Shown: positions 1 to 64,000 of the stretch, in pieces | Numbering within the stretch: the stretch's first letter is position 1 | Layout of the letters: every line of letters begins with the position of its first letter | Assembly: GCA_000434675.1 (NCBI GenBank) | Contig: HF988646.1 | Location: 9,712 to 73,711, forward strand | DNA: 64,000 nucleotides | Source of the DNA: Faecalibacterium sp. CAG:1138 | GTDB taxonomy: Bacteria > Bacillota > Clostridia > Christensenellales > CAG-917 | Direction: 5' to 3' | Notes under the pieces: model-generated | What the model was told of the DNA's origin: nothing | The model's input: the letters and a program-made list of their open reading frames with translations, nothing else | The model's database searches: none | Made by a program: the position numbers and the translations under genes

Positions 1-585
1 GGTTGTGGAAATGGTGCCTTCAATTCCCGCGCCGCCCGGCACGCACAGGCACACCGCCGGAACCACGACGTACGGCGCCGCCTGACCGATAGATTTGAGG
101 GTGCCGGAAAAACCGATAAGATTGTTTCTTTCCGTCGGATTCGGGGTGATGACCGCCGACATACCTTGCGACGGCACGTCGCCCAAAGTCATGGCGACCG
201 ACCACAAAGTGGTGGTGACGAATATGTAGGCGTAAAGAGCAAACCCCGTGAGGTTGACTTTGCAGAAAATGAGAACCGTCAGAATGGACAAAGGAATGGT
301 GGAAATGACGATAAACGGCTTAAGTTTGCCGTGTTTTCCGCCTTTTTTGCTGTCGATAAGGTTGCCGATAAGCGGATCGAAAACGGCGCTGACGAGTTTT
401 GCGGCCAGAATGATAAAGGTTACGATAACCATTTTGGACGCTTCGATCATGCCGGAGCCGCTGTAGAATTCTACCTGATAACTGTTGATGTAGAAAATGA
501 TTGCTTGCAGGCCGAACAGCCCCAAAGAGTAAAAAATAAGTTCCTTAACGGTAAGGTATTTTTTGTTTTGCAGATTTTCTTCCAT
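1..585 (-). CDS. GPH/MFS-type sugar:cation symporter, N-terminal part (gene runs off the left edge)
   Basis: Hand translation of the minus strand from ATG 585-583 gives MEENLQNKKYLTVKELIFYSLGLFGLQAIIFYINSYQVEFY...AAKLVSAVFDPLIGNLIDSKKGGKHGKLKPF. A GGAGGAGG SD lies just upstream. The DPxxG...K/R-PF loop is typical of MelB/YicJ-like carriers. The ORF is absent from the track because it is open to the window edge. Confidence 0.7.
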   Translation of the reverse strand, partial: MEENLQNKKYLTVKELIFYSLGLFGLQAIIFYINSYQVEFYSGSGMIEASKMVIVTFIILAAKLVSAVFDPLIGNLIDSKKGGKHGKLKPFIVISTIPLSILTVLIFCKVNLTGFALYAYIFVTTTLWSVAMTLGDVPSQGMSAVITPNPTERNNLIGFSGTLKSIGQAAPYVVVPAVCLCVPGGAGIEGTISTT

Positions 586-736
586 AAGCCTCCTCCCTAA
601 GTTGCGTATAATACCTTCATTGTAACAGACCTGAGACGCCAAAGTCAATATAAAATTTCAAAATATACCGCTGTGGGCGAAACTATAATTGACTTTGATT
701 CGAAATGTGTGCTAAAATATAAAAAAAGGAGACGAT

Positions 737-1240
737 ATGAAAGCGATAGTTGCAGTAGACAAAAAATGGGGAATCGGCAAAAACAACGGTTTATTGTTTC
801 AAATTGCAGAGGATATGCGCTTTTTCAGGCAACAAACCCTCGGGAAAACCGTCGTCATGGGCAGAAAGACGCTGGAATCTTTCCCAAACGGAAAGCCGCT
901 TAAAAATCGCAAAAACGTCGTTCTCGGAAATCCGAAAAATCTTGAGGGCATAGTCTCCGTGAAAAATTTTGAGGAACTAAAAACCGCGCTTTCGGGCGAA
1001 AACCAAAGCGACGTGTACGTCATCGGCGGCGGAAGCGTCTATAATCTTCTGCTTCCGTATTGCGACAGCGTTCTGGTAACCAAGGTCAAAGCAGACGGCG
1101 ACGCGGAAGTGTTTTTCCCAAATCTCGACGAGGACGAAAACTTCTTCGTCTCCTCCGACAGCGGCGACGTGGCCACGGAAAGCGGCTACACCATCAGGTT
1201 CGTCACCTACGAAAACAAAAATCCGAAGACCTGGGGTTGA
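737..1240 (+). CDS. folA: Dihydrofolate reductase
   Basis: 167 aa. MKAIVAVDKKWGIGKNNGLLFQIAEDMRFFRQQTLGKTVVMGRKTLESFP is the classic DHFR N-terminal signature. Confidence 0.9.
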   Translation: MKAIVAVDKKWGIGKNNGLLFQIAEDMRFFRQQTLGKTVVMGRKTLESFPNGKPLKNRKNVVLGNPKNLEGIVSVKNFEELKTALSGENQSDVYVIGGGSVYNLLLPYCDSVLVTKVKADGDAEVFFPNLDEDENFFVSSDSGDVATESGYTIRFVTYENKNPKTWG

Positions 1241-2406
1241 AAGTGAGCATATTTTACGACAAAAATTTAAGTCTGTCCGTGACTGCCGCAAGCGGCGTCG
1301 AGGCGGTAACAAAAAGGGAGCTTCAGGACTTGGGCTACCTTCCTTCCGCGGCGGTGAACGGCCGAATTTGCTTTTCGGGCGATTTTTCGGACGTGGCGAA
1401 GTGCAACGTCAATCTGCGTACCGCGGACAGAGTGTACGTAAATCTCGGGACGTTTTCCGCCACCACTTTCGACGAACTTTTCGACTGCGTCAAAACGATA
1501 GCATGGGAAAACGTCATCGAACCCTGCGGGAAAATAACCGTCAACGCAAAAAGCGCGGCGTCAAAACTCTTCGCGTTGTCCGCAATCCAGAGCATAACCA
1601 AAAAAGCTGTTTGCGAAAGGCTTAAGCAAAAAGGCTTTTCTTCGATTTCGGAAACGGGCGCGGACTACAGAATAAACATGAATTTTTTCAGGGACGTTTG
1701 CACGGTCAGTCTGGACACCAGCGGAGCAGGGCTTCACAAGCGCGGCTACCGAATGGAAACGGGCGAGGCGCCGATAAGGGAAACCTTGGCCGCGGCGATA
1801 TTGATGCTGAGCTACTGGAACAAAAACCGCGTGCTGGTCGATCCGTTTACGGGCAGCGGCACCATACCCATCGAAGCCGCCCTCATCGCCAACGACACGG
1901 CTCCCGGGCTGAAAAGAGAATTTCTTTTCGACACGTGGCCGAACGCGCCGAAGGTGCTTTCCGCGGCAAAAGAGGAGGCGCAAGCAAAGGTCAAAGACGA
2001 AACCGACCTCAGAATCAGCGGTTTCGACATCGACGGCAAGGCCCTGAAGCTCGCCGTCAGACACGCCAAGCTTGCCGGCGTGGACAAATACGTGCATTTT
2101 CAAACCGAAGACATGCGCAACATTTCCTCAAGGTTTTCGCATGGAGTGATGGTGGCAAATCCGCCGTACGGCGAACGACTTATGACGGAAAACGAAGTCG
2201 CGGCGTTATATAAGGATTTCGGAAAACTGTTCTTTTCGCTGGACGAATGGAGCCTTTACGCCATAACCGCATACGGAAATTTTGAAAGAGCCTTCGGAAA
2301 GCGCGCTGACAAAACACGCAAACTCTATAACGGCGGACTGGAATGCCGGTTGTTCGAATACTTCGGCACGCCGCCGAAAAAAATCGTCAGGGAGGATCGA
2401 GAATAA
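1237..2406 (+). CDS. THUMP domain-containing class I SAM-dependent RNA methyltransferase
   Basis: Has a THUMP-like N-terminus (LSVTAASGVEAVTKRELQDLGY), the SAM motif DPFTGSGTIPIEAA and NPPYGERL. The track start at 1060 overlaps folA, so TTG 1237 or GTG 1243 at the folA stop is more plausible. Confidence 0.8.
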   Translation: MKVSIFYDKNLSLSVTAASGVEAVTKRELQDLGYLPSAAVNGRICFSGDFSDVAKCNVNLRTADRVYVNLGTFSATTFDELFDCVKTIAWENVIEPCGKITVNAKSAASKLFALSAIQSITKKAVCERLKQKGFSSISETGADYRINMNFFRDVCTVSLDTSGAGLHKRGYRMETGEAPIRETLAAAILMLSYWNKNRVLVDPFTGSGTIPIEAALIANDTAPGLKREFLFDTWPNAPKVLSAAKEEAQAKVKDETDLRISGFDIDGKALKLAVRHAKLAGVDKYVHFQTEDMRNISSRFSHGVMVANPPYGERLMTENEVAALYKDFGKLFFSLDEWSLYAITAYGNFERAFGKRADKTRKLYNGGLECRLFEYFGTPPKKIVREDRE

Positions 2407-2589
2407 ATGGACGAAAAAGAAAAACAACGCCTCATCGCCAAGCTGAAACGCGGCGAAAACGGCGACACCGCCCGCGACGACGACGATTTATACAAATCGG
2501 AATCGCTGATGAAAAAAGCGGACAAATTCAAAAGCAACTACAAGGATTATTACGACGACGTCAAGCTTCACATAAAAGAAGACTGGTGA
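2407..2589 (+). CDS. Small charged hypothetical protein (60 aa)
   Basis: The ATG abuts the stop of the upstream gene (TAAATG), and a terminator hairpin follows. No recognisable domain. Confidence 0.35.
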   Translation: MDEKEKQRLIAKLKRGENGDTARDDDDLYKSESLMKKADKFKSNYKDYYDDVKLHIKEDW

Positions 2590-2599
2590 AAAACGATAA

Positions 2600-2636
2600 A
2601 AAAAAGCGGAAGGCATCTCCCGCTTTTTCTTTTTTA
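2600..2636. terminator. Bidirectional intrinsic terminator between convergent genes
   Basis: Hairpin AAGCGGAAGGCATCTCCCGCTT flanked by an A-run and a T-run. Confidence 0.55.
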
Positions 2637-2642
2637 TTTTGC

Positions 2643-3437
2643 CTATTTCAGATCTTTTTTGTTGATCATAAATATGCCGAGGTCGGCGAAAAGCCCCACG
2701 CAAAACACGCCCGTCAAAAGATACAGCCACCATTCTTTTGTGGAAGGGCCGATGCCTGCAGCAACCGTGGACTGCGCGGCAGTTAGCAGATAAGGGCTGA
2801 TTTTGGACAGCCATTCGGTGCTTTCCTTCAAAGAACCGAGGGATAGAAGCGAACCCAGCCCCGACACGACGAGATCGACGACCACCAGACAGAATATCAA
2901 CGTTCCGCCCGTCCCGCGGATGAAGGTTGCGACGAACATATAGCATTGTGCAAGCGCCGTCGTAAGCAAGCCGTTCATCAGCCACGCGCGCAGGAAATAC
3001 CATATTTCCACCGCGCCGCTGCCGCCGTACGTCCCGAAGCATATAAGACCAAGAAGAAGCTTGAACACCATCATCAGCAGAATTGTGCCGAAAATCGCCG
3101 CCGAAATCACGATGCTTTTGGAAAGATAAAGCTGCGTGCGGCTTGCGCCCGAGGACACGGCGTTTCTCAGCGCTCCGTTCTGGAATTCGGAAGCGAACAT
3201 CAGCGCCACCCATATCGCAAGATAAATGGTGAGGTCGACGCTCAGCGCAACGTCTTTTGCCGTCGAAATGTCGAAGCTGTCGCCGAGGAAAACTTTGCCT
3301 CCGTCCGAATCTTCTCCCACCGGTATTTTCATTGTAACCACGGTCAGAAGAGTCGCAATGGCAAGGATTATGAGGCAAACCTTAAAGGTTTTTTGCCGGT
3401 ATAGTTTGTAAAAGTCGGCACGTAACAAATTTTTCAT
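2643..3437 (-). CDS. ABC-2 type transporter permease
   Basis: 264 aa, polytopic and hydrophobic, with the MKNLLRADFYKLYRQKTFKV start typical of ABC-2/lantibiotic-immunity-type permeases. Overlaps the upstream ATPase gene by 4 nt. Confidence 0.75.
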   Translation of the reverse strand: MKNLLRADFYKLYRQKTFKVCLIILAIATLLTVVTMKIPVGEDSDGGKVFLGDSFDISTAKDVALSVDLTIYLAIWVALMFASEFQNGALRNAVSSGASRTQLYLSKSIVISAAIFGTILLMMVFKLLLGLICFGTYGGSGAVEIWYFLRAWLMNGLLTTALAQCYMFVATFIRGTGGTLIFCLVVVDLVVSGLGSLLSLGSLKESTEWLSKISPYLLTAAQSTVAAGIGPSTKEWWLYLLTGVFCVGLFADLGIFMINKKDLK

Positions 3438-4348
3438 TTTTCGCCTCCTTCCATAAGCTTCAGGAAGTAGCTTTCCGGATCGTCCTCCGTAAGCGACAGT
3501 TCCGTCGGAATGACGTTGTTGTCCACCAACGATTTCATCACAAACGGGACGTTATCGGTGAAATCGTAAAGATAAACATAGCCGTTTGTCATTTTATAAT
3601 TTTTAGTGCCAAGCACGTTTTCGAGCACGCGTATCACGCCCAAGCTGTCGGCGCAGCCGATTTTGACGGCTTTGGTCAGGCGAGTCTGAAGCTGCGAAAC
3701 GGTGAACTGATCCACCATTTTGCCGTTTGCGATGACGCCGTAAACCCCGGCAAGCTTGGTCAGCTCGCCTAAAATGTGGCTGCTTATAAATACAGTCACG
3801 CCTCTGCGGTTAAGCTCGAGCAAAAGATCTCTTATTTCCACGATTCCCGCAGGGTCCAGACCGTTTATCGGCTCGTCGAGCATCAGAAGCTTCGGTTCGC
3901 CGATAAGAGCCACGGCGATGCCGAGGCGCTGCTTCATGCCGAGAGAAAAGTTCTTTACTTTTTTATGATCTTTCGGATCGAGGCCCACTTTTATGAGCGC
4001 GTCTTCGGAAAGCTCTTTCGGCTCCAGTCCGAGTTGAAGCCTTCTGATTTCCATGTTTTCAAGAGCGGTCATATTGCCGTAGAAAGACGGCGATTCTATC
4101 AGGCATCCCATGTTCTTTCTGGCATTCACAAGTTCTTTTTTACCGCTACTTCCGAAAATCGCAATTTCGCCGGAATCGGGTGCGGCGAGGCCTCCGATAA
4201 GGCGCATTACGGTGGTTTTGCCCGCGCCGTTTTTGCCGATGAAGCCGTAAATTTCACCTTCTTTTATGGCAAGGCTGACGTTTTTGACAACGGCCTTGTC
4301 CTTATAAACCTTGGTAAGATTTGAGGCTTGTATCGCGTATTTTGCCAT
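3434..4348 (-). CDS. ABC transporter ATP-binding protein
   Basis: Walker A GKNGAGKTT, ABC signature LGMKQRL, Walker B LLMLDEP. Confidence 0.9.
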   Translation of the reverse strand: MAKYAIQASNLTKVYKDKAVVKNVSLAIKEGEIYGFIGKNGAGKTTVMRLIGGLAAPDSGEIAIFGSSGKKELVNARKNMGCLIESPSFYGNMTALENMEIRRLQLGLEPKELSEDALIKVGLDPKDHKKVKNFSLGMKQRLGIAVALIGEPKLLMLDEPINGLDPAGIVEIRDLLLELNRRGVTVFISSHILGELTKLAGVYGVIANGKMVDQFTVSQLQTRLTKAVKIGCADSLGVIRVLENVLGTKNYKMTNGYVYLYDFTDNVPFVMKSLVDNNVIPTELSLTEDDPESYFLKLMEGGEK

Positions 4349-4376
4349 TTTTAAGTTACCTCCCGTTATGGAGCCT

Positions 4377-4880
4377 TCAGCTCCAGAAACTGTTTCGTTT
4401 TTTCCCGTGATTGCATTCGTCGAAAACGATTGCGAGCGCCACCGAAAGAAGCGCCGTTTTCGGATCCTGAACGTCCAGCACGTAAGCGTCCCTTATTGCC
4501 AGCACTTTTTTGTTAGTCTGGGCAACGACCGTTCCGTCTTCGGCAAGCAGGCGATAGCTGTATGAGAAAAGGCTGCCGTCGATCGAAAGGTTTCCGAATT
4601 CTACGGTTTGTATGTTGAATTTCGGCTTGATCAGACTGAACTTGGCGTTGACTTTCGCAATCACGTCGCCTTCCGGAGTTTCGACGTCGTAGTGAGCAAA
4701 GAAGTGCCAAAGTTTGTGCCTGACAATCAGAAGATCGTTTCCGTTGACGTCTTTTATCGCAAAGCGTTTCGGAATTTTGACGAGAGATCCCTTAACTTCC
4801 AGAACTCTGTTTCCGGAAACGTCGGTGATAAAGAAGCTGTCGCGAATGGCGAGCATTCGTTGTTTTATGACAAATTGCAT
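4377..4880 (-). CDS. LURP-one-related (DUF567, tubby-like fold) family protein
   Basis: MQFVIKQRMLAIRDSFFITDVSGN...KVLAIRDAYVLDV shows the repeated LAIRD pattern typical of the family. The start was moved to ATG 4880, which has an AGGAGGA SD. Confidence 0.55.
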   Translation of the reverse strand: MQFVIKQRMLAIRDSFFITDVSGNRVLEVKGSLVKIPKRFAIKDVNGNDLLIVRHKLWHFFAHYDVETPEGDVIAKVNAKFSLIKPKFNIQTVEFGNLSIDGSLFSYSYRLLAEDGTVVAQTNKKVLAIRDAYVLDVQDPKTALLSVALAIVFDECNHGKKRNSFWS

Positions 4881-4982
4881 GCGGTATCCTCCTTGTTCGT
4901 TAGCTACCATTATATCAAACTCTGCAAAATATTGCAACTACAATTTTATTTTGCCTTATTTCCTGCCTGCAATTTCAATCGG

Positions 4983-5011
4983 TTGACTGAGCGACGAAAA
5001 ATATATATAAT
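4983..5011 (+). promoter_or_regulatory. Sigma-A type promoter upstream of purA
   Basis: TTGACT, a 17-nt spacer, then TATAAT. Confidence 0.55.
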
Positions 5012-5058
5012 ATTTTCCGTAAATGGGCGCAAGCTCAAAAAGTTTCGGAGGATAAAAT

Positions 5059-6330
5059 ATGTTAACAAGTATCGTCGGTATCAACTGGGGCGATGAAGGC
5101 AAAGGCCGCATGGTCGATTTGCTCAGCTCGGATTATGACGTCGTTTGCAGGTATCAGGGCGGCAACAACGCCGGCCACACCGTGGTCAACCACCTTGGGA
5201 AATTCGTTTTGAATTTATTGCCTAGCGGCATACTTCGTCCGGAGGTCGTCAACGTTATGGGCAACGGCATGGTCATAGACCTCGAGCACCTCTCAAAAGA
5301 GGTCGGCAGGCTCAGGGCGGCGGGCGTCAGCATCACTCCCGACAACCTGAAAATCAGCGAAAGAGCCGTCATCTGCATGCCTTATCACGTTTTGCAGGAC
5401 TGCTTGGAGGAAGATCGTCTGGGCGACGCAAAATACGGCAGCACCAAACGCGGTATAGCTCCGGTTTACGGCGACAAATACTTGAAAAAAGTCATCAGAA
5501 TGGGCGATTTGAGGTATCCTGAATTTCTGGAAAGACGGGTTAAAGAAATCGTTGACTGGAAAAACCTCTTCATCAGAGACGCCTACAAAGCCGACGCCGT
5601 CAGCGCGGACGAAATGGTCGCGTGGCTCAAAAAATTCGGCGGAGAATTTCTGGACTACGTCTCGGACGTGGGCAGCTATCTGAACGACGCCGCAAAGGCC
5701 GGCAAAAACATTATGTTCGAAGCGCAGCTCGGCGCGCTCAGGGACATTGATTTCGGCATCAATCCGTACACCTCCAGCTCCAACACCGTTGCGGCATACG
5801 CGCCTGTCGGCGCAGGCGTTCCGAATTTGAAGCTCGACAAAGTCGTGGGCATCATGAAGGCTTACAGCAGCTGCGTGGGCGAAGGTCCTTACACGGTCGA
5901 GGCTTTCGGCGAATTTGCGCACGAACTCAGGGAAGCGGGCGGCGAATACGGCGCGGCAACCGGCAGACCTAGAAGAGTCGGCGGCTTCGACGTCGTTGCT
6001 TCCAGATACGGTTGCAGAATGCAGGGCGCAGACGAAATCGCTTTGACGAAACTGGACGTTCTGTCCGTGTTTGACGAAATTCCTGTCTGCGTCGCCTACG
6101 ACGTAAACGGCACCCTGGTTTCCGAGTTCCCGTTCGGCGAAGACCTTACCGTCGCAAAACCCGTATTCGAATATCTCAAGGGTTGGAAATCCGACATTTC
6201 CTCCGTCAGAAAATTCGAGGATCTTCCGAAAGAAGCGCAGGACTACGTTACTTTCATCGAAAAATCCGTCGGCTGCAACATCAGATACGTATCCGTCGGC
6301 GCGGAAAGAGACGCATACATCGAAAAATAA
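5059..6330 (+). CDS. purA: Adenylosuccinate synthase
   Basis: N-terminal [16 protein letters not shown]...[11 protein letters not shown] and 423 aa overall are canonical for PurA. Confidence 0.95.
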
Positions 6331-6344
6331 CGAACCGAATAAAG

Positions 6345-6375
6345 ACTGCGACACCGTTTCGGTGTCGCTTTTTCG
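6345..6375 (+). terminator. Intrinsic terminator after purA
   Basis: Hairpin GCGACACCGTTTCGGTGTCGC followed by TTTTTC. Confidence 0.7.
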
Positions 6376-6421
6376 TGGTCTAATCGCGCCTGCCGGCGAA
6401 TAAATTATGCGGGAGGTGCTT

Positions 6422-7267
6422 ATGCAGATAAGATTCAGAAAAATTCAGGCGGCAGGAAACGACTACGTTTATATATCAAATTTCGACAGACGAATTCTTA
6501 ACAAATCGGAGCTTGCAAAAATTTTGTCCGACAGACATTTCGGAGTGGGCGGCGACGGAGTGGTTTTCGTCGAGGACAGCCCGACGTTCGACGGCAAAAT
6601 GGTTATGTTCAACGCCGACGGAACAGAGGGAAATATGTGCGGGAACGCCATACGCGCGGTTGCCAAAATTTTGTCGGAAAACGGCCGAATAACGGGCGAT
6701 TTGGCCGTTATAGACACAAAAAGCGGCCCCAAAGAGGTTCGTATTTTGAAGAGAGATCCGTTCGTTGCGAAAGTGGATATGGGACACGTAAGTTTTTCGG
6801 GAGCGGACTTGCCCGTAAACTTTAAGGGCGATTGCACGGAAATCCCGTTTACTAATCGCGGCAGAAAACGCATTTTCTCGGCGGTTTCGACGGGCAATTT
6901 CCATGCGGTTACCACCGTCAACTCGGTGGCCGGCCTTGACCTTTCGAAAATGAAAAAGGCTATCTTGTCAAGCGGCTTTTTCCAAGGTGACGTAAACGTC
7001 GAAGTTTGCGAGATATTGTCAGAATCTGCAGTTAAAGTGCGCGTTTTTGAGCGTGGAACAGGCGAAACGCTCGCTTGCGGCACGGGGGCAACTGCGGCCG
7101 TCGCCGCGCTCAGGCGCCGAAATCTGCTTTTTTCAAAAACCGTCGACGTCTATATGAAAGGCGGCAAATTGCAGGTGGAAGAAGACGGCGGGCGTTTCTT
7201 TCTGACGGGCGAGGCCGAGGACGTTTTCGAAGGAACGGCGTATGCGGAGGTCGTCTATGATAAATAA
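6422..7267 (+). CDS. dapF: Diaminopimelate epimerase
   Basis: QAAGNDYVYI and the second active-site region ETLACGTGATAA are present. Start chosen at ATG 6422, after a GGGAGG SD. Confidence 0.9.
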   Translation: MQIRFRKIQAAGNDYVYISNFDRRILNKSELAKILSDRHFGVGGDGVVFVEDSPTFDGKMVMFNADGTEGNMCGNAIRAVAKILSENGRITGDLAVIDTKSGPKEVRILKRDPFVAKVDMGHVSFSGADLPVNFKGDCTEIPFTNRGRKRIFSAVSTGNFHAVTTVNSVAGLDLSKMKKAILSSGFFQGDVNVEVCEILSESAVKVRVFERGTGETLACGTGATAAVAALRRRNLLFSKTVDVYMKGGKLQVEEDGGRFFLTGEAEDVFEGTAYAEVVYDK

Positions 7268-8378
7268 CAATTTTTTCGATTTAAGGGCAAACTACGTCTT
7301 TTCGGAGGTTGCGCAGAAAGTTAAAGAATTTAAGGAGCAAAATCCCGATGTAAACCTTACCTCGTACGGCATAGGCGACGTTTGTTTTCCGCTGTCGAAA
7401 ACCGTCGTAACCGCGCTTGAAAATGCTGCGGCCGGTCTTGGCACCGACGACGGATTTTTGGGTTATCAGGACGAAGGCGGCATAAAAGCGCTGAAAGCCG
7501 CCGTTTCGAATTTCTACAAAAACCGCCGAAAAGTTTCCGTTTCCGAAAACGAAATTTTCGTTTCCGACGGTGCAAAAAGCGACATAGGCGGACTTCTGGA
7601 GCTGTTTTCGACAAGTTCCGTCGTGCTGGTTTCCGATCCCGTTTATCCCGCCTACGTCGATGCGGCCACCATTCGCGGCTTAGCCGTACAAACCGTTTCG
7701 GCGACTCCCGAAAATCGGTTTTTGCCGGAGCCTCCGGATTTTTCCGCCGACGTGATTTTTTTATGCTCGCCGTCAAATCCCACGGGTGCGACGTATGATT
7801 ATGCGGGGCTCGAAAAATGGGTGAGATATGCAAAAAAAGTCGGCGCGGTTATTCTTTTCGACGCGGCTTATGCCGAATTTTCGCCCGACGGTTTCCCTAA
7901 AAGCATCTACGAAATCGACGGTGCAAAAGAAGTTGCAATCGAAATTTCAAGCCTCAGCAAATCGCACGGCTTTACGGGCCTCAGATGCGGATGGAGCGTC
8001 GTTCCCGATGAGCTCGAAACGTCGGGCGTCAGACTCAACAAGTTCTGGCGGCGCAGACAGGCGGCAAGGTTCAACGGAGCCTCCGTTCTGGCACAGGCAG
8101 GTGCGGTGGCGGCGCTTTCCGAGGAAGGCTTGTCGGAAGCTTCCGTCTATATAAACCACTATAAGCGCAACGCCGAAGCACTGAAAAACCGACTTATAGA
8201 AGAAGGCTTGCAGGTTTTCGGCAGCGCGCCGTATCTTTGGGTGAAATGCCCAAGCGGGTTTACCGACGAAAGCTATTTCGATTATTGCCTGAGCCAAAAG
8301 CACGAAATCGTAACTCCGGGCAGCGGATTCGGAAGCTCGGGCAAAGAATTCGTCAGATACAGCTGTTTTTTCAGATAA
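7257..8378 (+). CDS. dapL: LL-diaminopimelate aminotransferase (class I aminotransferase)
   Basis: MINNNFFDLRANYVFSEVAQKV...YGIGDVCFPL is a DapL-type N-terminus, and SLSKSHGFTGLRCGW is the PLP-lysine motif. The gene lies adjacent to dapF. Confidence 0.75.
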   Translation: MINNNFFDLRANYVFSEVAQKVKEFKEQNPDVNLTSYGIGDVCFPLSKTVVTALENAAAGLGTDDGFLGYQDEGGIKALKAAVSNFYKNRRKVSVSENEIFVSDGAKSDIGGLLELFSTSSVVLVSDPVYPAYVDAATIRGLAVQTVSATPENRFLPEPPDFSADVIFLCSPSNPTGATYDYAGLEKWVRYAKKVGAVILFDAAYAEFSPDGFPKSIYEIDGAKEVAIEISSLSKSHGFTGLRCGWSVVPDELETSGVRLNKFWRRRQAARFNGASVLAQAGAVAALSEEGLSEASVYINHYKRNAEALKNRLIEEGLQVFGSAPYLWVKCPSGFTDESYFDYCLSQKHEIVTPGSGFGSSGKEFVRYSCFFR

Positions 8379-8441
8379 CATACTTTACACACGCGGAAAA
8401 ATATATTAAACTTATTATAGAAACACATACGGAGGGGACCT

Positions 8442-10133
8442 ATGCTGTCTAACTATAAATTCAAGCTATATTATAACGTCGGCTCGGTCGGCAAAATTTC
8501 ATCCGAAAATCCGGACGATTTCGACGTTTCGATTTTCGACGACGGCGTGCGCCTCAAAATTACCTTGCTTCCAAAGAAACCTTTGGAGCTTGTTTGGGCG
8601 GAAATCAAATGCAAATATAACTATCAGGACGATTGCCGTGTTTTCGTCAACGGCTATCAGAGCTGGTCGGAAAGCAGGGAATACCTTAAGGGCGAAAAGC
8701 TTGTCGGGCTTCCGGGCATCGGCAAATGGAAAATCGCCCGCAAATACACCACTATAAGCGGCGACTATCACATAAAGGATTATCCTAACCTCGCCAATCG
8801 TTTTCACGGCTACACCTTCGGCTACGTCCGCAACGGCTCGCAGGTCGATTTTGTGGGCAGCTTGTCAGAAAGAGAAGGCTACACCGTCATAAACTACAAT
8901 CTGAACGAAAACAGCCTCGTCGTCGAAAAGGACGTAGAGGGCAAAACCGTGTCCGAAAGCTACGTTTTGTTTGATATTATCCGCATTTCTGACACTTATG
9001 ACCGTGTTTTTGACACATATTTTGAAAAAATGGGTATAACGCCGCCGAAAATGCAAAGGATGTGCGGTTACACCACTTGGTACAACTATTACAACAAAAT
9101 CACCGAAAAAATCGTTATGAGGGATCTCGAGGCTTTCGACGCAGTAAAAGAAAAGGTGGACGTTTTCCAGATAGACGACGGCTATCAGACGGCCGTTGGC
9201 GACTGGCTGTCGGTTGACAAGGTCAAGTTCCCTTCCGGAATGAAAGCGGTTGCGGGCGCAATTCATCAAAAAGGCTACAAAGCGGGCATCTGGCTGGCTC
9301 CTCTGAACGCGCAGAAAAATTCCGTCGTAGCAAAAACCCATCCCGACTGGCTCATCAAGGGCGACAATGGCAAACCTATTCTGACTTGCGTCGGCTGGGG
9401 CGGCGCGTACGCCCTGGACATCGAAAACGAAGAGTGCAGGGCATATATCCGTCATTTCTTCGACGTCATACTCAACGAATGGGGCTTCGACATGGTGAAG
9501 CTTGACTTTTTGTATTCCGCGGCGCGTATGGCCAGAAACAACAAAACGCACGGCCAGCTTATGTGCGAGGCCATGGACTTTTTGAGGGAGTGCGTGGGCG
9601 ATAAGCTGATTTTGGGTTGCGGAGTTCCGCTTGGCCCGTCATTTGGAAAAGTGGACATGTGCCGAATCGGCTCCGACGCCGAAATTCAGTTTAAGGACAG
9701 GTTCTATGTGCACTTCACCAATCGTGAAATCATCAGCACCAAAACCGCGCTCAAAAACACCATGTTCAGGCGTTGTCTGAATCATCGGGTATTTTTGAAC
9801 GATCCCGACGTGTTCTTCTTCAGAAACACCAAGCGCGCTCCTATCGGCGGCGAAAAAGCAAAGCGCCTCAAATACACCGAACAGCAGAAACAACTTCTGG
9901 CAGAGGTTTGCAGCATGTTCGGAAGTGTGCTTTTCACCAGCGATTCGGTTGCCGAATACGACGAAAATCAAATAAAAAGTCTTTTGAACACCTACGCCGA
10001 AAAAGACAGAACGGACGTTTCTGTCGACTACGTAGGCGACGACGTTGCGGTTGTGGTTTACAGTGAGGACGGAAAGAGAATCGAGTGGACGATCGATATG
10101 TCCACCGGCGAAAACAGCAAGCGTCAAATCTGA
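8442..10133 (+). CDS. Glycoside hydrolase family 36-like alpha-galactosidase
   Basis: TWYNYY, FQIDDGYQTAVGDW, KAGIWLAPL and VKLDFLY are motifs typical of the GH36 catalytic barrel. Confidence 0.75.
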   Translation: MLSNYKFKLYYNVGSVGKISSENPDDFDVSIFDDGVRLKITLLPKKPLELVWAEIKCKYNYQDDCRVFVNGYQSWSESREYLKGEKLVGLPGIGKWKIARKYTTISGDYHIKDYPNLANRFHGYTFGYVRNGSQVDFVGSLSEREGYTVINYNLNENSLVVEKDVEGKTVSESYVLFDIIRISDTYDRVFDTYFEKMGITPPKMQRMCGYTTWYNYYNKITEKIVMRDLEAFDAVKEKVDVFQIDDGYQTAVGDWLSVDKVKFPSGMKAVAGAIHQKGYKAGIWLAPLNAQKNSVVAKTHPDWLIKGDNGKPILTCVGWGGAYALDIENEECRAYIRHFFDVILNEWGFDMVKLDFLYSAARMARNNKTHGQLMCEAMDFLRECVGDKLILGCGVPLGPSFGKVDMCRIGSDAEIQFKDRFYVHFTNREIISTKTALKNTMFRRCLNHRVFLNDPDVFFFRNTKRAPIGGEKAKRLKYTEQQKQLLAEVCSMFGSVLFTSDSVAEYDENQIKSLLNTYAEKDRTDVSVDYVGDDVAVVVYSEDGKRIEWTIDMSTGENSKRQI

Positions 10134-10191
10134 CGTAAAAAAGTGTTTATACGTCGATTTATGACGATAAAATGTTTTTAGGGAGAAACAA

Positions 10192-11070
10192 ATGATTTAT
10201 ATTGCCGGTGAAATTCTGGCCGACAGATTCGTTTTCGGCAACGATTGCACCACAAAAGTGGGTGGCGCGCCGTTCAACGCTGCCGCTTGGGCGGCAGACG
10301 GCGGCGCAAAAACGGTTTTCTACGGCGCAGTCGGTGGCGACGACGTCGGAAAAAAGGTTCTGGCCGATGCGTCAAAAACGAAAGTTCGGCTCTCGGTGGA
10401 CGTTTTGAAAGGTCATCGAACCACGGTTGCGCTTGTTTCGCTCTCCGCCGGCGGCGAGCGAAATTTCCGATTTTTGCGCGACGACACGGCCGAATTTAAG
10501 CTTTCCGTGCAAAAAATAAACATGTGCGCATTCGAAAAATGCAAAATTGCGCACTTGGGCAGTCTTATGCTCACAGAGATTGAAGGCAGGAAGTTTGCCG
10601 CCGATTTCGTCGCTTCTTCAAAAGAAAAACACAAAATCCTGTCTTTCGACTACAATTTCCGTGACGATCTGTATCCTTCGTTCGAAGCCTCGAAAGAGGT
10701 TTGCAAAAACGTCGTGGAATCGGCAGACGTTTTGAAATTTTCGGAAGATGAAATTTTGGCCTACACAAAAGCGGCCGACGTTTCGGGCGCACTGAAAGCA
10801 CTTTCCCAAAAGGACAGACTGGTGGTTGTAACCTTGGGCAAAAAGGGCAGCGCATATTCGTTCGGCGGCGAGCTCGGCTTTGTCGAAGCCGTTCCCGTTT
10901 CGGCGGTTGACACCACCGGTGCCGGCGACGCGTATATGGGGACTATGCTTGCGGGGCTTGACAAAACTGATTTCCCGGACGTGTCGATAAATGAAATTCA
11001 ATCGGTCCTCGAAGCCGCGTCCCGAAAGGGCGCCGAAGCCACCACATTTTACGGCGCGATAAAAATATGA
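10192..11070 (+). CDS. PfkB-family carbohydrate kinase (fructokinase-like)
   Basis: C-terminal DTTGAGDAYMG is the PfkB signature 2. 292 aa. Confidence 0.85.
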   Translation: MIYIAGEILADRFVFGNDCTTKVGGAPFNAAAWAADGGAKTVFYGAVGGDDVGKKVLADASKTKVRLSVDVLKGHRTTVALVSLSAGGERNFRFLRDDTAEFKLSVQKINMCAFEKCKIAHLGSLMLTEIEGRKFAADFVASSKEKHKILSFDYNFRDDLYPSFEASKEVCKNVVESADVLKFSEDEILAYTKAADVSGALKALSQKDRLVVVTLGKKGSAYSFGGELGFVEAVPVSAVDTTGAGDAYMGTMLAGLDKTDFPDVSINEIQSVLEAASRKGAEATTFYGAIKI

Positions 11071-11080
11071 AACTTTATAT

Positions 11081-11696
11081 TTTGAAAACAAAAAACGACG
11101 GATTTTTCCGTTTTATGTTGTTTGAGCAGGCAGGTGATAACAAGCAAAGCCGAGGAAGCGCTTGCATTTGTGAGGCGCGCGCAGGTATCCTTGCTCCAAA
11201 AACGGTGGCAAAGCCACGTGTTTCAAAGAAACAAAAAACGACGGAGCATTACGTTCTATGTTGTTTGAGCAGGCAGGTGATAACAAGCAAAGCCGAGGAA
11301 GCGCTTGCATTTGCGAGGCGCGCGCAGGTATCCTTGCTCCAAAAACGGTGGCGGAGCCACGAGTTTTGAAGAAATAGAAAAACGACGGAGATATCCGTTC
11401 TAGGTTGTTAGAGCAGGCAGGTGATAACAAGCAAAGCCGAGGAAGCGCTTGCATTTGCGAGGCGCGCGCAGGTATCCTTGCTCCAAAAACGGTGGCAAAG
11501 CCACGTGTTTCAAAGAAACAAAAAACGACGGAGCATTACGTTCTATGTTGTTTGAGCAGGCAGGTGATAACAAGCAAAGCCGAGGAAGCGCTTGCATTTG
11601 CGAGGCGCGCGCAGGTATCCTTGCTCCAAAAACGGTGGCGTAGCCGCGTGTTTTGAAGAAACAAAAAAACGACGGATTTTTCCGTCGTTTTGTTTT
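11081..11696. repeat. Tandem array: one partial plus four full copies of a 143/144-bp unit
   Basis: Unit starts (GAGCAGGCAGGTGATAACAAGC...) fall at 11124, 11267, 11411 and 11554. The copies are near-identical. Each unit holds a GC-rich segment, a GTGGC-AAA-GCCAC hairpin and a degenerate copy of the tRNA-Gly terminator hairpin. Confidence 0.95.
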
Positions 11697-11770
11697 TGGA
11701 GCAGGTGATGGGAATCGAACCCACAAATTCAGCTTGGGAAGCTGATGTTATGCCACTTAACTACACCTGC
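11697..11770 (-). tRNA. tRNA-Gly (anticodon CCC)
   Basis: Minus-strand sequence GCAGGTGTAGTTAAGTGGCATAACATCAGCTTCCCAAGCTGAATTTGTGGGTTCGATTCCCATCACCTGCTCCA folds by hand into a cloverleaf. The anticodon loop is TTCCCAA, the T-loop is TTCGATT, and CCA is encoded. Confidence 0.9.
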
Positions 11771-11909
11771 AAACGCAGTACTTATATTATACAATGTTTT
11801 TCAAAAAAAGCAAGCGGATTGCCGCATGGAAAAAAGCAGGACAAATGTTTTTTTAAAAATCACATGACATAATGAAATTAAACGGCGAAATAACCGCTTC
11901 GCTTTTCTG

Positions 11910-11938
11910 TTGCAAAAACGGCTCCTCGGTGGTATAAT
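11910..11938 (+). promoter_or_regulatory. Sigma-A type promoter for the membrane-protein gene
   Basis: TTGCAA, a 17-nt spacer, then TATAAT. Confidence 0.5.
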
Positions 11939-11960
11939 CGACATAGGAGCATCTGCGCAT

Positions 11961-12161
11961 ATGAACAAAATTTCAAAAACAATCTTATTTTCGTTGGCGT
12001 TTTTTCTGATGTCAAGCTTGACGGCATACGTCCTGAAATTTCTCCCCGAGCAGTCGTTTTGGTGCTATTTCGGCTCGGCAACCGCCGTTTTGGCCGGGGG
12101 GGGGGTGCTTTTATGGCCGCAAAAAACTGGCCGTGGGAGCCGTCCTTTTATGGCCGCTTAA
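11961..12161 (+). CDS. Membrane protein, 5' fragment ending shortly after a poly-G tract
   Basis: MNKISKTILFSLAFFLMSSLTAYVL is a signal/TM-like start with an AGGAG SD. The frame stops 54 nt after the G10 run. Confidence 0.4.
   Translation: MNKISKTILFSLAFFLMSSLTAYVLKFLPEQSFWCYFGSATAVLAGGGVLLWPQKTGRGSRPFMAA
12096..12105. repeat. Homopolymeric G(10) tract inside the coding sequence
   Basis: Counted directly: ggccGGGGGGGGGGtgc. Confidence 0.95.
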
Positions 12162-12669
12162 GGGCAAAGGGAAAGCCAAGCTTTCGGTGTTTTTCATAAA
12201 CGCCGTGGCAATGGGAGTGTATCTCCGTTCTTGGTATAAGCTGAGGGGGCTGGAAAATTCGCTTTGGGTACTTTTGTTGGTGGCCGTCGCCGCCGCGGCA
12301 GTTTTGACGGGGTACGCTTTGCTCATAAAAATCTGCGTTCTGCGCTTGCATTACAAGTGGTTTTTGTTGACGTTTTGCGTTTTGGGGCTTGCAGGGTACG
12401 TTACGCTTCTTATTCTTACCAAAACCGCATGGCTCTCCACCTTCGGATTTTACGGAATTTTGGTGATTGCCTTCATTTTGTCGCTTTCTGAGAAGGAAAC
12501 GAACGCCGATTCTTATTTCAATCACTTGGTTCTGGCGTCTTACAGCATAATCGTTTGCGCGGTCATAATTTTGATTATAGCCTTGGAGGGCGACTTTGAC
12601 GTGGCAGATTTCGACTTCGCGGTTGAGGCTCCCGACGCTGCCAAAAAAGAAAAGAAGCCTAAAGCGTAA
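12133..12669 (+). CDS. Polytopic membrane protein, 3' portion (GTG start or continuation of the upstream fragment)
   Basis: 178 aa with several hydrophobic spans and an acidic/lysine-rich tail. Its frame stays open back through the G tract. Confidence 0.55.
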   Translation: MGAVLLWPLKGKGKAKLSVFFINAVAMGVYLRSWYKLRGLENSLWVLLLVAVAAAAVLTGYALLIKICVLRLHYKWFLLTFCVLGLAGYVTLLILTKTAWLSTFGFYGILVIAFILSLSEKETNADSYFNHLVLASYSIIVCAVIILIIALEGDFDVADFDFAVEAPDAAKKEKKPKA

Positions 12670-12829
12670 CGACGAAATACGGCGTTTACGATTAAATTAA
12701 CGACCTTAAAAGCTGTTTTGTGTCAACAATAGCAGTCTGTTTCCCTGCCGAAAAACGGTGCGGCAATAGGTTGCTATTTTTTTTAAGCTGTGTTATAATT
12801 GAAATAAACTTTATACTATGGAGGAAATT

Positions 12830-13852
12830 ATGGAACAACGAATGAGTCTGAAAACCAAAACCGTTTTGGCCGTATGCCTGTTCTTGCTTGTGTTCGGCTC
12901 GCTTGCCGTCTGGACGGCGGTTACAGACGTCGATCTCGAAATCAGCAAAATTCTCACTAAAGACGCATTGCCGAAGGGCAAATATTTTGCAACGGCCGAC
13001 AATTTTGCCGGAAGCTTCGGTCTGTTTTTCGAAGCAGTCGGCAGCAGTCCTATCTATATGATGATAACCTTAGCCGCAACGATAATGTTCTGGTTCGTTC
13101 TGCGGCTGGAAAACGGCAAGGACACTCTCAACAAAATTCTGGCAGTCGTGCTTGCTTTCGGCGCGTTTGCGGGATTGTTCCTTTACATAAGCGACATTAT
13201 GAAATATCTCGGCGATGCGGCAAACACCGAATTCACCGATCATCTTTACGTCAAAGCGATGTCCGCGTCGGTTGCGGCGCTCATGACTGTGTGCCTGCTG
13301 TTTGCATGGAAAAACGTCAAACCTGAAAACAACAAGCAGCTTGCAAAAATGTCTGCGGTCATCGTATGCTGCGTGTTCTGCTATCTTTTGGTCAGCCTCA
13401 TAAAGACTCCTGTCGGCAGAGCCAGGTTCAGAGCCATGAACTATCTTTTTGGTGGCGACGATTTCTCGCTGTTCACCAGATGGATTAAAGCCAACGGAGC
13501 AAGGGATCTTCTCACCGAAGCGCAGGGCGTTGCCGTTCACGACAGCTGCAAGAGCTTCCCGAGCGGACATACCTACAGCGCGGCGACCGTTTACGTGTTG
13601 CTCGGTCTTCCGCACCTGTTCCCGTTCTGGAACAAAAAATTGCCGAAAACTCTTCTTTGGGTTTGCACGATAGGCTACACGGCGCTGGTTGCGATAAGCC
13701 GCATTATGGTTGGCGCGCACTATTTTTCCGACGTTCTTTTCGGCGGAACTTTCTGCTTCATCTTCGCCATCGTGTTCCGTGAGATATTCGTCTGCAAGGG
13801 CTCGCATTTCTATGCGGTGTTCCCGAAGCTGAAAAAAGCAAAAGCCGAATAA
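12830..13852 (+). CDS. PAP2-family phosphatase (membrane)
   Basis: KSFPSGHTYSAATV and SRIMVGAHYFSDVLFGG are PAP2 motifs C2 and C3. Start chosen at ATG 12830 after a GGAGG SD. TGTTATAAT at 12791-12799 is an extended -10 element. Confidence 0.85.
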   Translation: MEQRMSLKTKTVLAVCLFLLVFGSLAVWTAVTDVDLEISKILTKDALPKGKYFATADNFAGSFGLFFEAVGSSPIYMMITLAATIMFWFVLRLENGKDTLNKILAVVLAFGAFAGLFLYISDIMKYLGDAANTEFTDHLYVKAMSASVAALMTVCLLFAWKNVKPENNKQLAKMSAVIVCCVFCYLLVSLIKTPVGRARFRAMNYLFGGDDFSLFTRWIKANGARDLLTEAQGVAVHDSCKSFPSGHTYSAATVYVLLGLPHLFPFWNKKLPKTLLWVCTIGYTALVAISRIMVGAHYFSDVLFGGTFCFIFAIVFREIFVCKGSHFYAVFPKLKKAKAE

Positions 13853-13871
13853 GCTTAAACTATTTACCGAC

Positions 13872-13907
13872 AAAAAAACCACCGAATAATTTCGGTGGTT
13901 TTTTTAT
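13872..13907. terminator. Bidirectional terminator between the PAP2 gene and spoVG
   Basis: AAAAAAACCACCGAAATAATTTCGGTGGTTTTTTT. Confidence 0.75.
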
Positions 13908-13946
13908 GGGGATTATTAAAACAATGAAATTTGCTGATTTGTAATT

Positions 13947-14219
13947 TTACTCCTGCGGCGCGGCAAGCGCTTCTTTGTAGGCTGCGAGGATTTTGTTTTT
14001 CAATTCTTCGCGAATTTCCGAATTGATCGGATGCGCAATATCCTTAAATTCGCCGTCCGGAGTTTTTCGGGAAGGCATTGCGATGAAGTCGCCGTCTTGG
14101 CCTGAGATAATCTTGATGTCGTGCACTGCAAAGCAGTCGTCAATTATGATGGACGCAACGGCTTTGAGCTTGGTGTCGTCCTTTTTGATAAGTCTAATTC
14201 TGATGTCGGAAATCTTCAT
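13947..14219 (-). CDS. spoVG: Septation protein SpoVG
   Basis: MKISDIRIRLIKKDDTKLKAVASIIIDDCFAVHDIKIISGQDGDFIAMPSRKTPDGEFKDIAHPI is the canonical SpoVG sequence. Confidence 0.95.
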   Translation of the reverse strand: MKISDIRIRLIKKDDTKLKAVASIIIDDCFAVHDIKIISGQDGDFIAMPSRKTPDGEFKDIAHPINSEIREELKNKILAAYKEALAAPQE

Positions 14220-14374
14220 ACGTTAAACTCCTTTCATTTTTTAACATCTACATTTTAGCACCAAAAAATACCTCTTGCATTAAAATATTCTTAAAAACAA
14301 GACAAATCTCCCGTAAGTGTAGAAAATCGGAAGACTTTCCGCACCTACCATGCGTGCGCACAATATAATAGAGC

Positions 14375-15709
14375 ATGGCAAGGATACATTTCGTAGGCGC
14401 CGGCGGCGCAAGCATGAGCGTTTTGATGCAAATAGAAAGCGAGCTCGGACATTTGGTTACCGGGAGCGACAGAAAGGACGGCGAAAGGCTTCAAAAACTT
14501 AAAGCCGCGGGCTACGACGTTTACGTCGGGCATAATCCGGAATACGCGCGCCGCGCAGACGAAGTGGTCTTTACCGGCGCGGCAAAAATCACCGATCCCG
14601 AAATTTCGGCCGCGGCCTGGGCAAACGTAAAAACGGTCGAGCGCGGCGAGTTTCTGGCGGACGTCTGCGACAATTTCAAAAAAACCGTGGCCGTTTCCGG
14701 AACGCACGGCAAAACCACCGTAACCGCGCTTCTTTCGGAATGTTTCAAAAACGCAGGCAAAAAATTCTGCGCGCACGTCGGCGGCGAAGTGAACGGCTTT
14801 TCCGGAGGTTTTTTCTTTTCGGGCACCGACTATATGCTGACGGAAGCCTGCGAATACCGAAAAAGTTTTTTGCATCTTAAGCCTTTGGTCGCAGTCGTTT
14901 TGAACGTCGAACCCGACCACTCCGACACCTACAAAACGAAGCGTGAGCTTGAGGACGCGTTTTTTGATTTTGCAAACAAAACCTTGGCCGCGGGCGGCAC
15001 GCTGGTCGTTTCGGACGAAGTGAAAATTTCTCGTATGCAAGCTTGCGCAAGTGAAAAAGTGATGACGTACGGCTTTGAAAAAACGTCAAGCGTGTACGCC
15101 GAAAACGTCTGCGAAAAAGGCGGCTTCACCGAATTTGACGTGTGGTTCTACGGCAGGTTTTACGGCCGCGTCAAAAGCTGTCTGCACGGATTGCACAACG
15201 TTATGAATGCGCTTGCGCTGATATGTGTATGTGCGCACGAACAGATAGATAAACGTGCCGTTATGCACACTTTAACATATTTTTCAGGCGTCAAGTGCAG
15301 ATATGAACATATATGCGAAGTGCGTGGAAATATGGTCGTATCGGACTATGCGCATCACCCCACTGAAATAAGATCGGTGATTTCGGTTGCAAAAGAAACG
15401 GGGAAAAAGATAGCCGTATATTTTCAGCCGCACACCTACTCCAGAACCGCCGCGCTTTTTGACGAATTCGTTGCCGCGCTTTGTATGGCCGACGAGGTGA
15501 ATCTGGTGAAAACTTATTCGGCGAGGGAAACGGAAAGCGACGGCAAAAACGAAACCGATCTTTATCTTGCGCTTCCCGAGGGCAAACGCCGCAAGCGCTT
15601 CGACAGCGTAGAGGAGGCGGCCGAGGACATAAAAAATCTGCCCGCTTCAAGCCGTCTGGTGCTGACGGTTGGCGCGGGCGACATAACCGAAATAAAAAAA
15701 TATCTATAA
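14375..15709 (+). CDS. murC: UDP-N-acetylmuramate--L-alanine ligase
   Basis: IHFVGAGGASMS Rossmann N-terminus, P-loop VSGTHGKTT, and Mur ligase length (444 aa). Confidence 0.9.
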   Translation: MARIHFVGAGGASMSVLMQIESELGHLVTGSDRKDGERLQKLKAAGYDVYVGHNPEYARRADEVVFTGAAKITDPEISAAAWANVKTVERGEFLADVCDNFKKTVAVSGTHGKTTVTALLSECFKNAGKKFCAHVGGEVNGFSGGFFFSGTDYMLTEACEYRKSFLHLKPLVAVVLNVEPDHSDTYKTKRELEDAFFDFANKTLAAGGTLVVSDEVKISRMQACASEKVMTYGFEKTSSVYAENVCEKGGFTEFDVWFYGRFYGRVKSCLHGLHNVMNALALICVCAHEQIDKRAVMHTLTYFSGVKCRYEHICEVRGNMVVSDYAHHPTEIRSVISVAKETGKKIAVYFQPHTYSRTAALFDEFVAALCMADEVNLVKTYSARETESDGKNETDLYLALPEGKRRKRFDSVEEAAEDIKNLPASSRLVLTVGAGDITEIKKYL

Positions 15710-15739
15710 AAAATCCACCGCTTTTTGCGGTGGACAGTT

Positions 15740-16750
15740 TCAGCATTTGACGACCACTTTTTGATACGGAATTCTCGTTTCCACTTCCGCAAGCTCCTGA
15801 AACTTTCTCGGAACGTCCTCGAATTCTATTTCGACGTCCACGAGTCCGTCGGTCTTTATTGCGCGGTTTGCCAGAAGGTTGATGGCGGAATAAAACTCGC
15901 CGTAGCCGTTTTTGACGCCGATGACGGAAAGCTGTTTTTCCAGAATGTCGCAAAGGTTGAAATTGACGGTTTCGTTTTCGAGGTGATGCCCCACCACCAC
16001 GACGGTGCCCGTTTCCTTGGTTATGGCGGTGGCGTAGTTAGGGCTCATGCCGCCGCGGATTTCGTAAACGCAGTATTCGGCCATTTCGCCGCCGGTGATT
16101 TCCTTGATTCTGTCGCCGACGTTGGCGCTTGTCGGGTTGACGGTGTAGTAAACGCCGTAGCTTTGCGCAAGGTCGAGCTTGGACTGATCGGTGTCGATGA
16201 GCACTGGAACTATCTGATAATACAAAGCCAGCTGCGCAATGATGTTGCCGATTGTGTTCGCGCCCAAAATGGTGATATATTGCCCTTTTTCGACGTGCAG
16301 CGCTTCGATGACCTTGATGCCGAGGGCAATGTATTCGGTGAAAAGAGCGGCGCTGTCGGAAACGCCTTCGGGAAGAATGTAGGCCTTTTCGTGCGGAACG
16401 GTTACGAAATCGCACAGAAAACCGTCGGTGTCCAGCCCCATGATTTTGACGTCCGGAGCAAGCACTCTCTTTTTGTTATAGGTTGTGTCGGGATCCATTT
16501 CGTACGGATACAAAACGACGCGTTCGCCTTTTTGCAGGCCGGCAAGCTCGCTGCCTTCGCTGATTTGTCCCACCGCGCTCATCACGGGGACAATCGGAAA
16601 CATAGCGTTGCCCTGACCTTTGTAAAGTTCGAGATCGGTGCAGGCGAGAGCCGCCTTGTTGACCTTGACTTTAACTTCGCCCGAGTCAACCGTGCCGTCC
16701 TTTTCCACCAGACGAAATTCACCTTTTGAAACAATTTGCCAAGCTTTCAT
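15740..16750 (-). CDS. Zinc-dependent medium-chain alcohol/polyol dehydrogenase family protein
   Basis: MKAWQIVSKGEFRLVEKD...ACTDLELYKG is a GroES-like N-terminal domain, followed by the Rossmann segment ILGANTIGNI. The start was moved to ATG 16750. Confidence 0.8.
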   Translation of the reverse strand: MKAWQIVSKGEFRLVEKDGTVDSGEVKVKVNKAALACTDLELYKGQGNAMFPIVPVMSAVGQISEGSELAGLQKGERVVLYPYEMDPDTTYNKKRVLAPDVKIMGLDTDGFLCDFVTVPHEKAYILPEGVSDSAALFTEYIALGIKVIEALHVEKGQYITILGANTIGNIIAQLALYYQIVPVLIDTDQSKLDLAQSYGVYYTVNPTSANVGDRIKEITGGEMAEYCVYEIRGGMSPNYATAITKETGTVVVVGHHLENETVNFNLCDILEKQLSVIGVKNGYGEFYSAINLLANRAIKTDGLVDVEIEFEDVPRKFQELAEVETRIPYQKVVVKC

Positions 16751-16881
16751 ATAAATCCCCTTCGGCTTAAATTTCGGAACCAGTTTATTATAACACACCT
16801 TCCGCGCTTTGTAAACGGATAAACGGAAGTTCTTAAAAAAAATAAATTTGCAAAAATTTTCGGAAAACGGGGCGTTTTTTG

Positions 16882-16910
16882 TTGACTAATAGTTTATTTA
16901 TTCCTATAAT
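16882..16910 (+). promoter_or_regulatory. Sigma-A type promoter upstream of rpmE
   Basis: TTGACT, a 17-nt spacer, then TATAAT. Confidence 0.6.
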
Positions 16911-16967
16911 TAATAAGCAAAATTGTGTAACTAAGCGCGGCCTAGGGCGGCGCAAACGGAGGTAAAA

Positions 16968-17177
16968 ATGCAAGAGAAAATTCATCCGGATTATCATGAG
17001 GTTACCGTGCAATGCGCATGCGGTGCTACGTTCAAAACCGGTACCACCAAAAAAACCGACGTGATCAAAGTTGAAATCTGCAGCAACTGTCACCCGTACT
17101 TCACCGGCAAGCAGAAACTGGTTGATACCGGCGGTCGTGTTGACAAGTTCAAGAAACGTTATAATCTTGACAAATAA
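16968..17177 (+). CDS. rpmE: 50S ribosomal protein L31
   Basis: [19 protein letters not shown]...[13 protein letters not shown] is canonical L31 with a CxxC zinc motif. Confidence 0.95.
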
Positions 17178-17193
17178 CTAAAAAACAACGAAG

Positions 17194-17227
17194 TGCAGAG
17201 TTTTACGCTATAACTCTGCATTTTTTG
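17194..17227 (+). terminator. Intrinsic terminator after rpmE
   Basis: Hairpin TGCAGAGTTTTACGCTATAACTCTGCA followed by TTTTTTG. Confidence 0.7.
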
Positions 17228-17248
17228 TGTTCAGAAACGGAGTAAACT

Positions 17249-19039
17249 TTGAAAAAAAACGTTGTTTCCAAAATCGGCGGGCAGGCGGTTATGGAAGGCG
17301 TCATGATGCGCGGCGAGCGTAGCATGGCAACGGCAGTCCGTAACGCTGCGGGCGAAATCACCGTCGAAAGCAAAAGGTTCAAAGATACCAAGCAAAAAAG
17401 GCTTTTTTCAAAAATACCGGTCGTGCGCGGAGTTATCAACTTCGTGCAGATGATGTACGTGGGCGTTGGCATAACCCTTCGTTCGGCGGAGGTTGCCGGC
17501 GAGGACTACGAGCCGTCCGCGTTCGAAAAAAAGCTTTCCGAAAAAACCGGCGTCGACATCATGAAGGTGGCGATGGGTTTTTCCGTGGTTTTGGGCATAC
17601 TTCTGGCGGTTGCGCTGTTCGTGGTGCTTCCGGAATTTCTGGTGGGGCTTCTTTTTAAAATCCCGGCGCTTGCCTCGTGGCCGGTGTGGGTTATGAACCT
17701 TCTGACCGGATTCGTGAGGATAGGCATTTTCGTGGCGTATATCGCAGGCTGCGCAAAGGTTCCGGAAGTTAAAAGGCTGTTTATGTATCACGGGGCGGAG
17801 CACAAAACCATCAACTGCTTCGAGCACGGCGAGGAGCTGACGGTGGAGAACGTGCAAAAGTATTCCACCAAGCACAAACGTTGCGGCACCACTTTTTTGT
17901 TTTTGGTTATGCTTGTCAGCATACTGGTTTTCAGCGTCGCAACCTACGTTCTCGGCGAAATCGGACTGGACGCAACCAAGATATGGCTCAGAACCTTGTG
18001 CAAAATCGCGCTGCTTCCGATAGTGGCGGGTTTAAGCTACGAACTTTTGAAAATTCTTGCAAAATTCGACAATCCGATATGCAACGCCATAAGGGCGCCG
18101 GGTATGTGGCTGCAAAAGCTCACCACCCGCCAGCCCGATGACGATATGGTCGAGGTTGCCATTGCGGCGTTCAGAACCGTTCAGAATATGGACGCCGACG
18201 AAACCTTCCCGACCGAAAAATTCACCATAAAGCTGCCGTACAAAACGGCGAGAGAAAAACTTGAAAAAATTCTGCCGGCGAGCGAGTTCGAAACCTCCGA
18301 CGTCGACTGGATTTTGTGCGACGTTCTGAAGGTGAAGCGCAGCGAATTGCCGCTTCAAAAATACGTTGACGAAGAACATCTGAAAAAAGCCGAAAAGCTT
18401 GCAAAGGAACGCGCGACGCATCGTCCGCTTCAGTACGTTTTGGGCTATCAGGATTTCTACGGTCAGAAAATAACCGTGTCCGAAGGCGTTCTGGTGCCTC
18501 GTCCCGAAACGGAGATTCTGGCCAAACTCACGGCCGAAATCGCCGAAAACAAGAAGGTTTTGGATCTTTGCACGGGCAGCGGAGCAATCGCCGTGGCTGT
18601 CAAAAAGCTGTGTCCTGCAGCAGACGTAACCGCGTCCGACGTAAGCGAAAAAGCTTTGGAAATTGCTTCCTACAACGCAAGCCTTAACGACGCCGAAGTC
18701 AAATTCGTGCTTTCCGACGTTTTCGCGAACGTCGTGGAAAAATACGACGTCATCGTTTCCAATCCGCCGTATATTCCGACTGCCGACATCGAAAAACTGG
18801 ACAAAGAAGTCAAGGATTTCGAGCCGAAAATCGCGCTTGACGGCGGCGCGGACGGCCTGGAATTTTATCGTGAAATCGCAAAAGGCGTCAAGGAGCATTT
18901 AACCGACGGCGGCACCTTGCTTCTGGAGTTCGGAATCGGGCAGGAAAACGCCCTCACGGACATATTCAAAGAGGTTTTTTCCGACGTTCGGACGGTCAGG
19001 GACTTTCAGGACGTTCCTCGCATACTCATCTTGAAATAG
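17249..19039 (+). CDS. prmC: Fusion protein: DUF1385 (YqhQ-like membrane domain) plus release-factor glutamine N5-methyltransferase PrmC
   Basis: The N-terminal ~310 aa carries IGGQAVMEGVMMRG and GAEHKTINCFE (DUF1385). The C-terminal ~280 aa carries LDLCTGSGAIAV and VSNPPYIP (HemK/PrmC). It is a single uninterrupted frame with a TTG start, followed by prfA. Confidence 0.85.
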   Translation: MKKNVVSKIGGQAVMEGVMMRGERSMATAVRNAAGEITVESKRFKDTKQKRLFSKIPVVRGVINFVQMMYVGVGITLRSAEVAGEDYEPSAFEKKLSEKTGVDIMKVAMGFSVVLGILLAVALFVVLPEFLVGLLFKIPALASWPVWVMNLLTGFVRIGIFVAYIAGCAKVPEVKRLFMYHGAEHKTINCFEHGEELTVENVQKYSTKHKRCGTTFLFLVMLVSILVFSVATYVLGEIGLDATKIWLRTLCKIALLPIVAGLSYELLKILAKFDNPICNAIRAPGMWLQKLTTRQPDDDMVEVAIAAFRTVQNMDADETFPTEKFTIKLPYKTAREKLEKILPASEFETSDVDWILCDVLKVKRSELPLQKYVDEEHLKKAEKLAKERATHRPLQYVLGYQDFYGQKITVSEGVLVPRPETEILAKLTAEIAENKKVLDLCTGSGAIAVAVKKLCPAADVTASDVSEKALEIASYNASLNDAEVKFVLSDVFANVVEKYDVIVSNPPYIPTADIEKLDKEVKDFEPKIALDGGADGLEFYREIAKGVKEHLTDGGTLLLEFGIGQENALTDIFKEVFSDVRTVRDFQDVPRILILK

Positions 19040-19048
19040 GAGAATTTT

Positions 19049-20116
19049 ATGTTTGAAAAACTGAAACTTATGAAAGAAAGGTTCGCCTATCTTACCGACG
19101 AAATTTCCAAGCCGGAGGTTATCGCCGACAGAGAGCTTTGGCAGAAACTCGTCAAGGAGCATTCGGACCTGGAAACGGTAATCGAAAAATACGACGAATA
19201 CCTTGCCGCGGAAAAGTCGTTTGAGGAAGCGAAGGAGCTTTTGTCCTCGGGCGACGACGAGCTTAAGGAGCTTGCCAAGGCGGAATTCGAGGAATACAAG
19301 GAAAAAATGGAGCAGCTCACCGGCGAACTCAAAATTTTGCTTTTGCCGAAGGATCCTAACGACGGCAAAAACGTCGTTATCGAAGTGAGAGCGGGTGCCG
19401 GCGGCGAAGAAGCGGGGCTTTTCGGCGCGGAGCTGGTCAGAATGTACAAGCGTTACGCCGAAAGACATCGCTGGGGAGTTGAGGACGTAACCACCAACGT
19501 CACGGATCTCGGCGGCGTAAAAGAAGTGTCTTTTTTGGTGAAAGGCAACGGCGCCTACAGCAAGCTTAAGTTTGAAAGCGGCGTTCACAGAGTTCAGAGA
19601 GTGCCGGAAACCGAAAGTCAGGGCAGGGTTCACACCTCAACCGCAACGGTGGCCGTGCTTCCGGAGGCAGAGGACGTTGAAGTTCAGATAGACGAAAAGG
19701 ATCTCAAAATCGACAGATTCCGTTCGGGCGGCGCAGGCGGTCAGCACGTCAACAAAACCGAGTCTGCCATAAGGATAACCCACCTTCCGACAGGCATCGT
19801 GGTCGTTTGCGAGGACGAAAGAAGCCAGATCAAAAACTACGAGAAGGCCATGAAAATCCTGAAGACTCGCCTTTACGATCACTTTCAGACCATGGCCACC
19901 AAGGCCATCACCGACAAAAGGTCGGCGCAGATCGGAACGGGCGACAGAAGCGAACGTATCCGCACCTACAATTTCCCTCAGGGGCGTGTTTCCGATCACC
20001 GCATAGGGCTTACGCTCTACAGTCTGGGGACGTTTATGGACGGAGATCTGGACGAGATGATCGAAGCGCTTCAAATCGCAAATCAGAATGCTCAACTCAC
20101 CTCAATCGACGAATAA
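19049..20116 (+). CDS. prfA: Peptide chain release factor 1
   Basis: The GGQ motif RSGGAGGQHVNKTESAIRITH is present, and the PET-type region (RVPETES) matches the RF1 type. Confidence 0.95.
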   Translation: MFEKLKLMKERFAYLTDEISKPEVIADRELWQKLVKEHSDLETVIEKYDEYLAAEKSFEEAKELLSSGDDELKELAKAEFEEYKEKMEQLTGELKILLLPKDPNDGKNVVIEVRAGAGGEEAGLFGAELVRMYKRYAERHRWGVEDVTTNVTDLGGVKEVSFLVKGNGAYSKLKFESGVHRVQRVPETESQGRVHTSTATVAVLPEAEDVEVQIDEKDLKIDRFRSGGAGGQHVNKTESAIRITHLPTGIVVVCEDERSQIKNYEKAMKILKTRLYDHFQTMATKAITDKRSAQIGTGDRSERIRTYNFPQGRVSDHRIGLTLYSLGTFMDGDLDEMIEALQIANQNAQLTSIDE

Positions 20117-20280
20117 ACCTCATATTTTGTCAACTAAAAGGCAAAACGGCTTGCAGCTTTGCGGCCGTTTTTTTCGTTCGGAAAATCTTTTTCGATAAGG
20201 CCGCGCGAAAAATTGCCGTTTGCACTTTTTCGGCAAAATGCGAAAGCTTCGGAAAAAGTCGAAAGTTTTTCGAAAACCTG

Positions 20281-20309
20281 TTGAAATATTGAAAAATAAC
20301 TGCTATAAT
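20281..20309 (+). promoter_or_regulatory. Sigma-A type promoter upstream of the P-loop gene/thrC
   Basis: TTGAAA, a 17-nt spacer, then TATAAT. Confidence 0.5.
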
Positions 20310-20345
20310 ATACGTAATAAACTTTAACATGGAGGTACGTTCACA

Positions 20346-20753
20346 ATGGTCAAAATTGTTTACGGTGCAAAAGGAAGCGGCAAAACCAAAAGGATAATCG
20401 ATATGGCAAACGAAAGTATCGAATCCGCTGCGGGAAATATCGTTTTCATCACCGACACGAACAGATATATGTTTGACGTGAAGTATCAGATTCGCGCGCT
20501 CAACGTAACCGAACACAAAATTTTCGACGAGGAAGCTCTCATCGGTTTCATAAAAGGTCTTATCGCGGGCAATCACGACATCAGCCTCATCTATATCGAC
20601 GGCGCGCATCGCATTGCCAAAAAGGACATTTCCGAAATGCAGTCTTTCTACGACGCACTGGAAGAAATTTCCCAAAATCAGAAGGTCGATTTCGTCGTAT
20701 GCGTAAGCTCCGATCTTCCTGAAATGCCTGAATTTTTGAAAAAATATCTCTGA
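20346..20753 (+). CDS. Small P-loop NTPase-like hypothetical protein
   Basis: Walker A GAKGSGKT at the N-terminus and a Walker B-like LIYIDGA. 135 aa, GGAGG SD. Confidence 0.5.
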   Translation: MVKIVYGAKGSGKTKRIIDMANESIESAAGNIVFITDTNRYMFDVKYQIRALNVTEHKIFDEEALIGFIKGLIAGNHDISLIYIDGAHRIAKKDISEMQSFYDALEEISQNQKVDFVVCVSSDLPEMPEFLKKYL

Positions 20754-20762
20754 TCGTTTAAC

Positions 20763-22229
20763 ATGAAATTCACCTCTACGAGAAAAACCGAATCCGTATC
20801 GGGGGGCGAAGCCGTTCTCAACGGAACGCCTGCGGGCGGCGGACTTTACGTCCCGTCCGAATTTCCCGTATTTTCCGAAAACGAAATCGCGGAATTTTGC
20901 AAAATGGCCTATCCTGAGAGGGTGGCCGTAGTTTTCAAAAAATTCTTCGACGATTTCAGCTATTACGAGCTTTTGGATTATGCCGAAAAAGCTTACGCTT
21001 CTTTTGAGGACTTTTGTCCCGTCGTGAAACTTGAGGACGAAAGCTACGTTGCGGAGCTTTGGCACGGCCCGACCGCAACCTGCAAGGATTTATCGCTTGC
21101 CATGATGCCTTACGTCATCGAAGCGGCGAAGAAAAAGCTCGGCCTGACCAAAAAGACGTTGGCGGTTTTCGCAACCACTGGAAACACCGGCAAGGCCGCG
21201 CTTGAAAGCTTCACGGGACACTCCGGAGCTAAGCTCGTCGTCGTTTATCCCGACGCCGTGATGGACTATCTCCAGAAATTACAGCTCGTTACGCACGTAG
21301 GGGACAACACCCACGTTTTCGGCGTGAAGGGCAGTTTTTCGGAGGCGAAGGAAAGCGTTTCCGCGTTTTTCTCAAACAAAGAAAACAAAATCGCATTGTC
21401 CGCTTCGGGATACGAGGCGGTGGACGTTTCCAGCGTGAACTGGTGCAGAATAACGGCGGAAATCGCGTGCGTGTTCTCGGTTTACGCCGATCTAATGGAA
21501 AGTGAAGAAATTTCGCCGTCCCAAAAGGTGAACCTTTGCATTCCGACTTCGTCGGGTTCGATGCTTGCCGCCGCTTATTACGCCAAAAAGATGGGGCTTC
21601 CGGTGGACAGGATCATCGTTGCCGTCAACGAAAACAATCATCTGGCAAAGTTCTTCGCCAGTGGCGAATATCAAAGGCCGAAAACCGTCGCCCTCACAAA
21701 TTCGCCGTCCTTAGACGCCGCAAGGTGCAGAAATCTGGAGCGTATTCTCTACGAAATCTCCGGCCGCAACGCCGCGTTCGTCAGCGAAAAAATGGAAGAG
21801 CTTGCCCTGAGCGGCAAGTTTAGAGTTGACAAAAAACTGCTTGACGATTGCGATATTGTCTGCGGATATGCCACAGAAGACGAGATTATTGACACAATCG
21901 AGGGTGAATTTGAAGAAAACGACTACGTTTGCGATCCGCACACCGCGGTGGCTGTCAGCGTTTGGCTGGATTATCTTACGCAGGCCGAGGACAAAACGCC
22001 TACCGTGCTGTTTTCCACGGCAAGTCCGTTCAGATATCCGATCGACGTGCTGTTCGCAATCACCGAGGATTTCGTCCGCGATCCCGTCAAAGCCATAAGA
22101 AAGCTTGAGGAAGCAACGGCTCTGGACGCTCCCGAGGCGCTCAAAAAACTTTCGAAATTGCAGGTAAAACACAACAAAATCGTCGAACTTTCGGACGTAT
22201 CCGAAACCATTTTCGATTTTATAAAGTAA
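20763..22229 (+). CDS. thrC: Threonine synthase (long form)
   Basis: MKFTSTR...GGLYVPSEFP N-terminus and the PLP-lysine region GPTATCKDLSLA. Confidence 0.9.
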   Translation: MKFTSTRKTESVSGGEAVLNGTPAGGGLYVPSEFPVFSENEIAEFCKMAYPERVAVVFKKFFDDFSYYELLDYAEKAYASFEDFCPVVKLEDESYVAELWHGPTATCKDLSLAMMPYVIEAAKKKLGLTKKTLAVFATTGNTGKAALESFTGHSGAKLVVVYPDAVMDYLQKLQLVTHVGDNTHVFGVKGSFSEAKESVSAFFSNKENKIALSASGYEAVDVSSVNWCRITAEIACVFSVYADLMESEEISPSQKVNLCIPTSSGSMLAAAYYAKKMGLPVDRIIVAVNENNHLAKFFASGEYQRPKTVALTNSPSLDAARCRNLERILYEISGRNAAFVSEKMEELALSGKFRVDKKLLDDCDIVCGYATEDEIIDTIEGEFEENDYVCDPHTAVAVSVWLDYLTQAEDKTPTVLFSTASPFRYPIDVLFAITEDFVRDPVKAIRKLEEATALDAPEALKKLSKLQVKHNKIVELSDVSETIFDFIK

Positions 22230-22251
22230 ATTTTAGGAGAACAATATATAT

Positions 22252-23250
22252 ATGGATAACAAAGTGGTTTACACCGCCTTCAAGCCGACCGGCGATTTGC
22301 AGCTCGGCAACTATGTCGGCGCGCTCAGGAACCTCGTTAATTTGCAGGACGAACACAGATGTGTCTATATGGTTGCGGACATGCACAGCATCACCGTCAA
22401 CAATCTGCCTGCCGATTTAAGGCGCAGAAGCTACGATTTTATGGCGCTCTTTCTCGCAATGGGGCTCGATCCCGAAAAGTGCATACTTGCGGTGCAGTCG
22501 CACGTGCCGGAGCATGCGGAGCTTGCGTGGGTTCTCAACTGCAACACACAGTTCGGCGAAGCAAGGCGCATGACTCAGTTCAAGGACAAAAGCGCCAAAA
22601 ATCCGGAAAACGTCAACGTGGGGCTTTTTGCCTATCCGACGCTTATGGCGGCGGACATTCTGCTTTATCAGACCGACTACGTTCCCGTCGGCAAGGATCA
22701 GATGCAGCACGTCGAGCTTGCAAGGACCATTGCCGAACGCTTCAACAACAAATACAGTCCGACTTTCGTCGTGCCGGAGGGCATAGTTCCTAAAACCGGC
22801 GCAAAAATTCAGAACCTTCTGGATCCGACTGCCAAAATGGGCAAAACCGACGACAACGCAAACGGCGTGGTTTTCCTTTTGGACGACGAGGACACCGTTA
22901 TGAGAAAGTTCAAACGCGCCGTCACCGACAGCGGCAACGAAATCGTCTCTCGCGCAGACAAACCGGGCATTTCCAACCTGCTGACGATTTACTCCGTCTT
23001 TAACGGCGTCACCGTGCACGAAGCCGAAAAGCAGTTTAACGGCGTAAGCTACGCCGAGTTCAAGCAAGCGGTCGGCGAAGCGGTCTGCGACCATTTAAGG
23101 CCGATAAAAGCGCGCTACAACGAGCTCATTGCCGACAAAACCTATCTTAACGGCGTCATAAAGCAGGGCGCAGAGAAGGCAAGGTACGTAGCAAACAAAA
23201 CCCTTTCCAAGGTCTATAGGAAAGTGGGCTTTCTGACCTTGGACAAATAA
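22252..23250 (+). CDS. trpS: Tryptophan--tRNA ligase
   Basis: The HIGH-like region TGDLQLGNYVGAL, a KMGKT (KMSKS) loop and the 332-aa class Ic size all fit TrpRS. Confidence 0.95.
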   Translation: MDNKVVYTAFKPTGDLQLGNYVGALRNLVNLQDEHRCVYMVADMHSITVNNLPADLRRRSYDFMALFLAMGLDPEKCILAVQSHVPEHAELAWVLNCNTQFGEARRMTQFKDKSAKNPENVNVGLFAYPTLMAADILLYQTDYVPVGKDQMQHVELARTIAERFNNKYSPTFVVPEGIVPKTGAKIQNLLDPTAKMGKTDDNANGVVFLLDDEDTVMRKFKRAVTDSGNEIVSRADKPGISNLLTIYSVFNGVTVHEAEKQFNGVSYAEFKQAVGEAVCDHLRPIKARYNELIADKTYLNGVIKQGAEKARYVANKTLSKVYRKVGFLTLDK

Positions 23251-24125
23251 TGTTCGGCTACGTCATACCCGACAAGCCGAATATGCTCGTCAAGGATCTT
23301 TCGGAGTATAGGGCGTACTACTGCGGCCTGTGCAAAGCTATAGGCAAAAGCTATTCGGAAAAAGCGAGGTTTCTAACTGGCTACGACTGCACGTTTCTTG
23401 CGGCGTTTTTGCACACTCTATACATTGAAACGCCGAAATTTAACGATGAAGTCTGTATTCTGAACCCTGTTAAGAAAAAAACCGTCTGTGTTTCAGACGA
23501 AATTTTCGAGGCGGTCGCCGCCGTTTCCGTGCTTTTGGGCTACTACAAGGCCGTAGACGACGTTAAGGACGAGGGCGGCATAAGGAAGAGGATTTTTGCC
23601 GCCTGCTTGCGTCGAGACTACAAAAAAGCAAAGCGTCGCTACCCAAGCGCCGACAAAGTGATAAAGGACGGCTACGAGCGTCTTTCGGCCATTGAAAAAG
23701 CCGCCGACAAAAGCGTTGACGAAACCGCCGACGCATTTGCGGTTCTGCTTAGGGATTTGATAGCGGTTCTTTCCGGGAAAAAGTGCAATTCGGCCGTGGA
23801 AAGGTTCTCCTACGCCTTGGGAAAATGGGTGTATCTTATGGACGCCGTCGACGACGTTTCGGAGGACAAGCAAAAAAAACGTTTCAATCCGTTTTTGGTT
23901 TCGTTTGGGGGCGACTTTTCTTCCAAAAAGGAATTTTTGGACAAGTTTAATGAAGATTTAAGTTTGCTGCTGTATAACTGTTATAATCAAATGGTTGCGG
24001 CATACAACAATATAGAGGTCAAAGTGGCCGAAGGCGTGCTTTCCAACGTCGTATATCTCGGCTTGAAGGCACAGACCGAAAAAATGCTCAAAGGAGAGAT
24101 CAAATGCAACAAGATCCGTTTGTGA
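23250..24125 (+). CDS. DUF5685-like protein
   Basis: MFGYVIPDKPNMLVKDLSEYRAYYCGLCKAIG is the N-terminus I associate with the clostridial DUF5685 family. Assigned from memory, not from a search. Confidence 0.55.
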   Translation: MFGYVIPDKPNMLVKDLSEYRAYYCGLCKAIGKSYSEKARFLTGYDCTFLAAFLHTLYIETPKFNDEVCILNPVKKKTVCVSDEIFEAVAAVSVLLGYYKAVDDVKDEGGIRKRIFAACLRRDYKKAKRRYPSADKVIKDGYERLSAIEKAADKSVDETADAFAVLLRDLIAVLSGKKCNSAVERFSYALGKWVYLMDAVDDVSEDKQKKRFNPFLVSFGGDFSSKKEFLDKFNEDLSLLLYNCYNQMVAAYNNIEVKVAEGVLSNVVYLGLKAQTEKMLKGEIKCNKIRL

Positions 24126-24733
24126 TTTTAGGCGTCGATAAGAACGCAACGCAAGCCGAAATCGACGAAAAATATCGCGAGTTACGCCATCGCTACGAAG
24201 ACGCTCGCTTTCTGGAAGGCGAAGCCGGCGCGGAAGCTGCGGAAAAAATCGAGGAGTTGGACAACGCCTATTCCGAAGCCATGAGGATAAAATCCGAGTC
24301 GGCGAACATCGGCGGCGGTTTTCAGGACGATTCCGATTTTAAGGGGCAGGATTTTTCCGAGGTCAAAGAGGCCATAAAAAACAAAAATTATCATTTGGCG
24401 CAAGGGCTTTTGGACGCCATGCAGGAGCGCAGCGCCGAGTGGCACTATATGCAGGCCAAGATATACTACGACAAAAAGTGGATTCTGGACGCCAAAAAGC
24501 AGCTTGAGCTTGCCATCGAAATGGATCCGACGAACGCAAAATACACCGCCACTTTGGACAGGCTCAAAAAAGAGAGCGGCAGAGGCTTCGTGTTTCCGAC
24601 GGCCGGCGACAGTGCGGGCGGCAGGTCGTATTCGCCTAATTCCACGCCGAGCTGCTGCAACGTTTGCTCAACGCTTCTTTGCGCGGATTGCTGTTGCGAA
24701 TGTATGGGCGGCGATCTCATTCCTTGCTGCTGA
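24104..24733 (+). CDS. J-domain protein with TPR-like middle region and a cysteine-rich tail
   Basis: DPFVILGVDKNATQAEIDEKYRELRHRY is a J-domain (the HPD loop appears degenerate). The C-terminus is CCNVCSTLLCADCCCECMGGDLIPCC. Confidence 0.7.
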   Translation: MQQDPFVILGVDKNATQAEIDEKYRELRHRYEDARFLEGEAGAEAAEKIEELDNAYSEAMRIKSESANIGGGFQDDSDFKGQDFSEVKEAIKNKNYHLAQGLLDAMQERSAEWHYMQAKIYYDKKWILDAKKQLELAIEMDPTNAKYTATLDRLKKESGRGFVFPTAGDSAGGRSYSPNSTPSCCNVCSTLLCADCCCECMGGDLIPCC

Positions 24734-25281
24734 TGAAAAGTAAAATTTCGACGAAAGATATAGCGACGGGTGGCATTTCTGCGGCCCTTTCGTTCTTGTT
24801 TGCGACGGGCGCAGTATATATCGACGCGCTGACGATAACCTTGTCGGTGCTTTCCGCCGCGGCTTTGATGCTGCCGCTTTCGAGGGGCAGATACGTCGGA
24901 GGTCTTTTGGCGTACGCGGCCACTTCGGGGCTTCTGATGCTGACGGCTTCGCCGCTTAAAAGCTTGCCGTACGTCGTGATATTTGGCGGCTACACTTTGT
25001 TTTGCTGCATTACCGAGGACAAAAAGTGGAACAAAATCGTCGTTTACGCCTTAAAAGTTTTGTGGATAAACGCCGCGCTCGCGCTTTTCTATTTCGGCAC
25101 CAAAACCCTCGTCATAAACTTCGACAAGCTTGGTTTCGAGCTGAAATACGGCTATTTGGCCGTGCTGACGACGGCCCTCGGCATTATCTACGATTTTGCG
25201 TTGAGATATCTGTATCGTATGGTGAAGTCGCTTAAGGAAAGGTATTTGGAAAAGAGCGCACCGTCCGATATGCAAAATTAG
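24733..25281 (+). CDS. Polytopic membrane protein (hypothetical)
   Basis: The ATG overlaps the upstream stop (TGATG). Five or six hydrophobic spans. Confidence 0.55.
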   Translation: MKSKISTKDIATGGISAALSFLFATGAVYIDALTITLSVLSAAALMLPLSRGRYVGGLLAYAATSGLLMLTASPLKSLPYVVIFGGYTLFCCITEDKKWNKIVVYALKVLWINAALALFYFGTKTLVINFDKLGFELKYGYLAVLTTALGIIYDFALRYLYRMVKSLKERYLEKSAPSDMQN

Positions 25282-25457
25282 GTTGTCGTCTGGTTACATG
25301 CGCAGCCGAAGAAGTTGCCAAGGTATCCGCCCTCGGACAGCAGCACCGCGCCTATCGTTGCGATGAGAACGGCCAGTTCCGTGCCCATTATGCCTCCGCC
25401 TCCGGAGAACAGAAGCACAATTATGAATATGTAAATCATCCAGTTGTTGTCGAACAT
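25278..25457 (-). CDS. Small hydrophobic Gly-rich protein (59 aa)
   Basis: MFDNNWMIYIFIIVLLFSGGGGIMG..., with a GAGGTGA SD 7 nt upstream of ATG 25457. Confidence 0.4.
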   Translation of the reverse strand: MFDNNWMIYIFIIVLLFSGGGGIMGTELAVLIATIGAVLLSEGGYLGNFFGCACNQTTT

Positions 25458-25597
25458 AATTTCACCTCGCACCATTTTATGCGGCATCAAGGAAAGCGGT
25501 GCAACAATAAAATGCAAAAACCGTGGCAAACCGAAAAGGTTTGCTTTTTTTTGCGCCGAAATATATGCGATAATCTTCATATATGGAGGATTTAGCT

Positions 25598-25933
25598 ATG
25601 AACAATTTATTGTTGGACACCAACACAACTCAGAAAGTGCGCAAATATATCCCGAAGAAGGAAGTGCTTTCGGGGCTTGCGGATTTTTTCAGCATATTTT
25701 CCGACGCCACCCGCATGAAAATCATTTCTGCGCTCACCATAACCGAAATGTGTGTGACGGACATATCCGAAATACTCGGCATCAATCAGACCACCGTTTC
25801 GCATCAGCTCAAAATCATGCGTCAGGCGGGAGTGGTTGGCTTCCGCCGCGAGGGGAAGATACTTTTTTATTTCGTAACCAGCCCGATCGTCGAAAACGTC
25901 ATGCTCAACGGCGTCGTTTACCTCGGATATTGA
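25598..25933 (+). CDS. ArsR/SmtB-family metalloregulator
   Basis: FSDATRMKIISALTITEMCVTDISEILGINQTTVSHQLKIMRQAGVV is a winged HTH with the ArsR signature. Confidence 0.85.
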   Translation: MNNLLLDTNTTQKVRKYIPKKEVLSGLADFFSIFSDATRMKIISALTITEMCVTDISEILGINQTTVSHQLKIMRQAGVVGFRREGKILFYFVTSPIVENVMLNGVVYLGY

Positions 25934-26015
25934 AAAAATGTTTTCAAAACTCTTTCAAACGAGGCCGAGGCGTGGTATAATAGAAGAAAACGTATATACG
26001 GGTTTAAGGTACGAT

Positions 26016-27902
26016 ATGGACGTAAAGCAAAAACTTTCCGAACTGCCTGCCAAAAGCGGCGTCTATCTGATGATGGACAAAGACGGCACGGTCATCTACG
26101 TCGGGAAGGCGAAAATTTTGAAAAACAGAGTCAAGCAATATTTTCAGGCAGGGACAAAGACGGACAAAACTTTGGCCCTCGTCGGCAATATTGCGGATTT
26201 TCGCTACATAATAACGCAGAACGAAGTGGACGCTCTGGTCCTCGAAAACAACCTTATCAAAAAATACAACCCGAAGTATAACATTCTCTTAAAGGACGAC
26301 AAGAACTATCCGTTCATAAGGATCGATCTAAAAAGCAAATTCCCGACGGTTGAGGTGGTCCGAAAGCTCAAAAACGACGGCGCGAAATATTTCGGACCGT
26401 ACATGGTGGGCATAAACGTTAAGGACATCACCGAGCTTATTTTCAGCGCGTTTCCGCTTAGGAGCTGCAACCTCAATTTCGACAAAATACCCTCGCATCA
26501 CAGGCCGTGTCTGAACAGCCATATCGGCCGTTGCCTCGCGCCTTGCGACGGCAGAGTGCCCAAAGAGGAGTACGCCAAAACCGTTTCTGAGGTTATTTCG
26601 TTTTTGAAAGGCAACGACGGCACCGTCAAAAAGGTGCTTGAAATGAAAATGCATAGGGCTGCAGACAAAGGCGATTTCGAAAACGCCATTTATTATCGCG
26701 ACCGCCTGAAAACCTTGGACAAACTGGTAAGAAGGCAGATAAGCGCTCTGCCGAAGGACTTCAATCTGGACGTTTTTTCCGTCATCGACAACGGCATCTA
26801 CGCCGCGGTTTCCGTGCTTGTGGTAAGGGGCGGCAAGCTTTTGGGCGGCGACAATTTCCCGCTGATCTCGGCCGCAAAATCCGTTTCGGAAGAAGAAACG
26901 TTGGGGCTTACTTCCGCAGATATCGGCACGCTTTTAACGCACGACGAAGCCGCCGAAATGCTTGAAAACTTCATTTATCAGTACTACGAGCAAAACCCTG
27001 TCTTTCCTGACGAAGTTGTCATAAACGTGGCTTTATCCGACGTTTCAGGTTTGGAAAACGTCTTTTTTGACAAAAGCGGCAAGCGCATAAATTTTGTGAA
27101 ACCTATTTCCGGCGTCAGAAAACAGCTTGTGGAAATGGCCGAAAACAACGCGGTGGATTATCTTTCCAATTTCGTCACCAAGCTCGTTCGGCGCGACAAC
27201 ATGACCAAGGGCGCAGTGGTGAAGCTTGCCGAGGAGCTGGGGCTTTCCGAACTTCCTCGTCGCATCGAGTGCTACGACATTTCCCACGTTTCCGGCACCA
27301 ACATGGTTGCCAGCATGGTGGTGTTCGAGGACGGCGAGCCTGCCAAAAAAATGTACAGAAGCTACAAGATAAAAACCGTTCCGGGAAACAACGACTTTGC
27401 GTGCATGAAGGAGGTTCTGACGCGCCGCCTGACCAGGCTTAAAAATTCCGATCCCGATCCGTCTTTCGGCAAACGCCCCGACCTCATCATAGTCGACGGC
27501 GGCAAAGGGCAGCTGTCTTACGCAATGGAGGCCTTGGAGGAAACGGGCATGACAGACGTGAATATAGTCAGCCTTGCAAAACGCGAAGAGGAGGTTTTCT
27601 TCCCCGATCGTCACGAGCCCGTCGTCATCGACCGCAACAGCGTTGCGTTGAAGCTCATTCAGCGCGTGCGCGACGAAGCGCATCGAAGCGCGATAACTCA
27701 TCACCGCAATCTTCGCACCGCCGGCCAGACGAAATCCGAGCTTAAGGACGTGGAGGGCATAGGCGACAAAAAGATTGCCGCGCTCTACTCCAAATTCAAA
27801 AACTTAAAGGCCATAAAGGCCGCCACCGTCGAGGAGCTTTCCGCCGTAAAGGGCGTCACCAAAAAGGACGCCGAGCGCATAAAGCAGCACTTTTCGGACT
27901 GA
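26016..27902 (+). CDS. uvrC: Excinuclease ABC subunit C
   Basis: GIY-YIG N-terminus SGVYLMMDKDGTVIYVGKAKILKNRVKQYF and a C-terminal (HhH)2 region. The start was moved to ATG 26016. Confidence 0.95.
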   Translation: MDVKQKLSELPAKSGVYLMMDKDGTVIYVGKAKILKNRVKQYFQAGTKTDKTLALVGNIADFRYIITQNEVDALVLENNLIKKYNPKYNILLKDDKNYPFIRIDLKSKFPTVEVVRKLKNDGAKYFGPYMVGINVKDITELIFSAFPLRSCNLNFDKIPSHHRPCLNSHIGRCLAPCDGRVPKEEYAKTVSEVISFLKGNDGTVKKVLEMKMHRAADKGDFENAIYYRDRLKTLDKLVRRQISALPKDFNLDVFSVIDNGIYAAVSVLVVRGGKLLGGDNFPLISAAKSVSEEETLGLTSADIGTLLTHDEAAEMLENFIYQYYEQNPVFPDEVVINVALSDVSGLENVFFDKSGKRINFVKPISGVRKQLVEMAENNAVDYLSNFVTKLVRRDNMTKGAVVKLAEELGLSELPRRIECYDISHVSGTNMVASMVVFEDGEPAKKMYRSYKIKTVPGNNDFACMKEVLTRRLTRLKNSDPDPSFGKRPDLIIVDGGKGQLSYAMEALEETGMTDVNIVSLAKREEEVFFPDRHEPVVIDRNSVALKLIQRVRDEAHRSAITHHRNLRTAGQTKSELKDVEGIGDKKIAALYSKFKNLKAIKAATVEELSAVKGVTKKDAERIKQHFSD

Positions 27903-27923
27903 AACCAAAAAAACGCAATTTAA

Positions 27924-27955
27924 CCCCCGAAAACGCTTTATATTTCGGGGGTTTT
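27924..27955 (+). terminator. Intrinsic terminator after uvrC
   Basis: Hairpin CCCCCGAAAACGCTTTATATTTCGGGGG followed by TTTT. Confidence 0.7.
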
Positions 27956-27992
27956 ATTATATAATAAAAAAAACGATTTTTTCGAGGGCATT

Positions 27993-28814
27993 ATGCGATA
28001 CGATTTGGTTGCAACCGATTTTGACGACACGCTCTATTCCATGAAGGGCGGCGGCATCGACGATTTCACGCTCGGCGTAATAGGCGAATACAAGCGCCGC
28101 GGCGGCAAATTCGTCATAGTTACGGGCAGGATGTTTTCCGCCATAAAGCCGCAGGCCGAAAAACTGGGGCTGAGCGGTCTTATCATAAGTTATCAGGGCG
28201 CGATGATAAGCGACATTTCAAGCGGCAAAACCTTGAAATGCTTCGAACTTGACAGGGATTTGTGTCTGGAATATCTCGAATTTTTGAAGGATTTCGACCT
28301 GAAGGCCGTTCAGCTTTACGCCGACGACCGCCTGACGGTTGAGGAGGACAACGAATACGTCAAAAACTATCGCACCTACTGCGGCGTGGACGTCGACGTG
28401 GTGGGGGATCTCGCCTCGTTTATAAAGGCGCACCCCGAAAAAACCTTGAATAAGGTTTACGTCGCCGCCTATCCGGAGGAAGCTACCAGGCTGCGTATAG
28501 CCGCGGAAAAAGCGTTTTCGGGCAGGCTGAACGTAACCAGCAGCAAGGAATACAACGTCGAAGTCGTCAATCCGCTTGCCTCCAAGGGCAACGCTCTCAA
28601 ATATCTTATGGACGTTTTCGGCGTGGAAAAAGCAAAGGTTATGTGCTTTGGCGATCAGCTCAACGACGTGTCGCTTCTTACCGAGGCGGGCATGGGGGTG
28701 GCGGTGGCCAACGCAAATCCAGAGCTTAAAAAAATCGCCGACTACGTTTCGGAAGCGTGCGAAGACGACGGCGTGGCAAAAACGATAACCAGATTCTGTT
28801 TGGAGGAAAACTGA
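27993..28814 (+). CDS. Cof-type HAD-IIB hydrolase
   Basis: DLVATDFDDTL (HAD motif I) and FGDQLNDVSLL (motif IV). 273 aa. Confidence 0.85.
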   Translation: MRYDLVATDFDDTLYSMKGGGIDDFTLGVIGEYKRRGGKFVIVTGRMFSAIKPQAEKLGLSGLIISYQGAMISDISSGKTLKCFELDRDLCLEYLEFLKDFDLKAVQLYADDRLTVEEDNEYVKNYRTYCGVDVDVVGDLASFIKAHPEKTLNKVYVAAYPEEATRLRIAAEKAFSGRLNVTSSKEYNVEVVNPLASKGNALKYLMDVFGVEKAKVMCFGDQLNDVSLLTEAGMGVAVANANPELKKIADYVSEACEDDGVAKTITRFCLEEN

Positions 28815-29752
28815 TGGAAATCAACATGGGCAGGGAATATATCGACGGCAAGGTCGTCGGCATCGAGGATTTTGCCCGGGATTGCAATCTCGAAATACTT
28901 TGGAGCGAAAAAGGTTACAAGCTTCCGCTTTCCACCGTAAGCGTAAACAGGCCGGGTTTGGTGCTGTCGGGCTTTGACGACTATTTTGCCGGCAAACGCC
29001 TGCAGGTTATGGGCAACGCCGAAATGTACTTTTTGTACAAAATGGACACGGAAGCTTGCGACAAAGCGTTGCGCGCTTTGTTCAAGCACAAAATTCCGTG
29101 CCTCATAATAAGCCGTCGCTTGCAACCGACGGAGCACATGATCGACATTGCGAAGGAATATAATTGTCCGATTTTAAGAAGCGACGAAATCACCTCAAAC
29201 GTCGTCAACGACTTGGTGAATTATCTCAACGATCAGCTTGCTCCCGAAACCACCGTGCACGGCGAGCTTCTGGACGTGGACGGCATAGGCGTTCTGATAA
29301 CGGGCAACAGCGGCATCGGCAAAAGCGAAGTGGCGCTGGAGCTGGTGCATCGCGGCCACATGCTGGTTGCCGACGACAACGTGGTCGTAAAGCGGGTTAA
29401 GGACAGGCTTCTCGGCAGACCTGCCGAGGCCATAAGAGATTTTCTGGAAGTAAGGGGCGTCGGGATAATCAACGTCAAAAACATGTACGGCGTCGCAGGC
29501 GTTTTGCCGGAGAGCAAAATCGACGTCTGCATACACCTCGACAAATGGGACGAAACAAAATCCTACGATCGTTTCGGCGACGAACAGCTAACCATGGAAA
29601 TGCTTGGCGTCGAGGTGCCGAAAACCGTGATTCCGGTTATGCCCGGGCGCAACATCGCAATCGTCGTCGAAGTCGTGGCAAAAAATCTTCGCTTAAAGCA
29701 CATGGGATACGACGCGCTCGAGGAAATCAAAAACCGCAACAACATAGGCTAA
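28814..29752 (+). CDS. hprK: HPr kinase/phosphorylase
   Basis: GVLITGNSGIGKSEVALELVHRGHMLVADD is the P-loop signature. The start ATG overlaps the upstream stop. Confidence 0.9.
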   Translation: MEINMGREYIDGKVVGIEDFARDCNLEILWSEKGYKLPLSTVSVNRPGLVLSGFDDYFAGKRLQVMGNAEMYFLYKMDTEACDKALRALFKHKIPCLIISRRLQPTEHMIDIAKEYNCPILRSDEITSNVVNDLVNYLNDQLAPETTVHGELLDVDGIGVLITGNSGIGKSEVALELVHRGHMLVADDNVVVKRVKDRLLGRPAEAIRDFLEVRGVGIINVKNMYGVAGVLPESKIDVCIHLDKWDETKSYDRFGDEQLTMEMLGVEVPKTVIPVMPGRNIAIVVEVVAKNLRLKHMGYDALEEIKNRNNIG

Positions 29753-29779
29753 AAGACAGGCGGTTTCATATAATAGAGT

Positions 29780-30628
29780 ATGAATCCGCTTTTGAAACAT
29801 ATCACTCTGACTTCCGCGTCGGTTTTAACCACGGCCAAAATCGGCGGCTCGGTGTGGACGTTGAGGCCAAGTTCCGCCAGCGAGCTTGCATTTTTCGTTT
29901 CGGAGCTTGATAGGGCAGGCGTAAAATATATGCCCGTCGGCGGCGGAAGCAATCTTATCGTCTCCGACCGCCCGAGAACCGTTGCCGTTTCCACTTCCGC
30001 CTTCGATCTCGTGGAAGCAAACGGCCGCAAAATATACGCGGGCGCAGGCGCGCGACTTTCGGAAATCATGCGGACGGCCGAAAAAAACGGATTGTCCGGC
30101 GTCGAATTCTGGGCGGGCATACCCGCAACGTTCGGCGGCGCAGTAAAGATGAACGCAGGGGCGTTTTCGTCCGAAACGATGGATAAAGTGCTTTATATCG
30201 ACGTTTTAACGGGCGGAAAAGTCAAAAGACTTTGGAAAAGCGGCATAAATTACGGCTACAGGCACACGGAAACAGACGGCATAATTTTGGGCGGGGCGAT
30301 TGCTCTGGAACCGTCCTCTCCGGATGCCGTACGACAAAAAACGCGGGAGTATCTCGAAAAACGGCGGCAAACGCAACCTGCGGGGAAAAGCGCGGGCAGC
30401 GTTTTCAAAAAAGTGGGCGGAGTGGGCGCCGGCAAATATCTGGACCTTGCGGGGCTTAAGGGCAAACGCTTCGGCGGCGCCGTCGTCAGCGAAAAACATG
30501 CGGGTTTCTTTTTGAACGACGGAGGCGCGACCTTTGAAGATTTCAGGCGTCTTGCCGATTACGCGGCCGACAAAGTTTGGCAGAAATTCGGCGTAAAACT
30601 AGAGAAGGAAGTTGTTTATTTTGAATAA
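29780..30628 (+). CDS. murB: UDP-N-acetylenolpyruvoylglucosamine reductase
   Basis: FAD-binding GGGSNLIV, GIPATFGGAVKMNAGA, and C-terminal AGSVFK. Confidence 0.9.
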   Translation: MNPLLKHITLTSASVLTTAKIGGSVWTLRPSSASELAFFVSELDRAGVKYMPVGGGSNLIVSDRPRTVAVSTSAFDLVEANGRKIYAGAGARLSEIMRTAEKNGLSGVEFWAGIPATFGGAVKMNAGAFSSETMDKVLYIDVLTGGKVKRLWKSGINYGYRHTETDGIILGGAIALEPSSPDAVRQKTREYLEKRRQTQPAGKSAGSVFKKVGGVGAGKYLDLAGLKGKRFGGAVVSEKHAGFFLNDGGATFEDFRRLADYAADKVWQKFGVKLEKEVVYFE

Positions 30629-31397
30629 ATTTTTCGGCGATTATCATACTCACACAACCATGTCGGACGGCAAAAACAGCGTGTCCGACCTCGTGCGGTA
30701 TGCCGAAAAAAACGGTTTTTCGGAGCTTGCGATCACCGATCACGGCTACGGCAACGTTGCTTGCGCGATGACCGACGACAAGCTGAAAACTTTAAGGTGC
30801 GAGGCGGACAAGCATAACGCCCAAAATACGGATTTGAAAATTCTGATAGGCGTCGAGGCCGATTTCGTAAGTTACGACGGAAGCATCGACCTCACGGAGG
30901 ACAGATTTCAGGCGTTCGACGTGGTTACGGTAGGTTTTCATCGGTTCGTCAAAACCAAAAAGTTTTCGGAGTGGTTCGGTCTGGAGTTCTACAACGGCTT
31001 TCTGGCAAAACGTTTCGGAGCGAGCGAGAAGCGGCGCAGGAAGAACACCGATATGGTCGTTTCCGCTCTCGAAAGATACGACATCGACATTCTCGCACAT
31101 ATAAATCACTACTTGAAGGTGGACGCAAAACGCGTCGGCGAGGTCTGCGCAAAGCGCGGCACCTACGTCGAAATGAATCAGAAGCACCTGGACGTTCTGG
31201 AAGAGGTGATAGACGAGCTTTTAGAAACGGACTGTCTGTTCATTGCAAACAGCGACAATCACGACGTTAAAAAATGTGATAATCTGGACAAGGTGGCCGA
31301 GTTCGTCGAGCGGCACAATATACCCGAAAGCCGCGTCGTAAACCTCGGAAAAACCCCGACTTTCAAGAACCACGGAGGGCAAAATGGAAAAAGTTAA
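30612..31397 (+). CDS. PHP-domain phosphoesterase (histidinol-phosphatase-like)
   Basis: DYHTHTTMSDG...LAITDHG are PHP motifs. The TTG start is uncertain. Confidence 0.75.
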   Translation: MFILNKFFGDYHTHTTMSDGKNSVSDLVRYAEKNGFSELAITDHGYGNVACAMTDDKLKTLRCEADKHNAQNTDLKILIGVEADFVSYDGSIDLTEDRFQAFDVVTVGFHRFVKTKKFSEWFGLEFYNGFLAKRFGASEKRRRKNTDMVVSALERYDIDILAHINHYLKVDAKRVGEVCAKRGTYVEMNQKHLDVLEEVIDELLETDCLFIANSDNHDVKKCDNLDKVAEFVERHNIPESRVVNLGKTPTFKNHGGQNGKS

Positions 31398-32373
31398 GTT
31401 TACCGTCTGCGCCAAAAACGAAATGCTCAAAAATCAGCCGACCGAAGTCTGCTGCGCAAAGGCGTGGCTTGCGGCGGCGGTGAAGGCGACGGGCAGTCTG
31501 AACATAACCAAAACGGGAATGAACGTGGTTTTCGAAAGCGACGACTACGACTATATGATGAGCGTGGTGCATGCCATAAAACTGTTGTATTCGCTTCCGG
31601 TGGAGCTTATTTCACAGCGCGGAAAAGGCGCCAAAAAGAGCGCGGCGTTCATGGTGAAGCTGGGGAAAAGCCAGTCCGAAACCCTGCTTTTCGACGTCGG
31701 AATCTGGGAAAAGGGCGAAGACGATATGCCGTGTTTTGCTCGCGGAGTGAGGAAGGAAATAGTCAGGAAGGAGTGCTGCGCCAAGGCTTTTCTGCGTTCC
31801 GTATTCGTTGCCACGGGAAGCGCCAACGTTCCGCCTAAGCTCATCGGCGAATCGGACAGCGTGGAGTCGTCCGGCGGCGGTTATTATCTGGAATTCGTGC
31901 TTTCGGACGAAATTCTGGCCGAGGTCGTAGCGGGGCTTCTGAAAAGCTTGGGCGTTCCCGCAAAAACCACCGAGCGGAAAGAAAAGTTCGTGGTGTACCA
32001 AAAAGACAGCGAAATCATTTCCAACACCTTCGCGCTTTTAGGGGCGCACGAAGCGGTTATGTATATGCAGGAAATCATGGTGGAGCGCACGCTTTCCGCC
32101 AACCTCAACCGCCAGAGCAACATTGCCGCGGCAAACGCGGACAAAACGGTGATTGCCGCCACAAAACAGGTTTTAGCCATTCAAACCATCGACAAAACCT
32201 CGGGTTTGGACAAGCTTCCGGACACGCTTAAAGAAATTGCCGTCCTGCGCCTTGAAAATCCGACGGCAGGGCTTGACTTTTTTGCGGGCAGGCTCGGCAT
32301 AACCAAAAGCGGCGTGAACCACCGCTTCAGAAAGCTCGTGCAAATGGCAGAAGAAATCGAAAACAAACGATAA
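31384..32373 (+). CDS. whiA: DNA-binding protein WhiA
   Basis: Typical WhiA length and context (hprK-murB-PHP-whiA) with a C-terminal HTH (GITKSGVNHRFRKL). Confidence 0.85.
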   Translation: MEKVKFTVCAKNEMLKNQPTEVCCAKAWLAAAVKATGSLNITKTGMNVVFESDDYDYMMSVVHAIKLLYSLPVELISQRGKGAKKSAAFMVKLGKSQSETLLFDVGIWEKGEDDMPCFARGVRKEIVRKECCAKAFLRSVFVATGSANVPPKLIGESDSVESSGGGYYLEFVLSDEILAEVVAGLLKSLGVPAKTTERKEKFVVYQKDSEIISNTFALLGAHEAVMYMQEIMVERTLSANLNRQSNIAAANADKTVIAATKQVLAIQTIDKTSGLDKLPDTLKEIAVLRLENPTAGLDFFAGRLGITKSGVNHRFRKLVQMAEEIENKR

Positions 32374-32389
32374 ACGAAAAGAAACGCTT

Positions 32390-35300
32390 ATGAAAGAATT
32401 TGTGCATTTACATCTACACACCGAATACAGTCTTCTCGACGGCATGGCCCGCATCAAAAAGGGCAAAAAAGGCACGCCGCTTTTGGACGCGTTGAAAGCC
32501 AAGGGCATGAAGGCCTGCGCCATCACCGATCACGGCAACATGTACGGCGTTTATCCTTTCGTCGAAACCTTCAATTCCGTCCGCAAAAAAGCGGTGGACA
32601 AATATAAGGAGCAGCTTGAAGCCGAGGGCAAAACCAAGGACGAAATCAAAGCTGCCGTCAAAGAGAACGCCGACAACTTAGACAGCATGAAGCCTATCAT
32701 CGGCAGCGAGTTTTACGTGGTTGACAATCACAAGGTATTCGAGCACGGCGAAACGCGCAACCACCTTATATTGCTTGCCAAAAATCAGACAGGCTACAAA
32801 AATCTGATGAAGCTGTCGAGCATATCTTTTATCGACGGATTCTATTACAAGCCGCGCATCGACATGCAGCTTCTTAAGGAGCACAGCGAGGGGCTTATCT
32901 GTCTTTCCGCGTGCATACAGGGCAAAATTCCGCAGCTTCTCTTAAACGACGACTACGAAGGCGCCAAAAAGCTGGCTCTGGAATTCAAGAGCATGTTTGC
33001 GCCGGGCGATTTTTATCTAGAATTGCAGTTTCACGGCACGCCGGAGCAGGCGAAAATGCCGTACGTCTATAGGGGCGAGGACAAACGCGATATGCCGCTC
33101 TGGCAGCGTCAGCGTTATATAAATCCGCTTCTCAAAAAGCTTGCGGACGAAATCGGTGTAAAAGTGGTTGCCACCAACGACGTGCACTATCTCACCAAAG
33201 AGGACGCCGAGGTTCAGGACGTTATGCTTTGCGTCAACATGCAGCGAAAAGTGGGCGATCCCGACCGTATGCGTATGGATCCGCACGAGTTTTATCTCAA
33301 AACCTACGACGAAATGCTCCTTATGCTGCCGGAATATCCGGAGGCTTTGGACACCACAGTCGAAATTGCCGACAAATGCAACGTCACGGTTGAAATCCGC
33401 GCGCCGGAAGGGCACTACGAAATTCCTAACTATGTTCCTGAGGGTGACGACGGCAAACCGCTGGGGATAACCGCGGAGGAATATCTTTCCCAAATGAGCT
33501 GGGCGGGGCTTAAAAAACGCTATTCGGTCATAACCAAAGAGCTTGAAGACAGAATGAGGATGGAGCTCGACGTCATCATAAAGATGGGTTTTGCGGGCTA
33601 CTATCTCATCGTTTGGGACTACATCAACTGGGCCAAAAAGCACGGGATACCGATAGGGCCGGGGCGCGGAAGCGGCGTCGGCAGCATAGTGGCCTATTGC
33701 GTGGGCATAACCAACGTCGATCCTATCCGCTACAATCTTCTCTTCGAGCGTTTTCTGAACGTGGAAAGGATAAGCATGCCGGACTTTGACGTGGACATCT
33801 GCATCGAAGGCCGCGGCAAGGTTATCGAATACGTATCTCACAAATATCACCCTGAAAACGTCACGCAGATCATCGCATTCGGCACGATGAGTGCGCGCTC
33901 GTCCTTAAAGGACGTGGCAAGGGCGTACGACATACCTTACGCCGACGCGGACAAGTGGTCCAAAGCCATACCTATGGAGGCGGGCAAGTGCAGCTTCGAC
34001 AAGGCTTTGGGGCTTTACAAAAACGACGAAGGCAAGGTTGAAGGCGCGTCGCCTGACTTTATAGAGTTCTATGAAACCGACGCCACCGCACACAGCATAA
34101 TCGACATCGCAAGAAAACTCGAGGGCATGCCTCGCCAGACTTCCATGCACGCATGCGGCGTTTTGATATGCCCGAAAAAGGTTGTGGAATATCTGCCGCT
34201 TCAGCGAAAGGAAGACAGCATCACCACCCAGTTCGACAAGGATCAGGTGGAAGCGATGGGGCTTGTCAAGATGGACTTTTTGGGTTTAAGAACCCTAACA
34301 GACATCAACCTCGCTTGTCAGTACGCCAAGGAAGACTACGGCGTCGACATCGACTTCGACAAAGCGGGCGTCGACGATCCGGAGGTTTACGCCGAAATTT
34401 ACAGCGGCGACACCGTCGGCATATTCCAGCTGGAAAGCGCGGGCATGTGCAAATTTATGCAGCGCCTGAAGCCTGACAAACTGGAGGACGTCATCGCAGG
34501 CGTTTCGCTCTACAGGCCGGGCCCTATGCAGTTTATCGACTCCTACATTAAGGGTAAGCATAACCCCGAAAGCGTTCGCTACGTCGACGAAAAACTCAAA
34601 AAAATTCTCGACGTAACCTACGGTTGCATAGTCTATCAGGAACAGGTTATGCAGATTGCCCGCGAAGTGGCGGGCTACAGCCTCGGCGGCGCAGACCTTT
34701 TGCGCCGAGCCATGGGCAAGAAAAAAGTTGACATTATGAAGCACAACAAAGAAGTCTTCATAAACGGCGGCAAGCCTGACGAAAACAGGGCGGCGGTCAT
34801 TCCGGGCGCAGTCAAGCTGGGCATGAAGGCGGAAGTGGCCAACTCGCTTTTCGATCAGATTTTGCAATTTGCGTCCTACGCGTTCAACAAATCCCACGCG
34901 GCGGCGTACAGCGTCATCACCTATCAGACAGCCTATCTCAAGCGCTACTACAGGGCGCAGTTCATGACGGCGATTCTCAACAACCGCATCACCGACGCCA
35001 AGGAAATCGGCAAATATGTCAACTATCTCACGTCGGTCGACATCAAGGTTCTGCCGCCTGACATAAACCGCAGCAAGCAGAAGTTTGCCACCGAGGGCAA
35101 AGCCGTCCGTTTCGGTCTTATGGCCATAAAGGGCGTCGGCGAGCAGGCCGTCGCGGAAATCGTTAAGGAAAGAGAGCAAAACGGCGTCTATTCCGACCTT
35201 GAAGACGTAATCAGGCGAAACGCGGGCGTCGGCCTCAACAAACGCATGGTGGAGAACATGATAAAGGGCGGCGTTTTCGACTGTTTCGGCCGTACCAGAA

Positions 35301-36184
35301 GCACGCTTATGTCCTCTTACGAACAAATTATGGACATCGTCGCTCACGACAAAAAGAACAGCGAATCCGGCCAGCTTTCTCTCTTCGACAATCTGTTTGG
35401 CGAGGAAGACGAAGCGTTGCAATCCTTCACCTACGTCAATCTGCCGGAGTACAGCGAAGTGGAAAAACTGGGCTACGAAAAGGAAGTTCTGGGTATGTAT
35501 TCCACGGGACATCCGCTCAACAGCTTCAAAAACGCTCTCAAAAAATTCGGTTTCAACACCTCGATGCTCGTTGCCGAAGCCGACGACGACGCATCAGACG
35601 ACGTGGAAGAAGAAACCGTATCTCTCGACGAAAACGGCGAAATGAGGGAAACCGTTCGCTACGATCTGTCCCTCAACAATCAGCGAGTCAGCATGGGCGG
35701 CGTTCTGACGGAGATGACCAAAAAAATCAGCAAAAAGACGGGCAAAAACATGGGTTACGGCACGCTGGAGGATTTGTTCGGCACCATCGAAGTGGTTTTC
35801 TTCACGGACGCGTTTGAAAAATATCGTCACCTTCTGAAGGAAAACAGCTTCATAAGCGTAACGGGCACGCTCAGCGTACAGGCCGAGGACAGGCCGAAGA
35901 TAACCGTCAGGGAAGTTAAGGAGCTTTCCGCCGACGGCATTGAAGAAAAAGCTTCCGAACCCGAAAAGCACGGCATAATTTATCTCAGAATGTCGCCTCG
36001 CTCCGACGTCGTAACCGCGGTGCAGAGGATACTTGCAAGATACAAGGGTGACAACGTCGTCCGAGTCAAGTTCCGCGACAACGACGTGAGGGAATTTCCT
36101 CAGAAAGTGGCAATCACCGACGCGCTTATGTTCGATCTCGGAATGACGGTCGGGCAAGAAAACGTCAAAGTCATTTACAAATAA
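32390..36184 (+). CDS. dnaE: DNA polymerase III subunit alpha
   Basis: PHP N-terminus FVHLHLHTEYSLLDG, catalytic region PDFDVDI, 1264 aa. Confidence 0.95.
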   Translation: MKEFVHLHLHTEYSLLDGMARIKKGKKGTPLLDALKAKGMKACAITDHGNMYGVYPFVETFNSVRKKAVDKYKEQLEAEGKTKDEIKAAVKENADNLDSMKPIIGSEFYVVDNHKVFEHGETRNHLILLAKNQTGYKNLMKLSSISFIDGFYYKPRIDMQLLKEHSEGLICLSACIQGKIPQLLLNDDYEGAKKLALEFKSMFAPGDFYLELQFHGTPEQAKMPYVYRGEDKRDMPLWQRQRYINPLLKKLADEIGVKVVATNDVHYLTKEDAEVQDVMLCVNMQRKVGDPDRMRMDPHEFYLKTYDEMLLMLPEYPEALDTTVEIADKCNVTVEIRAPEGHYEIPNYVPEGDDGKPLGITAEEYLSQMSWAGLKKRYSVITKELEDRMRMELDVIIKMGFAGYYLIVWDYINWAKKHGIPIGPGRGSGVGSIVAYCVGITNVDPIRYNLLFERFLNVERISMPDFDVDICIEGRGKVIEYVSHKYHPENVTQIIAFGTMSARSSLKDVARAYDIPYADADKWSKAIPMEAGKCSFDKALGLYKNDEGKVEGASPDFIEFYETDATAHSIIDIARKLEGMPRQTSMHACGVLICPKKVVEYLPLQRKEDSITTQFDKDQVEAMGLVKMDFLGLRTLTDINLACQYAKEDYGVDIDFDKAGVDDPEVYAEIYSGDTVGIFQLESAGMCKFMQRLKPDKLEDVIAGVSLYRPGPMQFIDSYIKGKHNPESVRYVDEKLKKILDVTYGCIVYQEQVMQIAREVAGYSLGGADLLRRAMGKKKVDIMKHNKEVFINGGKPDENRAAVIPGAVKLGMKAEVANSLFDQILQFASYAFNKSHAAAYSVITYQTAYLKRYYRAQFMTAILNNRITDAKEIGKYVNYLTSVDIKVLPPDINRSKQKFATEGKAVRFGLMAIKGVGEQAVAEIVKEREQNGVYSDLEDVIRRNAGVGLNKRMVENMIKGGVFDCFGRTRSTLMSSYEQIMDIVAHDKKNSESGQLSLFDNLFGEEDEALQSFTYVNLPEYSEVEKLGYEKEVLGMYSTGHPLNSFKNALKKFGFNTSMLVAEADDDASDDVEEETVSLDENGEMRETVRYDLSLNNQRVSMGGVLTEMTKKISKKTGKNMGYGTLEDLFGTIEVVFFTDAFEKYRHLLKENSFISVTGTLSVQAEDRPKITVREVKELSADGIEEKASEPEKHGIIYLRMSPRSDVVTAVQRILARYKGDNVVRVKFRDNDVREFPQKVAITDALMFDLGMTVGQENVKVIYK

Positions 36185-36252
36185 TTTGTAAACGCTTGAT
36201 TTTGACGCAAAATTTGATATAATTGAAACGAATAACACAAGGATTTTTGCTT

Positions 36253-37215
36253 ATGAAAAGAATTGCAATTTTGACTTCAGGCGGCGACGCTCCGGGCATG
36301 AACGCATGCATCAGGGCGGCCACCAGATACGCGCTCAGCAAAGGCTTCGACGTTTACGGCGTCGAAAGAGGCTATCAGGGCCTTATCGAAGGCGAACTTT
36401 TCCGTATGGGTTCCAGAAACGTTTCGGGCATCATTCACAAGGGCGGCACCTTCCTTAAAACCGCAAGATGTCCCGAATTCAAAACGCTCGACGGCCAGCG
36501 GCACGCGGCCGAAACCTTGGGAGCGTTCGGCATCGACGGGCTTATCTGCATCGGCGGCGACGGAACGTTCAGGGGAGCAAAGGATTTGTCCGACAACTTC
36601 GGCGTGAACGTAATCGGCATACCGGGCACCATCGACAACGATCTGGCTTACACGGATTATACTTTGGGCTTCGACACTGCCGTCAACACCTGTATCTGGG
36701 CCATCAACTGTCTGCGCGACACCATGGGCAGTCACGACCGCGTGAGCCTTCTGGAGGTTATGGGCAGACGTTGCGGCGACATCGCGTTGTATGCGGGCAT
36801 CGCCGGCGGTGCCGAATATATTCTGGTTCCGGAGGTTCCGTACGATCTCGACGCCATTTGCAAAAGCATTTCCATGAGCCAGAAGAGGGGCAAAACGTCC
36901 AACATGATCATCCTTGCCGAGGGCGCGGGCAATCAGGCCGACGTCTGCAAATATATTCTGGAAAAAACGGGCATCGAAGTCAAAACAACCACGCTCGGTC
37001 ATATTCAGCGCGGCGGCAGTCCGACGGTTTCCGACCGCGTGCTTGCGGCGAAACTTGCTGTCAAATCGGTCGATTTGCTGCTTGAGGGCAAAACCAATCG
37101 CGTTGTCGGCATACGCCACAACGAAATCATCGACGAAGACATCACCGAGGCTCTTAACATGCCTCGCACCTTCGACAAAGATCTTTACGATATCACACTA
37201 ACAATCGGTTTATAA
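36253..37215 (+). CDS. pfkA: ATP-dependent 6-phosphofructokinase
   Basis: MKRIAILTSGGDAPGMNA...IGGDGTFRGA...GIPGTIDND are canonical. Confidence 0.95.
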   Translation: MKRIAILTSGGDAPGMNACIRAATRYALSKGFDVYGVERGYQGLIEGELFRMGSRNVSGIIHKGGTFLKTARCPEFKTLDGQRHAAETLGAFGIDGLICIGGDGTFRGAKDLSDNFGVNVIGIPGTIDNDLAYTDYTLGFDTAVNTCIWAINCLRDTMGSHDRVSLLEVMGRRCGDIALYAGIAGGAEYILVPEVPYDLDAICKSISMSQKRGKTSNMIILAEGAGNQADVCKYILEKTGIEVKTTTLGHIQRGGSPTVSDRVLAAKLAVKSVDLLLEGKTNRVVGIRHNEIIDEDITEALNMPRTFDKDLYDITLTIGL

Positions 37216-37263
37216 GCCGAAAATCAACACATAAAACACATTTTACAAAATTTGGAGGTTACT

Positions 37264-38511
37264 ATGAAAAATCTTAAAGGCGCTTGTATGTTTGCGCAGT
37301 CCGGCGGTCCTACGTCGGTTATCAACAGCTCCGCGGCAGGCGTGTTTCTGGAGGCATTGAAGAGCCCTGAAATCACCAAGGTTTATGGCGCGGCTCACGG
37401 CATCAAGGGCGTTTTGGACGAGCAGTTCTACGACATCGGTCTTGAAGACAAAAAGGAGCTTGAACTTTTGAAATACACCCCAAGCTCCGCTTTGGGTTCG
37501 GTTCGCTACAAACTCAAAGACGTTTCCGTCGACGACACCGACTACAAACGCATTTTGGAAGTTTTCAAAAAATACGACATTCGCTATTTCTTCTACAACG
37601 GCGGCAACGACAGCATGGACACCTGCAACAAAATCAGCAAGTTCCTCAACGGTTCCGGCTGGGATTGCAACGTAATCGGCGTGCCTAAAACCATCGATAA
37701 CGATCTGTTCGGCACCGATCACTGCCCGGGTTTTGCTTCCGCCGCAAAATATATCGCCACCACTTTGATGGAAATCAATCTGGACGCAAAGGTTTACAAC
37801 ACCGGCATGGTGTGCGTCATCGAAGTTATGGGCAGAAATGCCGGCTGGCTGACCGCGGCCGCAAGCCTTGCGGGCTATAAGGGCCTCGGCGCAGACCTTA
37901 TCTATCTTCCGGAAGTTGCGTTCGACGTTGACAAATTCGTATCCGACGTTGAGGGCGTTCTCGCCAAAAACGACAACAAGTGCATCGCAGTCGTTTCCGA
38001 AGGCATCAAGCTTGCCGACGGCAGATACGTAGGCGAATTCACCGCTTCCAAAACCGACCTCTTCGGTCACGCTCAGCTCGGCGGCGTAGGCCAGATGCTC
38101 GCAAACGTCATCAAAGAAAAAACCGGCATCAAAACCCGCGCAATCGAACTCAGCCTTATGCAGCGTTGCGGCGCGCACCTCGCTTCCAAAGTGGACGTAG
38201 AGGAAGCTTTCGGCGCAGGCGCGGAAGCAGTCAAAGCGGCGGTTTCCGGCGAAACCGACAAAATGGTTTGCTTCGAAAGGGATATGTCCACCGGCCATTA
38301 CGTCTGCAAATACAAGCTTCTGCCCCTGGAACTTGCGGCCAACACCGAAAAAACCGTTCCTTTGGATTGGATAACAAACAACGGCACCGCACTTTCCGAC
38401 AAATTCGTCGAATACGCTCTGCCTCTCATTCAGGGCGACGCAAAAGCTCCGCTCGAAGACGGACTTCCGCGTTTTGCAAAACTTAAAAAAGTTTTGGTAG
38501 AAAAACTTTAA
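37264..38511 (+). CDS. pfp: Phosphofructokinase-family protein, long (~415 aa) type, probably PPi-dependent
   Basis: SGGPTSVINSS, NGGNDSMDT (not GGDG) and VPKTIDND. The phosphoryl-donor specificity is inferred, not demonstrated. Confidence 0.7.
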   Translation: MKNLKGACMFAQSGGPTSVINSSAAGVFLEALKSPEITKVYGAAHGIKGVLDEQFYDIGLEDKKELELLKYTPSSALGSVRYKLKDVSVDDTDYKRILEVFKKYDIRYFFYNGGNDSMDTCNKISKFLNGSGWDCNVIGVPKTIDNDLFGTDHCPGFASAAKYIATTLMEINLDAKVYNTGMVCVIEVMGRNAGWLTAAASLAGYKGLGADLIYLPEVAFDVDKFVSDVEGVLAKNDNKCIAVVSEGIKLADGRYVGEFTASKTDLFGHAQLGGVGQMLANVIKEKTGIKTRAIELSLMQRCGAHLASKVDVEEAFGAGAEAVKAAVSGETDKMVCFERDMSTGHYVCKYKLLPLELAANTEKTVPLDWITNNGTALSDKFVEYALPLIQGDAKAPLEDGLPRFAKLKKVLVEKL

Positions 38512-38576
38512 TCGAAAATAATCAAATCGGTTTTCCGCAGCGGCTTCCGCTGCGGAAAATTTAGCAAAGAGGATTT

Positions 38577-40271
38577 ATGAAAGTTTCCGACGTTCTCACC
38601 GTCGAAATCGTCGACAGCGGAATGGAAGGCGAGGGCATAGCCAAGGTTGACGGCTACGTTCTTTTCGTTCCTATGGCGCTGAAGGGCGAAACGGTGCAAA
38701 TAAGAATAGACCACCTAAAAAAGAATTTCGGCTACGCAACGCTGAAAAAAGTTGAGATTCCGTCCGACAAAAGGGTTCGGCCGGCGTGTCCCGTTTACGG
38801 CGTTTGCGGCGGATGCGACATGCAGCACGTTGCCTACGACGAGCAAAAGGAGCAAAAGCGCAGGCAAATCGAAACTTGTCTGAGGAAAAACGCCGGCATC
38901 GAATTTTCGGTTCCGGAGGTTTACGGCGGATCAAATCGGTTCGCCTACCGCAACAAGCTTCAGATGCCGTTCGGACAAAAGGACGGCAAAGCCGTGCTGG
39001 GCTTTTTCAAGGAAGGGACGCATACGGTCGTTCCGACCGCGCGATGCGTTTTGCACGGCAAGTGGGCAGAAGATCTGATGAAAGCCGTTTTGTCGTGGGC
39101 AAACGAAAACAAGGTTTCCGTTTACGACGAAAGGTCCCAAAAGGGGATTCTCAGACATCTCGTGGCCCGAAACGTAGGCGGCCAAACGGTGATCGTCATC
39201 GTCGGAAACGGCAACAAACTGCCTGCTGCGGACAATCTTATCTCCGCCCTAAAAAGCGTTTTCGGCGACGGCTTCAAGCTCTATTTTTCTCCTAACCGCA
39301 AAAACACCAACGTCATTCTGGGCGAAAGCGTGACGGAAATTTACGGCAAAAACGTCAAAGCAAACGTCGGAGGAGTCAGGGTGGACGTAAGCCCTTACAC
39401 TTTTTTGCAGGTGAACGACGAAGTGCGCGATACGATATATTCGGCCGTAGCGGCCGAGGTGGAAAACGGCGTTGACGTCGTCATCGACGCCTACTCCGGC
39501 ATGGGCATAATGACCGCGCTTCTGTCCTCGAAAGCGAAGGAAGTTTACGGCGTCGAAATCGTTCCCGAGGCAGTTTCGGACGCCGACAAACTGATGGCCG
39601 AAAACGGCATCAAAAACGTCAAAAACATCGCGGGCGACGCCGCAGAAGTGCTGCCGAAGCTTGCAAAAAGCCTCTCGGAAACGAAAGCGGATTACGTTTA
39701 TCATTTGGCACAATCGCCATTTGAAGCAATAAAAAGCGGCCGAAAAACCTTTGAATTGCGTCTTTACGACGAAAAACGCCGCAGTCTTAAAGTCGGCGAC
39801 GTCATCGAATTCTACACGGACGGCACCGACGAGAGGCTACTGAAAAAAGTCAAAAATCTTTTCGTATTCGACGATTTTTCCGCGCTTTTCAAAACGCTCG
39901 GCACGGGTGAAAACACCTGCGGCGCCGTTATGACCGAGGACGCAGCCATTTTAGGTATGGGCAAGTATTATTCCGAGGAACGCCAACAGAGAAACAAAGT
40001 CGTCGCCATAGAGCTTGCGCCCGCAGAAAAATCAATAACCGTCGTTTTGGATCCGCCACGGAAGGGTTGCGATCAAAAGACGCTTGCCGCGGTAAAGGAA
40101 GCCCGCCCCGAAAAGGTTATATACGTCAGCTGCAATCCCGCAACTCTTGCCCGCGACCTTGCGCTTTTGAAAACCGATTTCGATCTCGTTTCCGTCAGAG
40201 CCTACGACATGTTCCCTCAAACCAAGCACGTCGAAACCCTCGCCGTCCTTACGAAAAAAGGTAATACATGA
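38577..40271 (+). CDS. rlmD: TRAM/RumA-type 23S rRNA (uracil-C5)-methyltransferase with an inserted ASCH-like domain
   Basis: TRAM N-terminus, 4Fe-4S cysteines CPVYGVCGGCDMQH, SAM motif IDAYSGMGI, DPPRKG, and catalytic VSCNPATLARD. A ~115-aa SPFEAIKSGRKTFELRLYDEKRRSLKVGDVIEF segment is inserted before DPPRKG. Confidence 0.85.
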   Translation: MKVSDVLTVEIVDSGMEGEGIAKVDGYVLFVPMALKGETVQIRIDHLKKNFGYATLKKVEIPSDKRVRPACPVYGVCGGCDMQHVAYDEQKEQKRRQIETCLRKNAGIEFSVPEVYGGSNRFAYRNKLQMPFGQKDGKAVLGFFKEGTHTVVPTARCVLHGKWAEDLMKAVLSWANENKVSVYDERSQKGILRHLVARNVGGQTVIVIVGNGNKLPAADNLISALKSVFGDGFKLYFSPNRKNTNVILGESVTEIYGKNVKANVGGVRVDVSPYTFLQVNDEVRDTIYSAVAAEVENGVDVVIDAYSGMGIMTALLSSKAKEVYGVEIVPEAVSDADKLMAENGIKNVKNIAGDAAEVLPKLAKSLSETKADYVYHLAQSPFEAIKSGRKTFELRLYDEKRRSLKVGDVIEFYTDGTDERLLKKVKNLFVFDDFSALFKTLGTGENTCGAVMTEDAAILGMGKYYSEERQQRNKVVAIELAPAEKSITVVLDPPRKGCDQKTLAAVKEARPEKVIYVSCNPATLARDLALLKTDFDLVSVRAYDMFPQTKHVETLAVLTKKGNT

Positions 40272-40349
40272 AATGTTGAACGGAAATTTTATAAAAGGTC
40301 TTTTAACCGAGAACAAACTGCTCGGCGCGGAAGCGGCATCGAAAACGGC

Positions 40350-40778
40350 ATGAAAGCGGCCGTGGAACTTGCGAACGTCATTCTTAAAACCAAATCGTCC
40401 AAAAAAGAAGACCTTTGGGCGTACGAGGTAACTTACTATAAAAAGCGCGGAGCCGATCACGTCGGCATCGACGTTCTGAAACGCTGGCTGCTGGCGGCAA
40501 AACCGTCGGATCTGGACTGGCTTTTCGAAAAGGGCGTCGTGGACGAAAAGAACATGGCGGACGCGGCCACCGGCCACCTCATAGTTTTAAGTTTTCCCGA
40601 GCTTTTGCAAAAGGTAAAAAGAGGCTTCACGAGATTGCCGCTTCTCCTCAGAATGAACGACATGCTTATGCGCGCAAAACGCGCCGCCGCGCTCGGCCGG
40701 AAAATACCTTCTTCCTACAACGAAGACAAAATTTCTTCCTGGCGCGCAAAAATCGAAAAAACCGTTTACGGCAAATAA
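40350..40778 (+). CDS. Hypothetical protein (142 aa)
   Basis: ORF only; no domain recognised. A 26-codon ORF ends on its ATG (GCATGA). Confidence 0.35.
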   Translation: MKAAVELANVILKTKSSKKEDLWAYEVTYYKKRGADHVGIDVLKRWLLAAKPSDLDWLFEKGVVDEKNMADAATGHLIVLSFPELLQKVKRGFTRLPLLLRMNDMLMRAKRAAALGRKIPSSYNEDKISSWRAKIEKTVYGK

Positions 40779-41009
40779 TTTTCGGATTTTATTGTTTATT
40801 ATGTAAGCATTTATATTGATAGAAAAAGATAGGCGCCGCAGTCCCTTATAAAGCGGCAGCGCAAAAAATTTCTGCGCCGAAAAAAATTTGCGGTTTGCAA
40901 AAATTATGCAAACAACAAGTTTTTATAAAAAATTTAGATAATATTCGAAAATTCGACAAAAAACGGACAATGCACCGTCCGTTTTTGTATTGCGCCAAAA
41001 ACGACTACA

Positions 41010-41057
41010 CCACAACATATTGTGTCTCGCAAAAAAAGTGCATACAATATGATGTAT
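41010..41057. promoter_or_regulatory. Two NrdR-box-like palindromes upstream of nrdD
   Basis: CCACAACATATTGTGT (41010-41025) and ATACAATATGATGTAT (41042-41057). The centres are 32 bp apart, and both resemble the acaCwAtATaTwGtgt consensus. Confidence 0.6.
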
Positions 41058-41062
41058 TTCGA

Positions 41063-41091
41063 TTGACATTGAACGGGGCGTTTGCTATAAT
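41063..41091 (+). promoter_or_regulatory. Sigma-A type promoter for nrdD
   Basis: TTGACA, a 17-nt spacer, then TATAAT, immediately downstream of the NrdR boxes. Confidence 0.6.
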
Positions 41092-41126
41092 CAAAAACGT
41101 ACATTTCACAAAAGGAGGAAGCAACA

Positions 41127-43511
41127 ATGCTTCAAGTTAAAAAAAGGGATAACAACGTAGTACCGTTTGATCTTTCCAAGATCGAAAACGCCATTGAAAA
41201 GGCGTTTATTGCCGTTGGCAAATGCTACACCAAGGATATTATCGAGCTTTTAAGTCTGAAGGTTACCGCGGCGGTTTCCGACAAAGTGTCGGACGGAGTG
41301 GTTTCCGTCGAAGACGTGCAGGACAGCGTCGAAGTGGTGCTCATTCAGGCCAGCTACGTGGACGTTGCGAAAGCGTACATTCTGTATCGTAAGAATCACG
41401 AAAAAATGCGCAACATGTCCTCCACCGTGCTTGACTACAAGGCCACGGTCGGCAACTATCTTAAAATCAACGACTGGCGCGTGAAGGAGAACTCCACCGT
41501 TACCTATTCTGTCGGCGGACTTATCCTTTCCAACAGCGGCGCGATCACCGCCAACTACTGGCTTTCCGAAATCTACGACGAAGAAATCGAAAAGGCTCAT
41601 CGCAACGCGGATATCCATATCCACGACCTCAGCATGCTCACGGGTTATTGTGCCGGTTGGTCCTTGAAACAGCTTATTATGGAAGGTCTGGGCGGCGTGC
41701 CGGGCAAAATCACCAGCTCTCCTGCCGGCCACCTCAGCACTCTCTGCAATCAGATGGTCAACTTCCTCGGCATCATGCAGAACGAATGGGCAGGCGCGCA
41801 GGCGTTCAGCTCCTTCGACACCTATCTTGCGCCGTTCGTCAAGGTTGACAACCTCTCCTACAAAGAGGTCAAGCAGTGCATCCAGAGCTTCATTTACGGT
41901 GTAAACACTCCGTCCAGATGGGGCACGCAGGCGCCGTTCACCAACATCACTTTGGACTGGGTAGTTCCAAACGATTTGGCCGAGCTTAACGCCATTGTCG
42001 GCGGCAAAGAACTTGATTTCAAGTACAAGGATTGCCAAAAAGAAATGGCCATGGTCAACAAGGCGTTCATCGAAATTATGATCGAAGGCGACGCCAACGG
42101 CCGCGGCTTCCAGTATCCTATCCCGACCTATTCCATCACCAGGGATTTCGACTGGTCAGAAACCGAAAACAACAAACTTCTCTTCGAAATGACCGCAAAA
42201 TACGGCACCCCGTATTTCAGCAATTACATCAACAGCGATATGGAGCCGTCGGACGTCAGGTCCATGTGCTGCAGATTGCGTCTGGATCTTAGGGAACTGA
42301 GGAAAAAATCGGGCGGCTTCTTCGGAAGCGGCGAAAGCACGGGTTCCGTGGGCGTCGTAACCATAAATATGCCGAGGATCGCGTATCTTTCCAAGGACGA
42401 AAACGAATTTTTCGAGCGCCTTGAAAAGCTGATGAATTTGTCCGCAAGAAGCCTGAAAATCAAACGTAACGTCATTTCCAAGCTTTTGGAAGAAGGCTTG
42501 TATCCGTACACCAAACGTTATCTCGGCACCTTCAACAATCACTTTTCCACCATCGGCCTTGTGGGCATGAACGAAGCGTGCCTCAACGCAAAATGGCTGG
42601 GCGTCGATCTCACGCACAAAGAAGCGCAGGAATTCACCAAAAAGACGCTCAACTTCATGCGTAACAAGCTCAGCGACTATCAGGAAGAGTACGGCGACCT
42701 CTACAACCTCGAGGCCACCCCTGCCGAAAGCACTTCCTACCGTCTGGCGAAACACGACAGAAAGTACTATCCGGACATCATCACCGCCACCAACAGTAAG
42801 GATCAGGCTCCGTACTACACCAACAGCTCGCACCTGCCTGTAGGCTACACCGCAGACATCTTCGAGGCCCTGGACATTCAGGACGAACTTCAGACTCTCT
42901 ACACCTCCGGCACCGTTTTCCATGCGTTCTTGGGGCAAAAGCTCTCCGACTGGAAAGCCGCGGCAAACCTGGTCAGGAAGATTGCCGAAAACTACAAGCT
43001 TCCTTATTACACCATGAGCCCTACCTATTCCGTATGTCAGGAACACGGTTATCTCGAAGGCGAAGTTTACAAATGCCCGAAATGCGGCCGCACCACCGAG
43101 GTTTACAGCCGTATCACCGGCTACTATCGTCCGGTTCAGAACTGGAACGACGGCAAGCTTGAAGAGTTCCACGCCAGAAAGACCTACGACATCGCCAACA
43201 GCCACCTCAAATCCGAGTGCCGCGTAAAGGCGGAAGACGTCAAAAAACCGGAAAAAGCGCAAGTTAAAGAGCTTCTGCTTTTCACCACCAAAACTTGCCC
43301 TAACTGCAAGATGGCCAAAGCAATGCTTCAAAAAGCAGGAATAACCTACACGTCCGTCGACGCGCAGGACGAAAAGGAAGTAACGTTGAGCTACGGCGTC
43401 AAAAAGGCTCCGACGCTGCTCGTTCCTAACGGCGACGGCTTCGACGTCTACGACAACGCCAGCGAAATCAAAAAATTCATCGAAAAACAAGGAGCGACCG
43501 TAAATGCATGA
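41127..43511 (+). CDS. nrdD: Anaerobic (class III) ribonucleoside-triphosphate reductase with a C-terminal glutaredoxin/NrdH-like domain
   Basis: ATP-cone N-terminus, zinc ribbon CPKCG, and glycyl-radical motif SRITGYYRPV. An extra ~100 aa ends in a thioredoxin-fold segment LLLFTTKTCPNCKMAKAMLQKAGITYTSVD (CPNC at 43296-43307). Confidence 0.9.
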   Translation: MLQVKKRDNNVVPFDLSKIENAIEKAFIAVGKCYTKDIIELLSLKVTAAVSDKVSDGVVSVEDVQDSVEVVLIQASYVDVAKAYILYRKNHEKMRNMSSTVLDYKATVGNYLKINDWRVKENSTVTYSVGGLILSNSGAITANYWLSEIYDEEIEKAHRNADIHIHDLSMLTGYCAGWSLKQLIMEGLGGVPGKITSSPAGHLSTLCNQMVNFLGIMQNEWAGAQAFSSFDTYLAPFVKVDNLSYKEVKQCIQSFIYGVNTPSRWGTQAPFTNITLDWVVPNDLAELNAIVGGKELDFKYKDCQKEMAMVNKAFIEIMIEGDANGRGFQYPIPTYSITRDFDWSETENNKLLFEMTAKYGTPYFSNYINSDMEPSDVRSMCCRLRLDLRELRKKSGGFFGSGESTGSVGVVTINMPRIAYLSKDENEFFERLEKLMNLSARSLKIKRNVISKLLEEGLYPYTKRYLGTFNNHFSTIGLVGMNEACLNAKWLGVDLTHKEAQEFTKKTLNFMRNKLSDYQEEYGDLYNLEATPAESTSYRLAKHDRKYYPDIITATNSKDQAPYYTNSSHLPVGYTADIFEALDIQDELQTLYTSGTVFHAFLGQKLSDWKAAANLVRKIAENYKLPYYTMSPTYSVCQEHGYLEGEVYKCPKCGRTTEVYSRITGYYRPVQNWNDGKLEEFHARKTYDIANSHLKSECRVKAEDVKKPEKAQVKELLLFTTKTCPNCKMAKAMLQKAGITYTSVDAQDEKEVTLSYGVKKAPTLLVPNGDGFDVYDNASEIKKFIEKQGATVNA

Positions 43512-44445
43512 CGTCATAGTTATCGGCGCAGGCGTGGCAGGCATGACTGCCGCGCTCAACGTCCTCAGGGGCGGGAAAAGCGTTTTGGTTTTGGAATCCG
43601 AAAGCTTCGGCGGGCAGGTAAGCTTTTCGCCGAGGGTGGAGAACGTACCTTCCATAAAACAAATTTCCGGTTCGGAATTTGCCGACAATCTTTTTGAACA
43701 GATCACCGACCTCGGCGCCGACGTAGAGCTGGAAAAGGTGCTTAAAGTGGAAAAACAGGAAGATAAAACCTTCGTTGTGACAACCGACTACGGCACCCAC
43801 ACCGCAAAAGCCGTCATCTTGGCAACCGGCGTGAAGCATCGTCACATCGGGGTAGAGAGGGAACTCGACCTCGTCGGGCACGGCGTAAGCTATTGCGCTG
43901 TTTGCGACGGAGCGTTTTACGAGGGCGAAGAAGTGGCGCTCATCGGCGACGCAAACCCCGCTCTTCAGTACAGCCTTCTTCTTTCCAACTATTGCAAAAA
44001 GGTTTATGTTCTGACTCTGTTCGACAAGTTCTTTGCGGACAAAATTCTGGTGGACAGGCTTCGTGAGCGCGACAACGTCGAAATTCATCACAACCTCTCT
44101 TTGCAGGAGTTTTTGGGCGAAGAGGAGCTCACCGGCATACGCCTTAAAAACACCAAGGACGGCACGGACTTTATGGTTCGTTGCAAAGGTTGCTTCATCT
44201 GCATAGGGCAGGTACCGGACAACAAGGCGTTTGAAAACATAGTGGATTTGGACAGGGCAGGCTACATCGTTTCCGACGAAAGCTGCACCACCAAAACCGA
44301 CGGCGTGTTCGTTGCGGGCGACTGCCGCACCAAAAAAATGCGTCAGATCACCACTGCCGCGGCCGACGGCGCAACGGCGGGGGTTTTTGTGCCCGACGGC
44401 GCAACGGCGGCGTTTCTGGCCAATGGCTACATCGACACTTTGTAA
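43504..44445 (+). CDS. Thioredoxin-reductase-like flavoprotein lacking canonical NADPH motifs
   Basis: FAD motif VIVIGAGVAGMTAA and redox-active CAVCDG are present. The second dinucleotide motif reads LIGDANPALQ instead of GGGNSA, and HRRDxxRA is replaced by TLFDKFFAD. Overlaps the nrdD stop by 8 nt. Confidence 0.8.
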   Translation: MHDVIVIGAGVAGMTAALNVLRGGKSVLVLESESFGGQVSFSPRVENVPSIKQISGSEFADNLFEQITDLGADVELEKVLKVEKQEDKTFVVTTDYGTHTAKAVILATGVKHRHIGVERELDLVGHGVSYCAVCDGAFYEGEEVALIGDANPALQYSLLLSNYCKKVYVLTLFDKFFADKILVDRLRERDNVEIHHNLSLQEFLGEEELTGIRLKNTKDGTDFMVRCKGCFICIGQVPDNKAFENIVDLDRAGYIVSDESCTTKTDGVFVAGDCRTKKMRQITTAAADGATAGVFVPDGATAAFLANGYIDTL

Positions 44446-44453
44446 AAGTATAA

Positions 44454-44480
44454 GTCAGACAGCGTTTTGCTGTCTGATTT
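44454..44480 (+). terminator. Intrinsic terminator after the TrxR-like gene
   Basis: Hairpin TCAGACAGCGTTTTGCTGTCTGA followed by TTTT. Confidence 0.7.
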
Positions 44481-44567
44481 TATATTATCCCCAAAATTCC
44501 CCCTCTCGGATTGACTTTTCGCCCCCGCCGTGTTAATCTATAACTATCAATTTTTTCGAGGCGCAAA

Positions 44568-45434
44568 ATGAAGTGCTGGCTTGTTGTAAACGGCTTTTTG
44601 AATTCCAAAAAGTTTGAAGAAATATACGGTTTTTTATGCCGCAGCGGCAAAAAACTGGGCATAGACGTTGAGGTGAAAACGGGCGCCGATATTTTTTGCG
44701 GCGTAAACGAAGGCTTTTCGTCGTTTTCGCTTCCCGATTTCGTGCTTTTCTGGGACAAGGACGCGTACACCGCAAAGCGACTGGAAGAGGCGGGTTTACG
44801 CCTTTTCAATTCGGCCGCAAGCGTTGAGCTTTGCGACAACAAGTGCCTGACGGCTATGGCGCTTCGCGGCAAAGTGAAAACGCCCGAAACCTTTATAGCT
44901 CCGAAAACCTTCGAGGGCGTCGGCTTTAGCAATCTGACTTTTTTGGATAAAGCCGCCAAAAAGCTCGGCTATCCGATGGTTGTGAAGGAAGCGTACGGCT
45001 CGTTCGGCAAACAGGTTTATCTCGTCCGAAACCGCGCCGAGGCGGAAACGCTGGTGAAGAGCTTTGGCGCAAAGGATTTTCTGATGCAAAAGTTCGTCGA
45101 AACCAGCTGCGGCCGCGACGTAAGGATAAACGTCGTAGGGGAAAAGGTGGTTTCCGCGATGTATCGCCACAACGAAAACGATTTCCGCTCCAACGTAACA
45201 AACGGCGGCAAGGCCGAAAACTACCTGCCGACCGAGGAGCAAAAGACTGCGGCCATTGCCGCGGCAAAGGCTCTGGGGCTTGACTTTTGCGGCGTGGACG
45301 TGCTTTTCGGCGAGGGCGGCGAACCCGTGATTGCGGAGGTCAATTCCAACCCGCATTTCAAGTCCACGTTCGACTGCACGGGCATAGATATGAGCGAGCA
45401 GATTCTGTCTTACGTCAAGGAGCAACTAAAGTGA
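44568..45434 (+). CDS. RimK-family ATP-grasp ligase
   Basis: 288 aa with an ATP-grasp core (PMVVKEAYGSFGKQVYLV, RINVVG, FRSNVTNGG, CGVDVLF...EVNSNP). Confidence 0.8.
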   Translation: MKCWLVVNGFLNSKKFEEIYGFLCRSGKKLGIDVEVKTGADIFCGVNEGFSSFSLPDFVLFWDKDAYTAKRLEEAGLRLFNSAASVELCDNKCLTAMALRGKVKTPETFIAPKTFEGVGFSNLTFLDKAAKKLGYPMVVKEAYGSFGKQVYLVRNRAEAETLVKSFGAKDFLMQKFVETSCGRDVRINVVGEKVVSAMYRHNENDFRSNVTNGGKAENYLPTEEQKTAAIAAAKALGLDFCGVDVLFGEGGEPVIAEVNSNPHFKSTFDCTGIDMSEQILSYVKEQLK

Positions 45435-46225
45435 AAGGACTTTTGATATACGACGCCGTGGGTTTTGCGCGCAATTCCTGGTTTGCCAAAAGACTTGAAC
45501 AAGCCTGCAAAAAACAGGGTTTAGATTTAAATTTGTGCGTTTTAACGTCCGAAACAGTGCATTTGCCGCTTGTTCCCGATTTCGCGGCAGTGCGGGTGGC
45601 AAACCCCGCTCTTACTAAAAAACTTGAGGACGCAGGCGTCAGAACCTTCAACAATTATAAAACCTCTTTCGTCGCCAACGACAAGTGGAAGACCTATCTT
45701 TTCTTGAAGGAAAACGGTTTTCGCGTTATGGAAACAGAGGAGGGTTTTTCCGAAAAATTGCCGTTCCCGTACGTTTTGAAAAGCGTGGACGGCCACGGCG
45801 GAAGCGAAGTGTTTCTCGTCAAAACGAAAGAGGAGAAAAACAAGCTTAAGGCGGAATATTCTTCGGGCAGACGGTTTGTGAGTCAAAAGCTTTGCTCAAG
45901 CCCCGGCCGCGACCTCAGGGTTTACGTTTTGGGCGGCAAGGTGCTTGCCGGCGCGATGAGAAGTTCTGCTTCCGATTTTCGGAGCAACTATTCTTTGGGC
46001 GGCACGGCCGAAATCGTTCAGGTTCCGCAAAATATCGCATTCTCTGCCGAGCGGATAGCCGCCAAGCTTCAAAGCGATTTCGTGGGCGTCGATTTTATAT
46101 TTGACGGCGACGATGCCGTAGTCAACGAAGTTGAGGACGTAGTCGGCACCCGAATGCTTTACGCCCTTACCGACCTTGACGCCGCGGAAGAATACGCAAA
46201 ATATATTGCCAAAAATCTGAAATAG
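45431..46225 (+). CDS. RimK-family ATP-grasp ligase, second divergent paralog
   Basis: The GTG start overlaps the upstream stop (GTGA). PYVLKSVDGHGGSEVFLV, RVYVLGG, FRSNYSLGG, VGVDFIF...EVED. Confidence 0.75.
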   Translation: MKGLLIYDAVGFARNSWFAKRLEQACKKQGLDLNLCVLTSETVHLPLVPDFAAVRVANPALTKKLEDAGVRTFNNYKTSFVANDKWKTYLFLKENGFRVMETEEGFSEKLPFPYVLKSVDGHGGSEVFLVKTKEEKNKLKAEYSSGRRFVSQKLCSSPGRDLRVYVLGGKVLAGAMRSSASDFRSNYSLGGTAEIVQVPQNIAFSAERIAAKLQSDFVGVDFIFDGDDAVVNEVEDVVGTRMLYALTDLDAAEEYAKYIAKNLK

Positions 46226-46242
46226 GATTTATAAGGAGAAAT

Positions 46243-46326
46243 ATGAAACGCTGCATTGCATTTGCCGATGCAGCCGCAAAATCCGAAGTGATGGGACCTA
46301 CCGAAACTTTGCTTTTTGGAAAATAG
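46243..46326 (+). CDS. 27-codon ORF with a strong SD, directly after the ATP-grasp pair
   Basis: TAAGGAGAAATATG, encoding MKRCIAFADAAAKSEVMGPTETLLFGK. Coding status is unproven. Confidence 0.25.
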   Translation: MKRCIAFADAAAKSEVMGPTETLLFGK

Positions 46327-46478
46327 CTCCCACAAAACGGCCGACAACCTCAAAACATTGCAAACGATGTTCATCGTTTCCACAAGTTTGCTGTCACTTT
46401 TCGTCATTGCGCTTGCCGTAGTTCTCATCGTCCGGAAACGCCGCGGTCATCTCGCCGCCTAACCCAACCAACCCAAAA

Positions 46479-46505
46479 AGCGAACCCTCCGGTTCGCTTT
46501 TTTAT
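46479..46505 (+). terminator. Intrinsic terminator marking the end of core DNA
   Basis: AGCGAACCCTCCGGTTCGCT followed by a T-run. Base composition changes visibly right after it. Confidence 0.7.
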
Positions 46506-46652
46506 TTTGTCTTTGTTTTGTTTCAAGTCCGTTGCCTACAAAAAAAGACAATGCTGTCGCATTGTCTTTATTTTGTAAACAAACAACAAAAAGGAGCGTC
46601 TTTTTATGCCGAAAAGGGGGCAGGCGTCCACGGGGAATTGAACTTGAATATG

Positions 46653-46681
46653 TTGATTTTTGACGAATAATTTGGTATAAT
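46653..46681 (+). promoter_or_regulatory. Sigma-A type promoter for the Abi2/NTase pair
   Basis: TTGATT, a 17-nt spacer, then TATAAT. Confidence 0.5.
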
Positions 46682-46708
46682 AATAAAAAATGCGAAGAGG
46701 TAAAAATA

Positions 46709-47485
46709 TTGTTTAACGATTTAGATTTCAAAAAAATATTTCCTCTAATGACTTTTGAAAGCGGCGAAGAAGAAACGTGCAGAAAGTATATGGAAACGAG
46801 AGGAATATATCTTTATAAGCAAGTTTATGATGCGTTAGCTACTTGGATGCCTAATGTTAAAGAAATCAAATATAAACAATTTTCAAATTTGATTCGATAC
46901 GATAAGGGAATAAGGGATAAACTATATATTTATCTTGCTGCGGCGGAAGAATATCTGCGCAATATTATATTTGAAGAATTAGAAATAGATAATCGTCCCC
47001 AAGACAGTACTAAAATTAAACTTAATATTAGTGATTTAAGGACAAGAACTGTAGAGGAGCGAAATGAAGAATCGAATTTATATTATTACTCTTACGCAAA
47101 GAATTTTGATTTTGGACTGATTGAGAAAGTCTTTCAAAAGTTCAAACTTGCCGAAAAGTATGGCTTGATTCAATCGGATATTAAAGAAGTTCGGAAATTA
47201 TTGAGAAACAAAGTAATGCATCATAGCATGTTACTGTTATCTTGTTTTACGGATCGACAAGACATAGAAAAAGAAATAAAAACACTTGAAAAAGGCGTAG
47301 AAGCGTTGTATAGATTATTGCCAACATTAGAGCTTCGTGAAGGTTCGTCAGTTGATGGTCGCATTAGCGGCGGTTTAACGCAGGCAATTAACAAAAGCAA
47401 TTATCCTGATGGAGATATTATGAAAAAGCCGTATGATAACATAATTTGTTTACACAAGTTCAAAGACGGGAGATTTATATTATAA
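46709..47485 (+). CDS. Abi2 (AbiD/AbiF)-like HEPN-domain protein
   Basis: LIRYDKGIRDKLYIYLAAAEEYLRNIIF and the Rx4H motif RNKVMH (47204-47221) match the Abi_2/HEPN pattern. TTG start with an AGAGGT SD; ATG 46748 is an alternative start. Confidence 0.65.
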   Translation: MFNDLDFKKIFPLMTFESGEEETCRKYMETRGIYLYKQVYDALATWMPNVKEIKYKQFSNLIRYDKGIRDKLYIYLAAAEEYLRNIIFEELEIDNRPQDSTKIKLNISDLRTRTVEERNEESNLYYYSYAKNFDFGLIEKVFQKFKLAEKYGLIQSDIKEVRKLLRNKVMHHSMLLLSCFTDRQDIEKEIKTLEKGVEALYRLLPTLELREGSSVDGRISGGLTQAINKSNYPDGDIMKKPYDNIICLHKFKDGRFIL

Positions 47486-48144
47486 TGGAATATTTACATA
47501 GGAAAGACAAAAAGAAAACTTCAGCGCGAGAAGATTTTGAGAAAAGATTATTGCCGAAAGTGAGAGAATATTTGCGGAAAGATTTCGGTAAAAAGAAATG
47601 GGTGTTTAATGAATCCCTTGTCGGTAGTACAAAACGCAATTTAGTCTTGGTTGGGAACGAAGGCTTTGATATGGATTACCAATTACGGTTCGATTGTATT
47701 CCAGATAAATACTTAAAAGATGCCAAAGCTATGAAAGAATTGTTTCGAAATTATTTAAATAAAGCAAAGAAAGAACTCGGAATAGCCTTGACAGATTGCG
47801 AAGATTCTACACATGTGCTTACGATGAAGAAAATAGTTAATACAAAAGTTGATTATTCGTATGATATAGCAATTTTACGATTAAATGAATGCGGACAATA
47901 TGTAATTTTGAAGAATGAAAAGCAAGGCAGACAAGATGATTATCATTATGTACCGTTACCTGATTGTGGAGATTTTAACGAACGGTATAAAAAAGTGAAA
48001 ACTCAAGAAGCGTGGGCGTTGTTACGTGATAAATATAAAGTTAAAAAAGGAAAATATCAATACACAAATCAAGATGATAGACCTGCTTCATTTTCATTAC
48101 TGGGACAGGCGGTAAATGAAGTTATACAGAAATTAGAACTGTGA
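47485..48144 (+). CDS. Minimal Pol-beta-superfamily nucleotidyltransferase (MNT-like)
   Basis: G-S (47623-47628), 13 residues, then D-M-D (47668-47676), with a later YSYDIAIL strand carrying the third Asp. The ATG overlaps the upstream TAA (TAATG). Confidence 0.6.
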   Translation: MEYLHRKDKKKTSAREDFEKRLLPKVREYLRKDFGKKKWVFNESLVGSTKRNLVLVGNEGFDMDYQLRFDCIPDKYLKDAKAMKELFRNYLNKAKKELGIALTDCEDSTHVLTMKKIVNTKVDYSYDIAILRLNECGQYVILKNEKQGRQDDYHYVPLPDCGDFNERYKKVKTQEAWALLRDKYKVKKGKYQYTNQDDRPASFSLLGQAVNEVIQKLEL

Positions 48145-48235
48145 GAAGTTAAACAAAGGAGATTATCGTGCAAAAATCCTTTTTGTGCAATCGTTAAAGG
48201 CTTGCGACTTTTCAAAGCGAGTGAAGAACAAATCC

Positions 48236-49891
48236 CTACGGCGATGAGCGAAGAAACGACAAAAAGGGTAAACTGCCATAAAAACGGCAATTTACCCCTG
48301 TTTTGCATAGAAAAAGACACACGCGTCGGAGTTTTATACGCTCCTTTTGCGTGTGTCTTGATGGTGCCGTGTGGCATAATTTGTACGAACCTGTGTTAGA
48401 AGAAATAGCGGTTTTATCCGCCGTTTCTATTTCGCTTTCCGTTTTTGTGACGTGTTCTTTTGTTAATTTCAAGTGTTCGGGGCAGTCTGTAAAGTTGTAT
48501 GTAATCACTATCTCATCGTCATAAAGTATTACTTCCCGTATAAACGCATTAACAATTAGTTTCCGCACTTTTATATCGTCCGTGTTATCAAACACAAATT
48601 TACTCAAATACATTTCTATATCGTCCGCAGTTAAGTATGTGTAACTGCGGGCTTTTTCTTTAAGGATTTCCACGTCGTATTGCGATATTAGATTTTCAAG
48701 TTCGGTCAGACGGCTTTTCGTCGTTTCGGTGATTATGCCTTGCTCGATTGCCTTTACGATATTATTCTGTGCCTTTACCGCCTCGGCGCGTTTCTTTTCA
48801 ATAAATTTCAAAGCCGTGTTGTCTGCGGTTTCTTTTTTATGTACGTTGTATATGCTTTGCGCAATCTTCTTGATATTGTTCACGCTCGATAACATTTGAG
48901 TCGTTGCGTTTATCACCGTATCTTCGATAAACTGTTTTTGCACTCTGCCCATATTACATTTAGCACGCTTGCGACGTTTTGAAAGGCAAATATAGTAGTA
49001 ATGAATTGCACCCGTATGAGAAGTTCCGCTTTCACCGCCCATTCTGTGCTTACAATCTCCGCATATAAGTTTTCCCGAAAGGATATAGTCGAAAATCTCT
49101 TTTTTACGGCTCGGCGCAAGTTTGTTTTCTTCGTTTATTGCATTTACCTTGTTCCAAAGTTCGTCGGATATAATCCTCGGAAAGATGTTATCGTATGATT
49201 CCCCTTGGTGTTCGACAACGCCGGTATATCTCTTGTTGTGCAGAATGAAATACAAGTATTTGTGGTCTACGAGTTTTCCGTTCTTTCTGCGACAACCGCA
49301 TTCCTTGAATTTATCCGCAATGGCAACTGCTTTGTAGCCCTGCGAATACATCAAAAACGCATCTTCCACGATTTTGCTTTCGTATTCGTTCACAACGTAT
49401 TTTTTGTCAACGACGTCATAGCCGAAAATGTCTTGTCCACCCGTGGCTTTGCCTTTGCGCCAACTCTCTTTCAGTCCGCGATTGACTTTTTGCGTAAGTT
49501 CTTCCGAAAAGTATTGATTAAAACCTTCCAAAACGGTTTCCATCATACGACCTTCGGGGCTGTCCGTAAGGTTTTCCATTGCAGAGAGAATTGTTACGCC
49601 GTTATCTCGGAGCGTCTTCTTGTGTATTATCGATTCAAACTTGTTACGAGAAAATCGATCAAGTTTGTAAACGATAAGGTACTGCCACTCTTTGCGGCTG
49701 CTGTCTTTCAGCATTTTTTGAAATGCGACACGGTTGTCGTTCGTTCCCGTCATAGCGCGGTCGATATAGGTATCGACTATGAGTATATCGTTGTTTTGAG
49801 CATACTCTCGACACACACGAAGTTGTCCTTCAATAGATTGTTCGGTTTGGCTATCGCTAGAATAACGGGCATAAATAATTGCTTTTTTCAT
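48236..49891 (-). CDS. Large serine recombinase
   Basis: Resolvase domain AIIYARYSSDSQ...YKLDRFSRN, followed by recombinase and zinc-ribbon regions (CGDCKHRM...C). The last ~40 codons lie beyond a terminator-like hairpin, so the 3' end is uncertain. Confidence 0.9.
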   Translation of the reverse strand: MKKAIIYARYSSDSQTEQSIEGQLRVCREYAQNNDILIVDTYIDRAMTGTNDNRVAFQKMLKDSSRKEWQYLIVYKLDRFSRNKFESIIHKKTLRDNGVTILSAMENLTDSPEGRMMETVLEGFNQYFSEELTQKVNRGLKESWRKGKATGGQDIFGYDVVDKKYVVNEYESKIVEDAFLMYSQGYKAVAIADKFKECGCRRKNGKLVDHKYLYFILHNKRYTGVVEHQGESYDNIFPRIISDELWNKVNAINEENKLAPSRKKEIFDYILSGKLICGDCKHRMGGESGTSHTGAIHYYYICLSKRRKRAKCNMGRVQKQFIEDTVINATTQMLSSVNNIKKIAQSIYNVHKKETADNTALKFIEKKRAEAVKAQNNIVKAIEQGIITETTKSRLTELENLISQYDVEILKEKARSYTYLTADDIEMYLSKFVFDNTDDIKVRKLIVNAFIREVILYDDEIVITYNFTDCPEHLKLTKEHVTKTESEIETADKTAISSNTGSYKLCHTAPSRHTQKERIKLRRVCLFLCKTGVNCRFYGSLPFLSFLRSSP

Positions 49892-50150
49892 TTTGGTTAT
49901 TAACTCCTTTTAATTTTTTTGTCTTTCGACGGAAACCGAACAATCCGATTTTGGCGAACACAGCAAGGAAACAGTAAAAAATATAGGGAAATTTTTTGTG
50001 TCTTTATAGTTCTCACTATATTTTTTACCCTTGCGGTGGCTCGATTTGTGTTTGCATACATAAAAGTTTTCAGACCGAAATCGGATAGGCTTTCCGCGAG
50101 AAAGAAAAAACGTCTTGTTTCTTCCTTGTCCACAAGACTACAAGCCAAAG

Positions 50151-50167
50151 TCGCAAGTTTTTTGCGA
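50151..50167. promoter_or_regulatory. Palindromic operator-like site TCGCAA-N5-TTGCGA (copy 1)
   Basis: Exact 6-bp inverted arms with a 5-bp spacer, followed by GTTCGA. Confidence 0.5.
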
Positions 50168-50211
50168 GTTCGACTGAAATTTTCCAAAAAAATGAAAAAA
50201 ATTATTCAAAG

Positions 50212-50228
50212 TCGCAAGAAAGTTGCGA
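50212..50228. promoter_or_regulatory. Palindromic operator-like site TCGCAA-N5-TTGCGA (copy 2)
   Basis: Same arms and spacing, 61 bp after copy 1, followed by GTTTGA. Confidence 0.5.
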
Positions 50229-50267
50229 GTTTGACCGCTATCCTTTGGGCAAAAAGGAGAAACGGCT

Positions 50268-50456
50268 ATGAACAAGCAATATAAAATAACCACAATCGGC
50301 ACTCCGAACATTGAAAAGATGTCAACGGCGGAACAAAAATCGTTTTACAGCACTCTACTGTCTTTAATGACGGAATACTTCCGCAATGATGCCGAAGCAA
50401 AAAGCACAAACGCCCCCGACTGCTCCGAAAATGCAAACGACATAAACTCGGGGTAA
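50268..50456 (+). CDS. Small hypothetical protein (62 aa) of the island
   Basis: AAAGGAGA SD 7 nt upstream of the ATG. No recognisable domain. Confidence 0.4.
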   Translation: MNKQYKITTIGTPNIEKMSTAEQKSFYSTLLSLMTEYFRNDAEAKSTNAPDCSENANDINSG

Positions 50457-50632
50457 AATGAAAGTCCACGCACGGCGGAGAAAAAGGCGAAAGATCGCCA
50501 AGCGGGTTAGCGGCGACTTCGCCTTCCGCCCGTGCTTTCATTGTCCGATTTAGGTTTGTTTGTTCGGACAGAGGCGTGGCTTGTCTTCGGCGAGGCGCAG
50601 CCGAGCCGACTTGTATCAAGACAAACCACGCC
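50457..50632. ncRNA. Candidate structured RNA or DNA element: three consecutive GC-rich hairpins (family unknown)
   Basis: Hairpin 1 spans 50457-50542 with nested stems AATGAAAG/CTTTCATT, GCACGGCGGA/TCCGCCCGTGC, AGGCGAA/TTCGCCT and TCGCC/GGCGA. Hairpin 2 is TGTCCGA/TCGGACA (50542-50570). Hairpin 3 is GGCGTGGCTTGTCTT/AAGACAAACCACGCC (50573-50632). The strand is unresolved. Confidence 0.35.
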
Positions 50633-50644
50633 TAATTGCCAACG

Positions 50645-50661
50645 TCGCAAAAACCTTGCGA
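50645..50661. promoter_or_regulatory. Palindromic operator-like site TCGCAA-N5-TTGCGA (copy 3)
   Basis: Same arms and spacing, 47 bp upstream of the integrase ATG. Confidence 0.5.
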
Positions 50662-50707
50662 GTTTGAAAATTTGAAAAATCAATTAAAAATCATAGGAGA
50701 ATAAAAA

Positions 50708-51634
50708 ATGAAATATATAGAATGGCTGAATATTTGGCTTAACAATTACATAAAGCCAAGCGCAAAAGGACGCACATACATTCGTTATGAGCAACTAATA
50801 CGAACCCACATTGCCCCGAAAATCGGTGGTAACGACATAAACGACCTTACGCCTATCGTTTTGCAATCGTTTGTTACGGAATTATTGAATAGCGGTAATC
50901 TGAAAACCGGCAAAGAGTTATCGGCAAACTTTGTAAATATGGTCATATCTGTTATTCAGAACTCATTGAAAACGGCGCATTTAGTAGGTATCGCAAACGA
51001 ATATGTGGCAAACAAAATAAAACGCCCCAAGACAAAGGAAAAGCAAGTCGAATGTTTTTCCTGCCAGGAGCAGAAGAAAATTGAAAATTATGTATTGAAT
51101 AATGGCAAAGATAAATTATTCGGTGTTGTTTTATGCCTTTACACGGGTTTACGCATCGGCGAACTGCTCGCTTTAACGTGGGGCGATATTGATTTCGGCA
51201 ATGGTTTGCTTTTCGTTTCAAAAACGTGCCACGACGGAAACGACGGTATAAATCATATCCGCATCATCGACAGCCCGAAAACCGTTCATTCCCGCAGGGT
51301 AATACCGTTGCCGAAACAAATATTGTCCTTGCTTAAAGGCGTAAAAAAGCGTTCCAAATGCGAATATATCATAGCCGATAGCGATAAGCCCGTGTTCGTG
51401 CGCTCGTATCAACGAACTTTTGAACTACTATTGAAAAAACTAAACATTCCACATAAAGGCTTTCACTCCTTACGCCATACGTTCGCTACCCGTGCAATGG
51501 AATGTGGAATGGACGTTAAAACTCTTTCGGAACTGTTAGGACATAAAAATGCAACGATTACGCTTAACCGATATGCTCATTCCTTGCTTGAACACAAGGT
51601 AGATATGATGAATAGATTAGGAAAGTTGTTATAA
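50708..51634 (+). CDS. Tyrosine-type site-specific recombinase/integrase
   Basis: SAM-like N-terminal domain plus the catalytic residues: R in GLRIGELLAL, HSLRHTFAT, and Y in LNRYAH. Confidence 0.9.
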   Translation: MKYIEWLNIWLNNYIKPSAKGRTYIRYEQLIRTHIAPKIGGNDINDLTPIVLQSFVTELLNSGNLKTGKELSANFVNMVISVIQNSLKTAHLVGIANEYVANKIKRPKTKEKQVECFSCQEQKKIENYVLNNGKDKLFGVVLCLYTGLRIGELLALTWGDIDFGNGLLFVSKTCHDGNDGINHIRIIDSPKTVHSRRVIPLPKQILSLLKGVKKRSKCEYIIADSDKPVFVRSYQRTFELLLKKLNIPHKGFHSLRHTFATRAMECGMDVKTLSELLGHKNATITLNRYAHSLLEHKVDMMNRLGKLL

Positions 51635-51643
51635 ATCATAAAC

Positions 51644-51841
51644 AAAAAGTGTGCATCAAACAAAATAATTGATGCACACTTTTTAATTATTATAGCAAAT
51701 TTTTCTGCAAAAATCAAGGCGTATTGACTGCTTGTGCATGAATTGTTGTGATATTGCCGTTTTTTTTGATGCACGTTCAAGCCAAATGCGTACACGGAAT
51801 ATTTTGATTGATGCACTATCAGTGGCTGAAAAGTGCATCAA
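51644..51841. repeat. Five copies of a TTGATGCAC motif in both orientations between the integrase gene and the downstream operon
   Basis: GTGCATCAA at 51651-51659 and 51833-51841. TTGATGCAC at 51669-51677, 51766-51774 and 51808-51816. The first pair also forms the integrase terminator hairpin (51644-51684). Confidence 0.6.
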
Positions 51842-51935
51842 AAACAATGCGGCATTTAGTTTTTTATTTTAATTGCCTTCTATGTTTTATCGCTTAAACA
51901 GCCATGCTTTACTACTTTTGGCAAAGGATGAAGCA

Positions 51936-52934
51936 ATGAAGGTAGACTTCTCGAAGATAGAAATAAATTCCAAATATATCTATGCGTTGGATTCTCGGGT
52001 ACTGAAAATTCTTCTCAAAGATAAAACGACCAAGAAAAATATCATTTGGGCTACCGATGAATATTCAAATTTCGGTATTGGATATTCTGCTGATGACGAA
52101 ATTTATCCTACAGATATCGAAGGTATCACATCAATTATTACTCCGCGAGTGGCAAAAAGCAAAGAATCTCAAACGACGCGTATCCGCGGTATGGCAGAAG
52201 TTTTTACTCCGTCTTGGGTTTGCAATAAGCAAAACAACCTAATCGATTGCGCATGGTTCGGCAGAAACGACGTATTCAATGCAGAAATAGCAAACGGATG
52301 GCAAACGATTGACGCGAAAATCGACTTCCCCGATGCAAAAGGCAAATCGTGGCAGGATTACGTTAAGGCAAATCGCCTTGAAATTTCTTGCGGCGAAGCC
52401 CCTTATCTTACAAGCCGATACGACGCCGTTTCCGGCGAGATGATTCCCGTAAAAAACAGAATCGGATTTTTAGACAGAAAGTTGCGTGTTGTGTCCGAAA
52501 ACGCAGACTCCGAAAAGGAATGGTATTCATGGGCAAAAAAGGCTGTTCAGAGCGTTTACGGGTACGATTTGCAGGGCGACAACGTTTTGCTTGCCAGAGA
52601 AAATTTATTATTTACGTTTATCGAGCATTACGAAGATAAGTTTGACGTTCCCCCGATACCGGAATACTTAATCGAAATCGCAAAGATTTTGGCTTGGAAC
52701 ATTTTTCAGATGGACGGTATCAAATTTGTTGTTCCGGGCAGTTGCCGAAATAAAACCGTTAAAACCGAAACGCTGTTCGGCGTTGAAACCACTGAAGAAC
52801 GGTGTATCGGCTGCCGAACGAACGATAACGGAAAGCACAACGGCATTTATTGCAGAACTTACGATTGGGCTGCAAACGAATCCGTAGAGTTTTATTCGAG
52901 TTTTATAAGGGGGAAGCAAAATGGCAAAGTATGA
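51936..52934 (+). CDS. Methyltransferase-fold protein with a degenerate SAM loop and no NPPY motif (332 aa)
   Basis: Motif X-like AEVFTP (52194-52211) is present. LEISCGEAPYL (52377-52409) sits where LEPxCGxGxFL is expected. YGYDLQGDNVLLARENL is motif II-like. The C-terminus has a CIGC...H...C cluster. Start chosen at ATG 51936 (AAGGA SD). Confidence 0.6.
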   Translation: MKVDFSKIEINSKYIYALDSRVLKILLKDKTTKKNIIWATDEYSNFGIGYSADDEIYPTDIEGITSIITPRVAKSKESQTTRIRGMAEVFTPSWVCNKQNNLIDCAWFGRNDVFNAEIANGWQTIDAKIDFPDAKGKSWQDYVKANRLEISCGEAPYLTSRYDAVSGEMIPVKNRIGFLDRKLRVVSENADSEKEWYSWAKKAVQSVYGYDLQGDNVLLARENLLFTFIEHYEDKFDVPPIPEYLIEIAKILAWNIFQMDGIKFVVPGSCRNKTVKTETLFGVETTEERCIGCRTNDNGKHNGIYCRTYDWAANESVEFYSSFIRGKQNGKV

Positions 52935-55900
52935 CGTTGCAAGTTACAACTTGATCTACATATATGCTATCAACGATGAAACGCATAAAGGCTTGTTGAA
53001 AATCGGTCAGACTTCGTTTTCGTCCAAATACAGCATTGCACAGTTGCCACCGAATTGTTCTGCGCTGAACCAAAATGCACATGCACGAATACAGCAACAG
53101 ACAAAAACCGCTCTTGTTTCATACGATTTGCTCTATACGGAACTTGCCACAAGAACAATCACCATGGCGGATGGTTCAAAACAAATTCAGTCTTTCCAAG
53201 ACTATGACGTCCACGACGTGATTTTGCAGTCGGGCTACTCGGCTGTAAAATTTGTTGAAAGCGGCAAGCAAAGCGAATGGTTCAAAATCGATTTATCGTC
53301 TGCAAAAGCCGCTATTTCGGCGGTAAAAGAAGGTAAAGCGGTTCTTCCCGACGCAAAAACTTCCGTAGTCGTTGCACAAAAGCAAAAAATCACGCTCCGG
53401 AACGAACAGAAAGAAAACGTTGAAAAAACGATAGATATTTTCAAGCGTTACGACACAATGCTATGGAACTGCAAAATGCGTTACGGCAAGACGGTTACCG
53501 CTTACGAACTTATCAAACGTCAGCATTATCAAAAAGTAATCGTCATTACTCACCGCCCCGCAGTAGAGGACGGTTGGGGAACAGACCATGATTTGATGTT
53601 TGCAGGCACAAATCATCTTTTCATCGACAAAACAAATGGTTCTGTCGATTACGACAGCGCAATAGATGCTGATAACGATTTCAAATTAAAACAAACGGTT
53701 CAATCTCAAACGCCGTTTGTCTATTTTGCATCTATTCAAGATTTGAGAGGTTCCAAACGAGTCGGTGGAAAATACAACAAAAACAATGCCGTTTTCGATA
53801 TGGACTGGGATTTGCTTATCATTGACGAAGCCCATGAAGGAACGTCAACCGATTTAGGCGATGCCGTTATAAAAACGTTACGAAAGCCAAACACAAAGGT
53901 ATTGCTATTGTCTGGTACGCCGTACAACATAATGAGCGAGTTTGACGAAAACAAGTACACGTGGACTTACGTCGACGAACAAAAAGCCAAGGCGGAATGG
54001 GAAGAAAATCATCCAAACGAGCGAAATCCTTACGAAGAACTCCCGAAGATGAACATTTTTACCTTCGACTTGTCCGAGCAAATGCCGACGTCCTATCGTT
54101 TCGTTACCGAAGATTCGGCATTCAATTTCCGTGAATTTTTCCGCACATGGACGGGCGACGTAGAAAAAGATTTCAGAATTATTCCCGAAGGTAAATCCGT
54201 CGGCGATTTCGTATACGAAGATGACGTATACAACTTTTTGTCGCTCATTTCAAGCGATAGTCAAGACAGCAACTATCCGTTTTCGACGGAAGAATACAGA
54301 GATATGTTTGCGCACACATTCTGGATTGTTCCCGGTGTAAAAGAAGCAAAAGCATTAAGCGCATTGATTCAGCGTCATCCGAATTTCAAGGATTTTGAAG
54401 TTGTTAATATTGCGGGTGACGGCGACGAAGAAAAACCTTACAGCGAAGCACTTGCCTTGGTTCGCAGTTCAATCAAATCATTTGCGAAAACAATCACGAT
54501 TTCTTGCGGAAAACTCACAACCGGTGTTACCGTTCGAGAATGGTCTGCCGTAATGATGCTTTCGGGTTCGTCGTCAACTTCCGCATCGGGATATATGCAA
54601 GCCATTTTCCGTGTTCAATCTCCGGGATATATCAACGGCAGGCAAAAGAAAAACTGTTATGTTTTCGATTTTGCTCCAGATAGAACGCTCAAAGTCATTG
54701 CCGAAGTACACAGAGTTACCAACAAGGGCTTAAAAGACGACGAAAAGGCAAAGAAGGCTCTTGGCGAGTTTATCAATTTCTGCCCGATCATTTCCGTTGA
54801 AGGCACGGTTATGCGCTCTTACAACGTGGACGAAATGATGCGTCAAATCAAACGCATATCCGTTGACGCGGCAATCAATAGCGGTTTTGACGACGATACG
54901 ATTTATCTTTCCGATGCAGGAATGAAAATAAGCCAATTTGATCAGGACATCTTGCGCAAACTTGCCGACGTGGTAACACCTCAAAAGAAAGGCAAAAAAC
55001 AAACTGACGTTGTAATTTCTGACAGCGGTATGACCGATGAACAGCATAAGTTGGCAGACAAAGCAAAGCGTAAGCCGAAAAAAGAGCTTACCGAAGAAGA
55101 AAAGGCTGCACTTGAACTTTATAAAAAGCAAAAAGAAGAACAAAAGAAAATGTTCAATCTCTTGCGTGCTGTTTCGATACGTTTGCCGCTCTTGTTCTAT
55201 GGTGCGGACGCCGACATTACCGAAATCATTCACCTGAAAGACTTCGTGCAAATCGTCGACGACGAATCTTGGGGCGAATTTATGCCAAAAGGTTTACGCA
55301 AGGATCTGTTCCTCGACATTTTGAGGTATTACGATGAAGACGTTGTAATCGGCGCGGGACTTCGTATCAGAAAAATGGCAAAAGCCGCCGACGAATTGCC
55401 GCCTACTTACAGAGCAAAGCGTATTGTCGAAATAATGTCAAAATTCAAAAATCCCGACAAGGAAACCGTCCTTACGCCTTGGCGCGTCGTCAATATGCAC
55501 ATGGGCAATACATTGGGCGGATACAACTTCTTTGACGAAGATTTTCAAAAGGAATTGGACGAACCGCGAGTAATAGACAACGGCGAAATCACTTCGGATA
55601 TTTTCCTAAATACCGATGCGAAAGTGCTTGAAATGAACTCAAAGTCGGGCTTATATCCGCTTTATCTGGCGTACTCGTTCTATATGCTCAACGTTTCAGG
55701 CAAAGAAAAAGATTTGCCGCTCGAAACGATGCAAAAAATATGGTTCGACACCTTGGACAAGCATATTTTCGTGCTTTGCAAAACAAAAATGGCTCGTATG
55801 ATTACCATTCGTACACTTGCGGGCTATTCAAATAAAACTGTTCATGCGATATATTTGACAAAACTTGTTGAAGAACGCATGAAGGACTTGGATCGTCTTT

Positions 55901-56904
55901 CCAAAAAACTGACGAACCCCGACACTTGGAATATCGGAGGCGATAGAATGAAATTTGACGCTGTTGTCGGCAACCCGCCGTATCAACTTACAAAAAACGG
56001 GAACAATGAGCAAATCCACTTTGCTTTTCTTGAACTTGCTTATAATACGACAGCCCATTATGTTTCTTTGATCCAACCGTTAAATTGGCTCAATAATGGT
56101 AAATTGCTCAATAAAGTTGTCGATCACGTTGTTTCATTGTTCAGATATTCGGATAGTAAGAGTGTGTTCTTAACGGTACAAATTCCGTCGGGCGTAGGCT
56201 ATTCTTTGATTGATAAACAAAATCAATACAGCGGAACTCAAATTGTCGAAGGCAATAAAAAGTACTACGGAAAATTAACCGGAAATTATAATTCCGACGA
56301 TTTGCGTATCGTTGATGAAGTCCATTTTACAAAATCAATTTATGATAGAATTTCAGATTATGTAGGTCATAGTAATGAGGATAAATCATTGCCGATTAAT
56401 CCCAACGGAGAGATTAAAATTTGGTATAAGAAAGAAAACGGGAAAGCCGGGAAAAGCGAATGGTATTCCGTTGATCGAAAATCAATCCCCGATGGTTCGA
56501 TTATCGATGAATGGAAGGTGATGATTAGCAATGACGGACACGCAGAAGCGACAGATACAAAGCCGCAAAATATTTTTAACAACTCGGCTATCGCTCTGCC
56601 CCCAAAATACATAACAACGAATAGACCAATATTGTTAAAAGCAAAAGACAAGTCTGAAGCGGAATTTATTGCGAAATATGCAAATACAAAATTTTTTAGA
56701 CGGTTATTGCATGTTGAAGCAAAGTCAAATTCCATTGCAAAAGGCACCTATAAGTTGGTTCCTGATATAACCGAATTTATCGATAAATATGACGGCATAG
56801 AAGATTTGGACACATTTTTGGCAAAGTTCTTCAATTTGAGTGAAGAAACTATAAATGATATTAACAAAAGAATTTTGCCCAAAACAACAAATAACGGATT
56901 GTGA
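52921..56904 (+). CDS. 1327-aa fusion: T5orf172/GIY-YIG-like N-terminus, SF2 (ResIII/DEAH) helicase, Eco57I-like N6-adenine methylase module and a C-terminal putative specificity region
   Basis: YIYAINDETHKGLLKIGQT...SEWFKI; Walker A MRYGKT (GKT at 53485-53493); DEAH (53824-53835); LLLSGTPYN; QAIFRVQSP; VLEMNSKSGLYPLY; FDAVVGNPPYQ (NPPY at 55972-55983). Overlaps the upstream gene by 14 nt. Confidence 0.85.
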   Translation: MAKYDVASYNLIYIYAINDETHKGLLKIGQTSFSSKYSIAQLPPNCSALNQNAHARIQQQTKTALVSYDLLYTELATRTITMADGSKQIQSFQDYDVHDVILQSGYSAVKFVESGKQSEWFKIDLSSAKAAISAVKEGKAVLPDAKTSVVVAQKQKITLRNEQKENVEKTIDIFKRYDTMLWNCKMRYGKTVTAYELIKRQHYQKVIVITHRPAVEDGWGTDHDLMFAGTNHLFIDKTNGSVDYDSAIDADNDFKLKQTVQSQTPFVYFASIQDLRGSKRVGGKYNKNNAVFDMDWDLLIIDEAHEGTSTDLGDAVIKTLRKPNTKVLLLSGTPYNIMSEFDENKYTWTYVDEQKAKAEWEENHPNERNPYEELPKMNIFTFDLSEQMPTSYRFVTEDSAFNFREFFRTWTGDVEKDFRIIPEGKSVGDFVYEDDVYNFLSLISSDSQDSNYPFSTEEYRDMFAHTFWIVPGVKEAKALSALIQRHPNFKDFEVVNIAGDGDEEKPYSEALALVRSSIKSFAKTITISCGKLTTGVTVREWSAVMMLSGSSSTSASGYMQAIFRVQSPGYINGRQKKNCYVFDFAPDRTLKVIAEVHRVTNKGLKDDEKAKKALGEFINFCPIISVEGTVMRSYNVDEMMRQIKRISVDAAINSGFDDDTIYLSDAGMKISQFDQDILRKLADVVTPQKKGKKQTDVVISDSGMTDEQHKLADKAKRKPKKELTEEEKAALELYKKQKEEQKKMFNLLRAVSIRLPLLFYGADADITEIIHLKDFVQIVDDESWGEFMPKGLRKDLFLDILRYYDEDVVIGAGLRIRKMAKAADELPPTYRAKRIVEIMSKFKNPDKETVLTPWRVVNMHMGNTLGGYNFFDEDFQKELDEPRVIDNGEITSDIFLNTDAKVLEMNSKSGLYPLYLAYSFYMLNVSGKEKDLPLETMQKIWFDTLDKHIFVLCKTKMARMITIRTLAGYSNKTVHAIYLTKLVEERMKDLDRLSKKLTNPDTWNIGGDRMKFDAVVGNPPYQLTKNGNNEQIHFAFLELAYNTTAHYVSLIQPLNWLNNGKLLNKVVDHVVSLFRYSDSKSVFLTVQIPSGVGYSLIDKQNQYSGTQIVEGNKKYYGKLTGNYNSDDLRIVDEVHFTKSIYDRISDYVGHSNEDKSLPINPNGEIKIWYKKENGKAGKSEWYSVDRKSIPDGSIIDEWKVMISNDGHAEATDTKPQNIFNNSAIALPPKYITTNRPILLKAKDKSEAEFIAKYANTKFFRRLLHVEAKSNSIAKGTYKLVPDITEFIDKYDGIEDLDTFLAKFFNLSEETINDINKRILPKTTNNGL

Positions 56905-56933
56905 TTATACAGACACCACACTTCTAAAGCATA

Positions 56934-56962
56934 TTGACTTGTAATCTTTATTGTTGTATAAT
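56934..56962 (+). promoter_or_regulatory. Consensus sigma-A promoter for the OLD/PARIS-like gene
   Basis: TTGACT, a 17-nt spacer, then TATAAT. Confidence 0.65.
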
Positions 56963-56985
56963 TATACTAAACAATGGGGAGATAA

Positions 56986-58725
56986 ATGATGTCAAAAGTA
57001 CTCTTAGAAAAAGTTAAATTAGAATATTTCAAGTGTTATCAAGAAACAACGGTATTATTTAAAGATTTAACAATTGTTGTGGGCGAAAACAATGCTGGTA
57101 AATCTTGTTTAATTGAAGCTCTCAGATTGGTGTCAAATGCGGCGCAAAATGCTTATAGAAAAAATTATCGAGAACCGCCCAAAGAGTTAGAGCTTATGGC
57201 TTCACTGAGAGGATTTGTAATTGATACGAAAAAACTGAGAATTGATTTGGAAAGTGTTGTCTACTTTTATGACAAAAATAGAAATGCCAAGATAACAGCC
57301 TTTTTTAATGATAAATCAAGAATTGAAATTTATTTGAACGAATATTGTGCTTTCGCTGTAATATTTGATAAACAAAGAAAAATGATTACTAGCAATAAGA
57401 AAGCAAAAGAATTGGGAGTTGATAAAATGCTACGTATTATGCCACAAATCGGCACAATACGAGAACAAGAAAAATATCTATCAAAAGAAACAGTGTTTGA
57501 TGATAAAGATACTTATCTATCATCTTTACACTTTAGAAATGAGATTTATCTATGGAAAGATTTGTATTATTCAGATTTCAAGCAATTAGCAGAAAGCACA
57601 TGGGACAGTTTGGAGATATCAGATCCTGAGTTCAATCAAACAGATAACATTATGAGCCTTGTTGTAAGTGATAATCGTTTTTCTGCGGAGATTGGTAAGA
57701 TGGGAAGCGGTTTACAACTTTGGCTTCAAATTATGTGGTTCCTTTCACGTTCTAAAGATTGTGAAGTTATTATCTTAGATGAACCGGATATTTACATGCA
57801 TTCCGAAATGCAACGCAAAATTCTTGAAATAGTTAGAGAAAAGTTTCCACAAGTAATTATTGCAACACATTCGTTAGAAATTATCTCACGAGTTGATCCC
57901 GAGTATATTCTTGAAATAAATAAGAAAGACAAAAAACTAAAATTTGCAAGCGATGTTTCTTCTGTTCAAAAAATTATAGATGATATCGGTGGCGTTTCAA
58001 ATTTAGCTCTTATAAATTTGGGGCGTCAGCGTAAATGTTTATTTGTAGAGGGATGCGATGTCGAAATACTAAATAGATTTAATGAAATTCTGTATGGAAA
58101 ACAAATATGCTTGCCAACATTTTCTTTTGGGGGTTTTAGCAAGATATCCAACTTATACGGAGCGGCTGACTTGTTTTATAATGAAACGAGTAATCAAATT
58201 AAATGTTTCGCAATTGCGGATAAAGACTATAGGGATGAAATTGTCGTAGAGAAGATCCAGAAACAAGCTGTTGATAAACATCTGGCATTGTACATTTGGG
58301 CTAAAAAAGAAATTGAAAATTATCTGATCGATCCTCAAATCCTATTTGAGCTAATCCCTAATACATTTCAAATTCAATATCTAGATTTTTTGACTGAATT
58401 TGAAGCATTGGTAGAAGCGGAAAAAGATGACGTGTTTGATTCATATGCAACCCAATATAGAATTGATTGTGGTTATTTTAGTGACGAAAAGCAATGGGAT
58501 ATTGCTACATGCAATCAAAAAGCACGCGATTATATGTCAAAACACTGGATTTCGTTAGACACCAAACTTGCTTTAATCGGAGGTAAAAAATTTTTAGGAA
58601 CAATTAGGCGGTATTTTCAAGATAACTACAAAATTTCATTATCAAACAAAAAAATTATTGATCAATACACTGTTGATAAAATTCCAAAAGAAATAAAGGA
58701 TGTTTTAACAGCTCTTAACCAATAA
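56986..58725 (+). CDS. OLD-family/PARIS-like fusion: ABC-type ATPase (AAA_15/21-like) plus a Toprim/DUF4435-like C-terminal domain
   Basis: Walker A GENNAGKS, signature MGSGLQ, Walker B IILDEPD, and H-loop IATHS. These are followed by CLFVEGCDVEIL...FAIADKDYRD...KKEIENYLI, a Toprim-like acidic pattern. Confidence 0.7.
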   Translation: MMSKVLLEKVKLEYFKCYQETTVLFKDLTIVVGENNAGKSCLIEALRLVSNAAQNAYRKNYREPPKELELMASLRGFVIDTKKLRIDLESVVYFYDKNRNAKITAFFNDKSRIEIYLNEYCAFAVIFDKQRKMITSNKKAKELGVDKMLRIMPQIGTIREQEKYLSKETVFDDKDTYLSSLHFRNEIYLWKDLYYSDFKQLAESTWDSLEISDPEFNQTDNIMSLVVSDNRFSAEIGKMGSGLQLWLQIMWFLSRSKDCEVIILDEPDIYMHSEMQRKILEIVREKFPQVIIATHSLEIISRVDPEYILEINKKDKKLKFASDVSSVQKIIDDIGGVSNLALINLGRQRKCLFVEGCDVEILNRFNEILYGKQICLPTFSFGGFSKISNLYGAADLFYNETSNQIKCFAIADKDYRDEIVVEKIQKQAVDKHLALYIWAKKEIENYLIDPQILFELIPNTFQIQYLDFLTEFEALVEAEKDDVFDSYATQYRIDCGYFSDEKQWDIATCNQKARDYMSKHWISLDTKLALIGGKKFLGTIRRYFQDNYKISLSNKKIIDQYTVDKIPKEIKDVLTALNQ

Positions 58726-58782
58726 TCAACTATGTATAAAAATAGGCGGATAGATTTTCAAATTTATCCGTCTGTTTTATTG

Positions 58783-59406
58783 TTAAAAGCGATTTGTTGC
58801 AAGCAAATATTTTTTACGAATACTGTTTTGTCTGCGCCAGATTGTAGTGCGGTTGACGTTTAATATTCTGCCGATTTGTAGCATTGTAAACCCTGCCATA
58901 AGAATGGAAAGCGTTTCGTATTCAGCGGCGGTGAGTTTCATCTTTGATATAAGCCCGTCAACGGCTATATAATCGTTTTTCTGCTCGTCATCGAGTATTG
59001 TTTCAGACTCACTCGTAATTCGCTCGTCAAGGCTTATTGTGTTTGCCATATAGCGTGTGTATTGCTTTTGCAAATAATTATCGGCGCAACGATAACAAGC
59101 ACTTTTAATTGTAACAACCTTTCCGTATTTCGTAGTATAGTTATCACCGAGTTTCTCACCTATATGTTGGCAAAGAAACAGCATTGCCTCTTGCGCAATG
59201 TCGTATGCGTTTGAAAACGGCGAATAATCGTCTTTTGAGCGATTCATATCTCTAAATAGCCCTTTGTATAGATAATGCAAATCCTTGCCTGAACGGACGA
59301 TTACTGTTTTAATACAGGTCAAGGCGATAACTTCGCCCATTTTCTGTACGTTTTCTGCCGAGATAACCATATCGTTATCCAAAATGCCTTTGTTTACTTC
59401 TTTCAT
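58783..59406 (-). CDS. Sigma-70 region-4/LuxR-type HTH regulator typical of integrative elements
   Basis: C-terminal LTAAEYETLSILMAGFTMLQIGRILNVNRTTIWRRQNSIRKK. GGAGG SD. Confidence 0.6.
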   Translation of the reverse strand: MKEVNKGILDNDMVISAENVQKMGEVIALTCIKTVIVRSGKDLHYLYKGLFRDMNRSKDDYSPFSNAYDIAQEAMLFLCQHIGEKLGDNYTTKYGKVVTIKSACYRCADNYLQKQYTRYMANTISLDERITSESETILDDEQKNDYIAVDGLISKMKLTAAEYETLSILMAGFTMLQIGRILNVNRTTIWRRQNSIRKKYLLATNRF

Positions 59407-59772
59407 TGTATTTTACCTCCGATTTAATTCGCCTTTCGGCAAAAACGGAAGTAGCACCGGGGAAAGATAGAAGTTTTTTACCTTATAGTTGGTTAGACGG
59501 AAGTCAACGAACAGCAAAAAATATTACGTTATAATCGACAATTTCAAAGTTTTCGGTAAAAATTTTTGCCGTTGACTTGCGCTTTTCACTGTGCTACAAA
59601 CGTAAACGAAAGGCGATAAATCGGACGGCAAAACGGTATAGAAAAACCGAGCGTTTAGAACACTCGGTTAAAGGTTGTAATGTATTTATAGTTTGATTTT
59701 AAGTCCGAAATAATCTCTTGTAAAAAACAAAACGAACTCAAGATTTTTTCTCGGGTTCGTTTTATTCTTGTT

Positions 59773-59859
59773 TGGTGCGGGCAACAGGACTTGAACCTGC
59801 ACAGCCTTGCGACCATAAGAACCTGAATCTTACGCGTCTGCCAATTCCGCCATGCCCGC
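59773..59859 (-). tRNA. tRNA-Leu (anticodon CAG), class II with a long variable arm
   Basis: Minus-strand sequence GCGGGCATGGCGGAATTGGCAGACGCGTAAGATTCAGGTTCTTATGGTCGCAAGGCTGTGCAGGTTCAAGTCCTGTTGCCCGCACCA was folded by hand. The anticodon loop is TTCAGGT. Confidence 0.9.
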
Positions 59860-59874
59860 TTAAACTGTTACCGA

Positions 59875-59902
59875 TTATATCACTTTTGCAAGTTCTTGTC
59901 AA
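59875..59902 (-). promoter_or_regulatory. Consensus sigma-A promoter for tRNA-Leu
   Basis: On the minus strand: TTGACA, a 17-nt spacer, then TATAAT, ending 15 nt before the tRNA 5' end. Confidence 0.65.
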
Positions 59903-60035
59903 ACTTATTTTGCCACTATTTTTCCGAATATTAAAACAGGTTGTTTTTCTTAGTCGGGAAGCCGCGGTTATCTGCGCCGGAACCTGCGAGGGAAGAAAGC
60001 GTGTCATAAAAATCCGGAAGTGTCAACCGATCTTT

Positions 60036-60359
60036 CTACATTCTTTCGGCATATTCCACGTTGGTGACGAACACGACGGCGCCGCCAACAGGCACTTCGG
60101 CGACCTGGCAGTTCATAGAGCCGGCGTTGGCGTGGATGAAAGTCGGAGTCGGCTCCATGCGCTTAGCCGAGTGCTCCTTAATGATATCCAGCACTTTTCG
60201 GACCTCGTCATCCTCGACGCCGATGAGGAGGGTGACGTTGCCCGTCCTTAAAAACCCTCCGTAGGTAGCGATTTTTGTGAATCGGATGCCGCTCTCCGCG
60301 AGGGCTTTCGCCGTATTTCCGCCGTCTTTTTTGTTGATGATTGCAGTAATAAGTTTCAT
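60036..60359 (-). CDS. darA: PII-like cyclic-di-AMP receptor (DarA/YaaQ family)
   Basis: MKLITAIINKKDGGNTAKALAESGIRFTKIATYGGFLRTGNVTLLIGVED closely parallels B. subtilis YaaQ. The start was moved to ATG 60359 (AAGGAGG SD). Confidence 0.8.
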   Translation of the reverse strand: MKLITAIINKKDGGNTAKALAESGIRFTKIATYGGFLRTGNVTLLIGVEDDEVRKVLDIIKEHSAKRMEPTPTFIHANAGSMNCQVAEVPVGGAVVFVTNVEYAERM

Positions 60360-60506
60360 AAACGAACCTCCTTGCTTTTCTATATTATAACCTCGCGCGC
60401 TCGCGTTTGTCAACCCTGAAAAATTTTTCGGATTGCAACTTACGGTTGCTTGAAAAGGTGCGAAAAATGTTTTAATATGGACTTATCCGAAAACGAGGAG
60501 GCAAAG

Positions 60507-60971
60507 ATGCTGGATTTCAAGGCAATAGGAAACGGAATAAGGGAGCGGCGCCAAAGGCTCGGCTACAGTCAGGACGCTTTGGCCGAAACGTTAGGCGTGA
60601 CGCATCAGGCGATATCGCGGTGGGAGCAGGGCGAGGCGATGCCGACGGTTGAAAATTTGGCGGAGCTATGCAGTCTGTTCGACATCGGTTTCGAGGAGCT
60701 TTTGCTTTTAGGCAGGCCCGTCGATCCGACCGCCAAAAACATATTCGACGGCCACAGCCGAACGTACGTCGTAAAGGAGATAATATCCGGTCGCTGTCCG
60801 TACGATTTTGTGGGCAATTTCAACGTATTTATGCCGCAGGAGCGGATTATGCTCCTTCGCGCCGTCAAGGAAGGGAAGCTTACTGCGGATCTTTTAAGTC
60901 TTAGGCAAAAGCTCACGCAGGAAGAACTTATTTTCCTTTTCGGCAAAAAACAAATTCACCGCATGTGGTGA
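60507..60971 (+). CDS. XRE-family HTH transcriptional regulator
   Basis: IRERRQRLGYSQDALAETLGVTHQAISRWEQGEAMPTVENLAELCSLF. Start chosen at ATG 60507 (GAGGAGG SD). Confidence 0.75.
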   Translation: MLDFKAIGNGIRERRQRLGYSQDALAETLGVTHQAISRWEQGEAMPTVENLAELCSLFDIGFEELLLLGRPVDPTAKNIFDGHSRTYVVKEIISGRCPYDFVGNFNVFMPQERIMLLRAVKEGKLTADLLSLRQKLTQEELIFLFGKKQIHRMW

Positions 60972-61011
60972 CGAAAAACAAACTTTAACAAAAATTTTTG
61001 AGAGGTGAACT

Positions 61012-61443
61012 ATGAATATTGAAAACATGCTGCCGTTTTTGAACAAACAGGCTCTTGACGAATTGGTCGATTCGATTATCGCCGGCGAGGTGGATTTCGA
61101 CATCAGAAAAGCGTTGCCGTTCCTTGATGACGACGCGCTCAAAAAGCTTATGGAATACGCCGCCGAAAACCCGGGCAAAATCAACTTTGACGGCGCGCAA
61201 TGCTATCCGTTCCTGTCCGAAAAGATTATGGACGAAGTGTTCCTGAAAAAACTCGACGGCGGAGTTCTGGACGAATCCTGCCTGCCGTTCGTGTCGTCGG
61301 AGTGTCTGAAAAAAGTGGTCGAAAAGTACTGCGAAAACAGCGACTTGGACGTCAACATCGACGCGCTCTACTATTTTATGGACGAGGACGACGTTTCCGA
61401 AATCTTCCGTGCCTATCTTAAACGCCACAAAAAAACAAACTGA
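61012..61443 (+). CDS. Hypothetical protein with repeated LPFL-x-ALxxL units
   Basis: 143 aa with about four ~35-aa repeats (LPFLNKQALDELV, LPFLDDDALKKLM, YPFLSEKIMDEVF, LPFVSSECLKKVV). Confidence 0.45.
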   Translation: MNIENMLPFLNKQALDELVDSIIAGEVDFDIRKALPFLDDDALKKLMEYAAENPGKINFDGAQCYPFLSEKIMDEVFLKKLDGGVLDESCLPFVSSECLKKVVEKYCENSDLDVNIDALYYFMDEDDVSEIFRAYLKRHKKTN

Positions 61444-61475
61444 AAGCAGGCCTTCGGGCCTGTTTTTTCGTTTTG

Positions 61476-63668
61476 CTAAAACATATTATCCAACAATTTC
61501 CAACTGTCGGAAGTTATATCGTCGCTGTAATTATCTGTGCAAATGCAGAGTTCGTCGCTGTTTTTGTCAAAACGGACAAAACCGCCTTTCAAACCGTATT
61601 TTTCAAGATATGCTTTTAGCACTTCAAACTTTTTCGGCGAGAAACTATCAATATCTTCGCTTTTGCCTGCTTTATCAAATTCGCCTTTGGTTTCTATTAT
61701 CCACGTTTCGCCGTTCACGGATACGATATAATCGGGGTAAAACAGTTTTTGGTGGCCGCTGTTGTCGAGATAAACGATAGACAAATAATCGTCGCCTTTA
61801 TCGCCGTTTTTATAAATCCAATCTACGGCAGAGCATTTTTCGCAAAACTTTTCAAACTTTTTCTCGGCAGTCGAACGTGGTTCGGCGGACATCAAATATC
61901 CTTGATATACATTTTTCACGCTTTCCGTTTGCACCTTACTTGCGCTGTCGTATGTAAACTTGCAAACACGCGGCAAAACAAACTCTTTCTTGGAAACCAT
62001 ATCTGGAGAAAGAGCAAGTTGCAAGAGTGGCACTGCCATTGCTTCGCGGAAATTGCGACGCAACAAATCGACGTTGTTTATGATAAACGCATACAATTCT
62101 CTCGTCGAGAGTGCAAGCAACTTGCCCGAATAATCGAATTTATCACCAAACAACTTGCCGATAATTGTCTGCATATACTTGTATTCCATACCGATTTCAC
62201 GCCCGATAACGCCTATTGAGTGGTGACGGTCGCGCCCGAGTTTATGTGTGTTTACCGTTTCTTTTACGGTAATGGTGTTGAGATTGTCGCTTTCGCCCAA
62301 ATCGGAAAGAGTAGCAACACTGCCAGATTGAGTATATGTATTTATAGAGTCGGAGAAAACAAAACCCGCCGTTTCAAGCCTTGTTTTATTTTCCTTTTTG
62401 TTGCCCGTAAGTTCGAATGTATCTTTGAAGTAACTTGCGATAGAGGATAACGCCTTGCGCGGATCTCTTAAATCCGTAATCATAGTGCGTTGTTCCTTAG
62501 TAAGTGTAAACGACTTGTATTCGTTTTTCAGAAAAATATCTTTGCCGTCAAGTGCTCCTTTACTAAGTGCCTGTTTCACGCCCGCCGTGAACTTTTGGTC
62601 AAACGTATAAAGATAGCAACAATCCAAAACGTCGTTGTCGTAATGTTTTGCTTCGGGCATACGGCGAATACGTCCTATCGTCTGAATTTCAAACGTTTCG
62701 TCCATATTTTCGCGCAGTTTTACAAGTATTTGTGCTCGCGGACAATCCCAGCCTATAGCGACTGCTTGTTTTATAACGACGGCAATTTGTTTGCCGTCAT
62801 TATCTGATATGTTCTCGACATTTTCGTGTCTGCCCGAAAGCCATATCGCAAGAGTATCGTTTTCGATATTGATGCCTTGTGCAGAAAAGTATTCTTCAAC
62901 GCTGTCGCACAATGCGTCGCTATTATTTGGAAGTTGAACGACTATAAGCGGATTTACGTCAATACCTTTATTCAAAAATATTGATTTTATTTCACGTTGC
63001 TTATTTAATGCACGCTCCAACAAATACCAAGTCTGATTATCGGTTTCGATTGTTTGCGGAAAGTTTTCATTTATGACGAGCAACTTTTTTATCAACCCTT
63101 CCGCAATAACGTCTTCTTCGGCAATTTCTATAAGTTTTGCCTTTTTGTCCACAATAGGCGTAGCAGAGCAGCGGATAATTTTATCCGTTTTGAAAAGTTG
63201 CACGATAGCGTCGGCTTTATCTGTAAAATTCTGGTGGCTTTCGTCGATAATTATTTTGAAAGATAGTTCTGCGTTCAACGCTTTTTCTATCCACTCCAAA
63301 AAGTTGGTGCGCTCGCTGTCCTTCAAGGCGTTATTGCCTTTTTTCGTAAGTTTTTCCCAGTTGATAAAACATGCGTCGTTTTCTTCAAAACCGCAGGTCA
63401 TAACGTCGGCAAGTAGTTTTGTTTGTGCGTTGTGGATATACTTGTCCATTTTATCCTTGCTTTGTATTTCAAGGTCGCCCTTGCCGGGAGTAAGCCATAC
63501 AAACACGGTTTTTGCGTGTTCTTTGGTATATTCGTCCATAAAATGCGTGAGCATTATGGTTTTACCGCTACCGGTAGGGCTTTTCAAAACGATTTCGCGG
63601 ACGGAATCGTCTTCCATACATTCAAGCAGACTTTTTATTGCTTTCAACTGAAAATTCATTAAATTCAT
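61476..63668 (-). CDS. Type III restriction Res-like protein: SF2 DExH helicase with a C-terminal PD-(D/E)xK-like nuclease
   Basis: SPTGSGKT, IIIDESHQNF, CSATP and QTIGRIRR are present. The C-terminal YPDYIV...WIIETKG has a D...ExK pattern. The ATG lies 3 nt after the upstream gene's stop. Confidence 0.75.
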   Translation of the reverse strand: MNLMNFQLKAIKSLLECMEDDSVREIVLKSPTGSGKTIMLTHFMDEYTKEHAKTVFVWLTPGKGDLEIQSKDKMDKYIHNAQTKLLADVMTCGFEENDACFINWEKLTKKGNNALKDSERTNFLEWIEKALNAELSFKIIIDESHQNFTDKADAIVQLFKTDKIIRCSATPIVDKKAKLIEIAEEDVIAEGLIKKLLVINENFPQTIETDNQTWYLLERALNKQREIKSIFLNKGIDVNPLIVVQLPNNSDALCDSVEEYFSAQGINIENDTLAIWLSGRHENVENISDNDGKQIAVVIKQAVAIGWDCPRAQILVKLRENMDETFEIQTIGRIRRMPEAKHYDNDVLDCCYLYTFDQKFTAGVKQALSKGALDGKDIFLKNEYKSFTLTKEQRTMITDLRDPRKALSSIASYFKDTFELTGNKKENKTRLETAGFVFSDSINTYTQSGSVATLSDLGESDNLNTITVKETVNTHKLGRDRHHSIGVIGREIGMEYKYMQTIIGKLFGDKFDYSGKLLALSTRELYAFIINNVDLLRRNFREAMAVPLLQLALSPDMVSKKEFVLPRVCKFTYDSASKVQTESVKNVYQGYLMSAEPRSTAEKKFEKFCEKCSAVDWIYKNGDKGDDYLSIVYLDNSGHQKLFYPDYIVSVNGETWIIETKGEFDKAGKSEDIDSFSPKKFEVLKAYLEKYGLKGGFVRFDKNSDELCICTDNYSDDITSDSWKLLDNMF

Positions 63669-63671
63669 CTT

Positions 63672-64000
63672 TTAGCCCTCCAAATCGCGGTAGTAGTATT
63701 CCGGGATAACTTTGATCTTGATTTTTCTTTTTGCAAATATCTTTTCTTGTTCCTCGGTGGGGAGAACGTCGTGTCCAACGTAAATCGCCTTGCACGTTTC
63801 GGGAATGTTTTGAGTAAAATCGTCGAGTTCTTTTTCCGTCAGAACGATTGCGATTTCTGCATTGCCGTTGAAATTGATACCGTTTTCAAGCTCCACGAGT
63901 TCGCGGATATGCAAAAGCAGTTCGTCCGCATACTCGTAATATAACTTATCCGAAATGGGCAAATACTCCACTTTGAAGTATTTAAGGCTTGCTTTGTAAT
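63672..64000 (-). CDS. 3' end of a gene running off the right edge (possibly the cognate Mod methyltransferase)
   Basis: The frame stays open upstream of the track's GTG start, to the window edge (…YKASLKYFKVEYLPIS…). It is tightly coupled to the Res-like gene. The Mod assignment rests on gene order only. Confidence 0.35.
   Translation of the reverse strand, partial: YKASLKYFKVEYLPISDKLYYEYADELLLHIRELVELENGINFNGNAEIAIVLTEKELDDFTQNIPETCKAIYVGHDVLPTEEQEKIFAKRKIKIKVIPEYYYRDLEG

Follow-up and report, generated by a model that had tools for sequence, protein, structure and literature searches.

In rolling-circle (RCR) plasmids the single-strand origin is typically located just upstream of the double-strand origin, and in the intergenic region of the Ff filamentous phages a packaging hairpin is followed by the minus-strand origin and then by the plus-strand origin. 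Single-strand origins of the ssoA type carry a CS-6 sequence (TAGCGT) in a terminal loop and an RSB box (TTATGCCGAGAAAATTT-like) (PMC4598088). Mini-hairpins of the GCGNAGC type are found in DNA at the sites that prime the conversion of single to double strands in phages G4, St-1 and alpha3 and in ssiA, and the RNA version of this mini-hairpin is much less stable (PMC13037366). Among integrated elements, IMEs with RCR-type relaxases (PHA00330, Rep_2, Rep_trans) and TcpA coupling proteins are known, as is a single-strand origin in ICEBs1 (PMC5704250; PMC4595007). The element described here, a block of three hairpins in the window (the whole 64-kb stretch of DNA that was analysed), can be compared with each of these systems. 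With moderate confidence, we interpret it as a cis-acting DNA region that serves as the origin (or as an oriT-like site) for integrated rolling-circle Rep elements of one family, and not as an RNA gene. The Rep-bearing family is large, undescribed and found in gut Clostridia, and the copy in the window sits in a defence island.

The element is present as one copy in the window, at 50457-50632. As an earlier, sequence-only reading of this DNA had described, it is a GC-rich triple hairpin within AT-rich DNA (G+C is 57% in hairpin 1 versus ~0.33-0.44 in the surrounding island), and it folds better than shuffled controls both as RNA (z -5.1) and as DNA (z -7.3). None of 200 shuffles folded as well as the RNA of either the plus strand (50440-50650, -90.1 kcal/mol, z -5.14) or the minus strand (-90.0 kcal/mol, z -5.26, same interval), and the DNA fold of 50455-50635 has an energy of -50.9 kcal/mol (z -7.25). 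Hairpin 1 (50457-50542, plus strand) is a long imperfect rod of ~30 bp in both the RNA and the DNA folds, as first described, with five nested helices (four in the sequence-only reading) and an additional 2-bp apical helix. Its conserved tip consists of an AA bulge, GC, the hexaloop GGKTYA and GC, and the stretch at 50500-50512 reads AAGCGGGTTAGCG. A G+T-rich spacer with an ATTTAG-type motif (50543-50572, plus strand) follows, which in the lineage of the window forms hairpin 2 (GTCCGA...TCGGAC, 50543-50569, plus strand) with a stem of 6-7 bp and a 15-nt loop, essentially as first drawn. In hairpin 3 (50573-50632, plus strand) the outer stem, formed by pairing of 50573-50585 with 50620-50632, comprises 13 bp. 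The inner stem is capped in the window by the mini-hairpin GCGCAGC (50595-50601), and a 3' bulge of 9-11 nt (CTTGTATCAA, 50610-50619) is unpaired and nearly invariant.

Hairpin 1 begins 1 nt past the end of a small ORF of 62 aa (50268-50456, plus strand). The exact 62-aa protein is encoded on at least 22 contigs, always beside a serine recombinase and the element. In the window this large serine recombinase (551 aa, 48236-49891, minus strand; Pfam Resolvase, Recombinase and Zn_ribbon_recom) is divergent from the small ORF, and the conserved block that includes it starts sharply at 48362, with the same boundary in six loci. Downstream of the element lies the gene for a tyrosine recombinase of 308 aa (50708-51634, plus strand; Pfam Phage_integrase and Phage_int_SAM_3), previously noted as an integrase. 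A 166-bp segment 3' of this gene is inverted in sister contigs, and the enzyme seems to operate an invertible switch there. The TCGCAA-N5-TTGCGA sites that were said to flank the element are indeed present, in three copies. Palindromes 1 (TCGCAAGTTTTTTGCGA, 50151-50167) and 2 (TCGCAAGAAAGTTGCGA, 50212-50228) are located on the plus strand 5' of the small ORF and are probably operators; loci of the L005 type have the element but neither of these palindromes, which in other lineages do not belong to it. Palindrome 3 (TCGCAAAAACCTTGCGA, 50645-50661, plus strand) is operator-like and lies just 5' of a promoter-like site for the tyrosine recombinase gene (TTGAAA-16-AAAAAT, 50664-50691, plus strand). 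It forms part of a 3' flank (50633-50667, plus strand) in which a conserved TAATTGCCAAC precedes the palindrome and GTTTGA follows it, and this block is kept up to GAGTTTGAA even where different cargo follows (L128 and L131). A tRNA-derived direct repeat was sought at the ends of the island and none was found.

Hairpins 1 and 3 are kept with heavy compensatory change in ~80 related loci. A covariance model of hairpin 1, seeded with the window copy and one near-identical relative (L003), gave full-length matches in 78 loci, all on the Rep strand apart from one inverted copy. Within these matches 93.9% of cells pair and 29 of the 32 pairs show changes on both sides, counts that are inflated by the fitting of the alignment to the structure by the covariance model; the observed score was reached by none of 500 shuffles. 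With RNAalifold and an ordinary MAFFT alignment of hairpin 1, no helix other than the apical one emerged, since the lower stems were out of register; the covariance model overcame this problem. In hairpin 3, for which a MAFFT alignment (A2) of 42 distinct copies was used, 91.7% of cells pair and nine pairs change on both sides, a number again reached by 0/500 shuffles. The most conserved stretch of this alignment is CTYGTATCAAGACAAG, and the unpaired CTYGTATCAA is nearly invariant among the copies. The tip of hairpin 3 reads GCGNAGC in 34 of the distinct copies and GCGNNAGC in six more (40/42), with N free and the G and A fixed. The covariation that had been suggested as a check on the fold was thus found in hairpins 1 and 3 but not in hairpin 2, the structure of which is restricted to the lineage of the window: the spacers of 55 distinct relatives, which range from 22 to 135 nt with 50-82% G+T, have no common hairpin, and a loose ATTT(C/A)AGTCGG-like motif recurs in them.

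In these relatives the element is located directly 3' of the stop codon of a gene encoding an HUH rolling-circle Rep of 330-350 aa (Pfam PF23343). For example, the gene just 5' of the element in L005, L026 and L030 matches PF23343 REP_ORF2-G2P, a family named after the filamentous and plectrovirus Reps, and its product contains HFHG and Y-x-x-K-Y-x-x-K motifs. Among the 71 Rep loci with enough downstream sequence, hairpin 1 lies no more than 150 nt from the stop codon in 54 (median 30 nt) and hairpin 3 within 330 nt in 60, and in most of the remaining Rep loci the element is shifted by 0.4-2.2 kb by inserted genes. With the single exception of the inverted copy, its orientation relative to Rep is fixed. 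Hairpin 3 marks the end of conservation; the cargo that immediately follows is variable and consists mostly of defence genes. A conserved non-coding region that follows Rep in ~60/71 related loci makes a component of a mobility system the best supported of the functions proposed in the sequence-only reading. The position of the element between a small ORF and an integrase gene, which the same reading had noted, is correct for the window but incidental, as relatives have the small ORF plus Rep in this place.

The window itself is without Rep, as judged by tblastn of Rep against the entire 64 kb, and the adjacency to Rep expected of a double-strand origin is consequently missing from this copy. 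In L055 and L118 the gene order is a 76-aa ORF (MKEQYQK...), Rep, the element and the recombinase, and the stretch from the recombinase to the restriction gene is 88-90% identical to the window; L118 is 90% identical over this stretch and carries both Rep and the element. Judged only by its position and a shared MN/KxQY N-terminus, the 62-aa ORF of the window seems to correspond, in diverged form, to the 76-aa ORF upstream of Rep. Hairpin 1 of the window is 82-93% identical to the copies of the Rep-bearing loci L005, L045, L047, L055 and L073, which score 63-87 bits against the window-based model. From these comparisons, the Rep gene is evidently lost from the island in the window while the origin has been kept, leaving what we regard as an orphan origin. 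One base pair is gone from both arms of hairpin 3 together in the Rep-less lineage, and both sides of the inner stem are changed in L003. These paired changes suggest that selection persists without Rep, which we count in favour of an origin, although a Rep-less copy kept for another reason, for example as a recombination site, would look alike.

If the element is an origin, the initiator would be an HUH Rep of the phiX174 gpA type that starts rolling-circle replication or transfer, and the processed strand would be the plus strand. Hairpin 3 would extrude and so expose the unpaired CTYGTATCAA beside a conserved stem, where Rep would bind and nick, putatively at one plus-strand bond in or adjoining CTTGTATCAAGAC. 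Hairpin 3, which covaries and exposes a conserved unpaired sequence, is therefore our candidate for the nick-site (double-strand origin) hairpin, and cleavage there is what we infer from this architecture. The location of the nick is a guess, guided by the conservation and by a loose likeness to sites of the CTTG/ATA type (the slash marks the cut). Once displaced, the plus strand would fold into hairpin 1 and, within hairpin 3, the GCGNAGC mini-hairpin. Such folded structures would resist single-strand binding protein, allowing host RNA polymerase or primase to start the complementary strand, and could additionally serve as packaging marks in a relative of phage type. Hairpin 1 is a candidate single-strand (complementary-strand) origin, packaging-type hairpin, or both, and the mini-hairpin of hairpin 3 (GCGNAGC or GCGNNAGC) has the form of a G4/ssiA-type priming signal and may prime in the same manner. 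Since Rep is absent, the origin in the window would work only with Rep provided in trans by a relative resident in the same cell. The island would then be a hitchhiker, similar to mobilizable islands that carry oriT alone.

Covariation suits RNA and DNA pairing equally, and the z-score of -5.1 for the RNA fold would also be compatible with a structured RNA transcribed from the plus strand. Such an RNA might form the 3' UTR of the Rep or small-ORF transcript and terminate or stabilise it, or it might be a processed sRNA that regulates Rep, the recombinase or the cargo. The element starts 1 nt past the stop of the upstream ORF with no promoter between them, so that the message from Rep or the small ORF probably includes it at the 3' end, and the base of hairpin 1, in which an A-rich 5' side faces a T-rich 3' side, is terminator-like. 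However, the T-rich 3' side is interrupted, a terminator scan of 49850-50800 gave no plus-strand match, and simple terminators do not resemble a rod of 30 bp whose tip is conserved in sequence. A search of Rfam 15 returned no match at the gathering score in the window, and even a permissive threshold (E up to 10) yielded only chance-level matches in 50100-50750. G-T cells in hairpin 1 are not in excess of A-C cells (53 versus 53), so that this wobble asymmetry test gives no strand signal, and the GCGNAGC tip is stable as DNA but weak as RNA (PMC13037366). The DNA-type tip of hairpin 3 and the lack of G-T bias in hairpin 1 together favour a structure that acts at the level of plus-strand DNA, and the tight linkage to an HUH Rep is more simply explained by DNA. 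We therefore consider a functional plus-strand RNA unlikely, and the regulatory or antisense RNA originally envisaged finds no backing in the Rfam, wobble and tip-stability results.

A second alternative is that the element, and hairpin 3 above all, serves mainly as a site for site-specific recombination at which the serine recombinase, the tyrosine recombinase or Rep inserts, inverts or swaps cargo. The evidence comes from a breakpoint zone in the 3' arm of hairpin 3 (50620-50625, plus strand), between GAC and AAG(C). In rearranged loci hairpin 3 is joined at this breakpoint to a 21-nt site, GTGTCCATAAAAAYGTGTCAC. State B (L070, L090, L099 and L122-L124) reads ...GTATCAAGAC(A)/GTCACATATTTTTATGGACAC and state D (L011, L021 and L025) reads GTGTCCATAAAAAYGTGTCAC(A)/ACAAGCACACGCC, where the slash marks the joint. 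Contigs in states A and B encode an identical 345-aa Rep and are essentially identical up to the breakpoint (one substitution in L121), and the same Rep is accompanied by differing cargo. The GAC/AAGC breakpoints recur in independent contigs, in each case with the same 21-nt site as partner in one or the other orientation, and ~2 nt (AC) are common to the joint, as expected for a serine recombinase; in L025, an ORF that by eye resembles the C-terminus of a serine recombinase ends just before the 21-nt site. Precedents exist in relaxase-mediated recombination at oriT (PMC5714925) and in IMEs that integrate into the oriT of ICEs (PMC7563843). On the other hand, only ~10 of ~90 copies are rearranged, an unoccupied partner site was never seen, and hairpin 1 and the GNA tip are left unexplained. 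A role as a recombination target would moreover be compatible with an origin and would not replace it. We judge it improbable that recombination is the main role of the element, and the accessory structure for recombination suggested at the outset gains some support from the recurrent 3'-arm breakpoints for hairpin 3 only.

An antisense or regulatory RNA from the minus strand has very little to recommend it. The minus strand folds equally well, and the single C/A mismatch of hairpin 3 on the plus strand, which becomes a G-U pair on the minus strand, had been taken as a hint of minus-strand transcription; but this mismatch rests on an A at 50625 that is private to this lineage, close relatives having G and perfect pairing. 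Furthermore, A-C cells do not exceed G-T cells, the tip becomes GCTNCGC, which has no known stability, and the orientation is fixed relative to Rep. Least credible is the chance insertion of a selfish palindrome of the MITE or REP type, a reading that the GC-rich palindromic block within AT-rich DNA might invite but that we rejected, since the element occurs only once in the 64 kb, keeps its neighbouring genes and orientation across ~80 loci, and shows no target duplications or scattered copies among the sequences seen.

The DNA origin that we favour would derive from a parent element that carries Rep. More than 5,000 relatives of the Rep family are present in public data, and the 120 best-scoring of those listed are all named only "hypothetical protein". 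Neither Rep nor the 62-aa and 76-aa ORFs nor the core proteins were matched in PHROGs, NCBIfam or PDB sequence searches, and in Pfam the only match was that of Rep to PF23343. Viral contigs scanned with two Rep-derived peptide patterns, which detect close relatives only, contained none, and a BLAST search with 50100-50710 found no match in phage and plasmid collections. MT835493.1 ("Bacteriophage sp.") does carry Rep, but it is a chromosomal fragment with an integrated element and no virion evidence, and was discounted. Besides a core protein of 678 aa, the parent elements encode one of 705-709 aa in which N-terminal membrane segments and a P-loop can be read from the sequence. Profiles of TcpA, FtsK and VirD4 all failed to match the latter, and an AlphaFold model of its 709-aa form (pLDDT 33) was of no use, the underlying alignment being shallow and limited to sequences with 88% identity or more. 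Because the core proteins match nothing, the parent element may be read as a phage or as a plasmid-like, conjugative or mobilizable element.

Rep-bearing elements are common in human-gut Clostridia, and their origin is immediately followed by defence genes, restriction and Gabija-like ones among them. We tentatively raise the possibility that hairpin 3 is both the nick site and a docking hub, the preferred place for recombinase-borne defence cassettes to insert, invert or be swapped, that the Rep elements are defence-collecting platforms in gut Clostridia, and that the Rep-less islands are satellites which keep the origin so that a Rep-bearing relative can copy or move them. A defined cis site, with its putative nick site, its mini-hairpin tip and its 30-bp rod that covaries, provides a handle on the replication and movement of these elements, and the Rep-less islands could reveal how defence islands hitch rides on Rep elements. 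For annotation, the element is an example of a strongly covarying structure, probably at the DNA level, that RNA-gene finders could miscall as a non-coding RNA.

The order of the hairpins is the same as that of the origins in RCR plasmids, with hairpin 1 upstream and the nick hairpin downstream. The Ff intergenic region is likewise a short non-coding block by the Rep gene, in which several hairpins follow one another and function on the plus strand when it is single-stranded; the first of them is long, imperfect and ~80 nt. The parent elements differ from Ff phages in that no coat or Zot-like assembly gene was recognised among their core proteins, and a packaging role is pure conjecture. Integron attC sites and the folded attP of CTX phage are also imperfect hairpins with unpaired bases beside a tyrosine recombinase gene, and share with this element adjacent variable cassettes; the breakpoints in the 3' arm (here in ~10 loci, between GAC and AAGC) may be comparable to a crossover within a hairpin stem. 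In contrast to attC, hairpin 3 lacks the GTTRRRY core boxes, the recombinase is of the ordinary Phage_integrase/SAM_3 type and not IntI, only a minority of copies is rearranged, and the short overlap resembles a serine recombinase more.

Like the RCR plasmid and phage origins (ssoA, phiX174, G4), the element is found, in relatives, near the gene of an HUH Rep whose YxxKY motif has two tyrosines, presents a conserved unpaired sequence on one hairpin, and has a long imperfect hairpin of fixed orientation upstream (PMC5714925; PMC4598088); the GCGNAGC mini-hairpin is common to the G4, St-1 and alpha3 priming sites (PMC13037366). It differs in that its sequence matches no described origin, that the replicon is chromosomally integrated and that the window is without Rep. 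Hairpin 1 is, like ssoA, a long imperfect palindrome in one orientation (all but the inverted copy), and the TAGCG common in its tip, GGKTYAGCG(G/T), agrees with CS-6 in 5/6 bases, although the full TAGCGT is rare (L030) and the GC is paired. Membership of the ssoA type was rejected, as the RSB box (TTATGCCGAGAAAATTT-like) is missing from hairpin 1 of the window and of the listed relatives. Like the IMEs and ICEBs1, the elements described here are integrated in Firmicutes, their DNA would be processed by an HUH protein of Rep type, and a single-strand origin would be needed after transfer; the 705-709 aa membrane/P-loop protein of the parent elements does not match the TcpA profile. The mobilizable islands (MGIs) that carry only an oriT have their own recombinases and cargo, no nickase, and a cis site as in nickase-bearing relatives (PMC5704250). 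The gene content of the window is of the same kind, with no Rep, a cis site related to that of Rep elements, and both serine and tyrosine recombinases, and the island might be mobilised in trans. Whereas MGIs mimic the oriT of conjugative elements with MobH-type relaxases (PMC5704250), the partner of the island described here would be an RCR-type Rep.

Re-examination of the sequence confirmed the layout of three hairpins that a sequence-only reading had described at 50457-50632: a rod of ~30 bp (hairpin 1, 50457-50542), a stem of 6-7 bp (hairpin 2, 50543-50569) and hairpin 3 (50573-50632), which has an inner and a 13-bp outer stem and bulges on its 3' side. The region folds far better than dinucleotide shuffles (RNA z-scores of -5.14 for the plus and -5.26 for the minus strand), and its DNA fold reaches -50.9 kcal/mol (z -7.25). 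An Rfam search of the element found nothing. The host island is low in GC (roughly 46.3-59.8 kb of the window) in a genome of ~50% GC. Leftmost in the series of features is a large serine recombinase gene (48236-49891, minus strand), followed by two palindromes (50151-50167 and 50212-50228) and a 62-aa ORF (50268-50456) that ends 1 nt short of hairpin 1. A third palindrome (50645-50661) with a promoter-like site follows the element, and to its right lie a tyrosine recombinase gene (50708-51634), a 353-aa ORF, a 1327-aa ResIII and Eco57I restriction-modification protein and tRNA-Leu (59773-59859). The three TCGCAA-N5-TTGCGA palindromes around the element are real, as had been claimed. In the window the palindromes, TCGCAA-N5-TTGCGA(GTTTGA), stand just 5' of promoter-like sites, and similar ones precede a second Rep gene in locus L124 (12600-12760); they resemble operators at which a single regulator would govern the small-ORF, Rep and cargo promoters.

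Searching species-representative genomes with the tyrosine recombinase yielded 33 close loci, mostly in gut genomes of Christensenellales and other Clostridia, and in six of them the whole block is almost unchanged. In three diverged loci (L005, L026 and L030) hairpins 1 and 3 are recognisable, being heavily substituted with stems preserved through paired changes, and the gene immediately 5' of the element encodes a protein of 334-348 aa that matches Pfam PF23343 (REP_ORF2-G2P). This rolling-circle protein, Rep, carries an HFHG (HUH) motif and a Y-x-x-K-Y-x-x-K motif, the latter being the signature pair of tyrosines known from phiX174 protein A. No Rep gene was found across the window. A metagenome scan with the Rep alignment gave 80 loci, with Rep 52-93% identical to that of L005. 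Among the 71 loci having at least 330 nt past the Rep stop codon, hairpin 1 lies within 150 nt of the stop in 54 (median 30 nt) and hairpin 3 within 330 nt in 60; in most of the remainder the element is shifted 0.4-2.2 kb downstream, behind inserted small genes. A covariance model of hairpin 1, built from the window copy and the near-identical copy in L003, found full-length matches in 78 loci, all on the Rep strand bar one, which is part of an inverted element.

Covariation among homologues upheld hairpins 1 and 3 of the sequence-only reading. For hairpin 3, aligned by plain MAFFT over 42 distinct copies, 91.7% of cells are paired, two-sided changes occur at 9 pairs and the covariation score is 0.122 against 0.038 in shuffles (0/500 as high); sliding the partners by 1-3 columns reduces pairing to 19-50%. 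The corresponding values for hairpin 1, over 60 distinct rows, are 93.9% of cells, 29 of 32 pairs and 0.509 against 0.158 (0/500 as high), which are upper bounds because the model-fitted alignment favours the structure; slid controls (34-50% paired) and an independent RNAalifold apical helix point in the same direction. Hairpin 2 is unconserved; in its place, other lineages carry 22-135 nt of G+T-rich spacer in which an ATTT(C/A)AGTCGG-like motif is loosely kept.

The window island is a Rep-less derivative. The left part of L118, a 242-kb contig, encodes NERD, serine recombinase, Fic, a 76-aa ORF and Rep, then the element, after which come tyrosine recombinase, a 368-aa ORF, the 1327-aa restriction protein, GmrSD, a 225-aa ORF and tRNAs; the window is 90% identical to it from the recombinase to the restriction gene. 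Between serine recombinase and element the window has the palindromes and the 62-aa ORF and nothing else. By its position and a common MN/KxQY start, this ORF looks like the counterpart of the 76-aa ORF. The exact 62-aa protein occurs in at least 22 contigs, each with serine recombinase and element, and the tyrosine recombinase comes next except in L128 and L131, which have other cargo. Pairing is still maintained within the Rep-less lineage: one nucleotide has gone from each arm of hairpin 3 together, and in L003 the inner stem is altered on both sides.

The conserved block (serine recombinase, small ORF and element) has an abrupt left edge at 48362 (TGGTGCCGTGTGGCATAATTTGTACGAACC), shared by six loci whose left flanks are unrelated. 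This edge, probably an attachment junction, lies within the serine recombinase ORF, 42 codons from its 3' end, so that loci differ in the last stretch of the ORF. Left of it, the very low-GC (0.33) DNA at 46709-48144, with an Abi_2-like ORF (a weak Pfam match under the curated cut-off) and a 232-aa ORF, seems to be a separate inserted piece adjoining the island. A 166-bp segment (51651-51816), bounded by inverted repeats (51651-51683 and 51784-51816), lies in the interval from the tyrosine recombinase gene to the 353-aa/1327-aa restriction operon. It is flipped in sister contigs L125 and L126, at 98.8% identity with both flanks collinear, and also in L001, L009 and L037; it looks like an invertible promoter switch that would make the restriction system phase-variable, and the tyrosine recombinase ('integrase') is its likely invertase. 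Further right (58783-59406, minus strand, and 59410-59660) is a 207-aa ORF whose C-terminus resembles sigma-70 region 4 by eye. It has homologues in L118, where the ORF lies at the cargo's far end, and in L070, where it comes immediately after the cut hairpin 3 in opposite orientation; upstream of both is an inverted repeat, CCGAAAAGGC-N7-TTCGGAG, present in diverged form in the window.

Hairpin 3 is full in ~82 copies, and two rearranged states recur. In six loci (L070, L090, L099 and L122-L124) it breaks off after ...GTATCAAGAC(A), beyond which GTCACATATTTTTATGGACAC and other cargo follow. L011, L021 and L025 instead have the reverse complement of that 21-nt site linked to ACAAGCACACGCC and the tyrosine recombinase gene. 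In every case the 21-nt site, GTGTCCATAAAAAYGTGTCAC (L011:77, L025:349, L048:8825, L070:6245(-), L090:6244(-), L099:5681(-) and L122-L124), is attached to one half of hairpin 3 or the other, with both orientations represented; neither a free copy nor an enzyme using it was found. The joints overlap by ~2 nt (AC), and in L025 a serine-recombinase-type ORF, as we read the sequence, terminates just 5' of the site. These features point to site-specific recombination at the 3' arm, and the breakpoint could stem from insertion of an element carrying a recombinase, cargo inversion or Rep-mediated joining at a nick.

Conservation of Rep loci extends several kb 5' of Rep and ends at most ~250 nt 3' of it, at the end of hairpin 3. 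Beyond this point the genes differ even among contigs with an identical 345-aa Rep (L120-L124; cargo from around 11250 (L120-L123) or 3430 (L124) in locus coordinates, corresponding to 50633 onward in the window). One set has PAPS-reductase and DUF7862-64, another is an AAA-peptidase set, and a third combines KilA-N, type I restriction and a Gabija-like OLD/UvrD pair; the same Rep is thus followed by different defence sets, and the origin borders a defence-cargo hotspot. Parent elements of this group, which may be phage-like, plasmid-like or mobilizable, encode WYL and LexA-like regulators, a sigma-like protein and, before Rep, several proteins of 199-709 aa without database match. One, integrated in L133 (MT835493.1, 10000-57236; 'UNVERIFIED: Bacteriophage sp.' in GenBank), has a 474-aa tyrosine integrase at its far end, adjoining host nrdD and trxB, and also contains defence cargo and a UmuC-like gene. 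No virion gene was recognisable among ten large ORFs tested, and L133 is probably a chromosomal fragment.

The simplest account of the element is a cis-acting origin region of a rolling-circle element, in which hairpin 3 would be the nick-site hairpin, while hairpin 1 and the mini-hairpin at the tip of hairpin 3 would enable priming, or packaging, of the displaced plus strand; we infer nicking, priming and use in trans. The element might also act as a plus-strand RNA (a 3' UTR, a terminator or a small RNA), since it is probably transcribed. An RNA helix is expected to accept G-U much more readily than A-C, and hairpin 1 has 53 G-T and 53 A-C cells. At the tip of hairpin 3, 34 of 42 distinct copies read GCGNAGC and 6 read GCGNNAGC, with G and A invariant and N variable, and the motif is on the plus strand only. 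Such tips form extraordinarily stable "mini-hairpin DNA", found at complementary-strand synthesis start points of phages G4, St-1 and alpha3 and at ssiA, and their RNA counterparts are much less stable (Kimoto and Hirao, PMC13037366). It is also possible that hairpin 3 is primarily a recombination site, as the rearranged states might suggest, but this leaves hairpin 1 and the tip motif unexplained. The interpretation in the sequence-only reading is supported in part, its minus-strand RNA being unlikely: the C/A mismatch that had hinted at it reflects a G-to-A substitution at 50625 found only in the window's lineage. The element is present once in the window, and a MITE-like repeat is unlikely.

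We conclude that the element is most likely an unannotated rolling-circle origin or oriT-like region, a variation on an established type of cis element; it is unusual in that one copy is an orphan within a defence island and in that the origin hairpin holds a recombination breakpoint and is a hotspot for cargo. Pairing a double-strand with a single-strand origin is the textbook scheme of RCR plasmids and phages (PMC5714925), and ICEBs1 indicates that integrated elements need a single-strand origin as well (PMC4595007). The tip of hairpin 1 (AA bulge, GC, hexaloop GGKTYA, GC) includes TAGCG, similar to the ssoA-origin CS-6 box, TAGCGT (PMC4598088), but hairpin 1 was not assigned to the ssoA class because the RSB box is absent from it. 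The putative origin in the window is an orphan, and its nearest known parallel is provided by islands that are mobilizable through an oriT alone, with the nickase supplied by a helper (PMC5704250).
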